Source: Bacillota bacterium
Lineage (GTDB): Bacteria > Bacillota > SHA-98 > UBA4971
Assembly: GCA_030024085.1 (NCBI GenBank)
Contig: JASEJE010000010.1
Coordinates: 24,132 to 88,131, forward strand
DNA: 64,000 nt
Direction: 5' to 3'
Shown piece by piece: positions 1 to 64,000 of this stretch (position 1 is its first letter; every line of letters starts with the position of its first letter). Under the pieces are notes generated by a model that was given only the letters and a program-made list of their open reading frames with translations, was not told the DNA's origin and made no database searches. The position numbers were made by a program, and so were the translations under genes.

Positions 1-774
1 GCCTGGACGGGGGAGGAGGCCGCAGCCAGCGAGGTACGGGTACACTGCGGTTCCCGCGGTGATCTCGAGCAGGTACGGTTCACCGCGATCCGGCTGCGCT
101 TCGTCCCGATGCTCGCACACACCGCGTGAACTCCGAACCGGGACAGCCTGCTCTCCGGCCGTACCACAGGTTTCCGAACCGTCCGCGAGGGGCGGGCACG
201 CCGCCGTCCACGCGATCTTGCGGACTATCTCGCGGGCGATGTCCTCGGGGCGTTTGCCGTCGGTATCGATGGCGACGTGCGCTTGCCGGTATCCTTGCTC
301 CCGCGCGCTCATCAGGGAACGTACCTGCTCTATGTCGGCCTTTCCTTGGAGCACCGGCCTTGAATCCATCCCAGGCGCGTGTTCGGAGGAGCCGTCTTCG
401 GAGCTGTCCGGCCGCGGCCGCAGGCGGGCGAGGACGCTCTCAGGGGACGCGCGCAGCCATACGAGAAGGCCCGCGCGCTTCAGGGCCTTGACGTTTCGCT
501 GGTCCATGAGCGCTCCGCCGCCCACGGAGATGACGGTGCTGTTGAGCCTCGAGGCCTGCCTCACCGCGCGGGCTTCCAGGCGTCTGAACCAGGCTTCCCC
601 GCGCGTCCGGAAGATCTCGCTGATAGTGGCGCCTGCCTCTGATTCGATGAGGGCGTCGGTATCGAGAAACGCCATCCCGAGCAGCGCGGCAAGGCACCCG
701 CCGACGGAGGACTTGCCCGCCCCCATGAAGCCCGTCAGTATGATGTTGGTAGCTGTAGTCGGTACGGCCGTCAT
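1..774 (-). CDS. aroK: Shikimate kinase, apparently fused to a 3-dehydroquinate synthase N-terminus (runs off the window edge)
   Basis: Manual translation from ATG 774: MTAVPTTATNIILTGFMGAGKSSVG...FLDTDALIE...GEAWFRRLE...VISVGGG (Walker A and shikimate kinase motifs). No stop before position 1; the frame ends LLEITAGTAVYPYLAGCGLL, resembling an AroB N-terminus. Not in the ORF track. Confidence 0.9.
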   Translation of the reverse strand, partial: MTAVPTTATNIILTGFMGAGKSSVGGCLAALLGMAFLDTDALIESEAGATISEIFRTRGEAWFRRLEARAVRQASRLNSTVISVGGGALMDQRNVKALKRAGLLVWLRASPESVLARLRPRPDSSEDGSSEHAPGMDSRPVLQGKADIEQVRSLMSAREQGYRQAHVAIDTDGKRPEDIAREIVRKIAWTAACPPLADGSETCGTAGEQAVPVRSSRGVCEHRDEAQPDRGEPYLLEITAGTAVYPYLAGCGLLPRPG

Positions 775-910
775 GTATGCTCTCCCTCGAGTCCCTCCAA
801 TGGCTGCGTGGGTGGGTGGGTGGGGGTTCCTCGGCTCCTTTCGCCTTTCCAGCGGCTGCGCGGCTCGCGGTGTTGTACTCTCTCAGGGTCACCAGGGCCG
901 GGAGCCGCCC

Positions 911-2110
911 TCAGGTCCGGGGGGCCCCGCATCTTTGTGCCACTTCGTCGAGGTACACGCGCAGGCGAGCCGCCATCTCGCCTACACTATCGCCCCCGAA
1001 CTTGGCCAGGAAAGCGTCGGCCAGCACAAGGGCCACCATGGCCTCGGCCACCACGGCGCAGGCCGGGACGGCGCAGGTGTCGGTACGTTCATAGTGGGCG
1101 ACGCCTTCACGCCCGGTGCCCAGCTCAACTGAGCGTAGCGGCGCTCTCATCGTGTTTATCGGCTTCATAGCCGCGTCCAGCCACAGAGGCATTCCGTTCG
1201 TCATGCCGCCTTCGAGGCCGCCGCCGTGGTTTGAGAGTCGCCGGATCCCCGGCCCCGAGGCCGTCATCTCGTCCGCGGCGGCGCCGCCCGTTAGCTCCGC
1301 CAGCCGGAAACCGTCGCCGATACCGACGCCTTTGACCCCTGGAATGCTCATGACCGCTTGAGCGAGCCGCCCGTCGAGACGCAGGTCCCATTGGGTGTAA
1401 GTGCCGAGACCGGGAGGAAGCCCCCACGCGATGACCTGGAACACGCCTCCGACGCTCTGCCCAGTGGATGCCGCCTCGTCGATGCGCCGCATCATCCTTG
1501 CAGCCGCCTCGTCATCCGCGCATCGCACCGGGGACGACTCTATGGCTTCCAAGAGTCCCGGGCTCGGCGGGCCCATCAGGAGGGACTCCTGGGTGGGAGC
1601 CCACTCGCCCCCGATGCAGAGGACGTGCGAAGCGACGGCGATCCCGAACTCCGCAAGCAGGCGTCTTGCAATCGCGCCGGCCGCCACCCTGGCGGCGGTC
1701 TCTCTCGCACTCGCCCGCTCGAGGACGTTTCTCATATCGTCATGCCCGAACTTGAGGGCGCCTGCCAAGTCCGCATGTCCCGGCCTCGGCATCGTGACAG
1801 GATCGCGCCGCACGTCGCCCCATGGGCTCATCACCTCGACCCAGTTTGGGTGATCCAGGTTCGGGATCTCCATCACAATGGGCGAACCAATGGTTAGCCC
1901 GCCCCTGATCCCGGCGGCGACGCGTGCGCGGTCGCGCTCGATTTCCATGCGGCGCCCGCGCCCGTAGCCGGTTTGCCGCCGGGCGAGGTCGCGCTCGATG
2001 TCCTCGGGTCTGACGTGAAGACCTGCAGGGATGCCGTCCAGCACCACGGTGAGCGCAGGGCCGTGCGACTCACCGCCCGTCATGAACCGGAGCGCGCTCA
2101 AGCCGTTCAC
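911..2110 (-). CDS. aroC: Chorismate synthase
   Basis: Motifs TGGESHG, RRQTGYGRG, PRPGHADL, ERASARETA, GGLEGGMTNG, AMKPI. Confidence 0.97.
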   Translation of the reverse strand: MNGLSALRFMTGGESHGPALTVVLDGIPAGLHVRPEDIERDLARRQTGYGRGRRMEIERDRARVAAGIRGGLTIGSPIVMEIPNLDHPNWVEVMSPWGDVRRDPVTMPRPGHADLAGALKFGHDDMRNVLERASARETAARVAAGAIARRLLAEFGIAVASHVLCIGGEWAPTQESLLMGPPSPGLLEAIESSPVRCADDEAAARMMRRIDEAASTGQSVGGVFQVIAWGLPPGLGTYTQWDLRLDGRLAQAVMSIPGVKGVGIGDGFRLAELTGGAAADEMTASGPGIRRLSNHGGGLEGGMTNGMPLWLDAAMKPINTMRAPLRSVELGTGREGVAHYERTDTCAVPACAVVAEAMVALVLADAFLAKFGGDSVGEMAARLRVYLDEVAQRCGAPRT

Positions 2111-3083
2111 CTCCTAGCTGGTCCGTCGCGGCCGCCGCGGCGCGGAGCGCAAGCTCCATCGCCTCGGACGGCGCACCCCGACCCGTCCACGCTTCGAAGG
2201 CTGGGATCGCCTGGTGAAACAGTATCTCGAGCCCTGACACAACGCGAAGACCCAGGGCCTGCCCCTGCAGAAGGAGCCTGGTCGCGGCTGGTCTGTACAC
2301 CATGTCGCAGACAGCGCAGTCCCGGGAGGGGCAGAGCATTTCAAGGACCTCGTCGGGGATCGGGCTGGACGCGGGATCGCGCGTCACAGGGGTGGCGTTC
2401 ACCACAATACTGGCGCCGTTCATGGCATCCGCAAGGATGCACGGGTCATCGTCTTCCTGAAACCATGGGCGCGCTTCCGTCCGAATCCGTCCGCCGCTTG
2501 CCGCGAGCGCAACGTCCGCCAAGCGGACGGCCCGGTCGCGGCTGCGGTTGAGGATCAAGAGTTCCTTCGCTCCGGCCTGAGCCAGCGCGGCGGCGGCGCC
2601 CCTCGCTGCCCCTCCGGCCCCGAACAGCACCACTTTGCGGCCCTCGGGAGTTTGTCCTTTCGCGGCAAGGGCGCGGACGAGGCCCACACCGTCTGTGTTG
2701 TCGCCGAGGAGGCCGCCGCCGGTCTTGATAATGGTATTGAGTGCCCCGGCCGCGCGCGCTCTGGGGGTCAGAGCGTCGACCAGGGCGATGGCGTTCTCTT
2801 TGTGTGGTATGGTGACGTTCGCACCGGCAACAGAAGGCGATCTGAGCAAGGTCTGCACAGCGTCGAGGCTGCCTGGAGGGATGTCCAGTGGAACGTAACG
2901 CCAATCAAGCCCCACAGCTCTGAAACCCGCTTCGTGCATGGGAGGAGAGAGGCTGGACCGCGCGGGCCAGCCCAGAAGGAGTACGACCTTCGCCTTAGTT
3001 GCTCCCGCCTCTTCCACTTCCCTCAAAGGAACCAGACCTCCTTGCCCGAACACTGTGTGAGGGTGCGTAAGTCCTTGCCTCAT
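2070..3083 (-). CDS. aroE: Shikimate dehydrogenase
   Basis: Motifs SLSPPMH, GANVTIPHK, GALNT, GDNTDGVG, GAGGAARG, DMVYRP. Start position uncertain. Confidence 0.95.
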   Translation of the reverse strand: MRQGLTHPHTVFGQGGLVPLREVEEAGATKAKVVLLLGWPARSSLSPPMHEAGFRAVGLDWRYVPLDIPPGSLDAVQTLLRSPSVAGANVTIPHKENAIALVDALTPRARAAGALNTIIKTGGGLLGDNTDGVGLVRALAAKGQTPEGRKVVLFGAGGAARGAAAALAQAGAKELLILNRSRDRAVRLADVALAASGGRIRTEARPWFQEDDDPCILADAMNGASIVVNATPVTRDPASSPIPDEVLEMLCPSRDCAVCDMVYRPAATRLLLQGQALGLRVVSGLEILFHQAIPAFEAWTGRGAPSEAMELALRAAAAATDQLGGERLERAPVHDGR

Positions 3084-3209
3084 TACCAGCGGTTGCCAGG
3101 CTGCCTGTGTTGCGCTCGGGGACTCGGGGGGCTGCGCCCCACGCGGGCCGCCGCATCGCCGCGCGTTCGGGGTTCAGCCTCGGACGTTTGACCGCGGCCC
3201 GCTCAGGGA

Positions 3210-4793
3210 TCAATATGGACCTGCGCTGGAACCCGCGCCGCGCGGCTCGCGAGCACCCGATGGCGCCATGCAGCCCCCGGCTGGTTCTTCCGACGCCGCG
3301 CTCCTCGCGTTGAGGGCGTGGAGGGCGGTGAGAAAACCAGGGTACGAAACGGACGCCGAGTCCCAACCCTCCACGACCGTCGTGCCGCTGGCGATGAGCC
3401 CCGCCACGGCGAGCGCCAGCGCCATTCGGTGGTCGCCGCGAGCCGACACGCGCGCCCCGTGGAGGCGCGAGGGGTAGATGCGGAGCGAGTCCTCACCTTC
3501 GCTGATGTGAGCGCCCATTTTCGAAAGCTCCTCGACCACGGCGGCGACCCTGTCCGTTTCTTTGACCTTCAGCTCGGCGATGCCGCTGATAGAAGATGGG
3601 GTGCTGGCTGCGCAAGCCAGAACGGCAAAGATCGGGACCTCGTCGATCATGCTCGGTACGGTGAAATGCGGAATGTCCACTCCCACGAGGCGGCCGCTGT
3701 GCTTGACCCGGATGTCCGCACGAGGTTCAGGTCCGTCGAAGCGCAGTGGTTCGACGCTCACTGACGCGCCCATGTCGGCCAGAACCCGGATGAACCCGAG
3801 GCGGGTCGGGTTTGCGCAGACGCTCATTGCCGTAACGCTCGACCCCGGGAGCGCCGCTGCAGCGGCTAGGAGAAACGCCGCAGACGACGGGTCGCCGGGG
3901 ATGGTCAGCTCGAACGGGTGGGGAGGCTGTCCGCCGCACACGGAGACCTCTCCGGCCCCACGACCGCCACCACTTCCGTCACCGCCGCGGCCGCGGCGGC
4001 CGCGGCGGCCGCCGCCAGCACCGGCCGACCTTTCCCACTCCTTGACAGGGACGCCCGCAAACCGCAAGAGCCGCTCGGTGTGGTCGCGCGACCCGGCGGG
4101 CTCGACCACGGTGGTCTCACCGTCGGCGTAAAGGCCCGCGAGCAGTATGCACGATTTCACCTGCGCGCTTGCGACCGGCAAGACGTGCCTGAGCGCGCGC
4201 AGGTCGGCGCCTCCCGCACCCCTTATGACGAGCGGCGCCAGAGTGCCTCCCGCGCGCCCATCCACCCACGCGCCCATGGCGCGAAGCGGGCCTGCGATCC
4301 TTGCCATGGGTCGCCGCCTGAGAGACTCATCGCCGGTCAGAGCGAAGAGGCCATCCTGGCCCGCAAGGATACCTGCGAGAAGTCTCATGGTGGTGCCGGA
4401 GTTGCCGGCGTCGAGGACTTCCCCAGGTTCTTCCAAACCCCGGAGGCCGCGCCCGGACACGATGAGCGAGTCGCCGTCCCGGCGCACGCTTACACCTAGT
4501 GATTGCAGGCACTTTAGCGTGGAGGCGCAATCTTGGCCGGAAGGGTAGTTGCGCACCTGCGAATCGCCGACGCAAATGGCGGCCAACATGGCGGCGCGAT
4601 GGGCGATTGACTTGTCGCCGGGAGGCTCGAAGGAGCCGCGCAGGACAACGCCTCCTCCTGAGACACGAAGCCACCGCGGCGATGGCCGGGTATCCGGGCC
4701 GGCGGGCGGCCCGCCGCACTGCTCAGTTCCTGCGACCACCGCTCCCTCCGGTTGCGTCCGCGTCACTTTCTCCTGTCCTGCTCCTGTTTCCAC
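3210..4793 (-). CDS. aroA: EPSP synthase, with a Gly/Arg-rich insertion
   Basis: Motifs PGDKSIAHRA, DAGNSGTTMRL, ASAQVKS, SRDHTER, PGDPSSAAF, ELKVKETDR, GDHRMA. Confidence 0.97.
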   Translation of the reverse strand: METGAGQEKVTRTQPEGAVVAGTEQCGGPPAGPDTRPSPRWLRVSGGGVVLRGSFEPPGDKSIAHRAAMLAAICVGDSQVRNYPSGQDCASTLKCLQSLGVSVRRDGDSLIVSGRGLRGLEEPGEVLDAGNSGTTMRLLAGILAGQDGLFALTGDESLRRRPMARIAGPLRAMGAWVDGRAGGTLAPLVIRGAGGADLRALRHVLPVASAQVKSCILLAGLYADGETTVVEPAGSRDHTERLLRFAGVPVKEWERSAGAGGGRRGRRGRGGDGSGGGRGAGEVSVCGGQPPHPFELTIPGDPSSAAFLLAAAAALPGSSVTAMSVCANPTRLGFIRVLADMGASVSVEPLRFDGPEPRADIRVKHSGRLVGVDIPHFTVPSMIDEVPIFAVLACAASTPSSISGIAELKVKETDRVAAVVEELSKMGAHISEGEDSLRIYPSRLHGARVSARGDHRMALALAVAGLIASGTTVVEGWDSASVSYPGFLTALHALNARSAASEEPAGGCMAPSGAREPRGAGSSAGPY

Positions 4794-4886
4794 TCCCGCT
4801 TCTCCTCCTGCCCACGCTTCTTTCCCTGCTCTTGCCCCTGCCCGTGTCGGAGCCCTTTCATGTCCTCGTGTCGCGATCTTCGGCCT

Positions 4887-6059
4887 TCAGCCCTCAGACT
4901 TTGACCGGCTCCTTCTCTCCGGTGCCGCACCGGTTCTATCAGTGTATCGGGCTCGTCCACGGACACGTGTGTCCCGCTGCCCGGCTTCCCCTGTCTCTGG
5001 AGCCCCGCCTTCATTCTGTGCGTTCGCGCTGCCCGGAGCGTACGTCCGGTCGATCCAAGCCTGCCGGCTCGCCTGCGCCTCCGCGAGGAATTGCCTCACC
5101 CGTTCAGCCCCTGCTGGACCCGCCTCCGGCTGGGCGGAGGCGGCCTCGGCCGCAGCGAGGAGCGCGCGCGCATCGTCGAGTTCGCGTTGGAATTCGTCCA
5201 GCGCCTCGAGCACCCGGCTCGCGTTCGCCGCGAGCATGCCGGCGCCCATGTCCGGGTCACCGGATGATACGCGCGTCGTGTCCCGGAAGCCGCCGGCCGC
5301 GAGATCCCAGATGGACGGGTGGACTGTGGAACGTTCTCCCACGACCCTGGCCAGGCACGCCGCCACGACGAGCGGGAGGTGGCTCGTGGCGGCCACCATC
5401 GCGTCATGGTCGCCGGATGCCACGACCTGCGGGACGGCCCCGGCCGCTTCACACACTTTGATGACCACCCTGATATCGGCGTCCCGCGCCCACTTGGCCG
5501 GGGTTAGCACGTAGCGGCACCCTCTCAGCAAACCCGATGAAGCGTGCTCCACGCCGCTTTGCTCGCTCCCGGCCATGGGATGGCCGCCCACGAACGGGAC
5601 CTCCGGAGCAAGGTGCTCTCGCGCGAGCGCGAGTACGTAACCCTTGGCGCTTCCGACATCAGTCACAACCGGCCCGCCCGCTCTGCAGGCGCCTTTCAAG
5701 CAACGCCCCAGTTCGGCGAAGACAGACGGCATTGCGAGGAGCGGCGTCGCGACCACGACCAGATCCGCATCCACTGCCTCGTCGAGCGATCTCGCCGCGC
5801 GGTCCAAAGCTCCGAGCGCGACCGCGCGGTCGAGAGACCGTCCGTCGATGTCGAAGCCCTCCACGACGTAACGCCCCGAGGCCCGGAGCGCCATTGCGAG
5901 CGACCCGCCGATGAGACCGAGACCGGCCACGAACACTCTCTTTCTTGCGTTGCTCGGGAGGCGCGCCGGGTCCACTCCACGAGAATCCGCTGAAGCCGTC
6001 GAACGTGACTGGCTCACGGATACCACTCCTCCCACCAGCCCTCGATTTGTGCTCCTCAT
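4887..6059 (-). CDS. tyrA: Prephenate dehydrogenase
   Basis: Motifs GLGLIGGSLA, TDVGSAK, GGHPMAGSE, HDAMVAATSHLP, GGFRDTTRV. Confidence 0.93.
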   Translation of the reverse strand: MRSTNRGLVGGVVSVSQSRSTASADSRGVDPARLPSNARKRVFVAGLGLIGGSLAMALRASGRYVVEGFDIDGRSLDRAVALGALDRAARSLDEAVDADLVVVATPLLAMPSVFAELGRCLKGACRAGGPVVTDVGSAKGYVLALAREHLAPEVPFVGGHPMAGSEQSGVEHASSGLLRGCRYVLTPAKWARDADIRVVIKVCEAAGAVPQVVASGDHDAMVAATSHLPLVVAACLARVVGERSTVHPSIWDLAAGGFRDTTRVSSGDPDMGAGMLAANASRVLEALDEFQRELDDARALLAAAEAASAQPEAGPAGAERVRQFLAEAQASRQAWIDRTYAPGSANAQNEGGAPETGEAGQRDTRVRGRARYTDRTGAAPERRSRSKSEG

Positions 6060-6190
6060 CCACGTCCCCCGCCGACAACCGCCATACCCATCTCAACATG
6101 TCCGCCGCATAGACCCGCCACGACTCTGTCGGCGTCACCCGCGCCGCACCCAAGGACCGCGCACCACCGAACCGGCAGAGATGCGCGACC

Positions 6191-7306
6191 TCACTCCGAG
6201 CAGTCGAGCCGGGACCGTCCGGAAAGCCCTTCTTCATGCCGGTTCTCCCGCTTGTAAGCGCCTGCGGCTTCGCGCCGGAGCGGTGCGGCGATTCTCCGCC
6301 CGACCGCCTCCGCAACCGGCTGGAGCCTGCGCATCATGTCTGCGAATATCTCAGGCCGCACCGACTGCGGGCCGTCCGACAAGGCGGAGGCCGGATCGTC
6401 GTGCACCTCGACCATCAGCCCGTCCGCGCCGCACGCCACGGCCGCGAGCGCCATCGGGACCACCATGTCCGCGCGTCCCGTGCCGTGGCTCGGGTCCACT
6501 ATGACCGGAAGATGGCTCAGTTTCTTGACGACTGCAACGGCTGACAGGTCCAGCGTGTTCCGGGTGGACGTTTCGAAAGTCCTTATGCCGCGCTCACAGA
6601 GGATCACGTTGTCGTTCCCCGCGGACAGGACGTACTCGGCCGCCATGAGCCACTCGTCGATGGAGGACATCATCCCTCTCTTGAGTATCACGGGCTTCGG
6701 CTGGAGGCCGACTTCGTGAAGGAGGGCGTAGTTGTGCATGTTCCTGGACCCTATCTGAAGGGCGTCCGCATAGGTGCAGACGAGCTCAACGTCCTGCGGC
6801 GACACCACCTCGGTGACGACGGGCATGCCGGTTGCCTCGCGCGCTTTCGCGAGGATGCAAAGACCCGGCTCGCCGAGACCCTGAAAGGAATAGGGGGAGG
6901 TGCGCGGCTTGAACGCCCCGCCCCGGAGAACGGAGGCACCTGCGCCGGAGACGAGGCGCGCGATGCGCATCATCGAGTCCTCGCTTTCAACGGCGCAAGG
7001 GCCCGCGATCACCGGGACTTCGTCACTGTCGCCACCGAAGGGGACGCCTCCGACGGAGACGGGGCTGCGGCTCGGCATGAACTCCCTGCTCGCGAGCTTG
7101 AAAGGCTGCAGGATGCGCACCACCCGCTCCACGCCAGGTAGGAAGGCGATTGTGTCCGGATCGAGGCGGCGCACGTCTCCGATGAGACCCACGACTGTGC
7201 GCTCCTCGCCCCTGGATACGTGAACGTTTAGGTGCGCATTCTCGGCTACTCGCATTACGCCACGGATTTCGTCGTCTGTTGCCTTTTGTCTCATGATGAC
7301 AATCAT
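6191..7306 (-). CDS. aroF: DAHP synthase, type I-beta, with N-terminal regulatory domain
   Basis: Start MIVIM at 7306 after a GGGGGAAAG RBS. Motifs IAGPCAVES, RGGAFKPRTSPYSFQG, LCERGIRTFE, VDPSHGTG. Confidence 0.95.
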   Translation of the reverse strand: MIVIMRQKATDDEIRGVMRVAENAHLNVHVSRGEERTVVGLIGDVRRLDPDTIAFLPGVERVVRILQPFKLASREFMPSRSPVSVGGVPFGGDSDEVPVIAGPCAVESEDSMMRIARLVSGAGASVLRGGAFKPRTSPYSFQGLGEPGLCILAKAREATGMPVVTEVVSPQDVELVCTYADALQIGSRNMHNYALLHEVGLQPKPVILKRGMMSSIDEWLMAAEYVLSAGNDNVILCERGIRTFETSTRNTLDLSAVAVVKKLSHLPVIVDPSHGTGRADMVVPMALAAVACGADGLMVEVHDDPASALSDGPQSVRPEIFADMMRRLQPVAEAVGRRIAAPLRREAAGAYKRENRHEEGLSGRSRLDCSE

Positions 7307-7472
7307 GTGTCTTTCCCCCCAGCTGCTCGGGTCAGCAAAAGCTCTTGAAAGCCGTCTCTCCTGCACCTTGCCCCCAGACCGCGGGTCCGCCCTCTGGACC
7401 TGGAGCTCCACTCGACTCGCGTGGCCGAACGAGCCGGCATGGCCCGTCCGCGATACGCTCCGGCGGGGCGCC

Positions 7473-8006
7473 TCACTCGGCGGAGCCACCCGCCTCGTCT
7501 GCCTCCTCCACGTTCGTGTCCGCGCACGCAAGGTCCGGGCGAAGGACGGCGGCCTCTCCCAGGTAGACGTGAACGGGCCGGGCCGGCGCCGCACTGTGCC
7601 GCGACGGCCTTTGGTGATGAAGACGGCGCCGGCGCGCGGCTGCAAGCCTTCCCGCCAGGCAATGCCGGCGCTGAGGGCGCTGAGGGCATAGGGCCGCCCG
7701 GTCCGTCTCCGGCCGCCGGCACAGCAGGAGCACTCTTACGCAAGCTGGAAGCGCTCCCTCCACGGGGATCTCGAGGGCGCACATCATGGGCACCGAATTC
7801 CAACCTGCAGCCCTCGCAGCTGCGGCGGGAAAGGCGGCGTTGAGGTCCGCGGTCACCGTGAAGAATGCAAGCACGACGCTTTCGACATCGAGACGATTCC
7901 GGCTGAGGATGGCGGTGAGCAGTTCGCTCGTGGCTTTGAACACGCCATCCCTGGTGTTTACGACCGGGGCGATCGCGCCTCGTATTGCGAAAATGTCGCC
8001 GTCCAC
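7473..8006 (-). CDS. aroH: AroH-type chorismate mutase with a ~45-aa insertion
   Basis: Motifs AIRGA, FTVTADLNAAFPA, MCALEIPV, CVRVL...HVYLGEAAVLRPDL. Confidence 0.92.
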   Translation of the reverse strand: MDGDIFAIRGAIAPVVNTRDGVFKATSELLTAILSRNRLDVESVVLAFFTVTADLNAAFPAAAARAAGWNSVPMMCALEIPVEGALPACVRVLLLCRRPETDRAALCPQRPQRRHCLAGRLAAARRRRLHHQRPSRHSAAPARPVHVYLGEAAVLRPDLACADTNVEEADEAGGSAE

Positions 8007-8155
8007 GATGCCATCCCCCCTGTACGAGCGGACACGACTGCGATTCCGGCGCGCGACGCAAGCGGGAGAGAGAGAATCAGGAGCAGACAGGGGACGCCCA
8101 TCGCAGAGCGGTGGAACGAAGTCGAGCGATGGTAGAGCGATGAATGATGAAGGAT

Positions 8156-8190
8156 GCGAAAAGGGCTACCCCGTGAGGGGTAGCCCTCGC
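8156..8190 (-). terminator. Intrinsic terminator / attenuator in the aro operon leader
   Basis: Minus strand reads GCGAGGGCTACCCC-TCAC-GGGGTAGCCCTTTTCGC: a strong stem with a short U tract, ~150 nt upstream of aroH. Confidence 0.75.
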
Positions 8191-8624
8191 ACCTATCCGG
8201 CTGACCAAGCCCTGGCCCCCAGCATGCCGAGTCCCCGGGTGTCACCGGTCGATCCGGGCCGGGCCGGTTCGCGGCTTTTGGCACCGGTGCCCAAGCGGCG
8301 TCCGCCCGAACCGAATGAGTCCGGTCCCGAAAACCCCGGTCCCGAGGAGCTGCAGGACCCGCTTTCCGGAGGCGACCTGCGGCCGCGACAGGTACGACAC
8401 GGTCGCGGCACATGCGCCGCCGGTGCCAACTTACATGCGATGATCTCCCCTACCGTACTACCGTCCTGCTCAAAGGCTTCTACTTGTTGTCACACGCGCG
8501 TCTCGCGATCTTGCCTTGGTGCAAAGCAGGCGCCGCGGGCTTCCACCTGAGCGGGCTTGGACCTACGCGGGTTTCCGACTGCCCGCCCGGACCTACCGTT
8601 CTGCCTGCCTGCCTATTACCACGA

Positions 8625-8653
8625 AGTATAGCATCTCCCGGTTACCTGCGCAA
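8625..8653 (-). promoter_or_regulatory. sigA-type promoter of the aro operon
   Basis: TTGCGC-N17-TATACT with an extended -10 TG. Confidence 0.7.
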
Positions 8654-8956
8654 GACCCCGACTTGCCGTACCGTGAGACTGCTTGAGGAGGCGGATGGGC
8701 GGATGACGCTTGCGGCACCGACACCACTCGTGACCGCCGCCTTCCTCGGCTCATCCATACCTCGGCTCATCCGTAGTCTTCCTCAGCTCATCCATACCTG
8801 CCCACACGCGCCGGGACACTCCTGTGCCTGTGCGCGCGCCCGTTGCGCGCGCCCGTTCAGGCACGGGCAACCACGGGCTGGCCGCCATGGGCCGCGCGCA
8901 CGCCGGCCACACGCATGCCAGCCACCCGCACGCCGGCCGCCTGCGCGCCCTTGGCG

Positions 8957-9397
8957 TCAGTCCGCCGGGACGGCCCTATGTGCCACCGCGAGGCCCACGT
9001 CGTCCAGGTGCAGGAGTCCGACCTGCAGGAACACCGCCACCGACAAGTGTTCTCCGCAGCGGGCGACGCCCACCTTGCCGCCGACATTGAAGCCCGCCGC
9101 CCTCGGCATGAGCTGCGCAAGGGCTTCGCGTGCCGCGCCTGTTACGGCCCCTTCGTGAGGATGCGACGGCGCGATGACGCCCTCGCGCTTCGCCGCCACG
9201 AGGATGTTCTCCACAGCACGCGCGATTGACTGCACGAAAGGCCCGCCGATGTCCACCGCCGCGGTCTTGATCCCAGCTTCGGTGAACGCGCGCTTCAGCT
9301 CGCGCTCGTGGTCGCGCGATGTGGACATCGCCATCTGTACCGCCGCCCTCGCCGCTGCGGCGCTCGGTCTCTCACAATGCGCGTCCGATGCCTGCAT
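8957..9397 (-). CDS. hutP: HutP-family RNA-binding antiterminator
   Basis: 146 aa. ARAAVQMAMS, AAKREGVI...HEGAVTGAAREAL, GGKVGVAR.GEHLSVAVF..VGLLHL and C-terminal HRAV are typical of clostridial HutP proteins. Confidence 0.85.
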   Translation of the reverse strand: MQASDAHCERPSAAAARAAVQMAMSTSRDHERELKRAFTEAGIKTAAVDIGGPFVQSIARAVENILVAAKREGVIAPSHPHEGAVTGAAREALAQLMPRAAGFNVGGKVGVARCGEHLSVAVFLQVGLLHLDDVGLAVAHRAVPAD

Positions 9398-9510
9398 CCT
9401 GCAAGCACCACCTTTCAGGCGCAGGAGGCGCCGTCGCAGGACGGGACACGGCGCGCCGAGTCAGTCGCGTCGAGTCGTGCCGTGCTGCCGTCATTCTGCC
9501 ATCCAAGAGC

Positions 9511-9569
9511 ATTCTAGTGCGCACAAGCCTGCCTGTCCACATTCTATACTTGTGGGCTCCAGATGTCAC
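9511..9569 (-). promoter_or_regulatory. Two tandem sigA-like promoters of hutP, 30 bp apart
   Basis: GTGACA-N17-TAGAAT (9569-9541) and TGGACA-N17-TAGAAT (9539-9511). Confidence 0.55.
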
Positions 9570-9804
9570 GCTTGCCCGCGGCCGGCCTCACGCGTCCTGT
9601 TCGGGTGACGTATACCGCCGCGAGCCTTGTGTTCAACTGCCGCCCTGCGCGTGCGCGGCAGGAAGGACCCGGACGCCCGTTGATACTGTGGTCTTGGCTT
9701 TGTCAGACTGCAGATACTCGCATGGACGGCAGGTGACGGCGAGATAGGCTCTTGAGCTGGCAGACGGTTTGAGGGTGAACTCTGATCATTTTCCTCCACA
9801 ATCA

Positions 9805-9833
9805 GGAGGATTTTCCGTGGGGGGCGCGAATAG
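9805..9833 (+). promoter_or_regulatory. sigH-like promoter of the polyol operon
   Basis: GGAGGATTT-N12-GCGAATAG matches the sigH consensus RNAGGAWWW-N11/12-RNGAATWW. Confidence 0.6.
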
Positions 9834-9841
9834 TGATCACA

Positions 9842-9874
9842 GAACAGATGCTCATGTGACGTGCACATATGTGC
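9842..9874 (+). promoter_or_regulatory. Tandem palindromic operator, probably SorC/DeoR-type
   Basis: GAACAGATGCTC (9842-9853) and the perfect palindrome GCACATATGTGC (9863-9874). The same motif recurs at 22191-22222. Confidence 0.65.
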
Positions 9875-9986
9875 TGACAACTGTGCGGCGCTTCTCATAG
9901 AGGACGGCACGGTTCCTGCTTCGAGCTGGGGATAACACTCTGCTACAACACATTGCCAAGTCGACGGATTCAGAGGGGGCACGACA

Positions 9987-11054
9987 GTGATTCCAAAGAC
10001 CATGTTAGCAGCACGCTTGTATGCTCCTGGGGACATTCGCGTGGAGGAGGTTCCTATCCCGGAAGTCGGGGAGAGTGAAGTACTAATTAAGGTCATGGCT
10101 GCAGGCATATGTGGGTCTGATCCCCCACGCGCCATGTCCACCGGAACCTACTCCTACCCCCTCACTATCGGGCACGAGTTCGCTGGAGAAATCGCGGCCA
10201 TAGGAGGAGCGGTATGGGACTTGGCTCCTGGAGACCGGGTCACTGCGATTCCGCTGATCCCATGCGGTGCATGTGTGTACTGCAAGGCTGGGCAGTACAA
10301 CCTGTGCGATCATTACGACTACATCGGCTCCAGAACCGATGGGGCGTTCGCGCAGTACATGAAGACTCGGGCTGAGAACGTGCTCCGGATTCCCGATGGC
10401 GTCGATTTCGAGACCGCAGCTACCACCGATCCTGCTGCGGTGGCCCTTCACTCCATCAGAAAGGCGCGAATAGCGGTAGGAGATACCGTGGCGGTCTTGG
10501 GAACGGGTCCCATCGGACTGTTTGCGGTTCAGTGGGCAAAGATAGTCGGCGCGGTCATGGTAGCCGCGGTTGACGTGTATGACGAGAAGCTGCGAGTCGC
10601 CAGGGAGTTGGGGGCTGACCTGTGTATCAACGCTTCCAGAGACGACCCTGTCGAGGCCATTAACCAAGTAACCTTCGGGAAAGGCATCAACCGAGTAATC
10701 GAGACCGCCGGGGCCTCCCAGACGCAGCACCAGGCGTGTCTGATTGCGTCGAAGCTGGGCTCGGTAGTGTTTTGCGGCATCTCCCACGCTGGCCTCGACC
10801 TTTCAGAAGTCGCAGTTGACAGGGTGATGCGCCGGGAGATCTCAGTCGTCGGTTCGTGGAATTCAGGCGACGTTACGGTACCGCACGAAGATGACTGGAG
10901 AACGACGTTGTGCTTCATGGGTCAAGGCAAGCTCGTCGCGAAACCTTTCATAACGCATCGACATCCACTGTCTGAAGTGCCCAAGGTGTTTGCCGACATC
11001 TGGAACCGACATCTCGTGCATGGAAAGGTCTTGTTCCTGCCACAGCAGAGATAG
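9987..11054 (+). CDS. Zn-dependent polyol(-phosphate) dehydrogenase (GatD/sorbitol dehydrogenase-like)
   Basis: Motifs GICGSD, GHEFAG, CGACVYC..G.YNLC, GTGPIG. Confidence 0.9.
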   Translation: MIPKTMLAARLYAPGDIRVEEVPIPEVGESEVLIKVMAAGICGSDPPRAMSTGTYSYPLTIGHEFAGEIAAIGGAVWDLAPGDRVTAIPLIPCGACVYCKAGQYNLCDHYDYIGSRTDGAFAQYMKTRAENVLRIPDGVDFETAATTDPAAVALHSIRKARIAVGDTVAVLGTGPIGLFAVQWAKIVGAVMVAAVDVYDEKLRVARELGADLCINASRDDPVEAINQVTFGKGINRVIETAGASQTQHQACLIASKLGSVVFCGISHAGLDLSEVAVDRVMRREISVVGSWNSGDVTVPHEDDWRTTLCFMGQGKLVAKPFITHRHPLSEVPKVFADIWNRHLVHGKVLFLPQQR

Positions 11055-11189
11055 CTAGTATGCCTCAATGGGGGTCGGGAGGAGGCCTAGAGTGGTAGTC
11101 CGATAGTCTCTATCAGATGTGTACCAACGAGAGGAACCCATGTCAGACGAGAACGCGCTATACGGCGTGAGCCTTCTCGCCACGGGGGG

Positions 11190-12683
11190 ATGGGCTTGAG
11201 CTACGTTGAAATGAGGGGCATCTACAAGAGTTTCCCTGGAGTCTCTGCGTTACGCGGTGTGAATCTGGAGATCCGCAAGGGTGAGATCTTGGCTATCGTT
11301 GGTGAGAATGGGGCAGGGAAGACTACCCTAATGAGGATCCTGTGCGGGGCAGACACACCGGACAAGGGAGAAATAGCTGTCGATGGCAAACTCGTGAACG
11401 TCCGCAGTCCGAGGCAGGCGCAAGAACTTGGCATATTCATGGTTCAACAGGAACTCAGCTTGGTACCATCTATGTCAGTCATGGAAAACATTGTTCTCGG
11501 GCGCGAGGCAAGAGTGGGTCCAGGCGGCATTCTTGACGCTCGGCGGAACAGCCAGCAAGCCATAGCTGCTCTTGAGTTGCTTGGCCTAGACATTGATCTG
11601 CAAACTCGTGTCCGAGGCCTTGATGTGGCAACACAACAGATGGTGGAAATCGCGAGAAACCTCGCTCGAAGCCCGAAGGTTCTCATAATGGACGAACCGA
11701 CGGCTGCGCTCAGTGCTCCTGAGATTGAGAAGCTATTTCTGGTGCTGAAGAACCTACGACGAAGTGGAGTCAGCGTGGTGTTCATCTCTCACAAACTAGA
11801 GGAAATTCTTCGTCTGTCTGACAGGGTGATGGTCCTGAGGGACGGCCAGACTGTTGGAACTCTTCAGACCGAGCAAACAACGCGACAGGATCTCATTTCC
11901 ATGATGGTGGGCAGGAGCATTACAGAACAGGTGCGAACGCCTTCGCGGTTGGGCCGAGGTGCGGACGCCCTCAGGGTGGAGGGGATCAGCAGGAAGGGCA
12001 AGTTCCGTGATATCTCCTTTGCTGTCCAAGATGGGGAGGTATTGGGTCTATTTGGACTGAAAGGTTCAGGCAGAACTGAGGTTGCTCGTGCCATCTTCGG
12101 CGCTGACTCAATCGACACAGGACGTGTGTTGGTGCGCGGACAGGAAGTTAGGTTGCACTCTCCTGTTGATGCAGCAAACCGAGGTCTGGGATTTCTTACC
12201 GAAGACAGGAAATCACAAGGCCTGTTCCTAAACCTCTCTGTCAAGGACAACATAACGATCGCCAACCTCAGCTGCGTCTGTTCGCAGGCAGGCATCATTA
12301 ATGAGAGACGTGAGGCAGGGGTGGCCCATGAGTACATCCGCCGGCTGGGCATAAAGGCTCCGTCGATATTCCAAAGGGTGAAGTACCTCAGCGGTGGGAA
12401 TCAACAGAAAGTCCTGCTGGCTAGGTGGGTATTCCGAGGAAGCCACGTTCTGATACTTGACGAACCGACGAAGGGTATCGATGTAGGAGCCAAACGGGAG
12501 GTGTATCTGTTAATAGATGAGCTTGCCCGTCGGGGACTCGCTGTTATAGTGATTTCCTCAGAGATAGAGGAGATCCTTGCTGTCAGTGATACCATTGTAG
12601 TCATGAGAGCCGGGACAGTCTCAGCTGTACTGCCCAGAGATCAGGCGGAGACAGAAGTAATCATGCATTACGCTGCAGGCTAG
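11190..12683 (+). CDS. Sugar ABC transporter ATPase (CUT2, RbsA-like, two NBDs)
   Basis: Motifs GENGAGKTT, MDEPTAAL, LSGGNQQKV, LDEPTKGIDVGAK. Confidence 0.95.
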   Translation: MGLSYVEMRGIYKSFPGVSALRGVNLEIRKGEILAIVGENGAGKTTLMRILCGADTPDKGEIAVDGKLVNVRSPRQAQELGIFMVQQELSLVPSMSVMENIVLGREARVGPGGILDARRNSQQAIAALELLGLDIDLQTRVRGLDVATQQMVEIARNLARSPKVLIMDEPTAALSAPEIEKLFLVLKNLRRSGVSVVFISHKLEEILRLSDRVMVLRDGQTVGTLQTEQTTRQDLISMMVGRSITEQVRTPSRLGRGADALRVEGISRKGKFRDISFAVQDGEVLGLFGLKGSGRTEVARAIFGADSIDTGRVLVRGQEVRLHSPVDAANRGLGFLTEDRKSQGLFLNLSVKDNITIANLSCVCSQAGIINERREAGVAHEYIRRLGIKAPSIFQRVKYLSGGNQQKVLLARWVFRGSHVLILDEPTKGIDVGAKREVYLLIDELARRGLAVIVISSEIEEILAVSDTIVVMRAGTVSAVLPRDQAETEVIMHYAAG

Positions 12684-12711
12684 AGAGAAAAGGAATGTGA
12701 GGCTGGTTGTC

Positions 12712-13710
12712 ATGGCACACAACGGACGTTTTCTTGCCGGAGACTTGGTATCTCGTCGGAGACTAAGGGTAAGCGGTGTCTCGCTCGTGGGCAATATAAG
12801 AGGCTACGGGCTACTTTTGGGGCTGTTGGTGCTTGGGGGAATCCTATCAATCTTGTCCCCTGTATTCCCTACCCCGGCGAACCTGCTCGACATTGTTGTG
12901 CAGTCGTCTGTCAACGGCTCGATAGCCCTAGGAATGACGTTTGTGATTGCAACCGGCGGCATTGATCTCTCGGTCGGGTCAATATGGGCACTAACTAGCA
13001 TAGCAGTGGGGCTTCTTGTCAAGCACGGGTTGCCGTGGACACTAGCGATTGTATTTGGTCTCGCAGCAGGGGTAGTCTGCGGGTCAGTTACAGGGCTGCT
13101 CGTCACCAAGGGCGGAGTACCTCCCTTCATAGCGACTCTCGGGACGATGAGTATCTACAGGGGCCTAGCGTTGATTATCAGCCAGGGCTATACGATATAC
13201 GGCTTCCCTCGAGGCCTCCAGTTCATTGGGTCTGGTAAGGTGTTGATGATACCAATGCCTGCAATCGTGTTAGCTATAGCGTTTCTTATTACGCGGTTCT
13301 TGTTCAGTCGCTGTGCCTTTGGGCGGCACGTAGTAGCTATAGGGGGCAACAAGGAAGCAGCTAGGCTGTGTGGCATTAACGTGAACAAGTGCGTTATGGG
13401 GGCATATGTAGTTGGCGCAGTATTGGCCACGGTGGGCGGGATAATTGCGACTGCCCGTCTTGATGCTGCAGAGCCAATTGCAGGCAATGGGGCTGAGCTT
13501 GATGCTATTGCTGCGGTCGTCATGGGGGGCACATCTCTCTCGGGTGGCGAGGCGAACATCGTAGGCACTCTCGTCGGGGCGCTTGTGATTGGTACAGTCA
13601 GGAACGGGCTAACACTCATGAATGTCCCGACTTTCTACCAGATAGCCACAGTCGGCCTGATCATAATCGCGGCTGTACTAGCGGAAAGGGCAGGCCGTTC
13701 CAGACAGTAA
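12712..13710 (+). CDS. Sugar ABC permease (RbsC-like)
   Basis: Motifs GMTFVIATGGIDLSVG, PPFIATLG, AIGGN.EAARL.GI, ELDAIAAVVMGGTSL.GG. Confidence 0.95.
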   Translation: MAHNGRFLAGDLVSRRRLRVSGVSLVGNIRGYGLLLGLLVLGGILSILSPVFPTPANLLDIVVQSSVNGSIALGMTFVIATGGIDLSVGSIWALTSIAVGLLVKHGLPWTLAIVFGLAAGVVCGSVTGLLVTKGGVPPFIATLGTMSIYRGLALIISQGYTIYGFPRGLQFIGSGKVLMIPMPAIVLAIAFLITRFLFSRCAFGRHVVAIGGNKEAARLCGINVNKCVMGAYVVGAVLATVGGIIATARLDAAEPIAGNGAELDAIAAVVMGGTSLSGGEANIVGTLVGALVIGTVRNGLTLMNVPTFYQIATVGLIIIAAVLAERAGRSRQ

Positions 13711-13831
13711 TCCGGGTTTGCGGAAGGGGGTGTGCGAGGAGCTGAGGAGATAAACCCTCTTATGGGAGACAGTGGGAGAGGACAAATGGCGGACTAATCA
13801 GAGAACGGAGGAAAAGGAGGTCTACCAAATC

Positions 13832-14890
13832 ATGAGAACGAAGTTGTATGCCGTGTGTCTCATAGCTGCGGTGCTTGCACTTGTGGCTGGAAGTGTTCCG
13901 ACTTCTTCGCAGGGTGTACCCTTCCTTTCGAAAGAGGCGTTCCTCAAGAACGGGGCTTTTCTCGAAAACGTGCCGAAACCGAGCCGGCAATACAGAATAG
14001 CAAACATATCACGTACCTTGCTGAATGAACACTGGGTCATGAACAAAGAAGGGTTTATGGCTGCGCTTGAACATTACGGTCTTGATGGGCAGGTGTTCGC
14101 GGTCCAATCCGAACAAGACGTCATAGAGCAGGCCAACATCCTCGATACAGTGGTACGCAAAGGGTACGATGCGGTGGTAGTATCACCAATTAGTGAGAAG
14201 AACCTACTCCCTGGTCTTGCCGAAGCTACCAAGAAGGGTATCGTGATAATCAACGTCGACACTGCAGCCATCCTGGAAGCGGATGCAAAGGAAAAGGGCA
14301 TTAAGATCGGCACTTTCATTGGGTCAGACAACTATGACGCAGGCGTAGAGGCAGCAAACTTCATTGCTGGGTGTTTGGGAGGAAAGCCGGGCAAGGTAGC
14401 AGTTGTGCGCGGCCGGCCGGGCGACACGTGTGCGATAGATAGGTCATCCGGGTTCATCGACACAGTTCGCAGGTACAATAACCTACAACTCGTGGGCGAT
14501 CAATCGGGCATGTGGGACCGGATGCAAGCGCTAGATGTAACGACGAATATGTTGCGCGCGAACCCCGATATCGTTGGCATCTACTACAACAACGACACGA
14601 TGGTCCTGGGGGGACTCCAGGCGGCGAAGAACCTCGGATATAGGGTGTTGACCGGCGCTGATGCGCACAAGTATGCAGGGCAGGCCAAGACACTTATCAT
14701 CATCGGAAATGACGGAATACCAGAGGCGCTTGAGAAAGTCAAGGCGGGGGAACTAACCGGGACTATTGCGCAGAAACCCTACTTGATGGGGTATGCAGCC
14801 GTTGAGGCGGCGATTATAGCTCTCGAAGGCGGGTCGCTTCCGAAAGTGATACATACGCCAATCAAGTTGGTCACACAGTCGGACCTATAG
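13832..14890 (+). CDS. Sugar ABC substrate-binding protein (RbsB/AlsB-like)
   Basis: AGGAGG RBS and signal peptide; motifs IGSDNY.AG, NNDTM.LG, IGNDG, GTIAQ.P..MG. Confidence 0.9.
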   Translation: MRTKLYAVCLIAAVLALVAGSVPTSSQGVPFLSKEAFLKNGAFLENVPKPSRQYRIANISRTLLNEHWVMNKEGFMAALEHYGLDGQVFAVQSEQDVIEQANILDTVVRKGYDAVVVSPISEKNLLPGLAEATKKGIVIINVDTAAILEADAKEKGIKIGTFIGSDNYDAGVEAANFIAGCLGGKPGKVAVVRGRPGDTCAIDRSSGFIDTVRRYNNLQLVGDQSGMWDRMQALDVTTNMLRANPDIVGIYYNNDTMVLGGLQAAKNLGYRVLTGADAHKYAGQAKTLIIIGNDGIPEALEKVKAGELTGTIAQKPYLMGYAAVEAAIIALEGGSLPKVIHTPIKLVTQSDL

Positions 14891-15209
14891 GTCAGGACTC
14901 GTGGGGAAGGCGCTGACATCGGTGGTTGCACTGGCACTTCCTGAAGAATGGGAAACGACAACGCGTCACCGACCGCGGCTGGGGGCTAAGGTACGGGACC
15001 TCTAGAGGCTTTACAAGTGGCGTTCGTGGGTGGTGCCGCAGAGCTACTACGCCAGGTACCCCGGCACGGCTCCAGGAAAGCGCAGCCTTCAGGAGAAACA
15101 GAAACACCCAGCTGTGAGCGAACGTAGCCGAGGAGCTGGCCACGGTGGCGCGGGCCCGGCGGCTAGCTCCTCGGCAGGAGCATAACAACTAACCCAAGGG
15201 GGTTTGAAA

Positions 15210-16046
15210 ATGAAGTACGCGGTGAGCAACTGGATTTACGGAGAAGAACCGTTGCATATTACGGCGGCGAGACTTGCGAAGCTCGGCTATGACGGGGTCG
15301 AGCTGACCGGTGAGCCATCGAGGTACAGCGTGCGGGAGACTGCCAGATTGCTTGCGGACCATGGTCTAGAGGTATCATCTGTATGCGGAATTTACACCAA
15401 GGAAAGAGACTTGACGAACCCCGAACCGAGGGCACACCAGGCCGCGGTGGACTACGTAAAGTCATGCATCGAGTTCGCACACAAACTTAGGGCTCGCACC
15501 CTGATCCTAGTTCCTACCCCTGTAGGGAAGACCAATCCTTCAATCAATGTGAGTGAGGACTGGAAGCGGTCGGTTGAGTCGGTGCGACAAGCTGCTGAGT
15601 TTGCCTGCCAGGCTGGTGTAGTTATTGCAGTCGAGCCGATCAATAGGTATGAGACGTACCTGGTGAACAACTGCGAGCAGGCGCTTCGGTACGCGGATGA
15701 GGTCGGGTCACCATGCGTTAAGGTGATGCTTGACACATTTCACATGAACATAGAGGAAAGGGACCTCGCGGAAGCTGTCCGAAAAGCAGGGAAAAGGCTC
15801 GTGCATGTGCATGTGGCTGACAGCAACCGCCAGTCGACTGGGCGCGGTCATACGGATTTTCAGGGGCTAGTGAGGTCCCTAGACGGGATAGGCTACTCAG
15901 GGTACCTTGTCATGGAACCGCTGCCACCAGTCGCAGATGTGTATTCAGCAGCTAGCGTTCTAGTTCCGGAAGCGACCATAGAGGGCTACGCGAGGGAGTG
16001 CATTGACTACCTTAAACTGCTGGAAGGTGGTCTACGCGGGCTCTGA
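15210..16046 (+). CDS. Sugar phosphate isomerase/epimerase (D-tagatose/psicose 3-epimerase-like TIM barrel)
   Basis: Metal ligand motifs EPINRYET, LDTFHMNIEE, HVHVADSNR...G.GH, VMEP. Confidence 0.9.
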   Translation: MKYAVSNWIYGEEPLHITAARLAKLGYDGVELTGEPSRYSVRETARLLADHGLEVSSVCGIYTKERDLTNPEPRAHQAAVDYVKSCIEFAHKLRARTLILVPTPVGKTNPSINVSEDWKRSVESVRQAAEFACQAGVVIAVEPINRYETYLVNNCEQALRYADEVGSPCVKVMLDTFHMNIEERDLAEAVRKAGKRLVHVHVADSNRQSTGRGHTDFQGLVRSLDGIGYSGYLVMEPLPPVADVYSAASVLVPEATIEGYARECIDYLKLLEGGLRGL

Positions 16047-16092
16047 CGCAAGTAGTACGATATAGCGGTTGCTCTTGACTGGAGGGATTGAA

Positions 16093-17172
16093 GTGCCTAG
16101 AACTATGAGGGCAGTAGTATGTAGAGGACCTAGAGACTACGTCCTTGAAGACCGTCAGGTTCCGAGCGTGGGCAAGGGCGACGTGCTCCTTGCTGTAGAA
16201 GCGTGCGGCATCTGTGCCGGGGATGTCAAGGCGCGAGACGGGGCGGCCATGTTCTGGGGTGACGATGTCCAACCCGCGTGGATGACAGCTCCTGTGATCC
16301 CGGGGCACGAGTTTATTGGTCGCGTAGTGGAAATCGGCGCCGAAGCCCGAAGTCGGCGGCAGCTCACGGAGGGTGACAGAGTCGTCGTTGAACAGATAGT
16401 CCCATGTGGGGAGTGTAGGTATTGCAGACGGGGCCAGTACTGGATGTGTCAGGTGCATGACATATACGGGTTCAAGTCTCATCTTGACGGCGGAATGGCT
16501 GAGTTCGTGAGGGTGCCCGAGAAGGCTCTTACGTACAAGGTTCCGAGGGATTTCCCGACTGTATCAGGGGTAATGGTCGAGCCGTTAGCGTGTGCGATTC
16601 ATGCGGTGGAGCGAGCGGATATTGAGCTGGGGCAAGTAGTGGTCATAGCAGGGTTGGGTGCTCTCGGGCTGTGTATGATTCAGGTCGCTCGCCTGAAGAC
16701 ACCCGCGCTCCTGATCGGGATCGACACAAACCCTTTCCGGCTGCACAGAGCACAGGCACTGGGTGCACAAGTCGTGTTGAACCCACGGGAACAGGACGTC
16801 GTAGCCGAGGTGATGAGCCTGACGGGCGGCTACGGTTGCGATAGGTACATTGAGGCAACGGGGGCCCCCGCTGGTGTCGTACAAGGGCTGAAAATGATAA
16901 GGAAGCTAGGCGTGATGGTTGAGTTCAGTGTCTTTGAGGTACCAACTACCGTGGATTGGAGCATCATCGGCGACCGAAAGGAGCTGGATATTCACGGAGC
17001 CCACTTAAGCCCATACACTTTTCAGTTGGCGATCGACTATCTAGCATCTGGTGTTGTCAAGGCAGAACCGTTGGTGACGCACAAGTTGCCTCTTGAGCAG
17101 TTCGAACAGGGATTCGACCTGGTTCACCGAGCTCAGGATTCCATTAAGGTAACTCTCTGGCCCACTAGCTGA
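16093..17172 (+). CDS. Zn-dependent dehydrogenase, erythritol/L-threitol dehydrogenase (EltD)-like
   Basis: GICAGDVK...G..MFWGD, PVIPGHEF, YWMC..HDIYGF and DWSIIGDRKELDI.GAHL recall the EltD subgroup. Substrate is inferred. Confidence 0.8.
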   Translation: MPRTMRAVVCRGPRDYVLEDRQVPSVGKGDVLLAVEACGICAGDVKARDGAAMFWGDDVQPAWMTAPVIPGHEFIGRVVEIGAEARSRRQLTEGDRVVVEQIVPCGECRYCRRGQYWMCQVHDIYGFKSHLDGGMAEFVRVPEKALTYKVPRDFPTVSGVMVEPLACAIHAVERADIELGQVVVIAGLGALGLCMIQVARLKTPALLIGIDTNPFRLHRAQALGAQVVLNPREQDVVAEVMSLTGGYGCDRYIEATGAPAGVVQGLKMIRKLGVMVEFSVFEVPTTVDWSIIGDRKELDIHGAHLSPYTFQLAIDYLASGVVKAEPLVTHKLPLEQFEQGFDLVHRAQDSIKVTLWPTS

Positions 17173-17246
17173 GTACGCGGAGGCTGATCTTGGAATCCTC
17201 AAGAACGCGACTTGCTGTGCGGGATGGTTGCGAGGAGGCGTACCAC

Positions 17247-18281
17247 GTGAAAGCAGCTGTGTACCGTGGAGTACGCGACATTCGTATAGAAGAACGGCCC
17301 GTGCCACGGGTTGGCGGGGACGGCATCTTGCTACAGGTGGAGGCGTGCGCGATCTGCGGGACGGACGTCCGAACGTTTCTCAACGGTAGCACTACGGTGA
17401 CCCCTCCTCGGGTCCTAGGGCACGAGGTGTGCGGAGTGCTTCGTAGTATCCCGTCTGGAGGAAGCGACGGTCTGAGCGTCGGCGATAGAGTCACTATCGC
17501 TCCGGCGATTGGTTGCGGTTGTTGCAGGGAGTGTCAGTCGGGAGCGCCGAACATGTGCGCGAACCTGCGAACGCTCGGGTTGGACTATGATGGCGGATTC
17601 GAGGAATTCATGGTTGTTCCGGCCCAGGCACGGTTCAACCTGGTCAAGGTCCCGGATGGACTGTCTAGTGAGTACGCGACTTTGGCGGAGCCGCTTGCAT
17701 GCTGCATAAACGGGCAGGAACAAGTTGGCGTTGCGTTGGGCGACGCGGTCGTTGTGATAGGGGCGGGGCCGATCGGGTGCGTGCACGTGCTGCTTGCCAA
17801 GCTTCAAGGAGCACTCAAGACAATCGTTGTCGACAAAGTGCCAGAACGCCTTGCCGTCGCCAGTGAGCTGGGGGCCACCGAAGTAGTGTGTTCGGCAGAC
17901 GACGAACCTGTGGGCGCCGTTCTCAAGCTCACGGGCCAAGCGGGAGCAGACGTAGTCATAGTGGCCTGCGCATCCTCTGAGGCCCAAGCCCAAGCCTTGC
18001 AAATGTGCGGGCGGCGCGGGCGTGTGCTTCTATTCGGGGGGCTCCCTCCTGGAAGAATAGCTTCCATAGACACCAATTTGATCCACTACAAACAGATAAG
18101 AGTGACGGGTTCTCATGCGTCGACGCCGCTACAGAACCGGCTGTCGGTAGAGCTTCTTGCGTCGAAGGTAATCCCCGCGGAAAGGCTGCTCACGCACGTT
18201 GAACCCCTTGACCGGATAAACGAGGCGTTTGACGCGGCGGTTGCGGCCACAGAGATGAAGATCGCGGTACGAGTGAGCTAG
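17247..18281 (+). CDS. Zn-dependent L-iditol 2-dehydrogenase-like enzyme
   Basis: Motifs AICGTD, LGHE, CGCCRECQSG..NMC, EPLACCING, GAGPIG, NLIHYKQ. Confidence 0.88.
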   Translation: MKAAVYRGVRDIRIEERPVPRVGGDGILLQVEACAICGTDVRTFLNGSTTVTPPRVLGHEVCGVLRSIPSGGSDGLSVGDRVTIAPAIGCGCCRECQSGAPNMCANLRTLGLDYDGGFEEFMVVPAQARFNLVKVPDGLSSEYATLAEPLACCINGQEQVGVALGDAVVVIGAGPIGCVHVLLAKLQGALKTIVVDKVPERLAVASELGATEVVCSADDEPVGAVLKLTGQAGADVVIVACASSEAQAQALQMCGRRGRVLLFGGLPPGRIASIDTNLIHYKQIRVTGSHASTPLQNRLSVELLASKVIPAERLLTHVEPLDRINEAFDAAVAATEMKIAVRVS

Positions 18282-18314
18282 GTTGAGGATGAGTCTCGAG
18301 CGGAGGGAAGGACT

Positions 18315-19814
18315 ATGCCACAGAAGGCCATCCTGGCCATCGACCAGGGGACGACGGGAAGTAGGGCGGTCGTCTTTGACGAAGAAGGCAAGGTAAGGGC
18401 AAAGGCGTATAAGGAGATAAACCAGATCTTCCCGCATCCGGGATGGGTGGAGCACGACCCGGAGGAGTACATCTCTTCGGCAAGAGAGTGCGTGCTCGCT
18501 GTGCTTGACAGCTGCGGCACGGATTTGCGTATTGAAGGGGTAGGTATCACCAACCAGCGGGAGACGACTATCGCGTGGGATAAGCGGACCGGGGAACCGA
18601 TCTGCAATGCAATAGTATGGCAATGCAGACGAACTGCCCCATATTGCGAGCGCTTGATTGCGCAAGGCGCCACCGAGACTGTGCTGGAGAAGACAGGCTT
18701 GCCCATTGATGCATACTTCTCTGCGACGAAAATCCGGTGGATTCTGGACAACGTGCCCGATGCCCGGAACCTGATCGCCCAGGGGCGCCTCGCGGTCGGC
18801 AACGTGGACTCCTGGCTCATGTGGAATCTCAGCGGAGGGAAGATACACGCAACCGACGTATCAAACGCGTCAAGAACGATGCTGTTTAACATTCACACGC
18901 TTCAATGGGACAAAGACCTCCTTCACCTTATGGATATACCGGAGGAGATACTCCCGGCCGTGTACAGCTCAAGCCACGTTTTCGGTGAGGTTTCAAGAGA
19001 ATGGGGGCATTTAGCGGGCATTCCCATATGCGGAGTTGCGGGGGACCAACAGGCTGCGCTTTTCGGCCAGACCTGCTTCGAACCTGGAATGGTCAAGAAC
19101 ACGTACGGCACGGCACTCGCCGTCATGATGAGCACCGGTGCCGACTTGGTGAAATCCAGGAGCGGGCTGACGACCGATCTAGCGTGGTCGATTGACGGAA
19201 GGACCGAGTACTCGCTTGAGGGAGTTGTCTTCATCGGCGGCGCGGCCGTTCAATGGCTGAGAGACGGATTGAAGATAATCAGGGACGCGTCTGAAACGGA
19301 AGCGCTCGCGCGAGCCGTTGGGGATACCGGCGGGGTATATTTCGTACCGGCTTTCGTGGGACTCTGCGCACCATACTGGGACATGTACGCACGGGGAACG
19401 ATAGTCGGCCTAACAAGAGGCACCACGGCCCACCACCTTGCCCGCGCAACACTCGAGGCAATCGCTTATCAGACCCGGGACTGCGTAGACGCCATGGCAA
19501 GAGATCTGGGACGGCCGGTTCGTTCGCTGAGGGTGGACGGCGGAGCCACGAAGAACGAGTTCCTGATGCAGTTCCAGGCTGACATATTGGGGATCCCGGT
19601 GGAGAGAGCGGCCAACATGGAAATGGCGGCGCAAGGGGCAGCTTACCTGGCGGGGCTGGCCGCCGGGGTATGGGGGTCGAAGGACACGATCTCGAAGCTT
19701 TGGAAGTGCGATAAGGTTTTCACCCCCTCGATGGCGGAGGCGCAGCGCGAGGAGCTGTACGCCGGCTGGCAACGCGCTGTGAGCAGAGCCAGAGAATGGG
19801 TTCAGAAAGCGTAG
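18315..19814 (+). CDS. glpK: Glycerol kinase-like FGGY kinase
   Basis: Motifs DQGTTGSRA, GITNQRETT, NAIVWQCRRT, TDVSNASRT, GDQQAALFGQ, RVDGGA. Confidence 0.88.
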   Translation: MPQKAILAIDQGTTGSRAVVFDEEGKVRAKAYKEINQIFPHPGWVEHDPEEYISSARECVLAVLDSCGTDLRIEGVGITNQRETTIAWDKRTGEPICNAIVWQCRRTAPYCERLIAQGATETVLEKTGLPIDAYFSATKIRWILDNVPDARNLIAQGRLAVGNVDSWLMWNLSGGKIHATDVSNASRTMLFNIHTLQWDKDLLHLMDIPEEILPAVYSSSHVFGEVSREWGHLAGIPICGVAGDQQAALFGQTCFEPGMVKNTYGTALAVMMSTGADLVKSRSGLTTDLAWSIDGRTEYSLEGVVFIGGAAVQWLRDGLKIIRDASETEALARAVGDTGGVYFVPAFVGLCAPYWDMYARGTIVGLTRGTTAHHLARATLEAIAYQTRDCVDAMARDLGRPVRSLRVDGGATKNEFLMQFQADILGIPVERAANMEMAAQGAAYLAGLAAGVWGSKDTISKLWKCDKVFTPSMAEAQREELYAGWQRAVSRAREWVQKA

Positions 19815-19983
19815 CTTTCTCAGGGGTTGCAGTCCGGGGATCTCCGATAGAGGCTACAAGACGGATCCAGCCGGGTTTGCTGCATTCGCGGATTGTGGTA
19901 AATTCGTACTGGCCAGAACTGGTGGTCAAAGATAGGCCTCTTCTATCGAATCCTAGACATCCGTCGTTGGCGGTGCATCAGCG

Positions 19984-21012
19984 TTGAGCGATCTCAGACG
20001 TCTTCGTGACCTCGTCCGTGTGGCAAAACTGTACTATGAGGCCAACATGTCTGAGCAAGAAATCGCGTCGTCTTGCGGTGTGTCACGATCGAGCGTGTCC
20101 CGCATGCTTGCGGAAGCGAAGCGCAGAGGAATCGTCACCATATCGTTCACTGGCTGGAACCGGCAGGGTACCACTGAGGCCAAGGAACTGCGATTCACGT
20201 ACGGGCTCAAAGAGGTCGTTCTCGTTCCCAAGATCGGTGGCGGCTCCGATGTGAGGCTAAAAGAGAGACTTGGCGCCGCCGCCGCGGCTTACGTGTCTGA
20301 GATAATCCGGCCAGGACAGATGGTAGGGGTATCCTGGGGAACCACGCTGCTCGAAGTGGCTCTGAAGTTGCGGGCTCGCAGGATACCCGGGTTGTCAGTG
20401 GTGCAACTCAACGGCAGTGTGGGTAAAGGCGGGGCTTCCTATTTGGGAGCACAAGTGCTCCAAATGATCGCGGCGAAACTCGGTGCGAAGGCGGTCCTGT
20501 TCCCCGCGCCGGCCATTGTTGGGGACCCATCCTTGAGTGAGGCGCTCATGAACGATGTGTCCATCACCGAGACGCTGGAAGCCGCAAGGGGATGCGACGT
20601 GGCTATCTTCACAGTGGGTGTTGTGGATCCCGGGTGTGTACTCGTGGCGGCGGGTTATCTGACGGCGAATGACATAAGGCGGCTCCAGGAGCGCGGAGCG
20701 GTAGGGGACATCTGTTCGCGGTTCTTCGACAGCCAAGGCAGGATTTGTGATGCAGAGCTCGACAGGCGCACTCTTGGTCTGTGCCTTTCAGACCTTGCGG
20801 CGATCCCCCTCAAGATACTCGTCGCGGGCGGAAGACATAAGATCGCGGGCATACTAGCGGCTCTTCGTGCTGGGTATGCCGATGTCTTGATAACGGACGA
20901 GACGACGGCTTCGGGCCTAAGAGACCTGGCTGAAGGCGAACTGTCCGGTGCGGAGAGCGCCAGGCCGAGTGTTGGTTGTGATGGCGGGTTGCTCCGCAAC
21001 GAAGGGGCTTGA
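19984..21012 (+). CDS. SorC/DeoR-family sugar-binding transcriptional regulator
   Basis: N-terminal HTH (VAKLYYE...IA...GVSRSSVSRML); GVSWGTT; GAVGDICSRFFD; LITDE. Confidence 0.92.
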   Translation: MSDLRRLRDLVRVAKLYYEANMSEQEIASSCGVSRSSVSRMLAEAKRRGIVTISFTGWNRQGTTEAKELRFTYGLKEVVLVPKIGGGSDVRLKERLGAAAAAYVSEIIRPGQMVGVSWGTTLLEVALKLRARRIPGLSVVQLNGSVGKGGASYLGAQVLQMIAAKLGAKAVLFPAPAIVGDPSLSEALMNDVSITETLEAARGCDVAIFTVGVVDPGCVLVAAGYLTANDIRRLQERGAVGDICSRFFDSQGRICDAELDRRTLGLCLSDLAAIPLKILVAGGRHKIAGILAALRAGYADVLITDETTASGLRDLAEGELSGAESARPSVGCDGGLLRNEGA

Positions 21013-21014
21013 AC

Positions 21015-21965
21015 ATGGGCATAGTGGATAACGACGAGCTGTGCGGGAGAGTGGCCAGGCTATACTACGGGGACGAACTGACTCAGGCAGAGATCGCTCA
21101 GCTGCTGGGGGTTTCTCGGTCCGTGGTCTCCAGATGTCTCTCTAGAGCTCTGGCGAGGCGCCTCGTTCAAATCGAGGTGCTTGACCCTGAGGAGGTCTGC
21201 AGGGAGCGGGCTGAGATCATCAGACAGCTATTCGGGCTACGGAAGGTGATAGTCGTACCGAACTCCGAGGACGACGACGATCAAGAAGCGAAACAGGCCC
21301 TGAGCGATGCAGCGACGGCATATCTCGATGGCATAGTCCGCGATGGCAGCGTGATAGCGGTTTCCTGGGGCACGACCATGTACGAGGTGGCCAAGCGCCT
21401 CGTCCCGCGACGCCTCTCCGGGGTCAGGGTCGTTCAATTGAACGGGAACGCTAGAGCAAGCCGGACTCACGAAAACGCCGCGACCATATTGATGAACTTC
21501 GCCCAGGCCTACTCCGCGGAGTCGTATTCGCTGCCGGTTCCCGCCGTCACCCGCAGCAGGGCCTTGTCCGCTCAGCTGCTCGCCGACCCGACCATCAGCT
21601 TTACCATCGACCTGGCGAGACAGGCGGACATTGCCATCTTCAGCATTGGCTTCCCCGACGCGCGCTCGATCTTGGTGGAAGCCGGGTACGTCACTGTCCA
21701 GGAAATAGCGGAGCTCGTTGCCCACGGGGCGGTGGGCGACGTCTGCTCGAGGTACTTCGGCATGAACGGGGAAGTCATCGATCCCGACCTCGACGCGCGG
21801 ACGATAGGGATCGGCCTCGACGATCTCCGGAACAAGGAACACTCCATCGGGGTCGCTGCCGGCGCCCACAAGGCGCGAGGGATTGTGGGTGCTGCCAGGG
21901 GCGGGTATGTGAACACGCTCATCATAGACGAACTCGCGGCCCTCGAGATGATGCGCCTCGTCTGA
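21015..21965 (+). CDS. SorC/DeoR-family transcriptional regulator
   Basis: VARLYY..ELTQAEIA..LGVSR; SWGTTM; GAVGDVCSRYF; LIIDE. Confidence 0.92.
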   Translation: MGIVDNDELCGRVARLYYGDELTQAEIAQLLGVSRSVVSRCLSRALARRLVQIEVLDPEEVCRERAEIIRQLFGLRKVIVVPNSEDDDDQEAKQALSDAATAYLDGIVRDGSVIAVSWGTTMYEVAKRLVPRRLSGVRVVQLNGNARASRTHENAATILMNFAQAYSAESYSLPVPAVTRSRALSAQLLADPTISFTIDLARQADIAIFSIGFPDARSILVEAGYVTVQEIAELVAHGAVGDVCSRYFGMNGEVIDPDLDARTIGIGLDDLRNKEHSIGVAAGAHKARGIVGAARGGYVNTLIIDELAALEMMRLV

Positions 21966-22151
21966 GAGCCTCTTGAGCTCTGCTTCCAAGAGTCCTTGGT
22001 GCCGCTCTGGTCTGGGGACAATCCTACGACATCGCAGAGGTGACCCTCCAAGGGGCGTGGTTGGGTTCAGAGCGGGTGCGGTTGGGTTCAGAGCCCCCGC
22101 GACCCGCCGGGGACACCTCCGAAAAAAGTCTCAGGGAAGTACGGTCTCGTT

Positions 22152-22222
22152 GAAGGATTTCGGGGCAGAGCGAAGAATATACGACATCGAGCACAGATGT
22201 GCGCATATGGGCACGCATGTGC
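22152..22222 (+). promoter_or_regulatory. sigH-like promoter plus tandem operator of the BMC operon
   Basis: GAAGGATTT-N12-AAGAATAT (22152-22180), then GCACAGATGTGC (22191-22202) and GCACGCATGTGC (22211-22222). Confidence 0.65.
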
Positions 22223-22422
22223 GCGAGCGCAAGGCCGTGGGGTCATGTAGTGGGTTGCGGCTCACCGGGCACTCGTGAGCGCTGGGCCGGGTCATCTTCG
22301 CCAGCGTTGCGCGGCGTGTCGAGCGCGGCCTGCGAGCCGGCGGTCAAGCGGGATCCCATCACCATCAAGATCAAGCGCGCTCCGGGCGCGCGGCACTGAA
22401 GGCAACGCCCGGAAGTGAGGGT

Positions 22423-23379
22423 ATGCACGCTACTGCGGACCGAAAAGATGTCGAGCTCCTTGTGGAGATCGCGCGCATGTACTACGAATACGGCCTCGAC
22501 CAGCAAGAGATCGCCGAGAGGGTGGGCTTGTCGCGCAGCCGCATCTCCAGGATGCTGACAAGGGCGAGAGAGGCGGGCATTGTACAGGTCACCATTGCTG
22601 ACCCGTTCAGAGAGGAATCCTTGCTTGCCCAGGAGCTCCAGGCGAGGTACGGGTTGAAGAGGGTCGTTGTCTGCCCCGTTCCCCGGTCGAGCCGGGCGCC
22701 CCTGGCGTGGCACCTGGCGCAAGCTGCGGCGAGGCTGCTGAGAGAGCTGGTCCGGGACGGCTCCGTGATCGGCGTGTGTGGCGGGACGACGATGCTGGAA
22801 GTGGCGCGGGCGCTCCGGCCGCTGAAACGAAAGGACGTGAGCGTTGTCCAGCTCGAAGGGACGCTGTCCGGGAAAGGCGAAGCGCTCATCCACGGTAACG
22901 AGATAGCCCTTCTGTTCGCGAGAGCGTTCGCGGCCACGCCTTTCTTCCTGAGCGTGCCGGCGATTGTCGCCCACGAACAGGTGAGAGAGGCGCTCCTGAG
23001 CGACCGCAATGTCGCCAGGGTCCTCGACATGGGCAAGTCGGCCTCCGTCGCGGTCTTCTCCATCGGGCGCCCCGACAGATCCTCCCTGCTCGTTCAGGCA
23101 GGCTATTTCTCGCCCGAGGAGATGGATTCGCTCGTGGCCGCGGGGGCCGTCGGGGACCTCTGCTCCCGGTTCTTCGCAGAGGACGGGTCCGTTTGCGACG
23201 AGTCGCTGAACAGGAGAACGATCGGATTGGAACTCCAGGACTTCATGCAGAAGGATTTCGCAGTGGCAGTGGCGGGCGGCCCACAGAAAGTCGCAGGAGT
23301 AAGAGGGGCCCTGCGCGGCCGGTTCGCCAACGTGCTCGTCACTGACGAGGCAACGGCAAAGCAGTTGCTGGACGTATAG
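22423..23379 (+). CDS. SorC/DeoR-family regulator heading the BMC operon
   Basis: IARMYYE...QQEIA..VGLSRSRISRML; GAVGDLCSRFF; LVTDE. Same family as B. subtilis DeoR. Confidence 0.92.
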   Translation: MHATADRKDVELLVEIARMYYEYGLDQQEIAERVGLSRSRISRMLTRAREAGIVQVTIADPFREESLLAQELQARYGLKRVVVCPVPRSSRAPLAWHLAQAAARLLRELVRDGSVIGVCGGTTMLEVARALRPLKRKDVSVVQLEGTLSGKGEALIHGNEIALLFARAFAATPFFLSVPAIVAHEQVREALLSDRNVARVLDMGKSASVAVFSIGRPDRSSLLVQAGYFSPEEMDSLVAAGAVGDLCSRFFAEDGSVCDESLNRRTIGLELQDFMQKDFAVAVAGGPQKVAGVRGALRGRFANVLVTDEATAKQLLDV

Positions 23380-23428
23380 TGCTCGCGAGGCGGAGACTCA
23401 CTTGCTTGAAGGGCGAGGTGAGACGGGA

Positions 23429-25267
23429 ATGGCGCTTGACACGGACCTTGAGTCGATTCAAGAGGCGAGAGACGCGGTGCGTCGCGCTGCCGAGGCCCGC
23501 GTGAAGCTGGCGTCTTTCTCTCAGGAGCAGGTCGATCGCATCGTCGCGAAGATGGCGGATGCGGGGCGCGCACACGCGCGCGCCCTCGCGAAAATGGCGG
23601 TCGAAGAGACGGGTTTTGGGGTATATGAAGACAAGATCACGAAGAACCTCTTCGCGTCCGAACGCGTGTACGAGGCCATTCGCGATCTCAGGACGGTAGG
23701 CGTCATCCGGTGCGACCGGTCGCGCAGGGTCGCCGAGATAGCCGAGCCGGTGGGCGTGGTCGTCGCCCTCGTTCCGTCCACGAACCCGACGTCCACGGTC
23801 ATATACAAGAGCATGATAAGCCTCAAAGCCCGGAATCCCATCGTGTTCAGCCCGCATCCTTCTGCATGCAGGTGTAGTTGCCAGGCGGCGCAGGTGATGG
23901 CCGACGCGGCCGCCGCCGCTGGAGCGCCCAGGGGGGCGATCCAGTGTCTCGTTCATCCGACCAAGCAAGCCACGGACGAACTCATGCGCCATCCCGATAC
24001 AGCCCTCATACTCGCCACCGGCGGATCGGCCATGGTGAGGGCGGCGTACAGCGCGGGTAAGCCCGCCTACGGGGTGGGCCCGGGCAACGTGCCGGCGTTC
24101 ATCGAGCGCACGGCCGACATAAAGAGGGCCGTATCAGACATCTTCTCGAGCAAGACCTTTGACAACGGCACGATTTGCGCGTCCGAGCAAGCGATAGTGA
24201 CAGAGTCGGTCATCGAGGACAAAGTCGTGGAGGAGGTCAAAGCCCAAGGGGGACACTTCTTGACCGACGCGGAGGCCGCCGCGCTTTCGAAGACCGTGGT
24301 GACGTCCGGAGGCAACATCAACCCGTCCATCGTGGGAAGAAGCGCGGTGACCATAGCCAAAATGGCCGGGCTCTCTGTGCCGGACGGGACGTGCGTTCTT
24401 GTGGCCCGCCTTTCGGGAGTCGGGCCCCAGCACCCGCTTTCCAAGGAAAAGCTCAGTCCCATACTGGCTTTCTACGTCGAGCCCGACTGGCAGGCGGCCT
24501 GCGAACGGTGCATCGAGATCTTGGAGTTCGGCGGCATCGGCCACACCTTGGTCATTCACTCGCGAAATCCCGTTGTCATCAGGGAGTTTGCCATGAAGAA
24601 GCCGGTCTTCAGGATACTGGTCAACACCCCCTCCTCGCAAGGGGCCATCGGCGCGACGACCGGCCTGGATCCGGCGTTGACGCTCGGTTGCGGAACATGG
24701 GGCGGCAGCATCACCGCAGATAATGTCGGACCGTTGCACCTCGTCAACGTGAAACGTGTGGCGTACGGTCTGGATTTCGACGGTGCCGAACGGCTGTATG
24801 AGGAGATGTTGGAAGGAGCCGCAGGGGCGGACGTGACCTGCAGGCTTCCCGGCGCATCCGCTCGCCCCGCCGATGCGTTGCGTTGGGCGGGCGCGGGAGG
24901 GCCCAAGTCGGACGGACCCGGGGCTCCACCCGGTTCCGGCCAGCGCAGGTCGGTTCCTGCCATCATCGGTCCGGCGGCCGCCGTTGACAAGCCGGTCACA
25001 ACTCCCTTCCCTATCCCCGCGAGGGGCGGGAGCGCAGGCCGGGGCCGCGCGGGAGGGGCCGAGTCCGGCGGGAAGCCGGGCGCGACAGGCGCAGTTAGCA
25101 CAGCAAGCATGGCAACCATGGCGCGAGCGGCAGACGGGGGAGGACAGGCCGCCAAGGACTTGGCTTCCAGCAGGCAACCCCATCAGACCAGGCTTGTCAC
25201 GGATGAGGACATCCGGGCGGTCGTCGACAGGTTCCTTTCTGAGTTGAATCGTGCGAAGGGCGGCTGA
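23429..25267 (+). CDS. CoA-acylating aldehyde dehydrogenase of the BMC, with a long linker and C-terminal encapsulation peptide
   Basis: PSTNPTST, LATGG, GVGPGN, KTFDNGTICASEQ, EKLSP, LTLGCGTWGG; C-terminal amphipathic helix DEDIRAVVDRFLSEL. Confidence 0.93.
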   Translation: MALDTDLESIQEARDAVRRAAEARVKLASFSQEQVDRIVAKMADAGRAHARALAKMAVEETGFGVYEDKITKNLFASERVYEAIRDLRTVGVIRCDRSRRVAEIAEPVGVVVALVPSTNPTSTVIYKSMISLKARNPIVFSPHPSACRCSCQAAQVMADAAAAAGAPRGAIQCLVHPTKQATDELMRHPDTALILATGGSAMVRAAYSAGKPAYGVGPGNVPAFIERTADIKRAVSDIFSSKTFDNGTICASEQAIVTESVIEDKVVEEVKAQGGHFLTDAEAAALSKTVVTSGGNINPSIVGRSAVTIAKMAGLSVPDGTCVLVARLSGVGPQHPLSKEKLSPILAFYVEPDWQAACERCIEILEFGGIGHTLVIHSRNPVVIREFAMKKPVFRILVNTPSSQGAIGATTGLDPALTLGCGTWGGSITADNVGPLHLVNVKRVAYGLDFDGAERLYEEMLEGAAGADVTCRLPGASARPADALRWAGAGGPKSDGPGAPPGSGQRRSVPAIIGPAAAVDKPVTTPFPIPARGGSAGRGRAGGAESGGKPGATGAVSTASMATMARAADGGGQAAKDLASSRQPHQTRLVTDEDIRAVVDRFLSELNRAKGG

Positions 25268-25400
25268 AGTAGCGTAGGTAACGACCACGAGGTAACGACC
25301 ACAAGGTGGCATGAGGCGTACGTGGGCTGGCATCCGGGATGGGCGGGGTTGGGGCGGGACCGCACGCGAAAACGCACATTGTGACAGGGAGGCAGGACCG

Positions 25401-25676
25401 GTGGTTCAGGATGCACTGGGGATGGTTGAGACCAAAGGACTCGTGGGGGCCATCGAGGCGGCCGACGCGATGGTCAAGGCGGCGAACGTCGTGCTCATCG
25501 GCAAGGAGTACATCGGCGGCGGCTATGTGACGGTCATGGTCCGGGGCGACGTGGGGGCGGTGAAAGCCGCGACAGACGCGGGGGCGGCCGCCGCTGCGAG
25601 GGTCGGGGAGCTCGTGAGCGTGCACGTCATCCCGAGACCCCATACAGATGTCGATGGAATCCTGCCGAAAGCGTAA
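25401..25676 (+). CDS. BMC hexamer shell protein (EutM/PduA-like)
   Basis: ALGMVETKG...[12 protein letters not shown]...[11 protein letters not shown]...HVIPRPH. Confidence 0.96.
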
Positions 25677-25736
25677 GGCCCGACCCATCGCCGGCCGAGA
25701 GACGGGCCCGGCGCCGCTATCGCGCGGCGGAGGCAG

Positions 25737-26507
25737 GTGGAGATGGACTACAGCTCTATTGAGGATCTCATAGCAAAGTGTGTGAGAGAGCTCGAAGCGA
25801 GGGGCCTTGCGGTCCCGGGGGTCAAGCCGCCGCCTTCTGTTCCGGCTCCTGACCCGAGCGGCGGCCGGCTTTCGGCCCAAGAAGGCGGCAGCCCGGAATG
25901 GCGGGCGGGCGGGCCGATGGTGCCGGTGGGCGTCTCCAATCGCCACGTGCACCTGTGCGCGCGGGATTTCGAGGCGCTGTTCGGGGCCGAAAGCGCCAAG
26001 AGCGGTCTGGCGAGGCTGCGGGACCTTTCGCAGCCCGGGCAGTTCGTTGCGAAAGAGATGGTCGCCCTCGTCGGCCCCAAAGGGGACATACCTGGCGTCA
26101 GAGTGCTGGGGCCGCTGCGGTCGAGAACCCAGGTCGAGATAAGCCGCACGGATGGATTTGCGCTGGGCATCTCTCCGCCGGTTCGTGATTCGGGCGACCT
26201 CGACGGTTCCGCCCCCATCACTCTCGTGGGGCCGGCTGGTGCCGTAAACCTGAAGGAGGGCGCCATCATCGCGACCCGCCACATCCATATGAGGCCGCAG
26301 GAGGCGTCTTCTTGGGGCCTTCGGGACGGCGACCGCGTGGAGGTGGAGGCTGCGGGGGCGCGGGGCCTGGTGTTCCGCGGCGTGCTCGTGAGGGTGAGGG
26401 AAGACTTTCAGCTCGAGATGCACGTCGATACCGACGAAGCCAACGCGGCGCTCTTGCGAAACGGCGACATGGTGAGAGTCGTCGGCAGGAGCTCGGCGTC
26501 GAGGTAA
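25737..26507 (+). CDS. pduL: PduL-type phosphotransacylase with N-terminal encapsulation peptide
   Basis: VSNRHVHL, LSQPGQF, R..TQVEIS.TD, RHIHM, EMHVDTDEANA; N-terminal helix IEDLIAKCVREL. Confidence 0.93.
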   Translation: MEMDYSSIEDLIAKCVRELEARGLAVPGVKPPPSVPAPDPSGGRLSAQEGGSPEWRAGGPMVPVGVSNRHVHLCARDFEALFGAESAKSGLARLRDLSQPGQFVAKEMVALVGPKGDIPGVRVLGPLRSRTQVEISRTDGFALGISPPVRDSGDLDGSAPITLVGPAGAVNLKEGAIIATRHIHMRPQEASSWGLRDGDRVEVEAAGARGLVFRGVLVRVREDFQLEMHVDTDEANAALLRNGDMVRVVGRSSASR

Positions 26508-26589
26508 CCGCAAGACGGTGGCAGGCAGGGCCGCCGTGAGAGAGACGAGACGATTGGAGCCTCGAAACGGCTCTGGAGGGGTAAGCCCT

Positions 26590-27138
26590 GTGGGTCTGGC
26601 GATAGGTCTCGTGGAGTTTGCAAACGTGACCAAAGGTATAGAGGGAACTGACGCCATGGTCAAAGCGGCCGATGTTGAGCTTCTGCTGGCGCGACCCACC
26701 TGTCCGGGAAAGTTCACGACCCTCGTGTCCGGAGACGTGGGCGCCGTGAAAAGCTCGATTGCCGCAGGGACCGTGGTAGGCGCCGACGCCGTGGTGGACG
26801 AGTTCGTCTTGCCCAACGTGCATCCAGGGGTGTTTCCAGCGATAACCGCGACGTCCGACGTGCGGGAGGTGAAGGCGCTCGGCGTGATCGAGACCTTTAC
26901 GGTCGCGTCCGCCATAGTTGCGGCTGACGCCGCTCTCAAGGCCGCGGCGGTCGAGGCCATCGAGCTGAGGCTCGCCATCGGGCTCGGCGGCAAGTGCTTC
27001 GTCACTCTTACAGGAGACGTGGGCGCAGTGCAGGCGGCAGTGAGCGCGGGTAGCGCCGACGCAAGCGCGAGGGGGCTTCTGGTCTCCCGCGTAGTGATCC
27101 CGTCACCGGCGAAGGAGCTTGTCGCGGCTCTCTTGTGA
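26590..27138 (+). CDS. pduT: PduT-like tandem BMC trimer with a potential Fe-S ligand Cys
   Basis: Two BMC domains; TCPGK motif; RLAIGLGGK. Confidence 0.9.
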   Translation: MGLAIGLVEFANVTKGIEGTDAMVKAADVELLLARPTCPGKFTTLVSGDVGAVKSSIAAGTVVGADAVVDEFVLPNVHPGVFPAITATSDVREVKALGVIETFTVASAIVAADAALKAAAVEAIELRLAIGLGGKCFVTLTGDVGAVQAAVSAGSADASARGLLVSRVVIPSPAKELVAALL

Positions 27139-27153
27139 GATGGGGGTGCTCGA

Positions 27154-27648
27154 GTGCGTGCGGTGATCACCGAGGCTGAACTGAAAAGGCTTGCGCCAGC
27201 CTCGAGGGTCCTGGTGCCGCGTGGCGCGATTGTAACTCCCGCAGCCAGAGACTACGCCAGGGATAATGGAATCGCGCTCATCGAGATAGCCGGCGAGGGC
27301 GTCTTCGGGGTCTCGCGCGGCGGGAACGAAGAAGATGCGCGTGCCTTCGTCTTCGCCGCGGTCGCAGGCACGCTGCCAGGCACGCTGTCCCGTGCCGGCA
27401 GGTGTCCTCCCGGTGCGGAAGGCCGTTTCCTAGTGTGTGGTGCGCACCCAAGCGCCGAAACGAACGCCGGGGCGCGCTTGCAGCCGGACATGGGCGTTCA
27501 GGAGGTCATGGAGCGAATAGTCCGGGCTGCCATCGCGAATCTGGGACCACATGCCACCAGAGAGACTCTTGTCAAGGTATTGATTACCGTATTGATCCGC
27601 CTGGGTTACGCGGTTGGAGTGTCAGGCATTACGTCGCAGGACCGGTGA
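27154..27648 (+). CDS. BMC-associated hypothetical protein
   Basis: N-terminal VITEAEL...AIVTPAARDYARDNGI module of the kind seen on BMC accessory proteins; C-terminal EP-like helix VQEVMERIVRAAIANL. Confidence 0.7.
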   Translation: MRAVITEAELKRLAPASRVLVPRGAIVTPAARDYARDNGIALIEIAGEGVFGVSRGGNEEDARAFVFAAVAGTLPGTLSRAGRCPPGAEGRFLVCGAHPSAETNAGARLQPDMGVQEVMERIVRAAIANLGPHATRETLVKVLITVLIRLGYAVGVSGITSQDR

Positions 27649-27664
27649 AAGGGGGTGAACCCAA

Positions 27665-27970
27665 GTGGCCATGGAAGCGCTGGGAATGATTGAGACCAGA
27701 GGGCTCGTCGCGATGATAGAGGCTGCTGACGCCATGGTTAAGGCGGCCAACGTGAGGCTCGTGGGCTGGGAGAAGATCGGCGGCGGGTATGTGACTGTCC
27801 TGGTGAGAGGAGAAGTGGCGGCGTGCAAGTCGGCCTGCGAGGCCGGTGCGGCTGCGGCTGCGAAGATCGGCGAGGTTGTGTCGGTGCACGTCATTCCGAG
27901 ACCGCACTTCGACCTTGAGGGCAAGCTGCCCATTTCCCTGCCGGAGACGAAGAAGGAGAAGGGCCAGTAG
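27665..27970 (+). CDS. BMC hexamer shell protein
   Basis: [10 protein letters not shown]...[12 protein letters not shown]...HVIPRPH. Confidence 0.96.
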
Positions 27971-28118
27971 CGCACTGCTCACCCCCGGACCGGGCGCGGC
28001 GACGGCCGCCGGTTCTACGACAGGACTGCGACTGTGCGGTCGCGCCCGGTGACGGTGAGGGCATACGAGCCCACACCCACATGAGTGTACCCCGGTTGAG
28101 CGAAGAGGGGGGATCTCC

Positions 28119-28412
28119 TTGATCGCGTGCAGAGTGGTGGGCACCGTGGTTTGCACGAGAAAGGACGAGAAACTCGTAGGTTCGAAGCTCCAGATCGTGG
28201 AGCCTATATCCCTGGTTGACCAGTCTCCCGATGGAAAACCCCTGGTGGCGATAGATACGGTTGGAGCGGGCGAGGGGGAAATCGTGCTCGTCGTGAGCGG
28301 AAGTTCGGCCCGCCAGACGTCGAGGACTCAGAATACGCCAGTGGACGCGGTCATAATGGCGATCGTGGACTCCATCGAGATGAGCGGCAAGTTGGTGTAC
28401 CGAAAGAGCTGA
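28119..28412 (+). CDS. BMC pentamer (EutN/CcmL family)
   Basis: VVGTVVCTRKDEKL.G.KL...VAIDTVGAGEGE.VL..SGSSAR...PVDAVIMAIVD. Confidence 0.95.
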   Translation: MIACRVVGTVVCTRKDEKLVGSKLQIVEPISLVDQSPDGKPLVAIDTVGAGEGEIVLVVSGSSARQTSRTQNTPVDAVIMAIVDSIEMSGKLVYRKS

Positions 28413-28558
28413 CAAGCGCTGACACGCCCGCAAGCTTGTTCCCTCGTTCCGCGGGTGCGGCTCGGGGAGTCGGATGACCGGGCGGGCGCGAAAGACGCGG
28501 CGAGCGCGGCGGGCGTCGGTTGGTCGGTTGAGTGTTGGATCCTTCAGGTGGTGGAAGG

Positions 28559-29959
28559 ATGGCATCCGCGGCGGTGACGGACATCGTACATGCCATAGGA
28601 GCTGCAGGCGTCGTGGGGGCCGGCGGAGCGGGGTTCCCGACGCACGTCAAGTTGTCCGCGACCGTGGACACCGTGATCGCGAACGGTGCCGAGTGCGAGC
28701 CCTTGCTTGAGGCGGACCACGCGGTGATGGTGCTCGAGCCTGCGAGAGTGTTGGCCGGTCTCAAGATCGCCATGACCGCGACCGGCGCTACCCGGGGTTA
28801 TGTGGCTGTCAAGGAGAAGCGCGGGACCGCGCTGCGTGTGATGACCGAGCTCATCCAGAGGGAAGAGGGAATCAGCGTGTTCGCCCTCGACGATGTGTAC
28901 CCCATCGGCGATGAGCACGTGCTCGTTCACGAAGTGACGGGCAGGCACGTCCCCGAAGGCGGCTTACCTCTCGAGGCGGGTGTCGTCGTGAGCAACGTGG
29001 CCACTCTCGCGAGCGTGGCTGACGCAGTTGAGGGCCGCCCGGTGACCTCGCGCTACGTGACAGTTGCCGGGGCGGTCGCCCGGCCTGTGACCGCGAGGTT
29101 CCCGATAGGCACCTCGGTGGCTGACGCGATCGCCTTCGCGGGCGGACCGCTCACTGAACGGTACAGGGTCATTCTGGGCGGGCCAATCATGGGCAAGCTG
29201 GCGCCTGACACGTCCGCCGTGGTGACGAAGGTGACAGGCGGCATCATCGTGCTTCCCGCGGACCATCCCCTGGTAAGGACGCGCGAGAGCGATATCGGGG
29301 TCATCATCAGGCAGGCGAGGGCCGCGTGCTGCCAGTGCATGAGCTGCACCGAGACCTGCCCCCGGCATCTCCTGGGGCACAGGATAGCGCCTCATCTCAT
29401 CATGCGCGCTGTAAGCATGTCGCCGGGGCCGCCGCCCGACACCGTCGCCGGCGCTTGGTTGTGCTCCGAGTGTGCGGTGTGTGCCACGGTCGGCTGCCCA
29501 TCGGGTCTTTCGCCGGTCAGGGTGAACCAGGCCCTCAAGCAGTCCATGGCCAGGAAAGGCATGAAGAATCCATACCATGAGAAGGACATCTCTTCACACC
29601 CGCTGCGAACGGCTAGGCGGGTTCCCTCGTCGCGGATGGTGACGAGGGCGGGGATTGCTTCTTACATGACACGCCCGGGAGACGGTTTTGCCGAAGCCGG
29701 TGAGACTGCCCGTCACAGTTCACATACAGAGTGCTTGTCCGCGGTGTTCCAGCCCGACAGGGTAAGCATCCCCCTGCTTCAGCACGTGGGCGCTCCCGCG
29801 GTGCCGTGCGTCAAGGCCGGGGATGAGGTGCACGAGGGGGAACCCATCGCCGAGATCCCCGCGGGGAAACTGGGGGCGAGAATCCATGCGAGCATTTCCG
29901 GGACAGTCACCGATGTCGGCGATGCTATAACGATCGTGGCCGGGAGGCGCAGACGATGA
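28559..29959 (+). CDS. pduS: PduS/RnfC-like flavin Fe-S oxidoreductase
   Basis: GVVGAGGAGFPTHVK, NGAECEPLL, CCQCMSCTETCPR, CSECAVC...CP, C-terminal QHVGAPA...IHASISG. Confidence 0.9.
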   Translation: MASAAVTDIVHAIGAAGVVGAGGAGFPTHVKLSATVDTVIANGAECEPLLEADHAVMVLEPARVLAGLKIAMTATGATRGYVAVKEKRGTALRVMTELIQREEGISVFALDDVYPIGDEHVLVHEVTGRHVPEGGLPLEAGVVVSNVATLASVADAVEGRPVTSRYVTVAGAVARPVTARFPIGTSVADAIAFAGGPLTERYRVILGGPIMGKLAPDTSAVVTKVTGGIIVLPADHPLVRTRESDIGVIIRQARAACCQCMSCTETCPRHLLGHRIAPHLIMRAVSMSPGPPPDTVAGAWLCSECAVCATVGCPSGLSPVRVNQALKQSMARKGMKNPYHEKDISSHPLRTARRVPSSRMVTRAGIASYMTRPGDGFAEAGETARHSSHTECLSAVFQPDRVSIPLLQHVGAPAVPCVKAGDEVHEGEPIAEIPAGKLGARIHASISGTVTDVGDAITIVAGRRRR

Positions 29960-30414
29960 GGATAGTGATAGGCAGCGACCACGGAGGTTTCGACCTGAAA
30001 GAGGATATCAAGGCCTACCTGGCCGAGCTTGGCCACGAGTGCGTGGATTACGGCACACACAGCAAGGGGCCTGTGGACTACCCCGACTTCGCCTTTCTGG
30101 TGGCTGAAGCGGTGGCGAGGGGGCTTTTCGAGCGAGGCATCATCGTTGATGGCGCGGGCGTCGGTTCCGCCATTGCGGCGAACAAGGTGCCGGGCGTGAG
30201 ATGCGCTCCTTGCCAGGACATATACACGGCCAGGAACAGCCGTGAACACAACGACGCCAACGTTCTCGCCTTGGGCGACAGGGTCATAGGCAAGGGCGTG
30301 GCGAGGGAGATCGTGAAGGTGTGGCTTGCCACTGAGTTCGCAGGGGGAAGACACCTGCGCCGCGTGGACAAGATCATGGAGATCGAGCGGAGGTTCCTTT
30401 CGAGAGGCGACTAA
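29956..30414 (+). CDS. rpiB: RpiB/LacAB-family sugar-phosphate isomerase
   Basis: GSDHGG, DYPDFA, AANKVPGVR, REHNDANVL, F.GGRH.RRV. The catalytic loop reads DGAG rather than CGTG. Confidence 0.9.
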   Translation: MRIVIGSDHGGFDLKEDIKAYLAELGHECVDYGTHSKGPVDYPDFAFLVAEAVARGLFERGIIVDGAGVGSAIAANKVPGVRCAPCQDIYTARNSREHNDANVLALGDRVIGKGVAREIVKVWLATEFAGGRHLRRVDKIMEIERRFLSRGD

Positions 30415-30611
30415 AGCCAGGCAAGCGTGAGCGGCTGAGCGGGCAACGAGACGGGCGGCCGAAGGGGAAGCAGGCAAGCGAACGGACGGACCGGGAGGCG
30501 GGCAGGCGAGTGAGTGTAGACGGGTGAGGCGCTGTCCCGGACCGAGACCAGCGGGACGATGCCCGGGCGGGACGCCGCCGGCGGGCGGCGTAGACCGGGG
30601 GCTGGTGTGAG

Positions 30612-30905
30612 GTGATTGCCCTGTTCATAGCGAGAGTGGTTGGGAAGGTAGTCGCTACTCGCAAGGACGAGAAACTGGAAGGCATAAAGCTGCTCATCAT
30701 CGAGCCGCTGAAACGGGACGGCACCCCCTGTGGCAAGCCGCTGGTTGCCGTGGACAGCGTGGGTGCGGGCGCAGGTGAGATAGTGCATGCGGTGAAAGGG
30801 AGAGAAGCGTCGCTTCCTCTTCCAAGGGCGGGCGCTCCGGTTGATGTGGCGATCGTGGGGATAGTGGACCGCCCGGATGCTGGTGAACCCAGGTCCTGTT
30901 GCTAG
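30612..30905 (+). CDS. BMC pentamer (EutN/CcmL family)
   Basis: VVGKVVATRKDEKL.G.KLL...VAVDSVGAGAGE...PVDVAIVGIVD. Confidence 0.94.
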   Translation: MIALFIARVVGKVVATRKDEKLEGIKLLIIEPLKRDGTPCGKPLVAVDSVGAGAGEIVHAVKGREASLPLPRAGAPVDVAIVGIVDRPDAGEPRSCC

Positions 30906-30997
30906 GCAGGGGGCGCCCGGCGCGGGGCGAGGCGTCATGATGTGGCTTCCCGGTTGACCCGGTGTGGCCGGGTGGCTGACACGCTTGAGGTGGGGCT

Positions 30998-31285
30998 GTG
31001 GTAATCGGCAGGGTAGTCGGGTCGGTTGTGGCGACCCAGAAGAACCAAAGTTTTGTCGGGTCCAAGATGCTCCTCGTGCAGCCTCTGGATCTCGACGGGA
31101 ATGATTACGGCCAGGAAATCCTGGCTATCGACACACAGGACGCGGGGCCCGGCGACATCGTTCTGGTCGTGAGCGAAGGCAATTCCGCACGACAGGCCAT
31201 GGGGAAGAGCGACGCGCCTGTGGACTCGGTCATCATCGGGGTCGTTGACATCGTTCGCATATCTCGGCGCTTCGAAGGGAGGTAG
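30998..31285 (+). CDS. BMC pentamer (EutN/CcmL family)
   Basis: VVGSVVATQK...KMLLVQP...AID...AGPGD.VL...EGNSAR...PVDSVIIGVVD. Confidence 0.94.
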   Translation: MVIGRVVGSVVATQKNQSFVGSKMLLVQPLDLDGNDYGQEILAIDTQDAGPGDIVLVVSEGNSARQAMGKSDAPVDSVIIGVVDIVRISRRFEGR

Positions 31286-31339
31286 GCCGTATCTCGCTCG
31301 GACACACAGCTTTGGCTGAGCGCGATATGGCATGGTCGA

Positions 31340-32980
31340 ATGGGAATTGACGAGTTGATCGAGAGAGTCACCGACGATGTGATAGCTGAGATGAAAAGGC
31401 GAGGCGAGATCCCAGAGGTGACAGCAAGTCAGCCGGTGGCGTCGCCGGGCCGTGCGGTTTCGTCCGCTCCGGGGTCCGCGGGTGGCCCGAGAGTGTTGGT
31501 GATCCTGGCGGGCGACAGGGCGCCACTCGAGAACGCGCTGGTCCAATTGGGACGAATCGGCGACCGCGGGCTGTCTGTCGCATGCCTCGTATCAGAGGAA
31601 ACCAGGGAGTCGTGTGGTGAGAGCACCATAACCGGGGCGCTGGGTCATGTGTCTTTCGTGGATGGGCGCGATGCCGTGGCTGCGGCCTCGTGTACCGACG
31701 TCGCGGTGGTCCCGGTGCTTCCCCTCCACGTGGCGGCGCGGGCGGCGTTGCTCACTGGGGGCGACGCAGTCACAAAGGCTGTCATCGCAGTGCTTGCGCA
31801 AGGCAAGCGAGTCTATGCCGCCGCCGATGTCTTGCAGTCGGCCGGCCAAGCCGACGGAGGAAGCACTGGGCGGGGTGGGCACAACTTCGCCCTCCGCAGG
31901 CAGGTGGACGAGTACCTCAAGAGGCTGCGCGAATACGGCATGATTGTGGTCGACTCCAAGGACCTCGGGCGTGAACTGGAGCGTGGGCTTCGCATAGTCG
32001 GGTTTGGGAACGCGGGTCCCTCGACGGGTTCGACCGCCGCGCCCCAGGTGTCCCGTGGTGCGGAGGCGGCCGCGCCGCATCGTGTTGAAAGCGGTGGGCC
32101 TGCGCTTGCCCGTGCCGAAAGCCTGCAACCCAGAGTCCTTTCTGGCGCCGCAACCGTGGCCGAGGTTCGGTCAGGGACCGGGACCGGCAGCGCGGACTCA
32201 AAGTGCTCGAGATTCTTCGGCGAGTGCTCCGCATGTGGGAAGTGCGTCCAGGAGAACCCTGATGGCACGGCCAGGATAGTCGAGGCGGGCGCATCCCGGA
32301 TCGGCGCCGCGCCCGGCGTCGGCGCAATCGCCACCGATGTGGCCGCCATGATAGATCATACGTTGTTGAAGCCTGACGCCACGAGAGACCAGATCGTCAA
32401 GCTGTGCGAAGAGGCGAAGCAATACAGCTTCGCGTCGGTGTGTGTGAACCCCGCCAACGTGAGCCTCGCCGCCAGCCTCCTCAAAGGCACACCTGTCAAG
32501 GTGTGCACTGTCATCGGCTTCCCGCTGGGGGCGACGACTCCGACCGCGAAGGCGATGGAGACACGCGATGCCATAGCGAACGGCGCGACCGAAGTGGACA
32601 TGGTCATCAACGTCGGGGCGCTCAAGTCAGGCGACTATGACCTTGTCAAGCGCGATATCGAAGCTGTGGTGGACGCGGCTCGCGGCAAGGCCATCGTCAA
32701 GGTCATCCTTGAGACGGCGCTCTTGACCGATGAGGAAAAGGTGAAGGCGTGTCTGCTCGCGAAAATCGCCGGCGCGGACTTTGTGAAGACTTCGACCGGC
32801 TTCGGCCCCGGCGGCGCGACAGTCGAAGACATCAGGCTCATGCGCAAAGTCGTCGGCAGCGACATGGGAGTGAAGGCGTCCGGTGGCATCAGGAACCTCG
32901 AGTCCGCACGCAAGATGATTGAGGCGGGAGCTTCGCGCATAGGCGCGAGCGCCAGCGTCGCGATTGTCAAGGGACAATAG
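31340..32980 (+). CDS. deoC: Deoxyribose-phosphate aldolase with a ~330-aa N-terminal extension (EP, flavoprotein-like domain, Cys motif)
   Basis: C-terminal [52 protein letters not shown]. Confidence 0.93.
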
Positions 32981-33170
32981 TGAAGGGCGTCCGCGCCGGC
33001 TCAACCGCGGTCGCGTTCGACCCGGGTGGCCGCGACTGCGAGACGGACTCGAAACCCGGCACCACTCGGGACCGGCATGAGTCCTGAGTAGAGCCACACG
33101 AAACGGACTTGGGGGCCGCGATTGCCCCAACCCATTCGAACCCATCTGAGGGTGACTCAGTCCTTGCCTC

Positions 33171-33300
33171 GTTTTCGACAGTTGCCGTGTTGCCGGTGTT
33201 GCACTCGGGGAGAGCGGCCCAAGCGGGCCGCGCTTCGCCAAGACCCTGCCCATCAGGCCAGCGGCCGGGTGTTGGCACCAGTCGTGCAATCACCGGCGGG
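33171..33300 (-). mobile_element. Diverged copy of the MITE-like core
   Basis: GTTGCCGGTGTTGCACTCGGGG...GTGCAATCACCGGC, reverse complement of the copy at 61781. Confidence 0.6.
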
Positions 33301-33493
33301 CACTCCGAGGGAGCTGCAGCACCTCTACACCAGACTGTTGAACTTCCCCAGAGGCTGCCAGTTTGGCCGAGCACCGAGATGGTCTGGTGCGACTCAACCA
33401 GTGCTCGTCGGCAGGTGAATTACCCGGGGCGTCTCTGAGCGCCGACGCTTGTCAGGGAGCGAAACCTCCAATGCGCCCGACGGCCAACCCCCA

Positions 33494-34136
33494 TGTTAGC
33501 GTTTACAGCTCATAGGATATCCGCTCACCGGTTTCGGAAACCCGCGCTCCTGCTGGATCATGCCTCCCAATTTGCGTAACGCCTGTTCGAGGCCGTATGA
33601 AGGCCTCGTGTGGCTGTCGTGTGTAATCGTATGCACCAACATGAGGCCGCCAGGTGGCTTCGGGGTGCTTCCGCAGCCTTGAGGACCCGGGGCAGATGGC
33701 AAGCCCGGCTGGGCGACAGAGCGGACCTTCGTGCGGTTGCGTGCGGTTGGCGCAGCTAGAGGCGTTAGCCGGGTGCCACGGCGTACACGCGCCTACCGCA
33801 GGAGCCAATGGAAAATCGTCCGTCTCCTGCTTGACAGCATCCATATATGGTTGTATCATGTAGACGTATACACGCATTGGTCGATTTGGATCAAGGTGCG
33901 CCCGCCCCGCACGAGTAGCTGGAGCATCCAGCGGACGCGCTTGTTGACGGGATCGTCACCCGAGCTATGGGTGGGGCGCGAATGCGGACAAGCGAAAAGC
34001 CCATGAACGCTGCGTGAAGACCTCAGGCGCATGTGGGCCCGTATGGGTCTTCGAACGGTGGTGTGCCGTGGTCAGCACGCTGCGCGCATGGAGCTGGAGG
34101 CACTTGGCGGCTTCGGAAGCCATGTAAGCGTATACA
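33494..34136 (+). promoter_or_regulatory. sigA promoter plus three LacI/cre-like operators
   Basis: TTGACA-N17-TATCAT (33831-33859). Operators TGTTAGCGTTTACA (33494-33507), TGTAGACGTATACA (33859-33872), TGTAAGCGTATACA (34123-34136). Confidence 0.7.
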
Positions 34137-34156
34137 ATTGACGGGGGAAATGTGCA

Positions 34157-35170
34157 TTGAATCAGCGAGATATCGCGCGCATCGCAGGAGTCTCCACGGC
34201 AACGGTGTCGAGAGTGATCAACCAAAAGGGCAACGTCGATCGTGACACGTACGCAAAGGTCCTGAAGGTCATCGAAGAACAGGGATACGTGCCCAACACC
34301 ATAGCGAAAAGCCTAAGGGTGCGGCAGACGAAGACGATCGGCTTTGTCATCCCCGACATCGGCAACCCGTTCTTCCCCGAGGTCCTCAAGGGTGTCGAAT
34401 CGGTGTGCGTGCAGCACGGGTACAACATTATCCTCGGGAATACGAACGAGGACGTGGAGACGGAGAGGTCGGTCGTCCGAAACCTGCGTCAGCAGAGAGT
34501 TGACGGACTACTCATGATCCTGGTCGATGAGCGGGGAGAAACGCTTCGTTGGGGGCTGAGGGGAGCGGAAGGGCGGTTTCCCATCGTATTCATCGACCGG
34601 CACATCAAAGGCTTCCAGTACGACTCAGTGGTAATCGACAATGAGGGCGGTGCATTCCAAGCCACCGACTACCTCCTGCGACTGGGTCACAGAAGAATCG
34701 CCATGATACACGGCCCTGTGACCATGACGCCCGGCGGCGGCCGTTTGAGGGGGTACCTTGAGGCGATGCGTGCATGGGGAGTCGAGGTAGTGGCAGAGTA
34801 CGTAAGAGAAGGCGACTTCCGAACAAAGTCAGGTTACGAACTGGCCAAGCACCTCATGTCTCTGCCTGTTCCGCCGACGGCCATCTTCGGCGGGAACAAC
34901 TTGATGACCATGGGCATCTTTGAAGCCCTTCGCGACATGGGGATCGCCGTTCCTGACCAGGTATCTCTCGTCGGATTCGATGACTTCCTCTTGGGAGCAT
35001 ACCTCAGTCCACCGCTCACAGTGGTGGACCGTCCGATGTCTGATATGGGGCGGATAGCCGCCGAATTGCTCATCTCCCGGATAGAGAATCGCGACCAAAC
35101 CGCAGTCCGCAAGGTTGTCTTGCCGACAGCTTTGAGGATAAGGCAGTCATGTAGAGAGCCTCAATCGTAG
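34157..35170 (+). CDS. LacI-family transcriptional regulator
   Basis: DIARIAGVSTATVSRVIN, Y.PN..AKSL, IPDIGNPFF, VPDQVSLVGFDD. Confidence 0.96.
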   Translation: MNQRDIARIAGVSTATVSRVINQKGNVDRDTYAKVLKVIEEQGYVPNTIAKSLRVRQTKTIGFVIPDIGNPFFPEVLKGVESVCVQHGYNIILGNTNEDVETERSVVRNLRQQRVDGLLMILVDERGETLRWGLRGAEGRFPIVFIDRHIKGFQYDSVVIDNEGGAFQATDYLLRLGHRRIAMIHGPVTMTPGGGRLRGYLEAMRAWGVEVVAEYVREGDFRTKSGYELAKHLMSLPVPPTAIFGGNNLMTMGIFEALRDMGIAVPDQVSLVGFDDFLLGAYLSPPLTVVDRPMSDMGRIAAELLISRIENRDQTAVRKVVLPTALRIRQSCREPQS

Positions 35171-35356
35171 CAGCACCACGAGATCGAGGGAGGAGGTGTC
35201 TTCCGGAGAGCAGACCGCAGTTCGGTAGAACCCGGTAATCCTCTTGAGCGCATGGATTCCGTACGCGTTGTCTCCATCGGGAAACGTTTCCTGTTGCGAT
35301 GCTTGAAGGCTTGGGAATGGGTAACGAATCGGTACCATGATTGGAGGCTTGCAGAC

Positions 35357-35881
35357 GTGAATGTGAGAGAGGTTAGCGTGAGGGTTCTCTATCCCACCGA
35401 GCACAACTTCAAGGCGTTTGGCAGACTCATCAAGCTGCCGAGCGCATCACCTTCCGTGTCCGCCAGTGGAGTGTTGGATTACTGGGATCAAGTCGCAAAC
35501 CTTGAGCTTGACGGTGGCCAGGCAGAATTGGGATTTCTCGTGACGAAGCGGCGTCCCTTCGAGTTCAACACCATGGAAAGGCACGTCAAGAGCGATGAGG
35601 CTTTCATTCCTCTTGAAGGCAAAGCCTGCATATTCGCTCTCGCGCCTGCTTCAGCCCGGTCAAGTCCTCAGCAACTACCAGATCCTTCTCAGGTGACCGC
35701 GTTCATTCTCGACGGCTCGTTCGGTGCGAACCTGAACGCCGGAGTGTGGCATTGGGCTCCATTCCCCCTTTCGGACAGCATCAGCTTTGTTCTGGCCCTG
35801 CGCAGGGGAACTGTTGAAGAAGACATAGACCTGCGCGATTTCACGAAAGAGCTTGGTGTCACGTTCAAACTCGCGTTGTAA
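35357..35881 (+). CDS. Ureidoglycolate lyase (AllA)-like cupin
   Basis: NF.AFG.LI, MERH...DEAFIPL, AF...G..GANL.AGVWH..PFPL. GTG start after GGAGG. Confidence 0.75.
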   Translation: MNVREVSVRVLYPTEHNFKAFGRLIKLPSASPSVSASGVLDYWDQVANLELDGGQAELGFLVTKRRPFEFNTMERHVKSDEAFIPLEGKACIFALAPASARSSPQQLPDPSQVTAFILDGSFGANLNAGVWHWAPFPLSDSISFVLALRRGTVEEDIDLRDFTKELGVTFKLAL

Positions 35882-35924
35882 CAGGCTTGGGGTGGTGAAT
35901 CCACTCTGGATAGGAGTTGGGACA

Positions 35925-37019
35925 ATGGCTGAGGTTGTCCTTAAGAACGTCGTCAAGAGGTACGGGGAGCTCGAGGCCGTCTCGAACGTGTCATTCGAAT
36001 GCAGGAATGGGGAGTTCCTCGTATTGCTCGGGCCGTCCGGCGCGGGCAAGACCTCAACACTGAAGATGATTGCGGGTCTTGAGAAGATCACCTCGGGCCA
36101 GGTTTTCATCGGAGGGCGAGAGGTCAATGGCCTGGAACCCCGCCAGCGACGTGTCGCCATGGTGTTTGAGAACTATGCCTTGTATCCCCATCTATCCGTA
36201 TTCGACAATATCGCCTCACCTCTCAAAGCTGCCGGTGTGGCTCCTGGAGACATCGAAGCCCGGGTAAAGCATGTGGCCAAGATGCTGCAGATAGAGCAGT
36301 TGTTGGACCGCAGACCAGCTCACCTGAGTGGAGGGCAGCAACAGAGAGTATCCTTCGGCAGGGCGTTGGCCAAAGAGGCGGACGTGTACCTGATGGATGA
36401 ACCCCTCTCGCACTTGGATGCGAAACTGAGGCATGAGACGAGAGGGGAGTTGAAGAGACTCCACGGCGAGCTCGGAACGTCCACGATCTACGTAACGCAC
36501 GACTTTCGAGAGGCGCTGGCCCTGGCCGACCGGGTGGTCGTCCTGGATAAGGGATCGATCCAGCAAATAGGAACCCCAGCCGAGGTATACGACCAACCTG
36601 CCAATGACTTTGTTGCGGATCTCATCGGAGAGCCGCCCATGAATCTGATCGGCTGCGTGGCCACGCAGCTTGACGGATCGCTGTGTTTCGCATCAGACGC
36701 CTTTTCCCTGCGAGTGCCGTCGCATGCAGTGGACTGCGTTCGGGGAATGACTCTTCCGAGGCAGGTGCGGATCGGAATCCGGCCGACGCACATAACCGTG
36801 GAGCTTCGCCCTGCCGGGGAAGACTCGGTGAGAGCAGAGGTCTACGTTCTTGAGCCGCTTGGCGCACTGAGCATACTCACTGTGAAGCTCGGAGCCGACC
36901 TCGTGAAAATCCGGGTGCCCGAGGACTTCAGTGCCGAGATTGGGGATCAGGTGTGGCTGAGGTTTGCGGAGGAAAAGATCCGCGTTTTCGATGCGGAATC
37001 CGGACACCGGCTCGTGTGA
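35925..37019 (+). CDS. CUT1 (MalK-like) ABC ATPase
   Basis: GPSGAGKTS, YALYPH, LSGGQQQR, MDEPLSHLDA, C-terminal TOBE-like region. Confidence 0.94.
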   Translation: MAEVVLKNVVKRYGELEAVSNVSFECRNGEFLVLLGPSGAGKTSTLKMIAGLEKITSGQVFIGGREVNGLEPRQRRVAMVFENYALYPHLSVFDNIASPLKAAGVAPGDIEARVKHVAKMLQIEQLLDRRPAHLSGGQQQRVSFGRALAKEADVYLMDEPLSHLDAKLRHETRGELKRLHGELGTSTIYVTHDFREALALADRVVVLDKGSIQQIGTPAEVYDQPANDFVADLIGEPPMNLIGCVATQLDGSLCFASDAFSLRVPSHAVDCVRGMTLPRQVRIGIRPTHITVELRPAGEDSVRAEVYVLEPLGALSILTVKLGADLVKIRVPEDFSAEIGDQVWLRFAEEKIRVFDAESGHRLV

Positions 37020-37067
37020 ACATGGGTGCTGAGGGGGCCGACTTGCGCGGATTGTCGTGAGGGAGAG

Positions 37068-38171
37068 ATGGCAATGGGAGTTGTCGTCCTGCAGAATGTG
37101 TGGAAGAAGTACGGGGACGTTGAGGCGGTGAAGAACCTCAACCTCGAGTGCAAGGAGGGCGAGTTCCTAGCGCTCCTCGGCCCGTCAGGATGTGGAAAGA
37201 GTTCGACCTTGAGAATGATAGCAGGCCTCGAAAGGATCACACTAGGGTCGATCTTCATCGACGGACGGGAAGTCAACGCCTTGGAACCCCGGCAGAGAGA
37301 CATCGCCATGGCATTTGAAGCGTACGCTCTGTACCCGCACTTGACCGCTTACGAGAACATCGCCTTTCCCTTGCGCGTGAGAGGGATGAGAGAGCAAGAA
37401 GTGGACAGGCGAGTCAGAGAGATCGCTGATACGTTGGACATAGGCAACATCTTGGATCGCCTTCCGAGGCACCTGAGCGGGGGCCAGCAACAGCGGATTT
37501 CGTTCGCTCGAGCCATGGTTCGCCCCGCCCGCGTGTACCTGATGGATGAGCCGCTTTCGCACCTGGACGCGAAACAGAGAAGCCAACTGAGGAGCGAACT
37601 GAAACGCCTCCATCGTTTCAAGGGGCTCACCATAGTGTTTGTGACCCATGACCAGATCGAGGCTATGGCCATGGCTGACAGGATCGCTGTGATGAACCTG
37701 GGTGTCCTGCAGCAGGTCGGAACCCCGCTGGAAGTGTTCAACCATCCCAAGAACCTGTTTGTTGCGAATTTCGTTGGCGAGCCGCCGATCAATCTGCTAT
37801 CCGTCACGGTCCGACAGGAGGGGCAAGACATCTTGTTCACTGGGGACGGTTTCATGATTGCAATGCGTGACGGAAGGCTTGCCGCAGCAGCGGCGAAGCT
37901 GTCAACGTCAAAGGGCGTCCTCGGTATACGCCCCATGCACATCGCGCTGCATCGCGAGAGTGTGTCACCACATTCAATCCCGGGGAATGTCACTTTGTAT
38001 GAAGGACTGGGGGACACCGCAGTAGTCACCGTTCAGGTGGGCGGGAACGCTGTGCGCGTCGAGACATCCCCCGACGTATCCGTCAGCATCGGAGAGAGAG
38101 TGTTCCTCCAGTTCAGCGCTGCGCACGTGCACTTGTTTGACCAGGATACGGGGGAGAATCTCCTCCATTAG
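37068..38171 (+). CDS. Second CUT1 (MalK-like) ABC ATPase
   Basis: GPSGCGKSS, LSGGQQQR, MDEPLSHLDA, VTHDQ.EAM. Confidence 0.94.
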   Translation: MAMGVVVLQNVWKKYGDVEAVKNLNLECKEGEFLALLGPSGCGKSSTLRMIAGLERITLGSIFIDGREVNALEPRQRDIAMAFEAYALYPHLTAYENIAFPLRVRGMREQEVDRRVREIADTLDIGNILDRLPRHLSGGQQQRISFARAMVRPARVYLMDEPLSHLDAKQRSQLRSELKRLHRFKGLTIVFVTHDQIEAMAMADRIAVMNLGVLQQVGTPLEVFNHPKNLFVANFVGEPPINLLSVTVRQEGQDILFTGDGFMIAMRDGRLAAAAAKLSTSKGVLGIRPMHIALHRESVSPHSIPGNVTLYEGLGDTAVVTVQVGGNAVRVETSPDVSVSIGERVFLQFSAAHVHLFDQDTGENLLH

Positions 38172-38380
38172 CCGGATGGACCTGGTGTTTCATGGTACCA
38201 ACCTTGTGTCGCACATCGTCACCCGTAAAGCACCGGGAAGCAGGCTCTCAGTCGTCAAGCGGCTTCAGCAGGGGAGGTGACAGAGGGGCGCGAGGACAGA
38301 AGCGGAGGTACCGCGAGAACGAGGTGTCTGTGACTGGTGGCAAGAACTACCTGAGACTTTCATCTGGGAGGGTGAGAAGA

Positions 38381-39838
38381 ATGCTGAGGATATCCCGAAG
38401 ATTTGCGCTTGTTGTCGTGACGATGCTTGCCATTTCCCTCCTATCTCTCGGTGGAATCGCTGCAGGGCAGTCCCGTAAGCCTTTCGAGGGTATCAAGATC
38501 GTGGTCTTCGGCGACGCCGGGCAGAACCTCAAGCCGTTTGAATGGTACAAGGACAAGATAAAGGAAGAATCGGGAATTGTCATCGATCAAGTGGTGGGTG
38601 TGCCGTTCACAAGCGTATACGAGAAGCTCAAGACCGAATTCGTGGCTCAGACGGGAGCCTACGACGTAGTCGTTTTCTACCCGGCTTACCTCGGTGAATT
38701 TGCGGGTCTCGGGTATCTGATGCCGCTCGATGATTTCGCGAAGAAGTACGATCCCAAGCTCGATGATGTGTCGACCGGCGTGAGGGAGCTGAACTGCAAG
38801 TACGGAGGCAAACTTTATGCACTCCCATATGACGGAGACGTTCTCAACCTATACTACCGCAAGGATCTGTTCAACAACGCTACCGAGAAAGCCAACTTCA
38901 AGAAACAGTTCGGCCGAGACTTGAAGGTTCCGGAAACGTGGGAGGAGTTCCTCGACATAGCCAAGTTCTTCACCCGTAAGAAAGGCGACAAGCTGGCAGG
39001 GGAGACACTGAAGGAAGACTTCTATGGCTCAGCCGAACTGGCGGCCCGGGGTTTCTCATACGCATGGTGGCTTGCCAGGTTTGGGAGCCTGGGAGGGGTG
39101 TACTTCGATGAGGACATGAAACCCCTCATAAACAGCGAGAAGGGAGTAAAGGCCCTTGAGCTGTTCAAGGAAAGCCTGAAGTACTCTCCGCCTGACGTCA
39201 TGGCGTACGGTTACGAGGAACTGAAGAACGCCTACCTGGAAGGCAAGGTCGCGATGGTCATCCAGTGGTCAGACATTCAGAAGAAAGCCCAAGACCCCAG
39301 GATCTCCAAGATAGAGAATCGTTCCGGCATCGCGGCTGTCCCGGGCAGCAGGGTGGGGGACAAGATAGTCCGTTCGGCGCCGATGCCTGTGGGCCGGGTC
39401 CTCGCGATACCCAGAACGGCGAGACATCCTGAGGCTGCATATTGGGTGGCCAGGTATCTCTCTGTTGAAACCAGCTTGCATGACGTGTCTTCGTCTGAGA
39501 CTGGCTTGGACCCGTACCGGAAGTCCCACTACGCGAACCCGAAGAGCTTCGCAGCGCTCTTGGGCAACGAGGAGGCGGCGAAAGAGTACCTGGACATTGT
39601 CGCCGTGAACCTCGAGAATGCCTATCCCGAACTCAACATCCCAGGCGCAGGTAACTACCAGGACGTGCTCGACTTGTATATCAACCGCGCCCTGAGCGGC
39701 GAGATGACTCCAAAGGCTGCCCTTGATGCCGTGGCCAAGGAATGGGATCAGATCACGAAGAAACTTGGGGCGGCAAGGCAGAAGGAGATATACCTGAAAG
39801 CTGTTGAGACCTGGAAGGCGCTCGGGATCTGGCAGTAA
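38381..39838 (+). CDS. CUT1 ABC extracellular solute-binding protein
   Basis: Signal peptide; YALPYDGD..NLYYRKDLF, PETWEEF, GKVAM.IQW. Confidence 0.9.
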   Translation: MLRISRRFALVVVTMLAISLLSLGGIAAGQSRKPFEGIKIVVFGDAGQNLKPFEWYKDKIKEESGIVIDQVVGVPFTSVYEKLKTEFVAQTGAYDVVVFYPAYLGEFAGLGYLMPLDDFAKKYDPKLDDVSTGVRELNCKYGGKLYALPYDGDVLNLYYRKDLFNNATEKANFKKQFGRDLKVPETWEEFLDIAKFFTRKKGDKLAGETLKEDFYGSAELAARGFSYAWWLARFGSLGGVYFDEDMKPLINSEKGVKALELFKESLKYSPPDVMAYGYEELKNAYLEGKVAMVIQWSDIQKKAQDPRISKIENRSGIAAVPGSRVGDKIVRSAPMPVGRVLAIPRTARHPEAAYWVARYLSVETSLHDVSSSETGLDPYRKSHYANPKSFAALLGNEEAAKEYLDIVAVNLENAYPELNIPGAGNYQDVLDLYINRALSGEMTPKAALDAVAKEWDQITKKLGAARQKEIYLKAVETWKALGIWQ

Positions 39839-39931
39839 CGAGAGACCTTGGTGGGGCCGCTCTCGTTTGAGTGGCCCCACCAACAGCCCAAGAGTATGTG
39901 GTGGTCGACTGCGGAAAGGAGATGCCGACGG

Positions 39932-40846
39932 ATGAATCGTGTGACCGCCGCACCCGTAAAGGGACGCGACTTCAACTCATGGATAGACAAGAGGTTACCT
40001 GTGCTGTTCGTCGCGCCGGTTGTTGGCATCTTGTTGACTCTCGCCATCGGGCCTCTGCTCTTCATCTTCATTACGAGTTTCATGTCATGGGAGCTGGTTT
40101 CTGCGGCGGCGCCGCAGTTCATCTGGTTCAGAAACTATCTCAACATTGTCCTGGACTCTAGATTCTGGAACGCAATGAAGAACACGCTGATCCTCCTCGT
40201 CGGAGGAGTGGGGCTCCAGCTAGTCCTCGGCCTCATTACCGCGCTCCTGTTGAACAGGGAATTCAAGTTGAAAAGAGTAGTCACCTCGCTCTTCCTGATC
40301 CCTATCACGATTGCCCCAGTTGTGGTCGGCTTTCAATGGCGCGTGATATACCACGAGTCCTTTGGCCCGCTCAACTACATCATCCGCATGCTCCGTCTTG
40401 GCAACGGCTTCGCGTGGCTGGCCGACACGCGTACGGCTCTGTTCTCCATCCTCGTGGCAGAGGTGTGGCAATGGACACCTTTCGTCACCATTGTCCTCCT
40501 TGCGGGGCTCCAGTCGATTTCCCCTCGCGTGTACGAGGCTGCAAACGTAGACGGCGCCACCCCTTGGCAAGTCTTCCGGCGGGTGACTCTCCCATTGCTG
40601 AAGCCCACCATAATAATTGTTGCGCTCTTCCGGGTCATGGACGTCTTTAAGATCTTTGACCTTGTTTTCCTTCTCACCGGAGGAGGACCTGGGACTGCAT
40701 CAGAGAGCGTGAGCTTGTATACCTATATCAACGGATTCCGGTATTTCAGCATGGGCTACGCCACAGCACTGGCTGTGATCCAACTCCTGATCGTGACCAT
40801 CATCTGCATGAACCTGGTCAAGATGATGAAAGTGAGGCGTGCGTAA
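39932..40846 (+). CDS. CUT1 ABC permease
   Basis: WQWTPF...LAGLQSI...YEAANVDGA (EAA loop). Confidence 0.93.
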   Translation: MNRVTAAPVKGRDFNSWIDKRLPVLFVAPVVGILLTLAIGPLLFIFITSFMSWELVSAAAPQFIWFRNYLNIVLDSRFWNAMKNTLILLVGGVGLQLVLGLITALLLNREFKLKRVVTSLFLIPITIAPVVVGFQWRVIYHESFGPLNYIIRMLRLGNGFAWLADTRTALFSILVAEVWQWTPFVTIVLLAGLQSISPRVYEAANVDGATPWQVFRRVTLPLLKPTIIIVALFRVMDVFKIFDLVFLLTGGGPGTASESVSLYTYINGFRYFSMGYATALAVIQLLIVTIICMNLVKMMKVRRA

Positions 40847-41687
40847 CGTGAAGGATCAGGCGGTACGTTCGAGAAAGTCGTGGCAGCTCACGTTGATCTA
40901 CGCTTCAATAGGGGTTCTGCTTCTCATCAGTCTGTTCCCCGTGTACTGGATGTTCATAGGCTCGGTCAAGCAGCGCGGGGAATTCTACACATCACCTCCG
41001 GTGTTCGTGCCGAAGCAACTGGAGTGGGAGAATTTCGGCAGGGCTTTGGAGCGAGGCGGCGCGAAGGGCATCAAGGACAGCCTGGTCGTGGCTGGCTTGA
41101 GTTCGCTGTTGGCAATCGTGCTCGGATCCCTGGCAGCTTACAGCATCGCTAGATACGGAACCGGAGGAGACAACCTCTCATTTTGGATTCTGTCAATTAG
41201 GATGGCTCCGCCCGTTGCCGGGGTGATCCCGATATTCATGTTGATGCGGTATGCCCGCCTGCTTGATACTTACTCCGCGCTCGTGCTGGCCTATTGCTTG
41301 TTCAACCTGCCCTTTGCCGTATGGCTCATAAAAGGTTTCTTCGAAGACATCCCCGCCGACATGGAAGGCGCAGCCCTCGTCGATGGCTTCAATCGACTTC
41401 AGGTGTTCTGGAGAATCGCGCTTCCCCTGGCTGTGCCTGCGCTCATAGTAACCGGCCTGTTCTGTTTCATCTTTTCCTGGAATGAGTTCTTGTTTGCTCT
41501 CGTCCTCACCAGGTCTCGGGTGACCACTCTGCCCGTGATCATATCTGGGATGGTCGGCGGGCACGAGATCATGTGGGGGGAGATATCGGCCCTTTCAGTC
41601 TTGACCTCGCTTCCCGTAGCTGCCCTGGCGTTGTTGCTGCAGAGATACTTGGTGCGTGGACTGACGCTGGGTGCAATGAGGGGTTGA
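40839..41687 (+). CDS. CUT1 ABC permease
   Basis: NLPFAVW..KGFF..IP..ME.AALVDG, FIFSWNEFLFA. Confidence 0.93.
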   Translation: MRNVKDQAVRSRKSWQLTLIYASIGVLLLISLFPVYWMFIGSVKQRGEFYTSPPVFVPKQLEWENFGRALERGGAKGIKDSLVVAGLSSLLAIVLGSLAAYSIARYGTGGDNLSFWILSIRMAPPVAGVIPIFMLMRYARLLDTYSALVLAYCLFNLPFAVWLIKGFFEDIPADMEGAALVDGFNRLQVFWRIALPLAVPALIVTGLFCFIFSWNEFLFALVLTRSRVTTLPVIISGMVGGHEIMWGEISALSVLTSLPVAALALLLQRYLVRGLTLGAMRG

Positions 41688-41772
41688 GTGTTCAGAGATG
41701 ACCCCCCGGTGCGGTCAACGTTCGCGCGGGGGTCGCGCGGCATCATTCCTAACGAGTCAGGAGAGTGTGACA

Positions 41773-42699
41773 ATGAGGACACAACCCAGAATCGTCGTCG
41801 TCGGCAGTTTCATGATGGACCTCATGTCCAGGACACCGAGGCTTCCTGTCCCGGGCGAGACGGTCATGGGGGGGCCTTTCCAAATGGGCCCCGGCGGGAA
41901 AGGGTCGAACCAAGCTGTGGCCGCAGCAAGGCTGGGCGCTGACGTTTCCATGGTGGTTTCATTGGGAAGGGATTACTTCGGTGACGTCGCGTACAACAAC
42001 CTGGTGCAAGAGGGCGTGGACGTCGGGTGCGTCAAGAGAGTTGACAATGTTTCCACCGGTGCCGCGCTGATAATGGTGGACGAGAAAAAGGGCGAGAACA
42101 TGATAGTGGTGGCTCCTGGATCGAACAACGAGTTAGGCCCGGAGGATGTTGACAGGGCCAAGGGGTTGATCCTGGGCTCACACTGCATGTTGGTGCAGCT
42201 GGAGATCCCTCTAAGCACTGTGGAGTATGCCATCGGGCTCGCGCACGACAACAATGTCGGCGTCATACTCAATCCCGCGCCCGGGAGACCCCTGCCCGAT
42301 GAGTTGTTCCAGAAAGTCGACGTGCTGACCCCGAATGAGAGCGAGGCTTCCGCCATCACGGGACAGCCAGTGGTCGACGTCAACACGGCGGGGAGGGCGG
42401 CACGGGAACTGCTGGCACGCGGATGTCGAAATGTCGTGATCACCCTCGGCGCAGCAGGGGCGCTCGCAGCAAACGGGGATGGAGTGCATCTGGTATCCGG
42501 CTTCAACGTGAAGACCGTGGACACCACGGGCGCAGGCGACGCATTCAACGGAGCTCTGGCTGTAGCCCTTGCCGAGGGCCAGTCCCTGCTCGATGCCGTG
42601 AGGTTTGCTAATGCAGCGGGGGCCCTGTGTGTCACGAAAGTGGGTACGGCCCCGGCCATGCCTAGCCGTCGGGAGGTCCAGGAGCTTCTGGCACGCTGA
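41773..42699 (+). CDS. rbsK: Ribokinase / deoxyribokinase (PfkB family)
   Basis: VVGSFMMD, P.PGET, GGKGSNQAVAAARLG, QLEIP, NPAP, DTTGAGDAFNG. Confidence 0.9.
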   Translation: MRTQPRIVVVGSFMMDLMSRTPRLPVPGETVMGGPFQMGPGGKGSNQAVAAARLGADVSMVVSLGRDYFGDVAYNNLVQEGVDVGCVKRVDNVSTGAALIMVDEKKGENMIVVAPGSNNELGPEDVDRAKGLILGSHCMLVQLEIPLSTVEYAIGLAHDNNVGVILNPAPGRPLPDELFQKVDVLTPNESEASAITGQPVVDVNTAGRAARELLARGCRNVVITLGAAGALAANGDGVHLVSGFNVKTVDTTGAGDAFNGALAVALAEGQSLLDAVRFANAAGALCVTKVGTAPAMPSRREVQELLAR

Positions 42700-43040
42700 G
42701 TGCCGTTGCGGAAATGCTTTCGGCTGTTGGCAGCGTGCGCCCCGGTGATTGCGCGATAGACATCAGAACGCTGCCGCCTGCTTGGCGGTCGGGGTCTTGG
42801 TGAAGCGTGCCCTGCTCAAGGAGCCGTTCCCCGGGGCAGCACTGGCAGCCGGGCGAGCGCCGCAGACGGGGCAGGGACCGACGCAATACACCCTCACTCG
42901 GCGCGCATGTCACTGTTGCAGGACGGGTCGTCAAAGGACAGCCGATTTCGAGGTTGAACGGTGTAGCCTGAAGCTCAGACCTCAAGTGCAGACACCAACA
43001 GGCGAGACAGTCGCAGGAGCGGAATGCAAGCCCGTGGCAA

Positions 43041-43071
43041 GAGCAGGGGAGGAGGCGCTCCCCCCTGCTCT
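43041..43071. terminator. Hairpin downstream of the minus-strand SASP gene
   Basis: GAGCAGGGGGA...CCCCCTGCTC stem. Confidence 0.5.
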
Positions 43072-43126
43072 CTATCGCAAGCGGTTACGAGACTTGCCCA
43101 GGGATATGGGCACCTATCGCTCCGTG

Positions 43127-43486
43127 TTACTGCTGAAGGCCAGTGGCAGTGAACCCGGCCTGCTGCCCGACGTTCTGCGCCGGAAGGCTGCCAGGCAGGT
43201 TATACGTGCCGGTCGTGCCGAGGTTGGCGCCAAGCCCGGCCCTGAAGCCCGCCTTCACGTTGACTGCGCTCTGCTCGACGAGCGATCTCTCGGCTGCCTC
43301 GATCATCCTCTTGACCATGTGGCCGCCGACCGCGCCGCACTGGGCGGACGGGATGTTACCCCAGTAGCCACCGACGATCTGGTTGGTGGGGAAGTTGATC
43401 TCGTTCGCGATTTCGTACTTCCACTGGTCCAGGGCGTTGCCCGCCTCGACCACGAGAGCGCGGTTCCTCTTCTGTCCGCGTGCCAT
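43127..43486 (-). CDS. Alpha/beta-type small acid-soluble spore protein with C-terminal extension
   Basis: ALDQWKYEIANE...WGNIPSAQCGAVGGHMVKRMIEAAE. Upstream ACATA-N17-AACACTA is sigG-like. Confidence 0.9.
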   Translation of the reverse strand: MARGQKRNRALVVEAGNALDQWKYEIANEINFPTNQIVGGYWGNIPSAQCGAVGGHMVKRMIEAAERSLVEQSAVNVKAGFRAGLGANLGTTGTYNLPGSLPAQNVGQQAGFTATGLQQ

Positions 43487-43802
43487 TGCTATTTCACCTC
43501 GCTTTCCTTTTCTGCTGCTAGTGTTGCCTTAAGGAAAGACTGTATGTTAGCGAATGTGTGGCAGGGTTGCACATGAAGTTCCATTCCGGGCGCCGAACCA
43601 GACTCCATGACTTGCGCGTCTTGCGCGTCTTGCGCGTCGTGCCTGACTCCTGGTAAGGAGGTTTCTTCAGGATATCTTGTCCAGGAAGGAACGCCGGAGT
43701 GTGTGGAGAAGTAACTCGGGCAGCCCGTTTCGGCAGTCGATCCCGGACTCGTACCTCGCGACAGCCGCAGCAATTCAAGCAGGAGGAGGCAACTCAACCA
43801 CA

Positions 43803-44507
43803 GTGCGGTTTCTTTTCCAGATGTTCTGGTCGTTCTTCAAAATCGGCGCATTTACGTTCGGCGGCGGCTACGCCATGGTCCCTCTCATCCAGAAGGAGGT
43901 CGTGGATGCCAGGAGATGGGTGACAGATGAGGAGTTCATCGATATGCTGGGCCTCGCCCAGACGGCTCCAGGGCCCGTCGCAGTGAACACCTCGGTATTC
44001 GTGGGATACAAGAAAGCACGGTATGTGGGAGCGATCGCGGCGGTCATCGGTGCGACCCTCCCCTCGTTCCTCGTTATCCTGGCGGTGGCCGCGCTCTTCG
44101 CCGAGATCAGGCATCTTCCCGCGGCTGAGGCTGCCTTTTCCGGTGTGCGGCCGGCGGTCGTCGCACTGGTCGCGGGCGCCGCGTACAAGATCGGCAGGAC
44201 GGCCATCCGTGACGTCCGCGGGATCGTCATCGGGGCGGTCGCTCTCGTCGCCATCGCGGTCTTCGACGTCCATCCCATACCGGTGATCGTGGGGTCGGCG
44301 ATCGTGGGCTATCTCCTCTACCGGAAGGACATCCAGGCAGAACCGCAGGCCGTGAGAGCGCGAACGGCCGGACCGCGAACTGAGGTGGGCGGTTCGGGGC
44401 CGTCAGACCAGGTCTCTGGCGACACAGACGGGATCGCCCACGCAGCGCCAGGTGCAGCGGACCCGCCGGACGCCGCCGGCGACGGAAAGGTGGCGAGCGC
44501 GGAATGA
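43803..44507 (+). CDS. Short-chain chromate transporter (ChrA) subunit
   Basis: FFKIGAFTFGGGYAM, AQTAPGPVAVN, GVRPAVVAL. Start position uncertain. Confidence 0.92.
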   Translation: MRFLFQMFWSFFKIGAFTFGGGYAMVPLIQKEVVDARRWVTDEEFIDMLGLAQTAPGPVAVNTSVFVGYKKARYVGAIAAVIGATLPSFLVILAVAALFAEIRHLPAAEAAFSGVRPAVVALVAGAAYKIGRTAIRDVRGIVIGAVALVAIAVFDVHPIPVIVGSAIVGYLLYRKDIQAEPQAVRARTAGPRTEVGGSGPSDQVSGDTDGIAHAAPGAADPPDAAGDGKVASAE

Positions 44508-45022
44508 TGCTCCTCAAGCTTTTCCTGACGTTTGCCAAACTCGGGCTGTTCACGTTCGGCGGCGGCTACGCCATGATACCGCTCATCCAGAAGGATATCA
44601 TCGTTGTCAAAGGCTGGCTGACGATGAAGGAGTTCGTGGACATAATCGCCATCGCAGAGATGACACCGGGCCCGGTCGCCATCAACTCGGCCACGTTTGT
44701 CGGCTATAAGCTGGCAGGGGTGCCGGGGGCCGCTGCGGCCACCATCGGGGTCATATTCCCGTCGTTTGTGATAGTCGTGGCCTTCGCCACGCTCTTTCTG
44801 AGGCATAAGGACGCCCCCGCCGTGAAAGCCGTGTTCAGGGGTCTCCGCCCGGCGGTGACGGCGCTCATAGCTGCCGCAGCCATTTCGCTCGTGAAGGCTT
44901 CTTTCGTGGACATCGCGGGACCCATCGTCGCCATCGCTGTGCTTGTGGGCATGCTCAGGTTCGATCTGCACCCCATTCTCGCGATCGTGCTGGCGGCCGT
45001 GGTGGGAGTGGTGCTTTACTAA
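44504..45022 (+). CDS. Short-chain chromate transporter (ChrA) subunit
   Basis: FAKLGLFTFGGGYAM, AEMTPGPVAINSATFVG, GLRPAV. Confidence 0.93.
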   Translation: MMLLKLFLTFAKLGLFTFGGGYAMIPLIQKDIIVVKGWLTMKEFVDIIAIAEMTPGPVAINSATFVGYKLAGVPGAAAATIGVIFPSFVIVVAFATLFLRHKDAPAVKAVFRGLRPAVTALIAAAAISLVKASFVDIAGPIVAIAVLVGMLRFDLHPILAIVLAAVVGVVLY

Positions 45023-45243
45023 GTACGGCGCCACGAGTTTGTGCCACTTCTCCTGACGGTGCTGGGACTGCCGGTGCTTGCCAGGGCGGGGCGCCTGGAT
45101 TTGGCAAGCCTGAATGCCAGATCTAGCGAGGCTCACCGCACGCGCCGTCCCCGGAGTGCAACACCGACAACCCTGCAACACCGGCGACCCTGGACAGGAC
45201 TTCCGCGATGAAAAGTAGCGCGGATTCATGGCGGTCTACTCAG
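45019..45243 (+). mobile_element. MITE-like element, type-1 termini
   Basis: CTAAGTACGGCGCCACGAGTTTGTGCCACTT ... AAAAGTAGCGCGGATTCATGGCGGTCTACTCAG, with an internal inverted core. Homologous to 58658-58870. Confidence 0.75.
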
Positions 45244-45358
45244 CACGGCTCATGAATGATGCAGGGAACAGGCGAGTACGGACGCATGACATGGCACAAC
45301 CTCGGCCCCAGGGCGTGATCTACGTTAGCTCAGATGTCAGGTGAGGGAGGAATGGCGA

Positions 45359-47632
45359 TTGAAACACCAGGGGCAGCGTATCGCTGAAACGGTCGAAGCC
45401 GGTGGGGTTGGCAGCGCCGGTGATACCACGAATACCATGGATACCACGAATACCCTGGAAGCTACGAATGCCGGGAACGCCGGGAACGCCGCGAGGGTCC
45501 TCATGTCTGGAAACCAGGCCATCGCGCGGGGCGCCTACGAGGCAGGCGTGGGCGTCGCATGTGCATACCCCGGCACTCCCAGCACCGAGATCCTGGAGCA
45601 CATGCGGGCCTTCGAAGGCATCTACGTCGAATGGTCCCCCAACGAGAAGGTGGCGCTCGAAGTCGCGCTGGGCGCCGCCATAGCAGGTGTGAGGGCGCTT
45701 GCCGCCATGAAGCACGTGGGCCTCAACGTTGCGGCGGACCCGCTCTTCACGGCGGCATACACAGGGGTGAACGCGGGCCTCGTAATCGTGTCCGCGGACG
45801 ATCCCGGCATGCATAGCTCCCAGAACGAGCAGGATAACAGGCATTACGCGAGGTTCGCGAAGATCCCCATGCTCGAGCCGTCCGACTCGCAGGAGGCGAA
45901 GGACTTCGTCGGGCTTGCCCTCGACATCAGCGAGAGGTTCGACACGCCCGTCATGCTCCGGACCACCACACGCGTATCGCATTCGTCAGGGGTCGTGGCG
46001 CTGGGCGCGCCCCAGGCTCCGCGGCGACTTCCGTATAAGAAGAATCCTCCGAAGTACGTGATGGTGCCTGGGCACGCCAGGTTGCGCCGCATCGAGGTGG
46101 AGGCCCGGCTGAAGGCCCTTGCGGACTTCGCCGAGGATTTCGCACACAACACCATTGAATGGAACAGCCCCCGCGTGGGGATCATCGCCAGCGGGATAAG
46201 TTACCAGTACGCCAGGGAGGTTCTGGGGGAAAACGCATCCTACCTCAAGTTGGCGCTCACGAACCCGATCCCGGAAGGGGTTATACGGAGGTTCGCTGCG
46301 CGGGTCGACCGGCTCTACGTCGTGGAAGATCTTGACCCCTTCCTCGAGGACCATATCCGCGCGCTTGGTATAGGCGTTACCGGAAAATCGCTGCGCCCCT
46401 CTACTGGCGAGCTTACGCCGGAGATGATCAGGCGGGCGATGGCAGGTGAAGGCGTTCTCGATCGCGCTGGCGCGGGGATCTACGCGCTGGGTGGCCGAGA
46501 GGGCAGCGCGGACAGGGACCGCAGCGAGACCGGTGCGCCTGCGACGGGCGGGGGTGAGAGCAGACCGGCGGCGCTCGTCACGAACGAAAGCGCTGGCGTG
46601 GAAAGCCCGGGCGCAGGCTGCGACGGGCGAGATGCTGTCGAAAGCACCTTCGTGCCCGCTCGGCCCCCGGTCATGTGCGCGGGTTGTCCGCACAGGGGCA
46701 CGTTCTACGTCCTGAGGAAGCTCAAGACTGTCGCCACCGGCGACATCGGCTGCTATACCCTGGGCGTCGCTCCGCCTCTCTCAGCCCTTGACACGACCAT
46801 ATGCATGGGTGCCAGCATAGGCAACGCCATAGGATTCGCTGCCGCTGCGGCCGCTATGGCTGCCGATGCACCGACATCCACTGCCACAGCGGCGGCGAGA
46901 GCCACTGGTGCGCCGGCAGCTGCGGCCACTGCTGTAGCCACAGATGTAGCCGCAGATCCGACCGTGATGACCGCGTCTCCTACCAATGGCGCCGACAGGA
47001 ATGCCGCCGATGGGAAGGCCACCGGCTTCGATGCGAAGGCGACCACGGGAGCGGCTGATACGGCGGGTGGCGCCGCCATTCCACGAAAACCCGTCGCCGT
47101 TATCGGCGATTCCACGTTCGTCCACTCAGGGATCACAGGTCTTATCGACGCCGTGTACAACCGGGCGTCAATCGTCATTCTCATCCTGGACAATGGGACT
47201 ACGGCCATGACAGGTCATCAGAACCACCCGGCGACCGGCGTCACGCTGCGCGGCACGCCCACGCACAGGCTCAGCCTGGAAGGCCTTGCCCGGGCGTGCG
47301 GCGTCGAGCACGTGGCCGTTGTGGACCCGTATGACCTCGCCGCTATCGACCGGGTGCTCCGGCAGGCCATGGACGCACCCGGCCCGGCGGTGGTCGTCGC
47401 GCGAAGGGAGTGCGTCCTTCTTCCCAGTGCAAGACGGTCGGACAGGTATACAATCCGCGACGACCGCTGCACGGCGTGCAAGCTCTGCCTCGGGCTCGGC
47501 TGCCCGGCCATCGAAGTCCGCGATGGGCGGCCGGTCATAGTCTCAGGCTCGTGCGCGGGCTGCGGGGTTTGCGCCCAGGTGTGCAGATTTGACGCGATCG
47601 GGTTGCAGAAGGCAGGTGGGGATCATGAGTGA
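45359..47632 (+). CDS. iorA: Indolepyruvate:ferredoxin oxidoreductase alpha subunit, with low-complexity insertions
   Basis: SGNQAIARG, YPGTPSTEI, NEKVALE, MKHVGLNVAADP, RPPVMCAGCPHR, GDIGCYTLG, GDSTF.HSG, C-terminal 2x[4Fe-4S]. Confidence 0.95.
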   Translation: MKHQGQRIAETVEAGGVGSAGDTTNTMDTTNTLEATNAGNAGNAARVLMSGNQAIARGAYEAGVGVACAYPGTPSTEILEHMRAFEGIYVEWSPNEKVALEVALGAAIAGVRALAAMKHVGLNVAADPLFTAAYTGVNAGLVIVSADDPGMHSSQNEQDNRHYARFAKIPMLEPSDSQEAKDFVGLALDISERFDTPVMLRTTTRVSHSSGVVALGAPQAPRRLPYKKNPPKYVMVPGHARLRRIEVEARLKALADFAEDFAHNTIEWNSPRVGIIASGISYQYAREVLGENASYLKLALTNPIPEGVIRRFAARVDRLYVVEDLDPFLEDHIRALGIGVTGKSLRPSTGELTPEMIRRAMAGEGVLDRAGAGIYALGGREGSADRDRSETGAPATGGGESRPAALVTNESAGVESPGAGCDGRDAVESTFVPARPPVMCAGCPHRGTFYVLRKLKTVATGDIGCYTLGVAPPLSALDTTICMGASIGNAIGFAAAAAAMAADAPTSTATAAARATGAPAAAATAVATDVAADPTVMTASPTNGADRNAADGKATGFDAKATTGAADTAGGAAIPRKPVAVIGDSTFVHSGITGLIDAVYNRASIVILILDNGTTAMTGHQNHPATGVTLRGTPTHRLSLEGLARACGVEHVAVVDPYDLAAIDRVLRQAMDAPGPAVVVARRECVLLPSARRSDRYTIRDDRCTACKLCLGLGCPAIEVRDGRPVIVSGSCAGCGVCAQVCRFDAIGLQKAGGDHE

Positions 47633-48215
47633 ACCGACGAGAAACGTCCTCATAGTCGGCGTGGGCGGGCAGGGGATTCTGCTCGCCAGCAGGCTGCTGG
47701 CGAGCGCGGCCATCGGGGCGGGGTTCGACGTCAAGATCTCGGAGGTCCACGGAATGGCGCAACGCGGAGGGAGCGTGGTGACACATGTAAGGCTGGGCGC
47801 CCGGGTGCACTCGCCCCTGGTCGAGATGGGCACGGCCGATCTGATGGTGGCGTTCGAGAGGCTGGAGGCCTTGAGGTGGCTTCCATATGCGAGGCCGGGG
47901 GCGACGGTCATCGTGAACGACGTAGAGATTCCGCCGCTTCCCGTTATCCTCGGCGCTGAGCGGTACCCGATGGACATAACCGGCAAGCTCGCCACCGGAG
48001 GACGGTCCGTCGCCGTGGTGGACGCCGAGGCAATGGCGCGGGCGGCAGGAAACGCCAGGTGCGCGAACACCGCCATCATGGGGGTGTTCGCCCGACGCCT
48101 GGGCCTGGAGATCGCCGAGGAGCGCTGGCGGGCGGCCGTGAGCGACGTGGCGCCCCGCGGGACTGCCGACGTGAACTGGAAGGCGTTTTCCCTGGGCTAC
48201 ACATACACGAGTTAG
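47625..48215 (+). CDS. iorB: Indolepyruvate oxidoreductase beta subunit
   Basis: VGVGGQG.LL, SEVHGMAQRGGSV, FE.LEALRW. Confidence 0.94.
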   Translation: MSEPTRNVLIVGVGGQGILLASRLLASAAIGAGFDVKISEVHGMAQRGGSVVTHVRLGARVHSPLVEMGTADLMVAFERLEALRWLPYARPGATVIVNDVEIPPLPVILGAERYPMDITGKLATGGRSVAVVDAEAMARAAGNARCANTAIMGVFARRLGLEIAEERWRAAVSDVAPRGTADVNWKAFSLGYTYTS

Positions 48216-48246
48216 AAGCAGACCGCTTATGAAGGAGCATCGTCAG

Positions 48247-49074
48247 ATGTCTTGTGGCAGTAGCAACCATTTCGTGTCCCCACTTGTGGACTTCCATGTT
48301 CATTCCACCTTCTCTCCCGACGCGGACGACACGATAGATGCAATGTGTGAGGCCGCTGCAAGGGCCGGCCTCAGGGAAATCTGCTTCACAGACCACGTCG
48401 ACTTCGAGCCCCGGGACGAAAGCCACGGATACCTGCGTTTTGACGCCTATCAGGCCGCGGTGGAGCAAGCGGCAACGAAATGGCAAGGGGTCCTGGAGGT
48501 CAGGGTAGGGGTTGAAGCAGACTACCAGACCTGGTACACAGGCCAGGTACGGGAATTCCTCGCAGGCCGGCGCCTGGACTTCGTTCTCGGGTCCGTCCAC
48601 TGGGTGGACAGCCTCTCCACGACCGGCGAGATCTTTGACCGCTATGGCCTCGAGGAGGCTTGTCGTCGCTACTTCGAGAATGTGCTCGGGCTCGCGCGGT
48701 CGGGCCTGTACGATTCGCTTGCGCACCTCGATTTCATAAAACGCTATGCCTTCGAAAGATGCGGCGCCTTGCCCCTCGAGGCGTTTTCCGACGAGATCGA
48801 GACGATCCTGAGGGCGATCATCGAGCGAGGGACCGCGCTCGAGATAAACACGTCCGGGCTCAGGCACCCAGTGCGCGAGACTCTGCCCGGCGTCGAGACG
48901 CTCAGGCTGTACCGGAGGCTCGGCGGGGAGCTCATAACGCTCGGGTCAGACGCTCATCGCACCCGGGACATGGGATTTGCCATACCGCAAGCGATCGAGC
49001 TTGCGAGATCTCTCGGGTTCCGGAATGTCACGGTATTCCGCAATAGAAAGCCAGAATTTGTCAACATCGCCTGA
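48247..49074 (+). CDS. PHP-family histidinol-phosphatase-like protein (HisJ/HisK)
   Basis: DFHVHS.FS.D, FTDH, DFVLGSVH, LAHLD..KR, LEINTSG, TLGSDAH. Confidence 0.88.
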   Translation: MSCGSSNHFVSPLVDFHVHSTFSPDADDTIDAMCEAAARAGLREICFTDHVDFEPRDESHGYLRFDAYQAAVEQAATKWQGVLEVRVGVEADYQTWYTGQVREFLAGRRLDFVLGSVHWVDSLSTTGEIFDRYGLEEACRRYFENVLGLARSGLYDSLAHLDFIKRYAFERCGALPLEAFSDEIETILRAIIERGTALEINTSGLRHPVRETLPGVETLRLYRRLGGELITLGSDAHRTRDMGFAIPQAIELARSLGFRNVTVFRNRKPEFVNIA

Positions 49075-49401
49075 TGCGGCCAGCCCAGGTCAACTGTGGC
49101 AGGGGAGAGTTTCCGCGCCGCGTCAGGAAACCAGCCTCAGATCTTCTATCGGGCCGGCGAGCAGGCGCAGCGCCTGATGTAGGGCGCGAAATCGTCGGAG
49201 CGTGAGGAGTCTGGCGGCAGGGTATGGCGCTTGCAGTAAGGTAGGCAAAGGTAGGGCACCAGTAGCAGGGGAGGACGCTGGTAGCAAGATAGGACGCTGA
49301 CAGCAGGATTGGGCGCCGGCGGGCATCCACCAGCACGACCCTCACATAGGCCGTGTGCGAGCCGGGAATCATATGCGTACCAGGTGAAAGGGGGGCTTGC
49401 G

Positions 49402-49701
49402 GTGCCGGCCAGAAAGAATCGGCCTGCTACGAAACGCGCGGGGCGCCCGCTCGACGCGCTCAAGTATGAGGTCGCCAGGGAGATGAACCTCCCGGAAGAG
49501 GTATATCAGCATGGCTACTGGGGCAATCTTTCGTCCAGGGAATGCGGTGCCGTCGGAGGACACATGGTCAAGAGAATGATCGAGGCCGCCGAGAAAGCCA
49601 TCGCTGAGCAAGTGGCAGCCGAGGCAGTGGCCGGATTCCGGTCCGGCCTGGGGCTACCTGTGGGGAAGGAAAATGAAGCGGGAGCGCCACCCGAGTCGTA
49701 G
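49402..49701 (+). CDS. Alpha/beta-type SASP with C-terminal extension
   Basis: LDALKYEVAREM...WGNLSSRECGAVGGHMVKRMIEAAE. Confidence 0.9.
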   Translation: MPARKNRPATKRAGRPLDALKYEVAREMNLPEEVYQHGYWGNLSSRECGAVGGHMVKRMIEAAEKAIAEQVAAEAVAGFRSGLGLPVGKENEAGAPPES

Positions 49702-50009
49702 CGCCATCCGGACTGTGACGTTACGACGCTGCGACGGACCATCACAGGTAGCTGCGGTCCCGGCCCTGGAGAAATACCCGGGTCGCGCGTAGTGCCGCGC
49801 ACGACCAGCTTCGGGGGGGGCCGTGGACCGCCGGAAGGGCCCGGTGCAAGAGCCTTCATTGCACCCGGTCCTTCCTTTGCCGCTGCCGCGGGACCGCCAT
49901 CATGTCCTACCTTCCGCACGCAGCACTCGGCATTGTGGGGTGGTTTCCCCGGGCTGGTGAACGTATCACAATAGGCTAACCCAATCGCGCCCGCCCCATA
50001 CGTTCCCTG

Positions 50010-50038
50010 GCATATCTTTCGTTCGAAGTGTGAAACTA
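50010..50038 (+). promoter_or_regulatory. sigG-like promoter of the SASP gene
   Basis: GCATA-N17-GAAACTA. Confidence 0.5.
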
Positions 50039-50070
50039 TAGGCAGAAAACGCGAAGGGTGGTGAAGAGGA

Positions 50071-50409
50071 GTGGCACGAGGCGCGGGCAGAAGGAATCGT
50101 CCGGTTGTCCCCAACGCCCTCGCGGGGCTCGACAGGTTCAAGTACGAGATAGCCAATGAGCTGAACCTGCCCAGCAACATCATCAACTCAGGTTACTGGG
50201 GTAGTCTGCCCTCTGCTCAGTGCGGGGCTGTTGGCGGACACATGGTGCGCAGGATGATCGAGGCCGCCGAGCGGTCCCTCGTGGAGGGCACCGCGGCAAA
50301 CGTGAAGGCTGGGTTCCAGACCGGGCTCGCTCAGGCCACCGGCCAGCAGTTCACTCAGCCTGGATATGGCGCCGGCCAGACGCAGACCGGCTACAACCAG
50401 CCCATGTAA
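50071..50409 (+). CDS. Alpha/beta-type SASP with Gln/Gly/Thr-rich tail
   Basis: LDRFKYEIANEL...WGSLPSAQCGAVGGHMVRRMIEAAE. Close paralog of 43127..43486. Confidence 0.92.
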   Translation: MARGAGRRNRPVVPNALAGLDRFKYEIANELNLPSNIINSGYWGSLPSAQCGAVGGHMVRRMIEAAERSLVEGTAANVKAGFQTGLAQATGQQFTQPGYGAGQTQTGYNQPM

Positions 50410-50438
50410 GCCAAAGGTGTAGTGTTGGTATTCACAGA

Positions 50439-50464
50439 GCCCCTCCCTCACGGAGGGGCGTTTT
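50439..50464 (+). terminator. Intrinsic terminator
   Basis: GCCCCTCC-CTCAC-GGAGGGGC followed by GTTTT. Confidence 0.7.
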
Positions 50465-50470
50465 CATTGT

Positions 50471-50536
50471 CGTGCAAGCACCGGCAACCCCAACACCGTC
50501 AGGAAAAGTGCCGCAAACTTATGGCGCCATACTTGG
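50471..50536 (-). mobile_element. Partial MITE-like element (type-1 left end)
   Basis: Reverse complement reads CCAAGTATGGCGCCATAAGTTTGCGGCACTTTTCCTGACGGTGTTGGGGTTGCCGGTGCTTGCACG. Confidence 0.75.
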
Positions 50537-50735
50537 ACCTTGAAGATGTGGCCGGGGATCGGCGTGCCTTTATGGTACGGCATGCCAGCGACCCGCCGTC
50601 GCGTGGCCGCAGGATAGGGTAAGTCGCGCGCTCGTGGGGAATACTGAGACTTGCTGTGAGTCTGCCAGCACGGCGCAGGCACACGGTTCAAAAGTGGGGC
50701 TGCACGCGGCCCTGTGGGAAGGAAGGTGAGCATGC

Positions 50736-50930
50736 ATGAAGAAAGATGACAAGCGAGAGTGCCCGAGGATGCCCGACAATACCGAGGAGAGCATCAAGTG
50801 CAAGCAGTGTGGGAACATGTTCGCGGTGGGCGGCGCGTCGACGGAAGAGATGGTGTCGTGCCCTGTCTGCGGGGCGTCCATGAGCGTGGCCGACTCGGTC
50901 CGCACGAGGGCCTCAAACGAGGACTACTGA
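50736..50930 (+). CDS. Small zinc-ribbon protein
   Basis: CKQCG...CPVCG; AAGGTGA RBS. Confidence 0.6.
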   Translation: MKKDDKRECPRMPDNTEESIKCKQCGNMFAVGGASTEEMVSCPVCGASMSVADSVRTRASNEDY

Positions 50931-50985
50931 GAGGGCGCGCACACGCCAGGTCGACACCACCTGCATCGACAGGAGGTCGAGAGCT

Positions 50986-51390
50986 GTGGGGAAGCGCATT
51001 CTCGTAGTGGGCGGTGTGGCAGGAGGGGCAGGCGCAGCGGTTAAGGCCCGAAGGACGTCCGAGGACGCGGAAATAGTCGTCTTCGAGCGCACGCCTTACG
51101 TCTCGTGGGCCAACTGCGGCCTGCCCTATTACATGGGGGGCGTCATCCAAAGACGCGAGGAGTTATTCGTGGTAAGCCCGCGAAGGCTTGCGGCGAGGTT
51201 CAACGTGGACGTGCGGACTCGCCATGAGGTCACGGCCATTGACAGGTCGCGCAAGGCCGTATCCGTCCGGAACCTCGACACCCGCGATACCAGCGACGAG
51301 CGCCGGTGTTGCGCCCCTCTATCTCAGACGGCAACCTCACCGGCGCCGGCGACTCTATCCTGCGCGAGGGCTGAGAACAGCCTGAGGTAG
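50986..51390 (+). pseudogene. Truncated CoA-disulfide reductase / NADH oxidase (N-terminal ~105 aa only)
   Basis: ILVVGGVAGG, VFER..YVSWANCGLPY, VRTRHEVTAID. Homology stops near 51300, and the frame then reads into the antisense 3' end of treT. Confidence 0.8.
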
Positions 51391-52601
51391 TCCGCGAGGT
51401 GCCGCGTGGAGAGGAAGCGCCGCCTCACGTGCTCTTTCCCGGCGAGCCCCATCTGCCGGGCCTTTTCCGGATTGCTGAGAAGGTAGAGGATCTTCTCTGC
51501 GCACTCCTCCACGGACTTCACGAGGAACCCTGACTTGCCCTCTTCGACCTGCAGAGGAATTCCGCCGACGTCGCCCGCGACCACCGGCCTGCCTTTCCAG
51601 AGCCCCTCCGACACGGTGAGTCCGAAGCCTTCGCGGATGGACTTCTGCACCACGACGTCGGCCGCGGTCTGGAAGGCGTTCACGTCCGCGTTTCCGACGC
51701 CGTTCAGGTTCGAGAGAATGTGTACGTCCGGATCTCCTGCCGCATGCTCCGCCGACATCCGGTAGTACGCGATCCCCTCGGGGTCGTCAGCGGCCATGGA
51801 CCCGATTAGGGCAAGCTGCACGCCGGGGATCTCGCGCTTCACCATGCGGTAAGCATCGACGACCCCGAGCGGGTCCTTCCATGGATCGAACCTGGACACC
51901 TGCACCAAGAGAGGCCGCGAGGGATCCACGCCATAGCCGGCCACGATCTCCCTTGCCGTTCCCACCGGCATCCCCACGTTCTTCGGGCTCAAGGGGTCGA
52001 TGGACGGCGGGATCATGGCAAGGCGCGGCACGCGGAGGCCCTCCTTGGCGTACGCCGACATCGTGAATATCGCCGCGTCGTAGCGCTCCACGAAAGGCCT
52101 CACGAGATCCCAGGCCTCCTCGGCAGGGCTCGAGAGGTCGATGTGGCACCGCCAGATCCATTTCGTCTTTGACCCGAACCTCTCCCGGAGGTGGCTTGCG
52201 AGCGGGGCGGGCTGGGGGTCGTGGACCACCACGAAGTCCGGGGTTCCCGAGAAGTGGGCGGCCTCATGTTCGTTCGTGGCGAGGTATCTGTCGAGTCCTG
52301 TTGTGAGATCCTGGCCCGCCATGCCCTGGAGCGCGTTGTGAAGCGCCTTCGTGAAATCGAAGAACGCCGGCGGAGCCTCGATCACCGTCCACGTGGCTGC
52401 GAGGCCGACGTCCTTCATCAAGGGGACGAGCGTATAGAGGATCTCGGACACCCCTCCGCCATAGGCGGTGGAGTTGATGTGGAGGACCTCTGCGCCCCTG
52501 AAGGGGGCCGCGAGCGCTCTTATCTCCTCGATCGTGTGATCTCCCGCGACTCTCCCGTAATCATTGAGTGATCTTGCTGTGGTCTTGATCGTCTTTGCCA
52601 T
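51324..52601 (-). CDS. treT: Trehalose synthase TreT-like GT4 glycosyltransferase
   Basis: HINSTAYGGGVSEIL, TKALHNALQG, VHDPQP, WRCHIDLS, PPSIDPLSPKN, QVSRFDPWKDP, QKS.REGFGLTVSE. Confidence 0.9.
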   Translation of the reverse strand: MAKTIKTTARSLNDYGRVAGDHTIEEIRALAAPFRGAEVLHINSTAYGGGVSEILYTLVPLMKDVGLAATWTVIEAPPAFFDFTKALHNALQGMAGQDLTTGLDRYLATNEHEAAHFSGTPDFVVVHDPQPAPLASHLRERFGSKTKWIWRCHIDLSSPAEEAWDLVRPFVERYDAAIFTMSAYAKEGLRVPRLAMIPPSIDPLSPKNVGMPVGTAREIVAGYGVDPSRPLLVQVSRFDPWKDPLGVVDAYRMVKREIPGVQLALIGSMAADDPEGIAYYRMSAEHAAGDPDVHILSNLNGVGNADVNAFQTAADVVVQKSIREGFGLTVSEGLWKGRPVVAGDVGGIPLQVEEGKSGFLVKSVEECAEKILYLLSNPEKARQMGLAGKEHVRRRFLSTRHLADYLRLFSALAQDRVAGAGEVAV

Positions 52602-52725
52602 TCTCCATCGTCTCCGTATCCTTTCACATTTTCCGGGCGAGCCCGGCGTCACCGCTCATCTGCCTGCGGCCGACGGCGCCGGTTGCAGCCCGAAGGCGTC
52701 GGTTAGAGGCCGGCCGCGCGGCGCA

Positions 52726-53559
52726 CTACTTGGATACCCATCCGACCATTCCCCTGACGTAGTAGCGCTGCAGGAAAGCGAACACGAGGATCGGGGCGAG
52801 CATCACGATTATGGTCCCTGCGGTCAGGACGCCCCAGTCGATGTGGTACATCCCCCGCAGGAGCGGGATACGCTGGGTGGCAAGGAGCTTCTCAGGCGAG
52901 TAGATGAGGATGAGCGCCAGGAAGAAGTCGTTCCAGACCCACATGAACTGCAGCACCGCTGACGATACCAGAGCAGGGATGCACATCGGGAGCACTATCT
53001 GGAAGAAAACGCGGAGGTCCGACGCCCCATCGACCCGTGCTGCCTCCTCCACTTCGATGGGGAGCGTGGAGAGGAAGTTCCTCATGAAGAAAAGGATCCA
53101 CGGAATTCCCCAGGCGGAGTGGACGAGCACGAGTCCAAGAGGCGTGTCGACGAGGCCCAGGTTCTTCATGATCCGGAATATGGGGACCGCGATCATCTGT
53201 TGCGGGACCGTCATCAGCATCACAATGGTGAGGAAGAGGTAAGTCCTCATGGTGAACCTGAACCTGGCGAACCCATACGCTGCGATGGCCGCGACAAGTA
53301 GCGGCACGACCGTGCCTGGGACCGCAATCTTCAGCGAGTTCACTACTCCCTGGGAAAGCGGGGCGGCCGGGTGGTTCCACGCGCCGGCGAAGTTGCGCAG
53401 GGTGGGGGTGAACGATTCAAACCTCCACCAGCCGTGGATGATCTCGCCAAGCGGCCTTATGGACGCCATGAAGATGCCGAGGAACGGGACGATCCATATG
53501 AGCCCGATGATCCATGCGGTTGTGTCTCTTGATAGCGACGTCAGGACTCTCCTCTGCAT
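52726..53559 (-). CDS. Carbohydrate ABC permease
   Basis: EEAARVDGAS, F.WVWNDF. Confidence 0.92.
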   Translation of the reverse strand: MQRRVLTSLSRDTTAWIIGLIWIVPFLGIFMASIRPLGEIIHGWWRFESFTPTLRNFAGAWNHPAAPLSQGVVNSLKIAVPGTVVPLLVAAIAAYGFARFRFTMRTYLFLTIVMLMTVPQQMIAVPIFRIMKNLGLVDTPLGLVLVHSAWGIPWILFFMRNFLSTLPIEVEEAARVDGASDLRVFFQIVLPMCIPALVSSAVLQFMWVWNDFFLALILIYSPEKLLATQRIPLLRGMYHIDWGVLTAGTIIVMLAPILVFAFLQRYYVRGMVGWVSK

Positions 53560-53567
53560 CTCGCGCC

Positions 53568-54443
53568 TCACCTCGCTTCCCGTGCAGACCTTATCATCAT
53601 TGGGGCTGCCACAAGGGTCGTCAACGCCATGAGCACGCACGCGACAACCGCGGCGTTATTCGCGTTGAACTCGCGGAATGCATAGAAGTACATCTGGAGT
53701 GCGAGCACGTTGGATGCGCCGCCAGGCCCCCCCATGGTGGCGGCGTACACCACGTCGAATATCTTCAGATCCCACAGGAAGGTCATGGTCACGACGACCT
53801 CGGTGATCGGCTTGAGCAGGGGGAAGGTTATATTGAAGAACATGGAAAGGGGCGATGCCCCATCTATCATCGCCGCTTCATACACTTCTGAGGGGATGGT
53901 CTCCAGCCCTGCGGAGTACAGCACCATGCCGAAGGGGACCCACAGCCACAAAGAGCCAAGGATGAGCGAGAGAAGGGCGGTCTCCGGATATGCTGTGAGC
54001 GTGTGGGGAGTCCCGCCGAAGAGCCGGACGATGCTGGGCACTATACCTATGCTCCCGTCAAACATGAAGCGCAGTATGATACCGCCGACGATCATGGGAG
54101 TGACCATGCCGAGGAAAACTGTAGACTTGATTATCGATCCACCCCTGACGCGTCTCAAGGCGACCGCCAGGGCGAGGCCCAGGAGCACCGTCAGTGGAAG
54201 GTGAATGACGAGCCACATGAAGTTGTGGATGAGCGCGCCGTACGGAAACCCTCTCTCGAAACCCCTCGGGTCCACCATCTCAGGCTGGCTGAGGACCTTC
54301 GCGTAGTTGTCGAGAGCAACGAAATCGCCCTTCGGCGAGAGGAAGCTTAGCCACACGGTGTTCACCACAGGGTAGATCACGAAGGCGGCCAGTAACACCA
54401 GGGCCGGCACAAAGAAAAGCGGTCGAAAAAACCTTTCTTTCAT
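53568..54443 (-). CDS. Carbohydrate ABC permease
   Basis: YSAGL..IP..VYEAAMIDGAS, LKIFD.VY. Confidence 0.92.
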   Translation of the reverse strand: MKERFFRPLFFVPALVLLAAFVIYPVVNTVWLSFLSPKGDFVALDNYAKVLSQPEMVDPRGFERGFPYGALIHNFMWLVIHLPLTVLLGLALAVALRRVRGGSIIKSTVFLGMVTPMIVGGIILRFMFDGSIGIVPSIVRLFGGTPHTLTAYPETALLSLILGSLWLWVPFGMVLYSAGLETIPSEVYEAAMIDGASPLSMFFNITFPLLKPITEVVVTMTFLWDLKIFDVVYAATMGGPGGASNVLALQMYFYAFREFNANNAAVVACVLMALTTLVAAPMMIRSAREAR

Positions 54444-54594
54444 GGTCGGAGCTCCTCTCCTCGCCCGCGGCGGATAAGGCAATCCTCCCTGCTGCCGGGC
54501 CGGCCGGGTCCAGCAGCAGGCGCGGGCGCGGCCGGGCGAAAGGCCGCGCCCGCATCGCCTGCTACATGGTCCGAGTGCGGGTAACTCGCTATGG

Positions 54595-55782
54595 TTACGG
54601 CGCCTTCTTTTCCAGTGTCTCGAGGACCTCGCCGTACCTGTCGGGCTTCACCCAGAGGAGCTTTAGCTGATCCCAGAAGGCAGCCTGGAACTCTCCACCG
54701 ATGGTGTCGTCCATGTCGGCGAGAGCCACGCGGCCAGTAAGAAGCTCCGCCACGCCCCTGTCAACAGGCGGATAGGCATCCAGTGGGACCTTCGTGTATG
54801 TGGCTATGTGTCCGCCCTTCGTCACCTGGACCTCCTGCCCCTTGGTGGCGAGGAACTGGATGAGCTTCTTCGCTTCCTCGGGGTGCTTGGTGTACGCCGG
54901 CACGAAGGCGTAGTCGGCGCCGAAGACTATGCCCCGCGCTCCAGGCAGCGAGAACACGCCGAGGTCGCTCGGGTCCTTCACCATTCCCGTTATCCAGCTT
55001 CCCATGAAATAGAGGCCGTAGTCGCCCTGCCACCACAGCTCCAGAGCCTGGGTCCACTCGACGGGCTCGCCGAAGCGCTTGGCCTTGAGGAGCGGCACGA
55101 GCCTGCCCTCGAAGATTCCCTTGACTACCGGGTCGGTCCATGCGATGGTGCCGGCGGTCAGCTCCTTGTGCAGCTGCGGGCCGCCGAACGTCGCGATGAA
55201 GTGCTCAGTCACGTCGGAGAGCGGCCAGCCAACGCCGTTACCGCTCGCGATGGGAGCCTTGATGCCGGGGATCTTCGCTATCTTGTCGAGAAGCGCGGTG
55301 AACTCATCCCAGGTGGTGGGCGGAGTCAGGCCGTGCTTCTGGAAGAAAGACTTCCGGTACCAGAAGCCGGGCTTCACCTTGCCCGTGTACGCTATGCCGT
55401 AGAGCTTGCCTCGTACCTTGAGGCCGTCGAGCGAGCCTGGCAGGTAGTCGCTGTCCTTGATGAGACCTGTGAGATCCATCGCGTGTCCGGCCTCGCCCTG
55501 CTTGGCGACGAACCATGACCACATGAAGATGACGTCGCCGGGCGCGGTCTTCGCGGAGAACTGTGCCGGCAACTGGGCCGAGAGGTCTTCAGCACGGTAG
55601 ATGCGGTAGTCGACCTTTATCCCCGTCTCCTTCTCGAATGCCTGAAGGACCGGCACGAATGCCTCCATCTCCGCTCCGGACCACGGACCTATGCACGTCA
55701 GGGTCTTCGCGTCAGCAGCAAGTGCCGCGCACGTGGCTACGAGAAACAGCGCGCACGCCACGAGCAGAATCCTCTTAAACAC
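54595..55782 (-). CDS. Carbohydrate (alpha-glucoside/glucose-type) ABC substrate-binding protein
   Basis: Signal peptide; GPWSGAE...F, P.TWDEF, GWPLSD..E, FMGSWI. Confidence 0.88.
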   Translation of the reverse strand: MFKRILLVACALFLVATCAALAADAKTLTCIGPWSGAEMEAFVPVLQAFEKETGIKVDYRIYRAEDLSAQLPAQFSAKTAPGDVIFMWSWFVAKQGEAGHAMDLTGLIKDSDYLPGSLDGLKVRGKLYGIAYTGKVKPGFWYRKSFFQKHGLTPPTTWDEFTALLDKIAKIPGIKAPIASGNGVGWPLSDVTEHFIATFGGPQLHKELTAGTIAWTDPVVKGIFEGRLVPLLKAKRFGEPVEWTQALELWWQGDYGLYFMGSWITGMVKDPSDLGVFSLPGARGIVFGADYAFVPAYTKHPEEAKKLIQFLATKGQEVQVTKGGHIATYTKVPLDAYPPVDRGVAELLTGRVALADMDDTIGGEFQAAFWDQLKLLWVKPDRYGEVLETLEKKAP

Positions 55783-55848
55783 GGTTTTTCGCCCTCCCTT
55801 TTCGTTGTAAAATGTCGCAAGTCTCCCCGACCATCAACTCCGGCTCGC

Positions 55849-56041
55849 CTAAGTGTGGGTTCAGAAATCACCGCCACTTTTCCAGGGTTGCCGGTACTGC
55901 CCTCCGGGGACGGCGCGTGCGGTGAGATGCGTTCGAATTTGGCGCTTAAGGCTAGCCAGATTCTCGACGCCCCGCCCTAGCAAGCACCGGCAACCCGGAG
56001 TCTTCTCCCGAACCGGCATGGATTTTTGAACTCACACTTAG
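55849..56041 (-). mobile_element. MITE-like element, type-2 termini (193 bp)
   Basis: TIR CTAAGTGTGGGTTCAGAAATC ... GATTTTTGAACTCACACTTAG (21 bp, 2 mismatches). The core closely matches the reverse complement of 58705-58820. Confidence 0.8.
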
Positions 56042-56221
56042 CTCCATCGGGCACATGGTACACGCAGTTTCTCCCGCTGTCACCTCCCCGGCCGGAAGCC
56101 ATCCGGCGCTTCCGTGCTCTCTGAGTCTCCCCACACCCAAAGCCGTGGGGTGGGGCCTCCGGCCTCGTCGATCCCGGCACCCTGCCGCCTCCCCCGGGCT
56201 CTCGCCGTCCCTTGCGATGGG

Positions 56222-56414
56222 CCAGGCGAGAGTTGGGAAACCGCCGCCACTTTTCCAGGGGTTGCCGGTATTGCACTCGGGAGACGGCGCGCCTGCGGCG
56301 CGCCTCGTTGCCTTTGGCATTCAGGTCTGCCAAATCGAGAGCGTCCCGTTGTGCAAGCAGCGACAACCTGGAAGACTCCCCCAAAGAGGCATGGATTTGT
56401 GAAGTCACACCTGG
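56222..56414 (-). mobile_element. Second type-2 MITE-like copy (193 bp)
   Basis: CCAGG...CCGCCACTTTTCCAGGGGTTGCCGGTATTGC...GGCATGGATTTGTGAAGTCACACCTGG; same length and layout as 55849-56041. Confidence 0.72.
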
Positions 56415-56681
56415 GCCATCCCGGGTCCTGGCGGCATTCGTTTCCGGTTGCAGCCGAGTCGCTCTAGCCCCAGTGGGGCAGCTACAAGGCCCTTGTGACT
56501 TATTGACGCCCGATGCCGCCTGCAGGAGCGGCTCCGTAGCCCCCGACCTCAAGGCTGGCGTATCGGGCCAGTGCCCCGGGACCGACCTTGCCCCAGCTCT
56601 GAACGGCGGGGCCCACGGCGGCTACACTCCGGTCAAGAAGGTCGGCTCACAAACTACTCCCCCAGGCCCCTGCTGGAGGCG

Positions 56682-56818
56682 TGCAAGCGGTTGCACGAAA
56701 CCTGCCAATGCACGGCGCCGTAATATAGAACGATGTCAACGGGCTCGCCAACCATGGTGATGCAACCGGTTGCACTATGTGCGTTATGATAATTCGCCGT
56801 GCGGTCCCTGAATCCTGC
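56682..56818 (-). promoter_or_regulatory. sigH-like promoter plus two LacI-type operators for the ABC-treT operon
   Basis: Minus strand GCAGGATTC-N12-GCGAATTA (56818-56790). Palindromes TGCAACCGGTTGCA (56761-56774) and TGCAAGCGGTTGCA (56682-56695). Confidence 0.6.
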
Positions 56819-56876
56819 CTTGCGGGGGAGATCCGTGAGTGGTTTTTTTCATGCGTGTGCTCGCACCTGTCTCTGA

Positions 56877-58127
56877 CTACCAGACGATCTTCAGCAGCCA
56901 GAATACGGTGCCGCGGTCCCAGCCGAGGTCCCACGGCACGTGATAGCGGTCGGCGGTGTGGGAGTTGACTACCACGTAGCCGTGGGAGTCGGTGCCGGTT
57001 ACCACTGCCATGTGCTCAATGCGTCCGCGTTCCTCATAGGCTATGACATCGCCTGGGTGGAGGGCGCCGATGGGACCGTACGGGAGCTTTTCCGATGGTG
57101 AGACCACATCGGGGTATGTGCCGCGGGCGACCCTGACGGCACGGCCGCTGTTGATAAGGAATCCGGCGAGCGCCTCGGCCTGAGCCCAGGCGCGGCTTGC
57201 CCCTGCCCCGGAGCCTCTGAAGGTGTAACGCCAGGTCCAGTCCATGGGAAGGCGTCCGGCCTCCGGGTCGCCGAGCACCTGGGACACGAAGTTACTGCAG
57301 TCCCCGCCGAGGCCCGTGAAGTCCTTGTACATGGGGTTATACTCGCGGTTGTTCCCACAGCCCCAGGCGGACCCGCAGTATTCGTCGGCGTACGCCACCG
57401 CTCGATCCCTGTCGTAGCGGGGCGTTGAGGGGAGACCCGGGGGGCCTGTGCTCTCCGGCTCTCCGGGTGATGCACTGACGCCTGCCTGAACGGTCAGGCC
57501 CTGGAGTTTGCTGTCTTGCCCGTCCCTGTGGACCACCGTTGCAGGGAGGATTCCGTCTGACACGATGGCCGGCCTCACGTTGCCTACGACAGAGTCCTCG
57601 TCAAGGGGGTCGGTGTACCAGTCGCGCCTTATGACCCACGCGCCGTCCCGCCGCACGAGTTCCGTGAAATGGCGGGTGCCGATGCCGAAGCGGTCGGGCG
57701 GGGCCGTCGGATCGGCGTCGTAGATGTATGCATACTCGGCGCTCTGCCTGAGCCTGAGCCATGCCGCGTCCCCCTTGACCTCCGCGGAGTCCACGCTGAT
57801 CTCCACTGTCGTGCCGACAAACCGCACCGCCCGGGCTCGGCTCCAGGCCTCAACATACCTGATCCGCCGCTGCTCGCGGTCGAAAGCCCAGCGCCCGTAC
57901 CTGGACTCCAGGTCGTAATGGGACGCCAGGGCCTCGGCGTCGCCCTGGATGACCGACTGGGCGCGGTCGGAGAAGATCATATTGAGCCTCGTTATGAGTT
58001 CCCTGTCCAGTACTATGGAAGGGCTGCCGACGGTCTGGACCAGCATGGACGCGGCCACAGATGCGCATGCCGCGAACGCGAGAAGACACACCATAAACCT
58101 CCTGCGGCTCAGGACATACAGCCTCAT
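56877..58127 (-). CDS. Putative amidase domain (Amidase_6 / YhbB-like) protein, membrane-anchored
   Basis: N-terminal TM segment; YDRDRAVAYA..Y, YNP.Y.DF...GGDCSNFVSQ, GDVIAY, HMAVV, VNSHTADRYHVPW. Confidence 0.85.
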   Translation of the reverse strand: MRLYVLSRRRFMVCLLAFAACASVAASMLVQTVGSPSIVLDRELITRLNMIFSDRAQSVIQGDAEALASHYDLESRYGRWAFDREQRRIRYVEAWSRARAVRFVGTTVEISVDSAEVKGDAAWLRLRQSAEYAYIYDADPTAPPDRFGIGTRHFTELVRRDGAWVIRRDWYTDPLDEDSVVGNVRPAIVSDGILPATVVHRDGQDSKLQGLTVQAGVSASPGEPESTGPPGLPSTPRYDRDRAVAYADEYCGSAWGCGNNREYNPMYKDFTGLGGDCSNFVSQVLGDPEAGRLPMDWTWRYTFRGSGAGASRAWAQAEALAGFLINSGRAVRVARGTYPDVVSPSEKLPYGPIGALHPGDVIAYEERGRIEHMAVVTGTDSHGYVVVNSHTADRYHVPWDLGWDRGTVFWLLKIVW

Positions 58128-58229
58128 GCGCCACACCCTTCTTCCCGGCAAGGCCCATCGTTTCGCTCTCTCCCTGATGTATATGCCCCACGGACTGCGA
58201 ATAAGAGATTGACGGGGGACGGAAGTGAC

Positions 58230-58661
58230 ATGTGGACTGTGCTCGTGGCGCTATTCGGCGCGTTGTGCTGGGGGATAGCGCCGATATTCGGGAAGATCGG
58301 CCTTGCACGGGTGGACCCTCTTGCCGGGCTGTGTCTGCGCACCCTCATTGCCTCCGGCATAGTCACAGGCTGGCTCCTCGTCAGCGGGGAACTGCGGGCG
58401 ATGGAAACGGTGTCAAGCAGGGCATGGCTCTTCATCGCCCTCGAGGCCATCCTGGCGACGCTCGTGGGGGACCTTGCTTATTACGCGGCGCTGAAGTGTG
58501 GAGGGGCAGCGCAGGTCACACTCGTGATGTCCACCGCCCCCCTTTTCACGCTGATAATAGCTGTGGTGTATCTTCGTGAGGTCACCACGTGGGCGCAGGT
58601 GATCGGCGCCGTGCTCATCGTGTGTGGGCTATTCCTTGTGAGCCTCGGCCCGCAGGTCTAG
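58230..58661 (+). CDS. EamA/DMT-family small transporter
   Basis: ALCWGIAPIFGKIGL..VDP, YYAALK.G....V, APLFT, IGAVLIV.G. Confidence 0.88.
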   Translation: MWTVLVALFGALCWGIAPIFGKIGLARVDPLAGLCLRTLIASGIVTGWLLVSGELRAMETVSSRAWLFIALEAILATLVGDLAYYAALKCGGAAQVTLVMSTAPLFTLIIAVVYLREVTTWAQVIGAVLIVCGLFLVSLGPQV

Positions 58662-58870
58662 GTGTGGCGCCATAAGTTTGCGACACTTTTTCTGACGGCG
58701 TTGGGGTTGCCGGTGCTTGCTAGGGCGGGGCGTCTAGAATCTGGCTAGCCTTAAGCGCCAAATTCGAACGAGGCGCGCCGCAAGCGCGCCGTCCCCGGAG
58801 GGCAACACCGGCAACGCTGGAGAGGACTTGCGCGCTGAAAAGTAGCGCGAATTTGTGGCGATCTACTTAG
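58658..58870 (+). mobile_element. MITE-like element, type-1 termini
   Basis: CTAGGTGTGGCGCCATAAGTTTGCGACACTTTT ... AAAAGTAGCGCGAATTTGTGGCGATCTACTTAG (imperfect ~30-bp TIR). Begins at the EamA stop codon. Confidence 0.8.
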
Positions 58871-58923
58871 TACTGCTCTGCCACATATGGAGCGCATGGT
58901 AGTGCCGTCACTTGAGCTGACGG

Positions 58924-59361
58924 GTGACATACGTCACGGGTCCCTCCGGAACCGTTCCCCACGTCACGCCGGAGAACCGTCGCGTGATGTACATCACCGG
59001 TCCGGTGCTTACCCGTTCCGTGCGTCACACATGCAAGGGGAAGGATGACGCACGTCACTCGTCAGGCTCTTCTCGTTCCATACGTCACGCATCCGCGGCC
59101 GATCGGTGACGTACATCATCGTTGCCGCCTCACCCGTTCCCTGCGTCACGGGTTCTCCATGAATCGTTCCATACGTCACTCGTCGAAGCGGGACGGGTGA
59201 CGTACATCACGGGTTCCTCCTGAGCCGTTCCCTACGTCATCATTGAGAGCCATCCAGTGATGTACATCACCGGTCCCGGCCTTACCCGTTCCCTGCATCA
59301 CGCATCGAAACTGACTGCTGACGTACATCACTCTTTCTGCGGTACCCGTTCCGTACATCAC
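58924..59361. repeat. Phased array of 15 motifs (A: GTGAYRYACRTCAC near-palindrome; B: YCGTTCCNYRCRTCAC) separated by variable 14-17 bp spacers
   Basis: Motif ends at 58937, 58967, 58997, 59028, 59058, 59088, 59119, 59149, 59179, 59210, 59240, 59270, 59301, 59331, 59361. Confidence 0.92.
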
Positions 59362-59437
59362 GGGTTTCCTGTGTTGCGCGGCCGGCTTGAGCGCGGCGGT
59401 GGGGGTCGAACGCGTGATCAGCGCAGGGCTATCGCGA

Positions 59438-59596
59438 TCAGCGCAGAGCTATGACGACCCGTTTCTGCTGTTGTGGGCGTAGCTTGATGAGGCCGAGCTC
59501 CGCTTTCACGATGGTGTCCACAGGTATGCCCGTCCTGAGGGAAAGCTCCTTCGCGCTTATCCCCGCCTTTTCGCGTAGCTTCAGCAGGGGAGTCAT
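59438..59596 (-). CDS. Small XRE/Cro-like helix-turn-helix protein (52 aa, below the ORF-track cutoff)
   Basis: RBS AGGAAGGTGGTGG, then MTPLLKLREKAGISAKELSLRTGIPVDTIVKAELGLIKLRPQQQKRVVIALR*. The LR...G.S..EL...GI...TI...E.G pattern fits XRE HTH domains. Confidence 0.75.
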   Translation of the reverse strand: MTPLLKLREKAGISAKELSLRTGIPVDTIVKAELGLIKLRPQQQKRVVIALR

Positions 59597-59755
59597 AATA
59601 CCACCACCTTCCTACGATAGTTGCCATTACCAGTATAGGCAGGCTCTTCATAACATATGCACGGGGTGCCGGGACAATGCCTGGCGCCGGAGTTGCCGTC
59701 CTGAAAGCCGGACCGGCAGTCCGGAGGATGTTCTCGAAAAAGTCCGGCGGCAGAC

Positions 59756-59819
59756 TTGACAGAGAACCCGGCGGGCTATAGAATAACTCCAAATACGAGC
59801 TATGTTAGGAAACCTCACA
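59756..59819 (+). promoter_or_regulatory. sigA promoter and GlnR/TnrA box of glnRA
   Basis: TTGACA-N17-TAGAAT (59756-59784); TGTTA-GGAAACC-TCACA (59803-59819) fits TGTNA-N7-TNACA. Confidence 0.85.
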
Positions 59820-59845
59820 TGACCCCACGAGCGACAGACGCGCGG

Positions 59846-59973
59846 GCGGATGAGCGATTTGAGCGGATGAGCGATTTGAGCGGATGAGCGGTTTGAGCGA
59901 ACGGCGATTGCGTGAACGGGCGCGCAGCCTGGCCAGGCGGCGCCGCCAGCTGCCAGCTGCCAGCTGCCAGCTG
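59846..59973 (+). repeat. Tandem repeats in the glnR leader
   Basis: GCGGATGAGCGRTTTGA x3 (59846-59896) and GCCAGCT x4 (about 59945-59972). Confidence 0.8.
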
Positions 59974-60026
59974 CGAGCAGTGCGGAGAGCGGTGTGCCCA
60001 GTGACGCGGCGAAGGGGTGATGAGAA

Positions 60027-60434
60027 ATGGACGTCCCACGGGACGCGCCGGTCTATACCATTGGCGCGGTGCGGCGCCTCACCGGCCTGACAGATCGTCA
60101 GATCCGCTACTACGACGAAACGGGTCTCGTTGTGCCGGCGCGCACCCCCGGCAACCAGCGCCTGTATTCAGAGGCTGATGTGGGCGCTTTGAGAGAGATC
60201 AAGCACCTTCTGGCGGAAGGGCGGCGGATCGACGAGGTGAGGGCCATACTGGCTCTTCGGAGTCGAGCGCGAGCGGCGAGCCGCGAGGACCTCATGAAAT
60301 CTAGCGATGCCGGGATGCGCTTTGGCGAGGCGGCCGCGCTCAGATCCATCTACCCGCTGGCAAACCGTCCCGAGCTCCTGCGGGCCATAGACACCCGCAG
60401 AAATCACACCCCCGGGACAAGAAATGAGAAATGA
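60027..60434 (+). CDS. glnR: MerR-family nitrogen regulator GlnR
   Basis: PVYTIG.V..LTGLT.RQIRYY...GLV.P.RT.GNQRLYS; lies upstream of glnA with a GlnR box. Confidence 0.88.
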   Translation: MDVPRDAPVYTIGAVRRLTGLTDRQIRYYDETGLVVPARTPGNQRLYSEADVGALREIKHLLAEGRRIDEVRAILALRSRARAASREDLMKSSDAGMRFGEAAALRSIYPLANRPELLRAIDTRRNHTPGTRNEK

Positions 60435-60446
60435 GGAGGAAGCGAA

Positions 60447-61778
60447 ATGCCGAGTCTCACGAAAGAAGACGTGCTGAAAAAGGCGGAAGAACTCAGGGTC
60501 AGATTCGTCCAACTGCAGTTCACTGACATCCTCGGCGTCATCAAGAACGTGGCCATCCCTGTGGAGCAGCTCGAAAGGGCGCTCGACAACGAGATCATGT
60601 TCGATGGGTCGTCCATCGAGGGGTTCGTGCGAATCGAGGAGTCCGACATGTACCTGCATCCGGATCCGGCGACGTTTGCGATCTTCCCGTGGAACGGCGA
60701 CGATGCGGTGACCGCCCGGCTCATCTGTGACATCTACAACCCCGACGGGACGCCGTTCGAGGGCTGTCCCAGGCATACGCTGAAGAAGGTCCTGGCCGAG
60801 GCGGAGAGCATGGGCTTCACGTTCGTTGCAGGCCCCGAGCCTGAGTTCTTCCTGTTCACCAGGGACGACGCCGGCAAGCCGACGACCAGGACTCACGACC
60901 AGGCCAGCTACTTCGACCTCGCTCCACTCGACCGGGGCGAGCGCGCGCGCCAGGACATGGTGGTCATGCTTCAGAAAATGGGGTTCGAGATCGAGGCGTC
61001 GCATCATGAGGTCGCGCCGGGGCAGCACGAGATAGACTTCAAGTATACGTACGGCCTCACAACGGCCGATAACGTCGCCACGTTCCGCTTCGTGGTGCGC
61101 ACAGTGGCTCTCGCTCACAACCTCCACGCGACATTCATGCCGAAGCCGGTGTTCGGCATCAACGGCTCGGGCATGCACACGCATCAGTCGTTGTTCAAGG
61201 GCGATGATAACGCGTTCTACGATCCTGACGCGCCGAACGGGCTCTCGGAAGTCGCGCTGCACTATATCGGGGGCCTCATGAAGCACGCCCCAGGCTTTAC
61301 CGCCATTACGAACCCCCTCATAAACTCCTATAAGAGGCTGGTGCCGGGGTACGAGGCTCCGGTATACATCGCCTGGTCGGAGAGGAACAGGAGCCCGCTC
61401 ATCCGGGTTCCGGCGGCGCGCGGAAAACATACCAGAATCGAACTTCGGAGCCCCGACCCGTCGTGCAACCCCTATCTAGCCCTGGCGGTGACATTGAAGG
61501 CCGGCCTCGACGGGATCAGGAACGAGATTGTCCCGCCAGACCCGGTGAATCTGAATGTCTACGGGCTGTCAGGGGCCGAGCGCGAGGAGATGGGCATAAG
61601 GAGCCTGCCGGGCAGCATCGTGGAGGCCATCGAGCGCCTCAAGGCCGACGAGGTTATCGCGGGCACCCTGGGACCGCATATCGTGAACAGGTTCGTGGAG
61701 GCGAAGGAGATCGAGTGGGACATCTACAGGACGCAGGTCCACGCGTGGGAGATCGAGCAGTACTTGAACGTCTTCTGA
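60447..61778 (+). CDS. glnA: Glutamine synthetase type I
   Basis: [70 protein letters not shown]. Confidence 0.98.
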
Positions 61779-61780
61779 TC

Positions 61781-61965
61781 CTGAGTATGGCGGCGTAAGT
61801 CTGCGCCACTTTTCCTGATGGTGTTGGGGTTGCCGGTGATTGCACGAGGGGTGTCAAAATCCGCGTACTTGCCCGACGGGCCGGATTCTGGCGAAGCGCG
61901 CCCCGCCTGGGGCGCCGTCCCCGAGTGGCAACACCGGCAACCCAACAGCCGCTGGAAAACTGGCA
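61781..61965 (+). mobile_element. MITE-like element (type-1 left end plus core)
   Basis: CTGAGTATGGCGGCGTAAGTCTGCGCCACTTTTCCTGATGGTGTTGGGGTTGCCGGTG...GCAACACCGGCAACCC. Confidence 0.72.
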
Positions 61966-61978
61966 GGAACTAACGGAC

Positions 61979-62086
61979 GAGACTGTTGATTTACTCCACT
62001 TTATGGCAACGCAGCTCGGTGGAATCCCGGAAAACGGTCGCTGCCCACGGCCAAACTGGTAGCTACTGGGGAAAATCAACGGTCTC
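61979..62086. mobile_element. 108-bp inverted-repeat-bounded element of a second family
   Basis: GAGACTGTTGATTT ... AAATCAACGGTCTC; related copy in the opposite orientation at about 33331-33435. Confidence 0.55.
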
Positions 62087-62248
62087 ACGGACTTTCACTT
62101 AGTTCATGATCACCATGATCACCCCGGCACCGCCAGAGCCCAGGGCCGTCGGTTCGCAGCCAGCCCGCATGCGGGAGTGGCTGGGTCCCCGCCACCTGTT
62201 TCGGCTCCGGTCGTTTCACATCTGCCTGCGTGCGACCGCGGCCCGCCG

Positions 62249-62710
62249 CTACGAGCCGGCCGAAGGTTGGGGTTCCGGAGCCCCCACCACCTGGGTGTTG
62301 GCCCACTTGTCGCCGAGTCGGCGGCCGGCGGGGTCGGTGAACACCAGTACGACTTCGATGATGCCGATTATGCCCCCGACTATCGGGCTCAGCACCCATC
62401 CCGCAAGGGGTATCGCAGCCAGAAGAGAGCCGATGGAGAGGGTGGCGTTGCGCTTTATCGAAACGGTCATGTCAACGTCTCCGCCCCCCAGGTTGACCAC
62501 CTGCAGGCTCATCAGCTTCTTACCGATGCTCCTGTTCTTCCATTGCGCGTCCTTTGTCAACTGAAACATGAGCGCATCTTTCGTGAGGGTATACGCAGCC
62601 CCCAGCAAACCGCCAAGGATTGGAATCAGAATCGTAAGGATCCCTGCAATGACGCCGTCGATAAGCGCGGCCACAAATCGCTTTCCAAGGTCAGCTTTCG
62701 GGTAGTTCAA
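62249..62710 (-). CDS. RDD-family membrane protein
   Basis: GGAGG RBS with TTG start; A.LGKRFVAALID, RSIGKKLM.L.VV, KRN, RRLGDKWANTQVV. Confidence 0.85.
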   Translation of the reverse strand: MNYPKADLGKRFVAALIDGVIAGILTILIPILGGLLGAAYTLTKDALMFQLTKDAQWKNRSIGKKLMSLQVVNLGGGDVDMTVSIKRNATLSIGSLLAAIPLAGWVLSPIVGGIIGIIEVVLVFTDPAGRRLGDKWANTQVVGAPEPQPSAGS

Positions 62711-63304
62711 GACATCACCTCCTTCCATCCCCTGATACCAAATATACGCTATCATTTGAGTTTTTCCTCCACTGCTGTTGGATTCCAGGGCTGTGAACGC
62801 ACAAGCGGGTGCGGTCGGCCTCCGTTAGCTGGAGTCCGCAGGTACGCTGAATGCCCGGCTCCCGGCTCCTGGCTCCCGGCCCTCCCGGGGCCCGGCTCCC
62901 GGGGCCGGGGGCCCGTACTCTTGTCGCACGGCTGGTGGACCGGGGACACACAGAATGGTTTTTCCTCGACCAGCGCCTCGGCGACCCCGTCAACTGCCAG
63001 GCCTTGCTCCCCAGCGAGCATACCGGCACCCACTGTGACGCTCCTGGACACATCCTGTCCTGAGGGACCGCGGTCGGCGGCCTGCCCTCTCTTGTGGGGC
63101 AGGCGGCATCTCTTCTAGTGTGTGTATACTCTGTCCAAAACGGGCATATTATGGCAGAGAAAACTGCGTGCGGCCCGGGAGGAACCACGACACATGTGAC
63201 GAAGTGACGACACTACGCGCCTTCCTGGGGAGGCATTCGACCTGCGAGGGGGCGCTTTTGTGTGGGGCAGGCCCCCGCGCGAGCATTCGGAGGTGGTTGG
63301 CGAG

Positions 63305-64000
63305 ATGTTGTTTTCGAGGAGTCCACGGTTGCGAGCGCACCGTGCACGTGTGCTTTTCATGGCGGGCCTCGTGGCGGCGCTGGCGGCGATGATCGGGCTG
63401 CCGGGATCTCTACAGGCGGCCGCGCCCGAGATGAAGGCGCGTTCGGCCGTGCTCATGAGTGCCGAGACGGGTCAGGTCCTGTATGAGAAAGAGCCTGACA
63501 TGCGCGTGGCGCCTGCGAGCATAACCAAGGTCATGACGATGCTCCTCGCCATGGAGGCTGTGGACTCGAAGAAAGTCAGCCTTGATGACACGGTGACAAC
63601 GAGCACCGAGGCGAGCCAGATCGGCGGTTCACAGATCTGGCTTGCGGAGGGCGAGCAAATGAAGCTCGGCGACATGATGAAGGCCATTGCCATCGTCTCG
63701 GCGAACGACGCGGCATACGCGGTTTCCGAGTTCGTCGCCGGGAGCGCCGAGGACTTCGTGAACCAGATGAACGAGAAGGCCAGGGAGCTGGGGATGAACA
63801 ACACGCACTTCGAGAACCCCGACGGACTCCCGGCCCCGGACCACTACAGCACAGCCCGCGACATCGCCATCATGTCCCGCGAGCTGGTCACGAAGCATCC
63901 GAAGGTGCTCGAGTGGACGAGCGTCTGGACAGACACGCTCGAGCGGAAGGGTCCGAGGGTGCGGCAGGAGGAGTCCTTTCTCAGGAATACAAACGAGCTG
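63305..64000 (+). CDS. dacF: D-alanyl-D-alanine carboxypeptidase (peptidase S11, DacF-like), runs off the window edge
   Basis: Manual translation: signal peptide, SAVLM..ETGQVLYE, PASITKVMT (SxxK), GGSQIWL, VSANDA (SxN), FV..MNEKA.ELGM.NTHF.NPDGL. Confidence 0.88.
   Translation, partial: MLFSRSPRLRAHRARVLFMAGLVAALAAMIGLPGSLQAAAPEMKARSAVLMSAETGQVLYEKEPDMRVAPASITKVMTMLLAMEAVDSKKVSLDDTVTTSTEASQIGGSQIWLAEGEQMKLGDMMKAIAIVSANDAAYAVSEFVAGSAEDFVNQMNEKARELGMNNTHFENPDGLPAPDHYSTARDIAIMSRELVTKHPKVLEWTSVWTDTLERKGPRVRQEESFLRNTNEL

Follow-up and report, generated by a model that had tools for sequence, protein, structure and literature searches.

A strictly phased array of palindromic boxes beside glnR-glnA lies in a truncated copy of a dispersed MITE-type element

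Positions 58870-59372 of the window (the whole stretch of DNA analyzed here, 64,000 nucleotides) are a right-truncated copy of a dispersed, non-coding transposon of the MITE type, which is bounded by inverted repeats of ~23 bp and inserts at TA with duplication of the target. The array of short palindromic boxes contained in this copy is probably a cis module of the element, for which the likeliest role would be that of a phased docking platform. What appears to be a bespoke regulatory or centromere site is thus one copy of a genome-wide mobile repeat, and its recognition as such averts a misannotation of the glnR-glnA neighborhood.

The array occupies positions 58924-59361 (plus strand). A motif search of the window located 15 boxes ending in RYRTCAY, with box ends at 58937, 58967, 58997, 59028, 59058, 59088, 59119, 59149, 59179, 59210, 59240, 59270, 59301, 59331 and 59361, i.e. 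with steps of 30, 30 and 31 bp repeated four times and followed by two further steps of 30 bp. The boxes are 14-16 nt long, are separated by spacers of 14-17 bp and follow each other in the order A B A B A B A B B A B A B A B. The A boxes (n = 7) are near-palindromes of the GTGAYRYAYRTCAY type with the outline GTGA-N6-TCAC, while the B boxes (n = 8) read CGTTCC-NN-RYRTCAY and keep the right half alone, behind CGTTCC-NN. A repeat search revealed a 273-bp repeat (58919-59089 vs. 59192-59362, 76% identity), and the 438 bp of the array, with its 30/30/31 lattice, correspond to 6 + 9 boxes of this higher-order repeat. The window contains 51 occurrences of the half-box pattern, compared to 26.8 +/- 4.9 in shuffled sequences, none of which (0/100) reaches 51, and the excess is located in 58924-59361. 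Tandem Repeats Finder with a minimum score of 30 did not detect the array, because the whole units are too dissimilar. The ORFs that cross it encode at most 51-65 aa, in rotating frames. The 15 motifs, their order and their spacing had been described in a first-pass annotation made from the sequence alone, together with the 273-bp duplication and a small HTH gene facing the array from about 75 bp; every box end was relocated in our search, and the duplication as well as the gene (ORF 59438-59596, at 76 bp) were recovered.

Analysis of the genome from which the window comes (G000; 3.11 Mb in 65 contigs, 63% G+C, estimated completeness 95.7%) revealed 337 strict A or B boxes, of which 318 fall into clusters. 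Isolated A boxes outside the elements number 4, compared to ~3 predicted by a first-order Markov model. Chaining of the box ends grouped the boxes into 36 arrays found in both orientations; the chain finder accepted steps of 28-33 bp, so that steps off the lattice were detectable. The span is exactly 438 bp in 21 of the 36 arrays, and most of the others differ from this value by about ±61, ±91 or ±122 bp. A single 30/30/31 lattice fits 27 of the 36 arrays and 451 of the 470 boxes detected in them. A congener copy of 15 boxes, which shares only 72-81% identity with that of the window in the blastn pieces, likewise keeps the lattice at every detected step. The phasing described in the first-pass annotation is therefore conserved in most arrays of the genome and in a relative.

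Alignment of the flanks of the copies revealed a conserved left arm of 54 bp and a right arm of ~113 bp, whose outer ~20-23 nt are mutually inverse, with TA or near-TA on both sides. Full copies measure 605-614 bp between these ends, for an element of roughly 605-615 bp, and contain no transposase gene. In the window's own genome the modal left-arm length of 54 bp is found in 13 of the 19 left arms in which the inverted repeat was detected, while 6/19 left arms and 15/26 right arms are of non-modal length; as counted in copies, not in events, the arm lengths vary more often than the arrays break the lattice. At one site the insertion can be read directly: the filled site at C3 of the own genome has the form ...CACT-TA-[element]-CA-GTGCCC, whereas the congeners G001, G003 and G006 have a single TA-GTGCCC at the empty site, with identical flanks. 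For this one site, the pair is that expected of an insertion into TA which duplicated 2 bp, followed by a change in one of the duplicated bases. The congener G002 also lacks the element at the C3 site, and its left flank is different. Clean empty-site boundaries were sought for the copies C11, C33 and C18, and none was obtained for these three. TA was preferred to a 4-bp YTAR duplication, which fits only ~4 of the 14 copies read by eye.

Among the 40 relatives searched, matches to the element were found in 6 of the 8 congeners and, weakly, in two genomes of other families; the remaining 2 of the 8 congeners gave no match. The element has been gained, lost and resized among the congeners. We also found short elements of 121-145 bp, which share the same inverted repeats and carry no array; one of them consists of the repeat and the right arm. 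Because these short elements share the ends of the long ones, the array is not needed for a mobility set by the inverted repeats, and the ends alone define a mobilizable unit, with the array as an added module. Array-bearing copies dominate the own genome (36 vs. a handful of short array-less elements with the same ends).

The window copy is the product of nested insertions, the left junction of which is the TA at 58659-58660, within the stop codon TAG (58659-58661) of a gene for an EamA-type transporter. On a congener contig the array element starts directly after this stop-codon TA. In the window, a ~207-bp copy of a second, hairpin-type MITE family (58661-58867), separate from the array element, lies between the stop codon and the latter. 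The hairpin-type copy is missing at the same junction in a congener, and likewise at comparable congener junctions; one contig of the public run X1 joins 58660 to 58871 and skips it, and the read depth over 58661-58867 is hundreds-fold above that of the flanks. The TA at 58868-58869 forms the left junction of the array element (in most copies, the left inverted repeat follows a TA or near-TA) and is followed by the left terminal inverted repeat at 58870-58892 (plus strand), which has one mismatch to the left-end consensus of the family and is the inverse of the family right end. The whole left arm (58870-58923, plus strand, 54 bp) includes this repeat and, immediately ahead of box 1, a short palindrome. 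On the other side of the array, only a stub of the right arm is present (59362-59372, plus strand), where the family sequence ends; the window copy diverges from all full copies ~10 bases past the last box, and the other ~100 bp of this arm, together with the right inverted repeat, are gone. The truncated right junction is bridged by contigs of the public runs X1, X4 and X5, which come from different studies, and is common to the window copy and that of congener G004; the truncation is therefore not of recent date and did not arise in the assembly. In the parts of the locus covered by contigs of public runs, none joins across the array element.

The 21 canonical copies align without gaps, with a mean pairwise identity of 81.7% (86.7% in the boxes and 77.0% in the spacers). 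From one copy to another, the spacers are conserved at corresponding positions, and they differ only within one copy. The contrast of a conserved geometry with freely varying spacers, drawn previously from the window alone, thus survives in its first half, since the geometry is held across copies that are ~82% alike, and fails in its second, as the spacers too are conserved from copy to copy. Shifted against itself by 273 bp, the family consensus shows 85% identity, compared to 50-57% for shifts of 61, 91, 182 and 212 bp and, for the spacers alone, ~40% for a shift of 91 bp. The canonical array is thus composed of 6 + 9 boxes of a higher-order repeat of 273 bp and 9 boxes, within which lie three old sub-periods of 91 bp. 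The lattice is partly trivial, because the 273-bp duplication is 85% self-identical. Longer arrays extend the same lattice leftwards, and the number of detected boxes per array ranges from 6 to 19 or more between the same arms. The box number changes by whole units: one set of orthologous copies differs by exactly 273 bp (15 vs. 6 boxes) and another orthologous pair by 121 bp, which corresponds to 4 boxes. One orthologous pair differs by an off-lattice deletion of ~320 bp. An A/T periodicity at 10.1 bp is absent from the array (power 0.18 at 10.11 bp vs. 4.7 at 5.06 bp), which indicates that its DNA has no intrinsic wrapping signal of this kind.

Comparison of paralogous and orthologous copies provided clues as to where selection acts. 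Among the 21 paralogous copies, the boxes show 0.32 minor alleles per column and the spacers 0.61 (binomial P-value ~10^-5, with sequences rather than independent events tallied), and the contrast holds for singletons and for shared variants alike. The orthologous comparison between the own genome and G004 comprised 9 flank-supported pairs (C33/L020 and C5/L029 were left out for want of flank support) and revealed 68 substitutions in 1720 box positions vs. 97 in 1886 spacer positions, a ratio of 0.77 (Fisher P-value 0.09). This ratio differs from the paralogous one of 0.52 (P-value 0.015). No small indels were found in the 3606 aligned columns of the orthologous pairs; lighter gap penalties gave 2 gap columns, in one pair. 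We infer that the boxes are constrained while the element spreads and that this constraint is much relaxed once a copy is fixed. Such a pattern is more readily reconciled with a function in cis that serves the element than with one that serves the host at each site, as the boxes are constrained in the spread and weakly after insertion.

The gene that made the locus look like a dedicated platform encodes a 52-aa protein of the XRE type (59438-59596, minus strand; Pfam HTH_3, 23.9 bits vs. a cut-off of 23) and lies outside the element. It points towards the array, with its stop codon 76 bp from the last box. This small gene, located between glnR-glnA and the gene for the transporter, is genuine and conserved: it is present in 16 of the 18 genomes of the family, including genera without an element match, and in 9 of the 10 loci read by tblastn the product has the same length of 52 aa and the same ...ALR end. 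This proximity, together with the DNA-binding type of the protein, favors a loading platform specific to the locus (centromere-, iteron- or operator-like) that the HTH protein would serve. However, the gene is single-copy in the own genome, against 36 arrays, and the order transporter-HTH-glnR is found without the array in 7 relatives, of which 5 have 59-161 bp with zero trace of the element and 2 retain ~85 bp of its left end; at the window's site, the array is present in one congener. The HTH and glnR-glnA genes are therefore old residents, and the element landed between the transporter and the HTH genes. The linkage of the phasing to the HTH gene, suggested in the first-pass annotation, does not hold, nor does the co-occurrence that would follow from it, as the gene occurs in genomes that lack the element. 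The centromere or iteron reading of the same annotation is contradicted by the dispersal of the element, its inverted-repeat ends and flanking TA, and its position beside housekeeping genes, with partition and replication genes absent nearby. A centromere or iteron array of a plasmid or phage was rejected on the same grounds, i.e. many dispersed copies and the neighbors Amidase_6, EamA, HTH_3, MerR-type glnR and glnA. A platform dedicated to this locus is thus extremely unlikely. Only marginally better placed, and still very improbable, is the proposal that the array is transcribed and processed to RNAs of ~30 or ~60 nt in a CRISPR-like or dual-repeat manner. Both strands fold better than shuffled sequences (z = -4.5 and -6.3), but this is expected from 7 self-complementary boxes and hence uninformative, and the B boxes cannot form a hairpin. 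No Rfam match with E-value up to 1 was found in 55000-64000, there is no promoter-like site in or beside the array, and the spacers are conserved between the copies rather than unique to each, so that the dual-repeat RNA envisaged in the first-pass annotation finds no counterpart in these data. A genuine CRISPR array was rejected as a candidate, since the boxes of 14-16 nt differ from the required identical repeats of 23-50 nt and the spacers recur between copies.

Two further explanations accept that the array is multi-copy. One assumes that the host has domesticated it, with a regulator of the Lrp/AsnC or CRP/FNR type binding the ~36 arrays in nucleoid organization or gene regulation. The spacing of palindromes by three helical turns resembles the operators of cooperative, DNA-wrapping regulators, the A box has the GTGA-N6-TCAC outline, and the own genome encodes one AsnC-type protein (C62, 108900-109112) and one clear CRP-type protein (C3, 24428-24652), in addition to weaker HTH_Crp_2 matches. 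Against this, the boxes are weakly constrained after insertion, orthologous arrays have been shortened by 4 or 9 boxes or by deletions off the lattice, the window copy itself is truncated, 2 of the 8 congeners have no match, and the number of isolated A boxes (4 vs. ~3 expected) leaves no host regulon visible; we consider a host platform improbable. The other explanation, unlikely but less so, regards the array as a neutral minisatellite that hitchhikes in the MITE, with the lattice as a relic of duplications, ancient ones of 91 bp and recent ones of 273 bp, and with no function for either the element or the host. It is in agreement with the self-identity of the consensus (85% at 273 and 50-57% at 61, 91, 182 and 212), with the whole-unit changes in box number, with the existence of short elements that have the same ends and no array, with the decay of copies by deletion (the off-lattice loss of ~320 bp and the truncation in the window) and with the orthologous difference between boxes and spacers, which is not significant (P-value 0.09). 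On the other hand, the boxes of 21 paralogues have half as many variants per column as the spacers (P-value ~10^-5), which argues for constraint during the spread of the element and against a purely neutral minisatellite. Moreover, the 91-bp sub-periods are alike at ~40% of the spacer positions and the spacing is still exact, 27 of 36 arrays have zero off-lattice steps despite a divergence of 18%, and the arms of the same copies are variable (non-modal in 6/19 on the left and 15/26 on the right). Finally, the A/B alternation of period 2 is superimposed on the 31-bp step of period 3, and one duplication unit cannot give both.

We therefore return to the array as a cis module of the element, which would be selected while the element propagates and not at each insertion site. 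It would present a row of candidate docking sites for a dimeric DNA-binding protein, one per three helical turns, where the A boxes would act as full palindromic sites and the B boxes as half-sites joined to CGTTCC. Candidate binders are the mobilizing transposase, an accessory protein of an autonomous element, or a host factor exploited by the transposon. The suggestion of a protein-loading platform in the first-pass annotation thus stands as the best functional guess from sequence, given that the boxes are better conserved than the spacers, while its confinement to a single locus is refuted by the 36 arrays. Known arrays of palindromic boxes at whole-turn spacing (~30-31 or 43 bp) include the operators of Lrp/AsnC proteins and sopC of the F plasmid, on which dimers load cooperatively. 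Those arrays are found at a single locus, beside the gene of the binder or the cargo, whereas the present array is inside a multi-copy transposon; the likeness, which extends to the spacing, may indicate a working mode of the array. A more elaborate version, which we regard as unlikely, would make the array a mobile nucleoprotein platform, on which a helical oligomer of one protein is loaded, with the DNA wound round it, and which controls the transposition of the element itself; the transposase or an accessory factor could be concentrated by the array, or the transposase could be titrated by it. At 10.5 bp per turn, the 273 bp of the 9-box repeat amount to 26.0 turns; successive boxes would be rotated by ~-40 degrees and be in phase again after 9. 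If such a nucleoprotein platform existed, it would explain why array-bearing copies outnumber the array-less elements.

Searches for an autonomous partner were carried out at several levels, on draft MAG-grade assemblies, where insertion sequences often stay unassembled. The profile PF13358 (IS630-type DDE_3) had 0 matches in the own genome; in 17 genomes of the family it returned weak fragments or unrelated transposases in 4 of the 8 congeners, with the ends of the element absent beside them. A scan of 9 genomes of the genus with the end pattern found pairs only ~130 bp or ~610-870 bp apart and no inverted pair at a distance of 1-2.5 kb. A wider contig scan reported 52 loci, most of which are chance matches in unrelated taxa; the 14 Bacillota/Firmicutes MAG loci that were read contain only ~130-bp and ~610-bp pairs, none of autonomous size. 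MITEs mobilized by IS630/Tc1-mariner transposases, such as RUP and the Correia type, have inverted repeats, insert into TA with its duplication and contain no transposase gene; they prefer targets similar to CTAG or TTAG and can land in stop codons. RUP and Correia-type elements are 100-200 bp long and have no internal array, unlike the present element, to which we do not assign membership of IS630: we describe it as IS630-like in target choice only, as the TA target was found and a DDE_3 transposase with the same ends was not.

Among the known modular repeats, the units of the BOX element are ~45 bp long and are thought to act via RNA structure; BOX is not known to carry palindromic boxes on a strict three-turn lattice, and its ends and mode of mobility differ from those of the present element. 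According to the parts of a 2024 review available to us (PMC10969869), BOX, RUP, SPRITE, Correia and BrickBuilt are MITEs with regulatory side-effects that nest in one another. BOX of Streptococcus pneumoniae, boxA-(boxB)n-boxC, resembles the present element in its variable internal units between fixed ends and its dispersed, intergenic location, as well as in clustering with, and inserting into, other MITE families. As far as the consulted parts of its description go, BrickBuilt of Porphyromonas gingivalis (Klein et al. 2015, PMC4596501) is similarly dispersed, intergenic and non-coding, with small inverted-repeat ends and an internal tandem module; it has leader and tail parts, ~19 copies per genome and a narrow host range. 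Its module consists of 23-nt units that follow one another with no spacers in between, whereas the present element has two alternating box types, spacers of 14-17 bp, an exact 30/30/31 lattice and a 273-bp higher-order repeat, and the two have no sequence relation. The family has the fixed ends and variable internal units of modular MITEs of the BrickBuilt/BOX kind. Neither this family nor MITEs of the Limnochordia type were found described in a limited literature search; the remark in the first-pass annotation that the array is not a described element is fair for the family, while MITEs that contain an internal repeat module are known in general (PMC4596501).

The family provides a clean natural case of a transposon in which two box types form a long array with strict phasing, and it carries internal evidence on selection, with boxes conserved in the spread of the element and much less so after insertion. 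Should a binder be found, the element could become a compact model for arrays of cis-acting sites that aid or regulate transposition, and a portable multi-site DNA scaffold derived from it would be conceivable. As a separate observation, copies of the element mark spots where the gene order differs among the congeners.

The copy of the array element on contig C11 of G000, the window's own genome (238311-238748), and its orthologue in a congener (L106, on contig C15 of G002) both have intact arms, but the former carries 15 boxes and the latter 6, and the difference in length between them corresponds to exactly one 273-bp, 9-box repeat. In some contigs of congeners, the flank that accompanies one copy in G000 is linked to a different copy. 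At locus L002 (contig C123 of G002) the transporter flank known from the window is followed by a copy 99% identical to that on G000 contig C22, together with the flank of the C22 copy, while the G004 array at the locus of the HTH gene (L016/L036, contig C38) is similar to the copy on G000 contig C13, with which it shares a hairpin MITE within the left arm. These mixed joins in G002 and G004 could be due to ectopic recombination or conversion between the copies, or else to misassembly of the contigs.

The hairpin-type elements constitute a second MITE family in the window (~205 bp), much more abundant than the array element and likewise bracketed by TA dinucleotides. Copies were found at 58661-58867, about 55860-56400 and about 61820-61990, of which the first is nested precisely where the stop codon of the transporter gene meets the array element; one contig from a public sequencing run (X1) lacks this copy. 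A full array element lies directly against a short one of 134 bp on G000 contig C30 (about 21831-21868); both have the same ends, and they share the TA.

The sole strong CRP-type HTH match of G000 (contig C3, 24428-24652) lies ~2 kb from an array copy (21967-22404); this proximity is probably a coincidence, since it concerns only 1 of the 36 copies.

Outside the genus, boxes of a similar kind form a short array at locus L009 (contig C2 of G021, a genome of the same class and a different family), where the steps are 31, 30, 33, 60, 30 and 60; this may point to a broader or more ancient distribution.

The stop codon of the HTH gene is overlapped by a 20-bp direct repeat (two copies, 90% identity; 59413-59452). 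Upstream of the MerR-type glnR there are two tandem repeats, one of 17 bp in 3.2 copies (97% match; 59846-59899) and the other of 7 bp in 4.9 copies (59945-59978).
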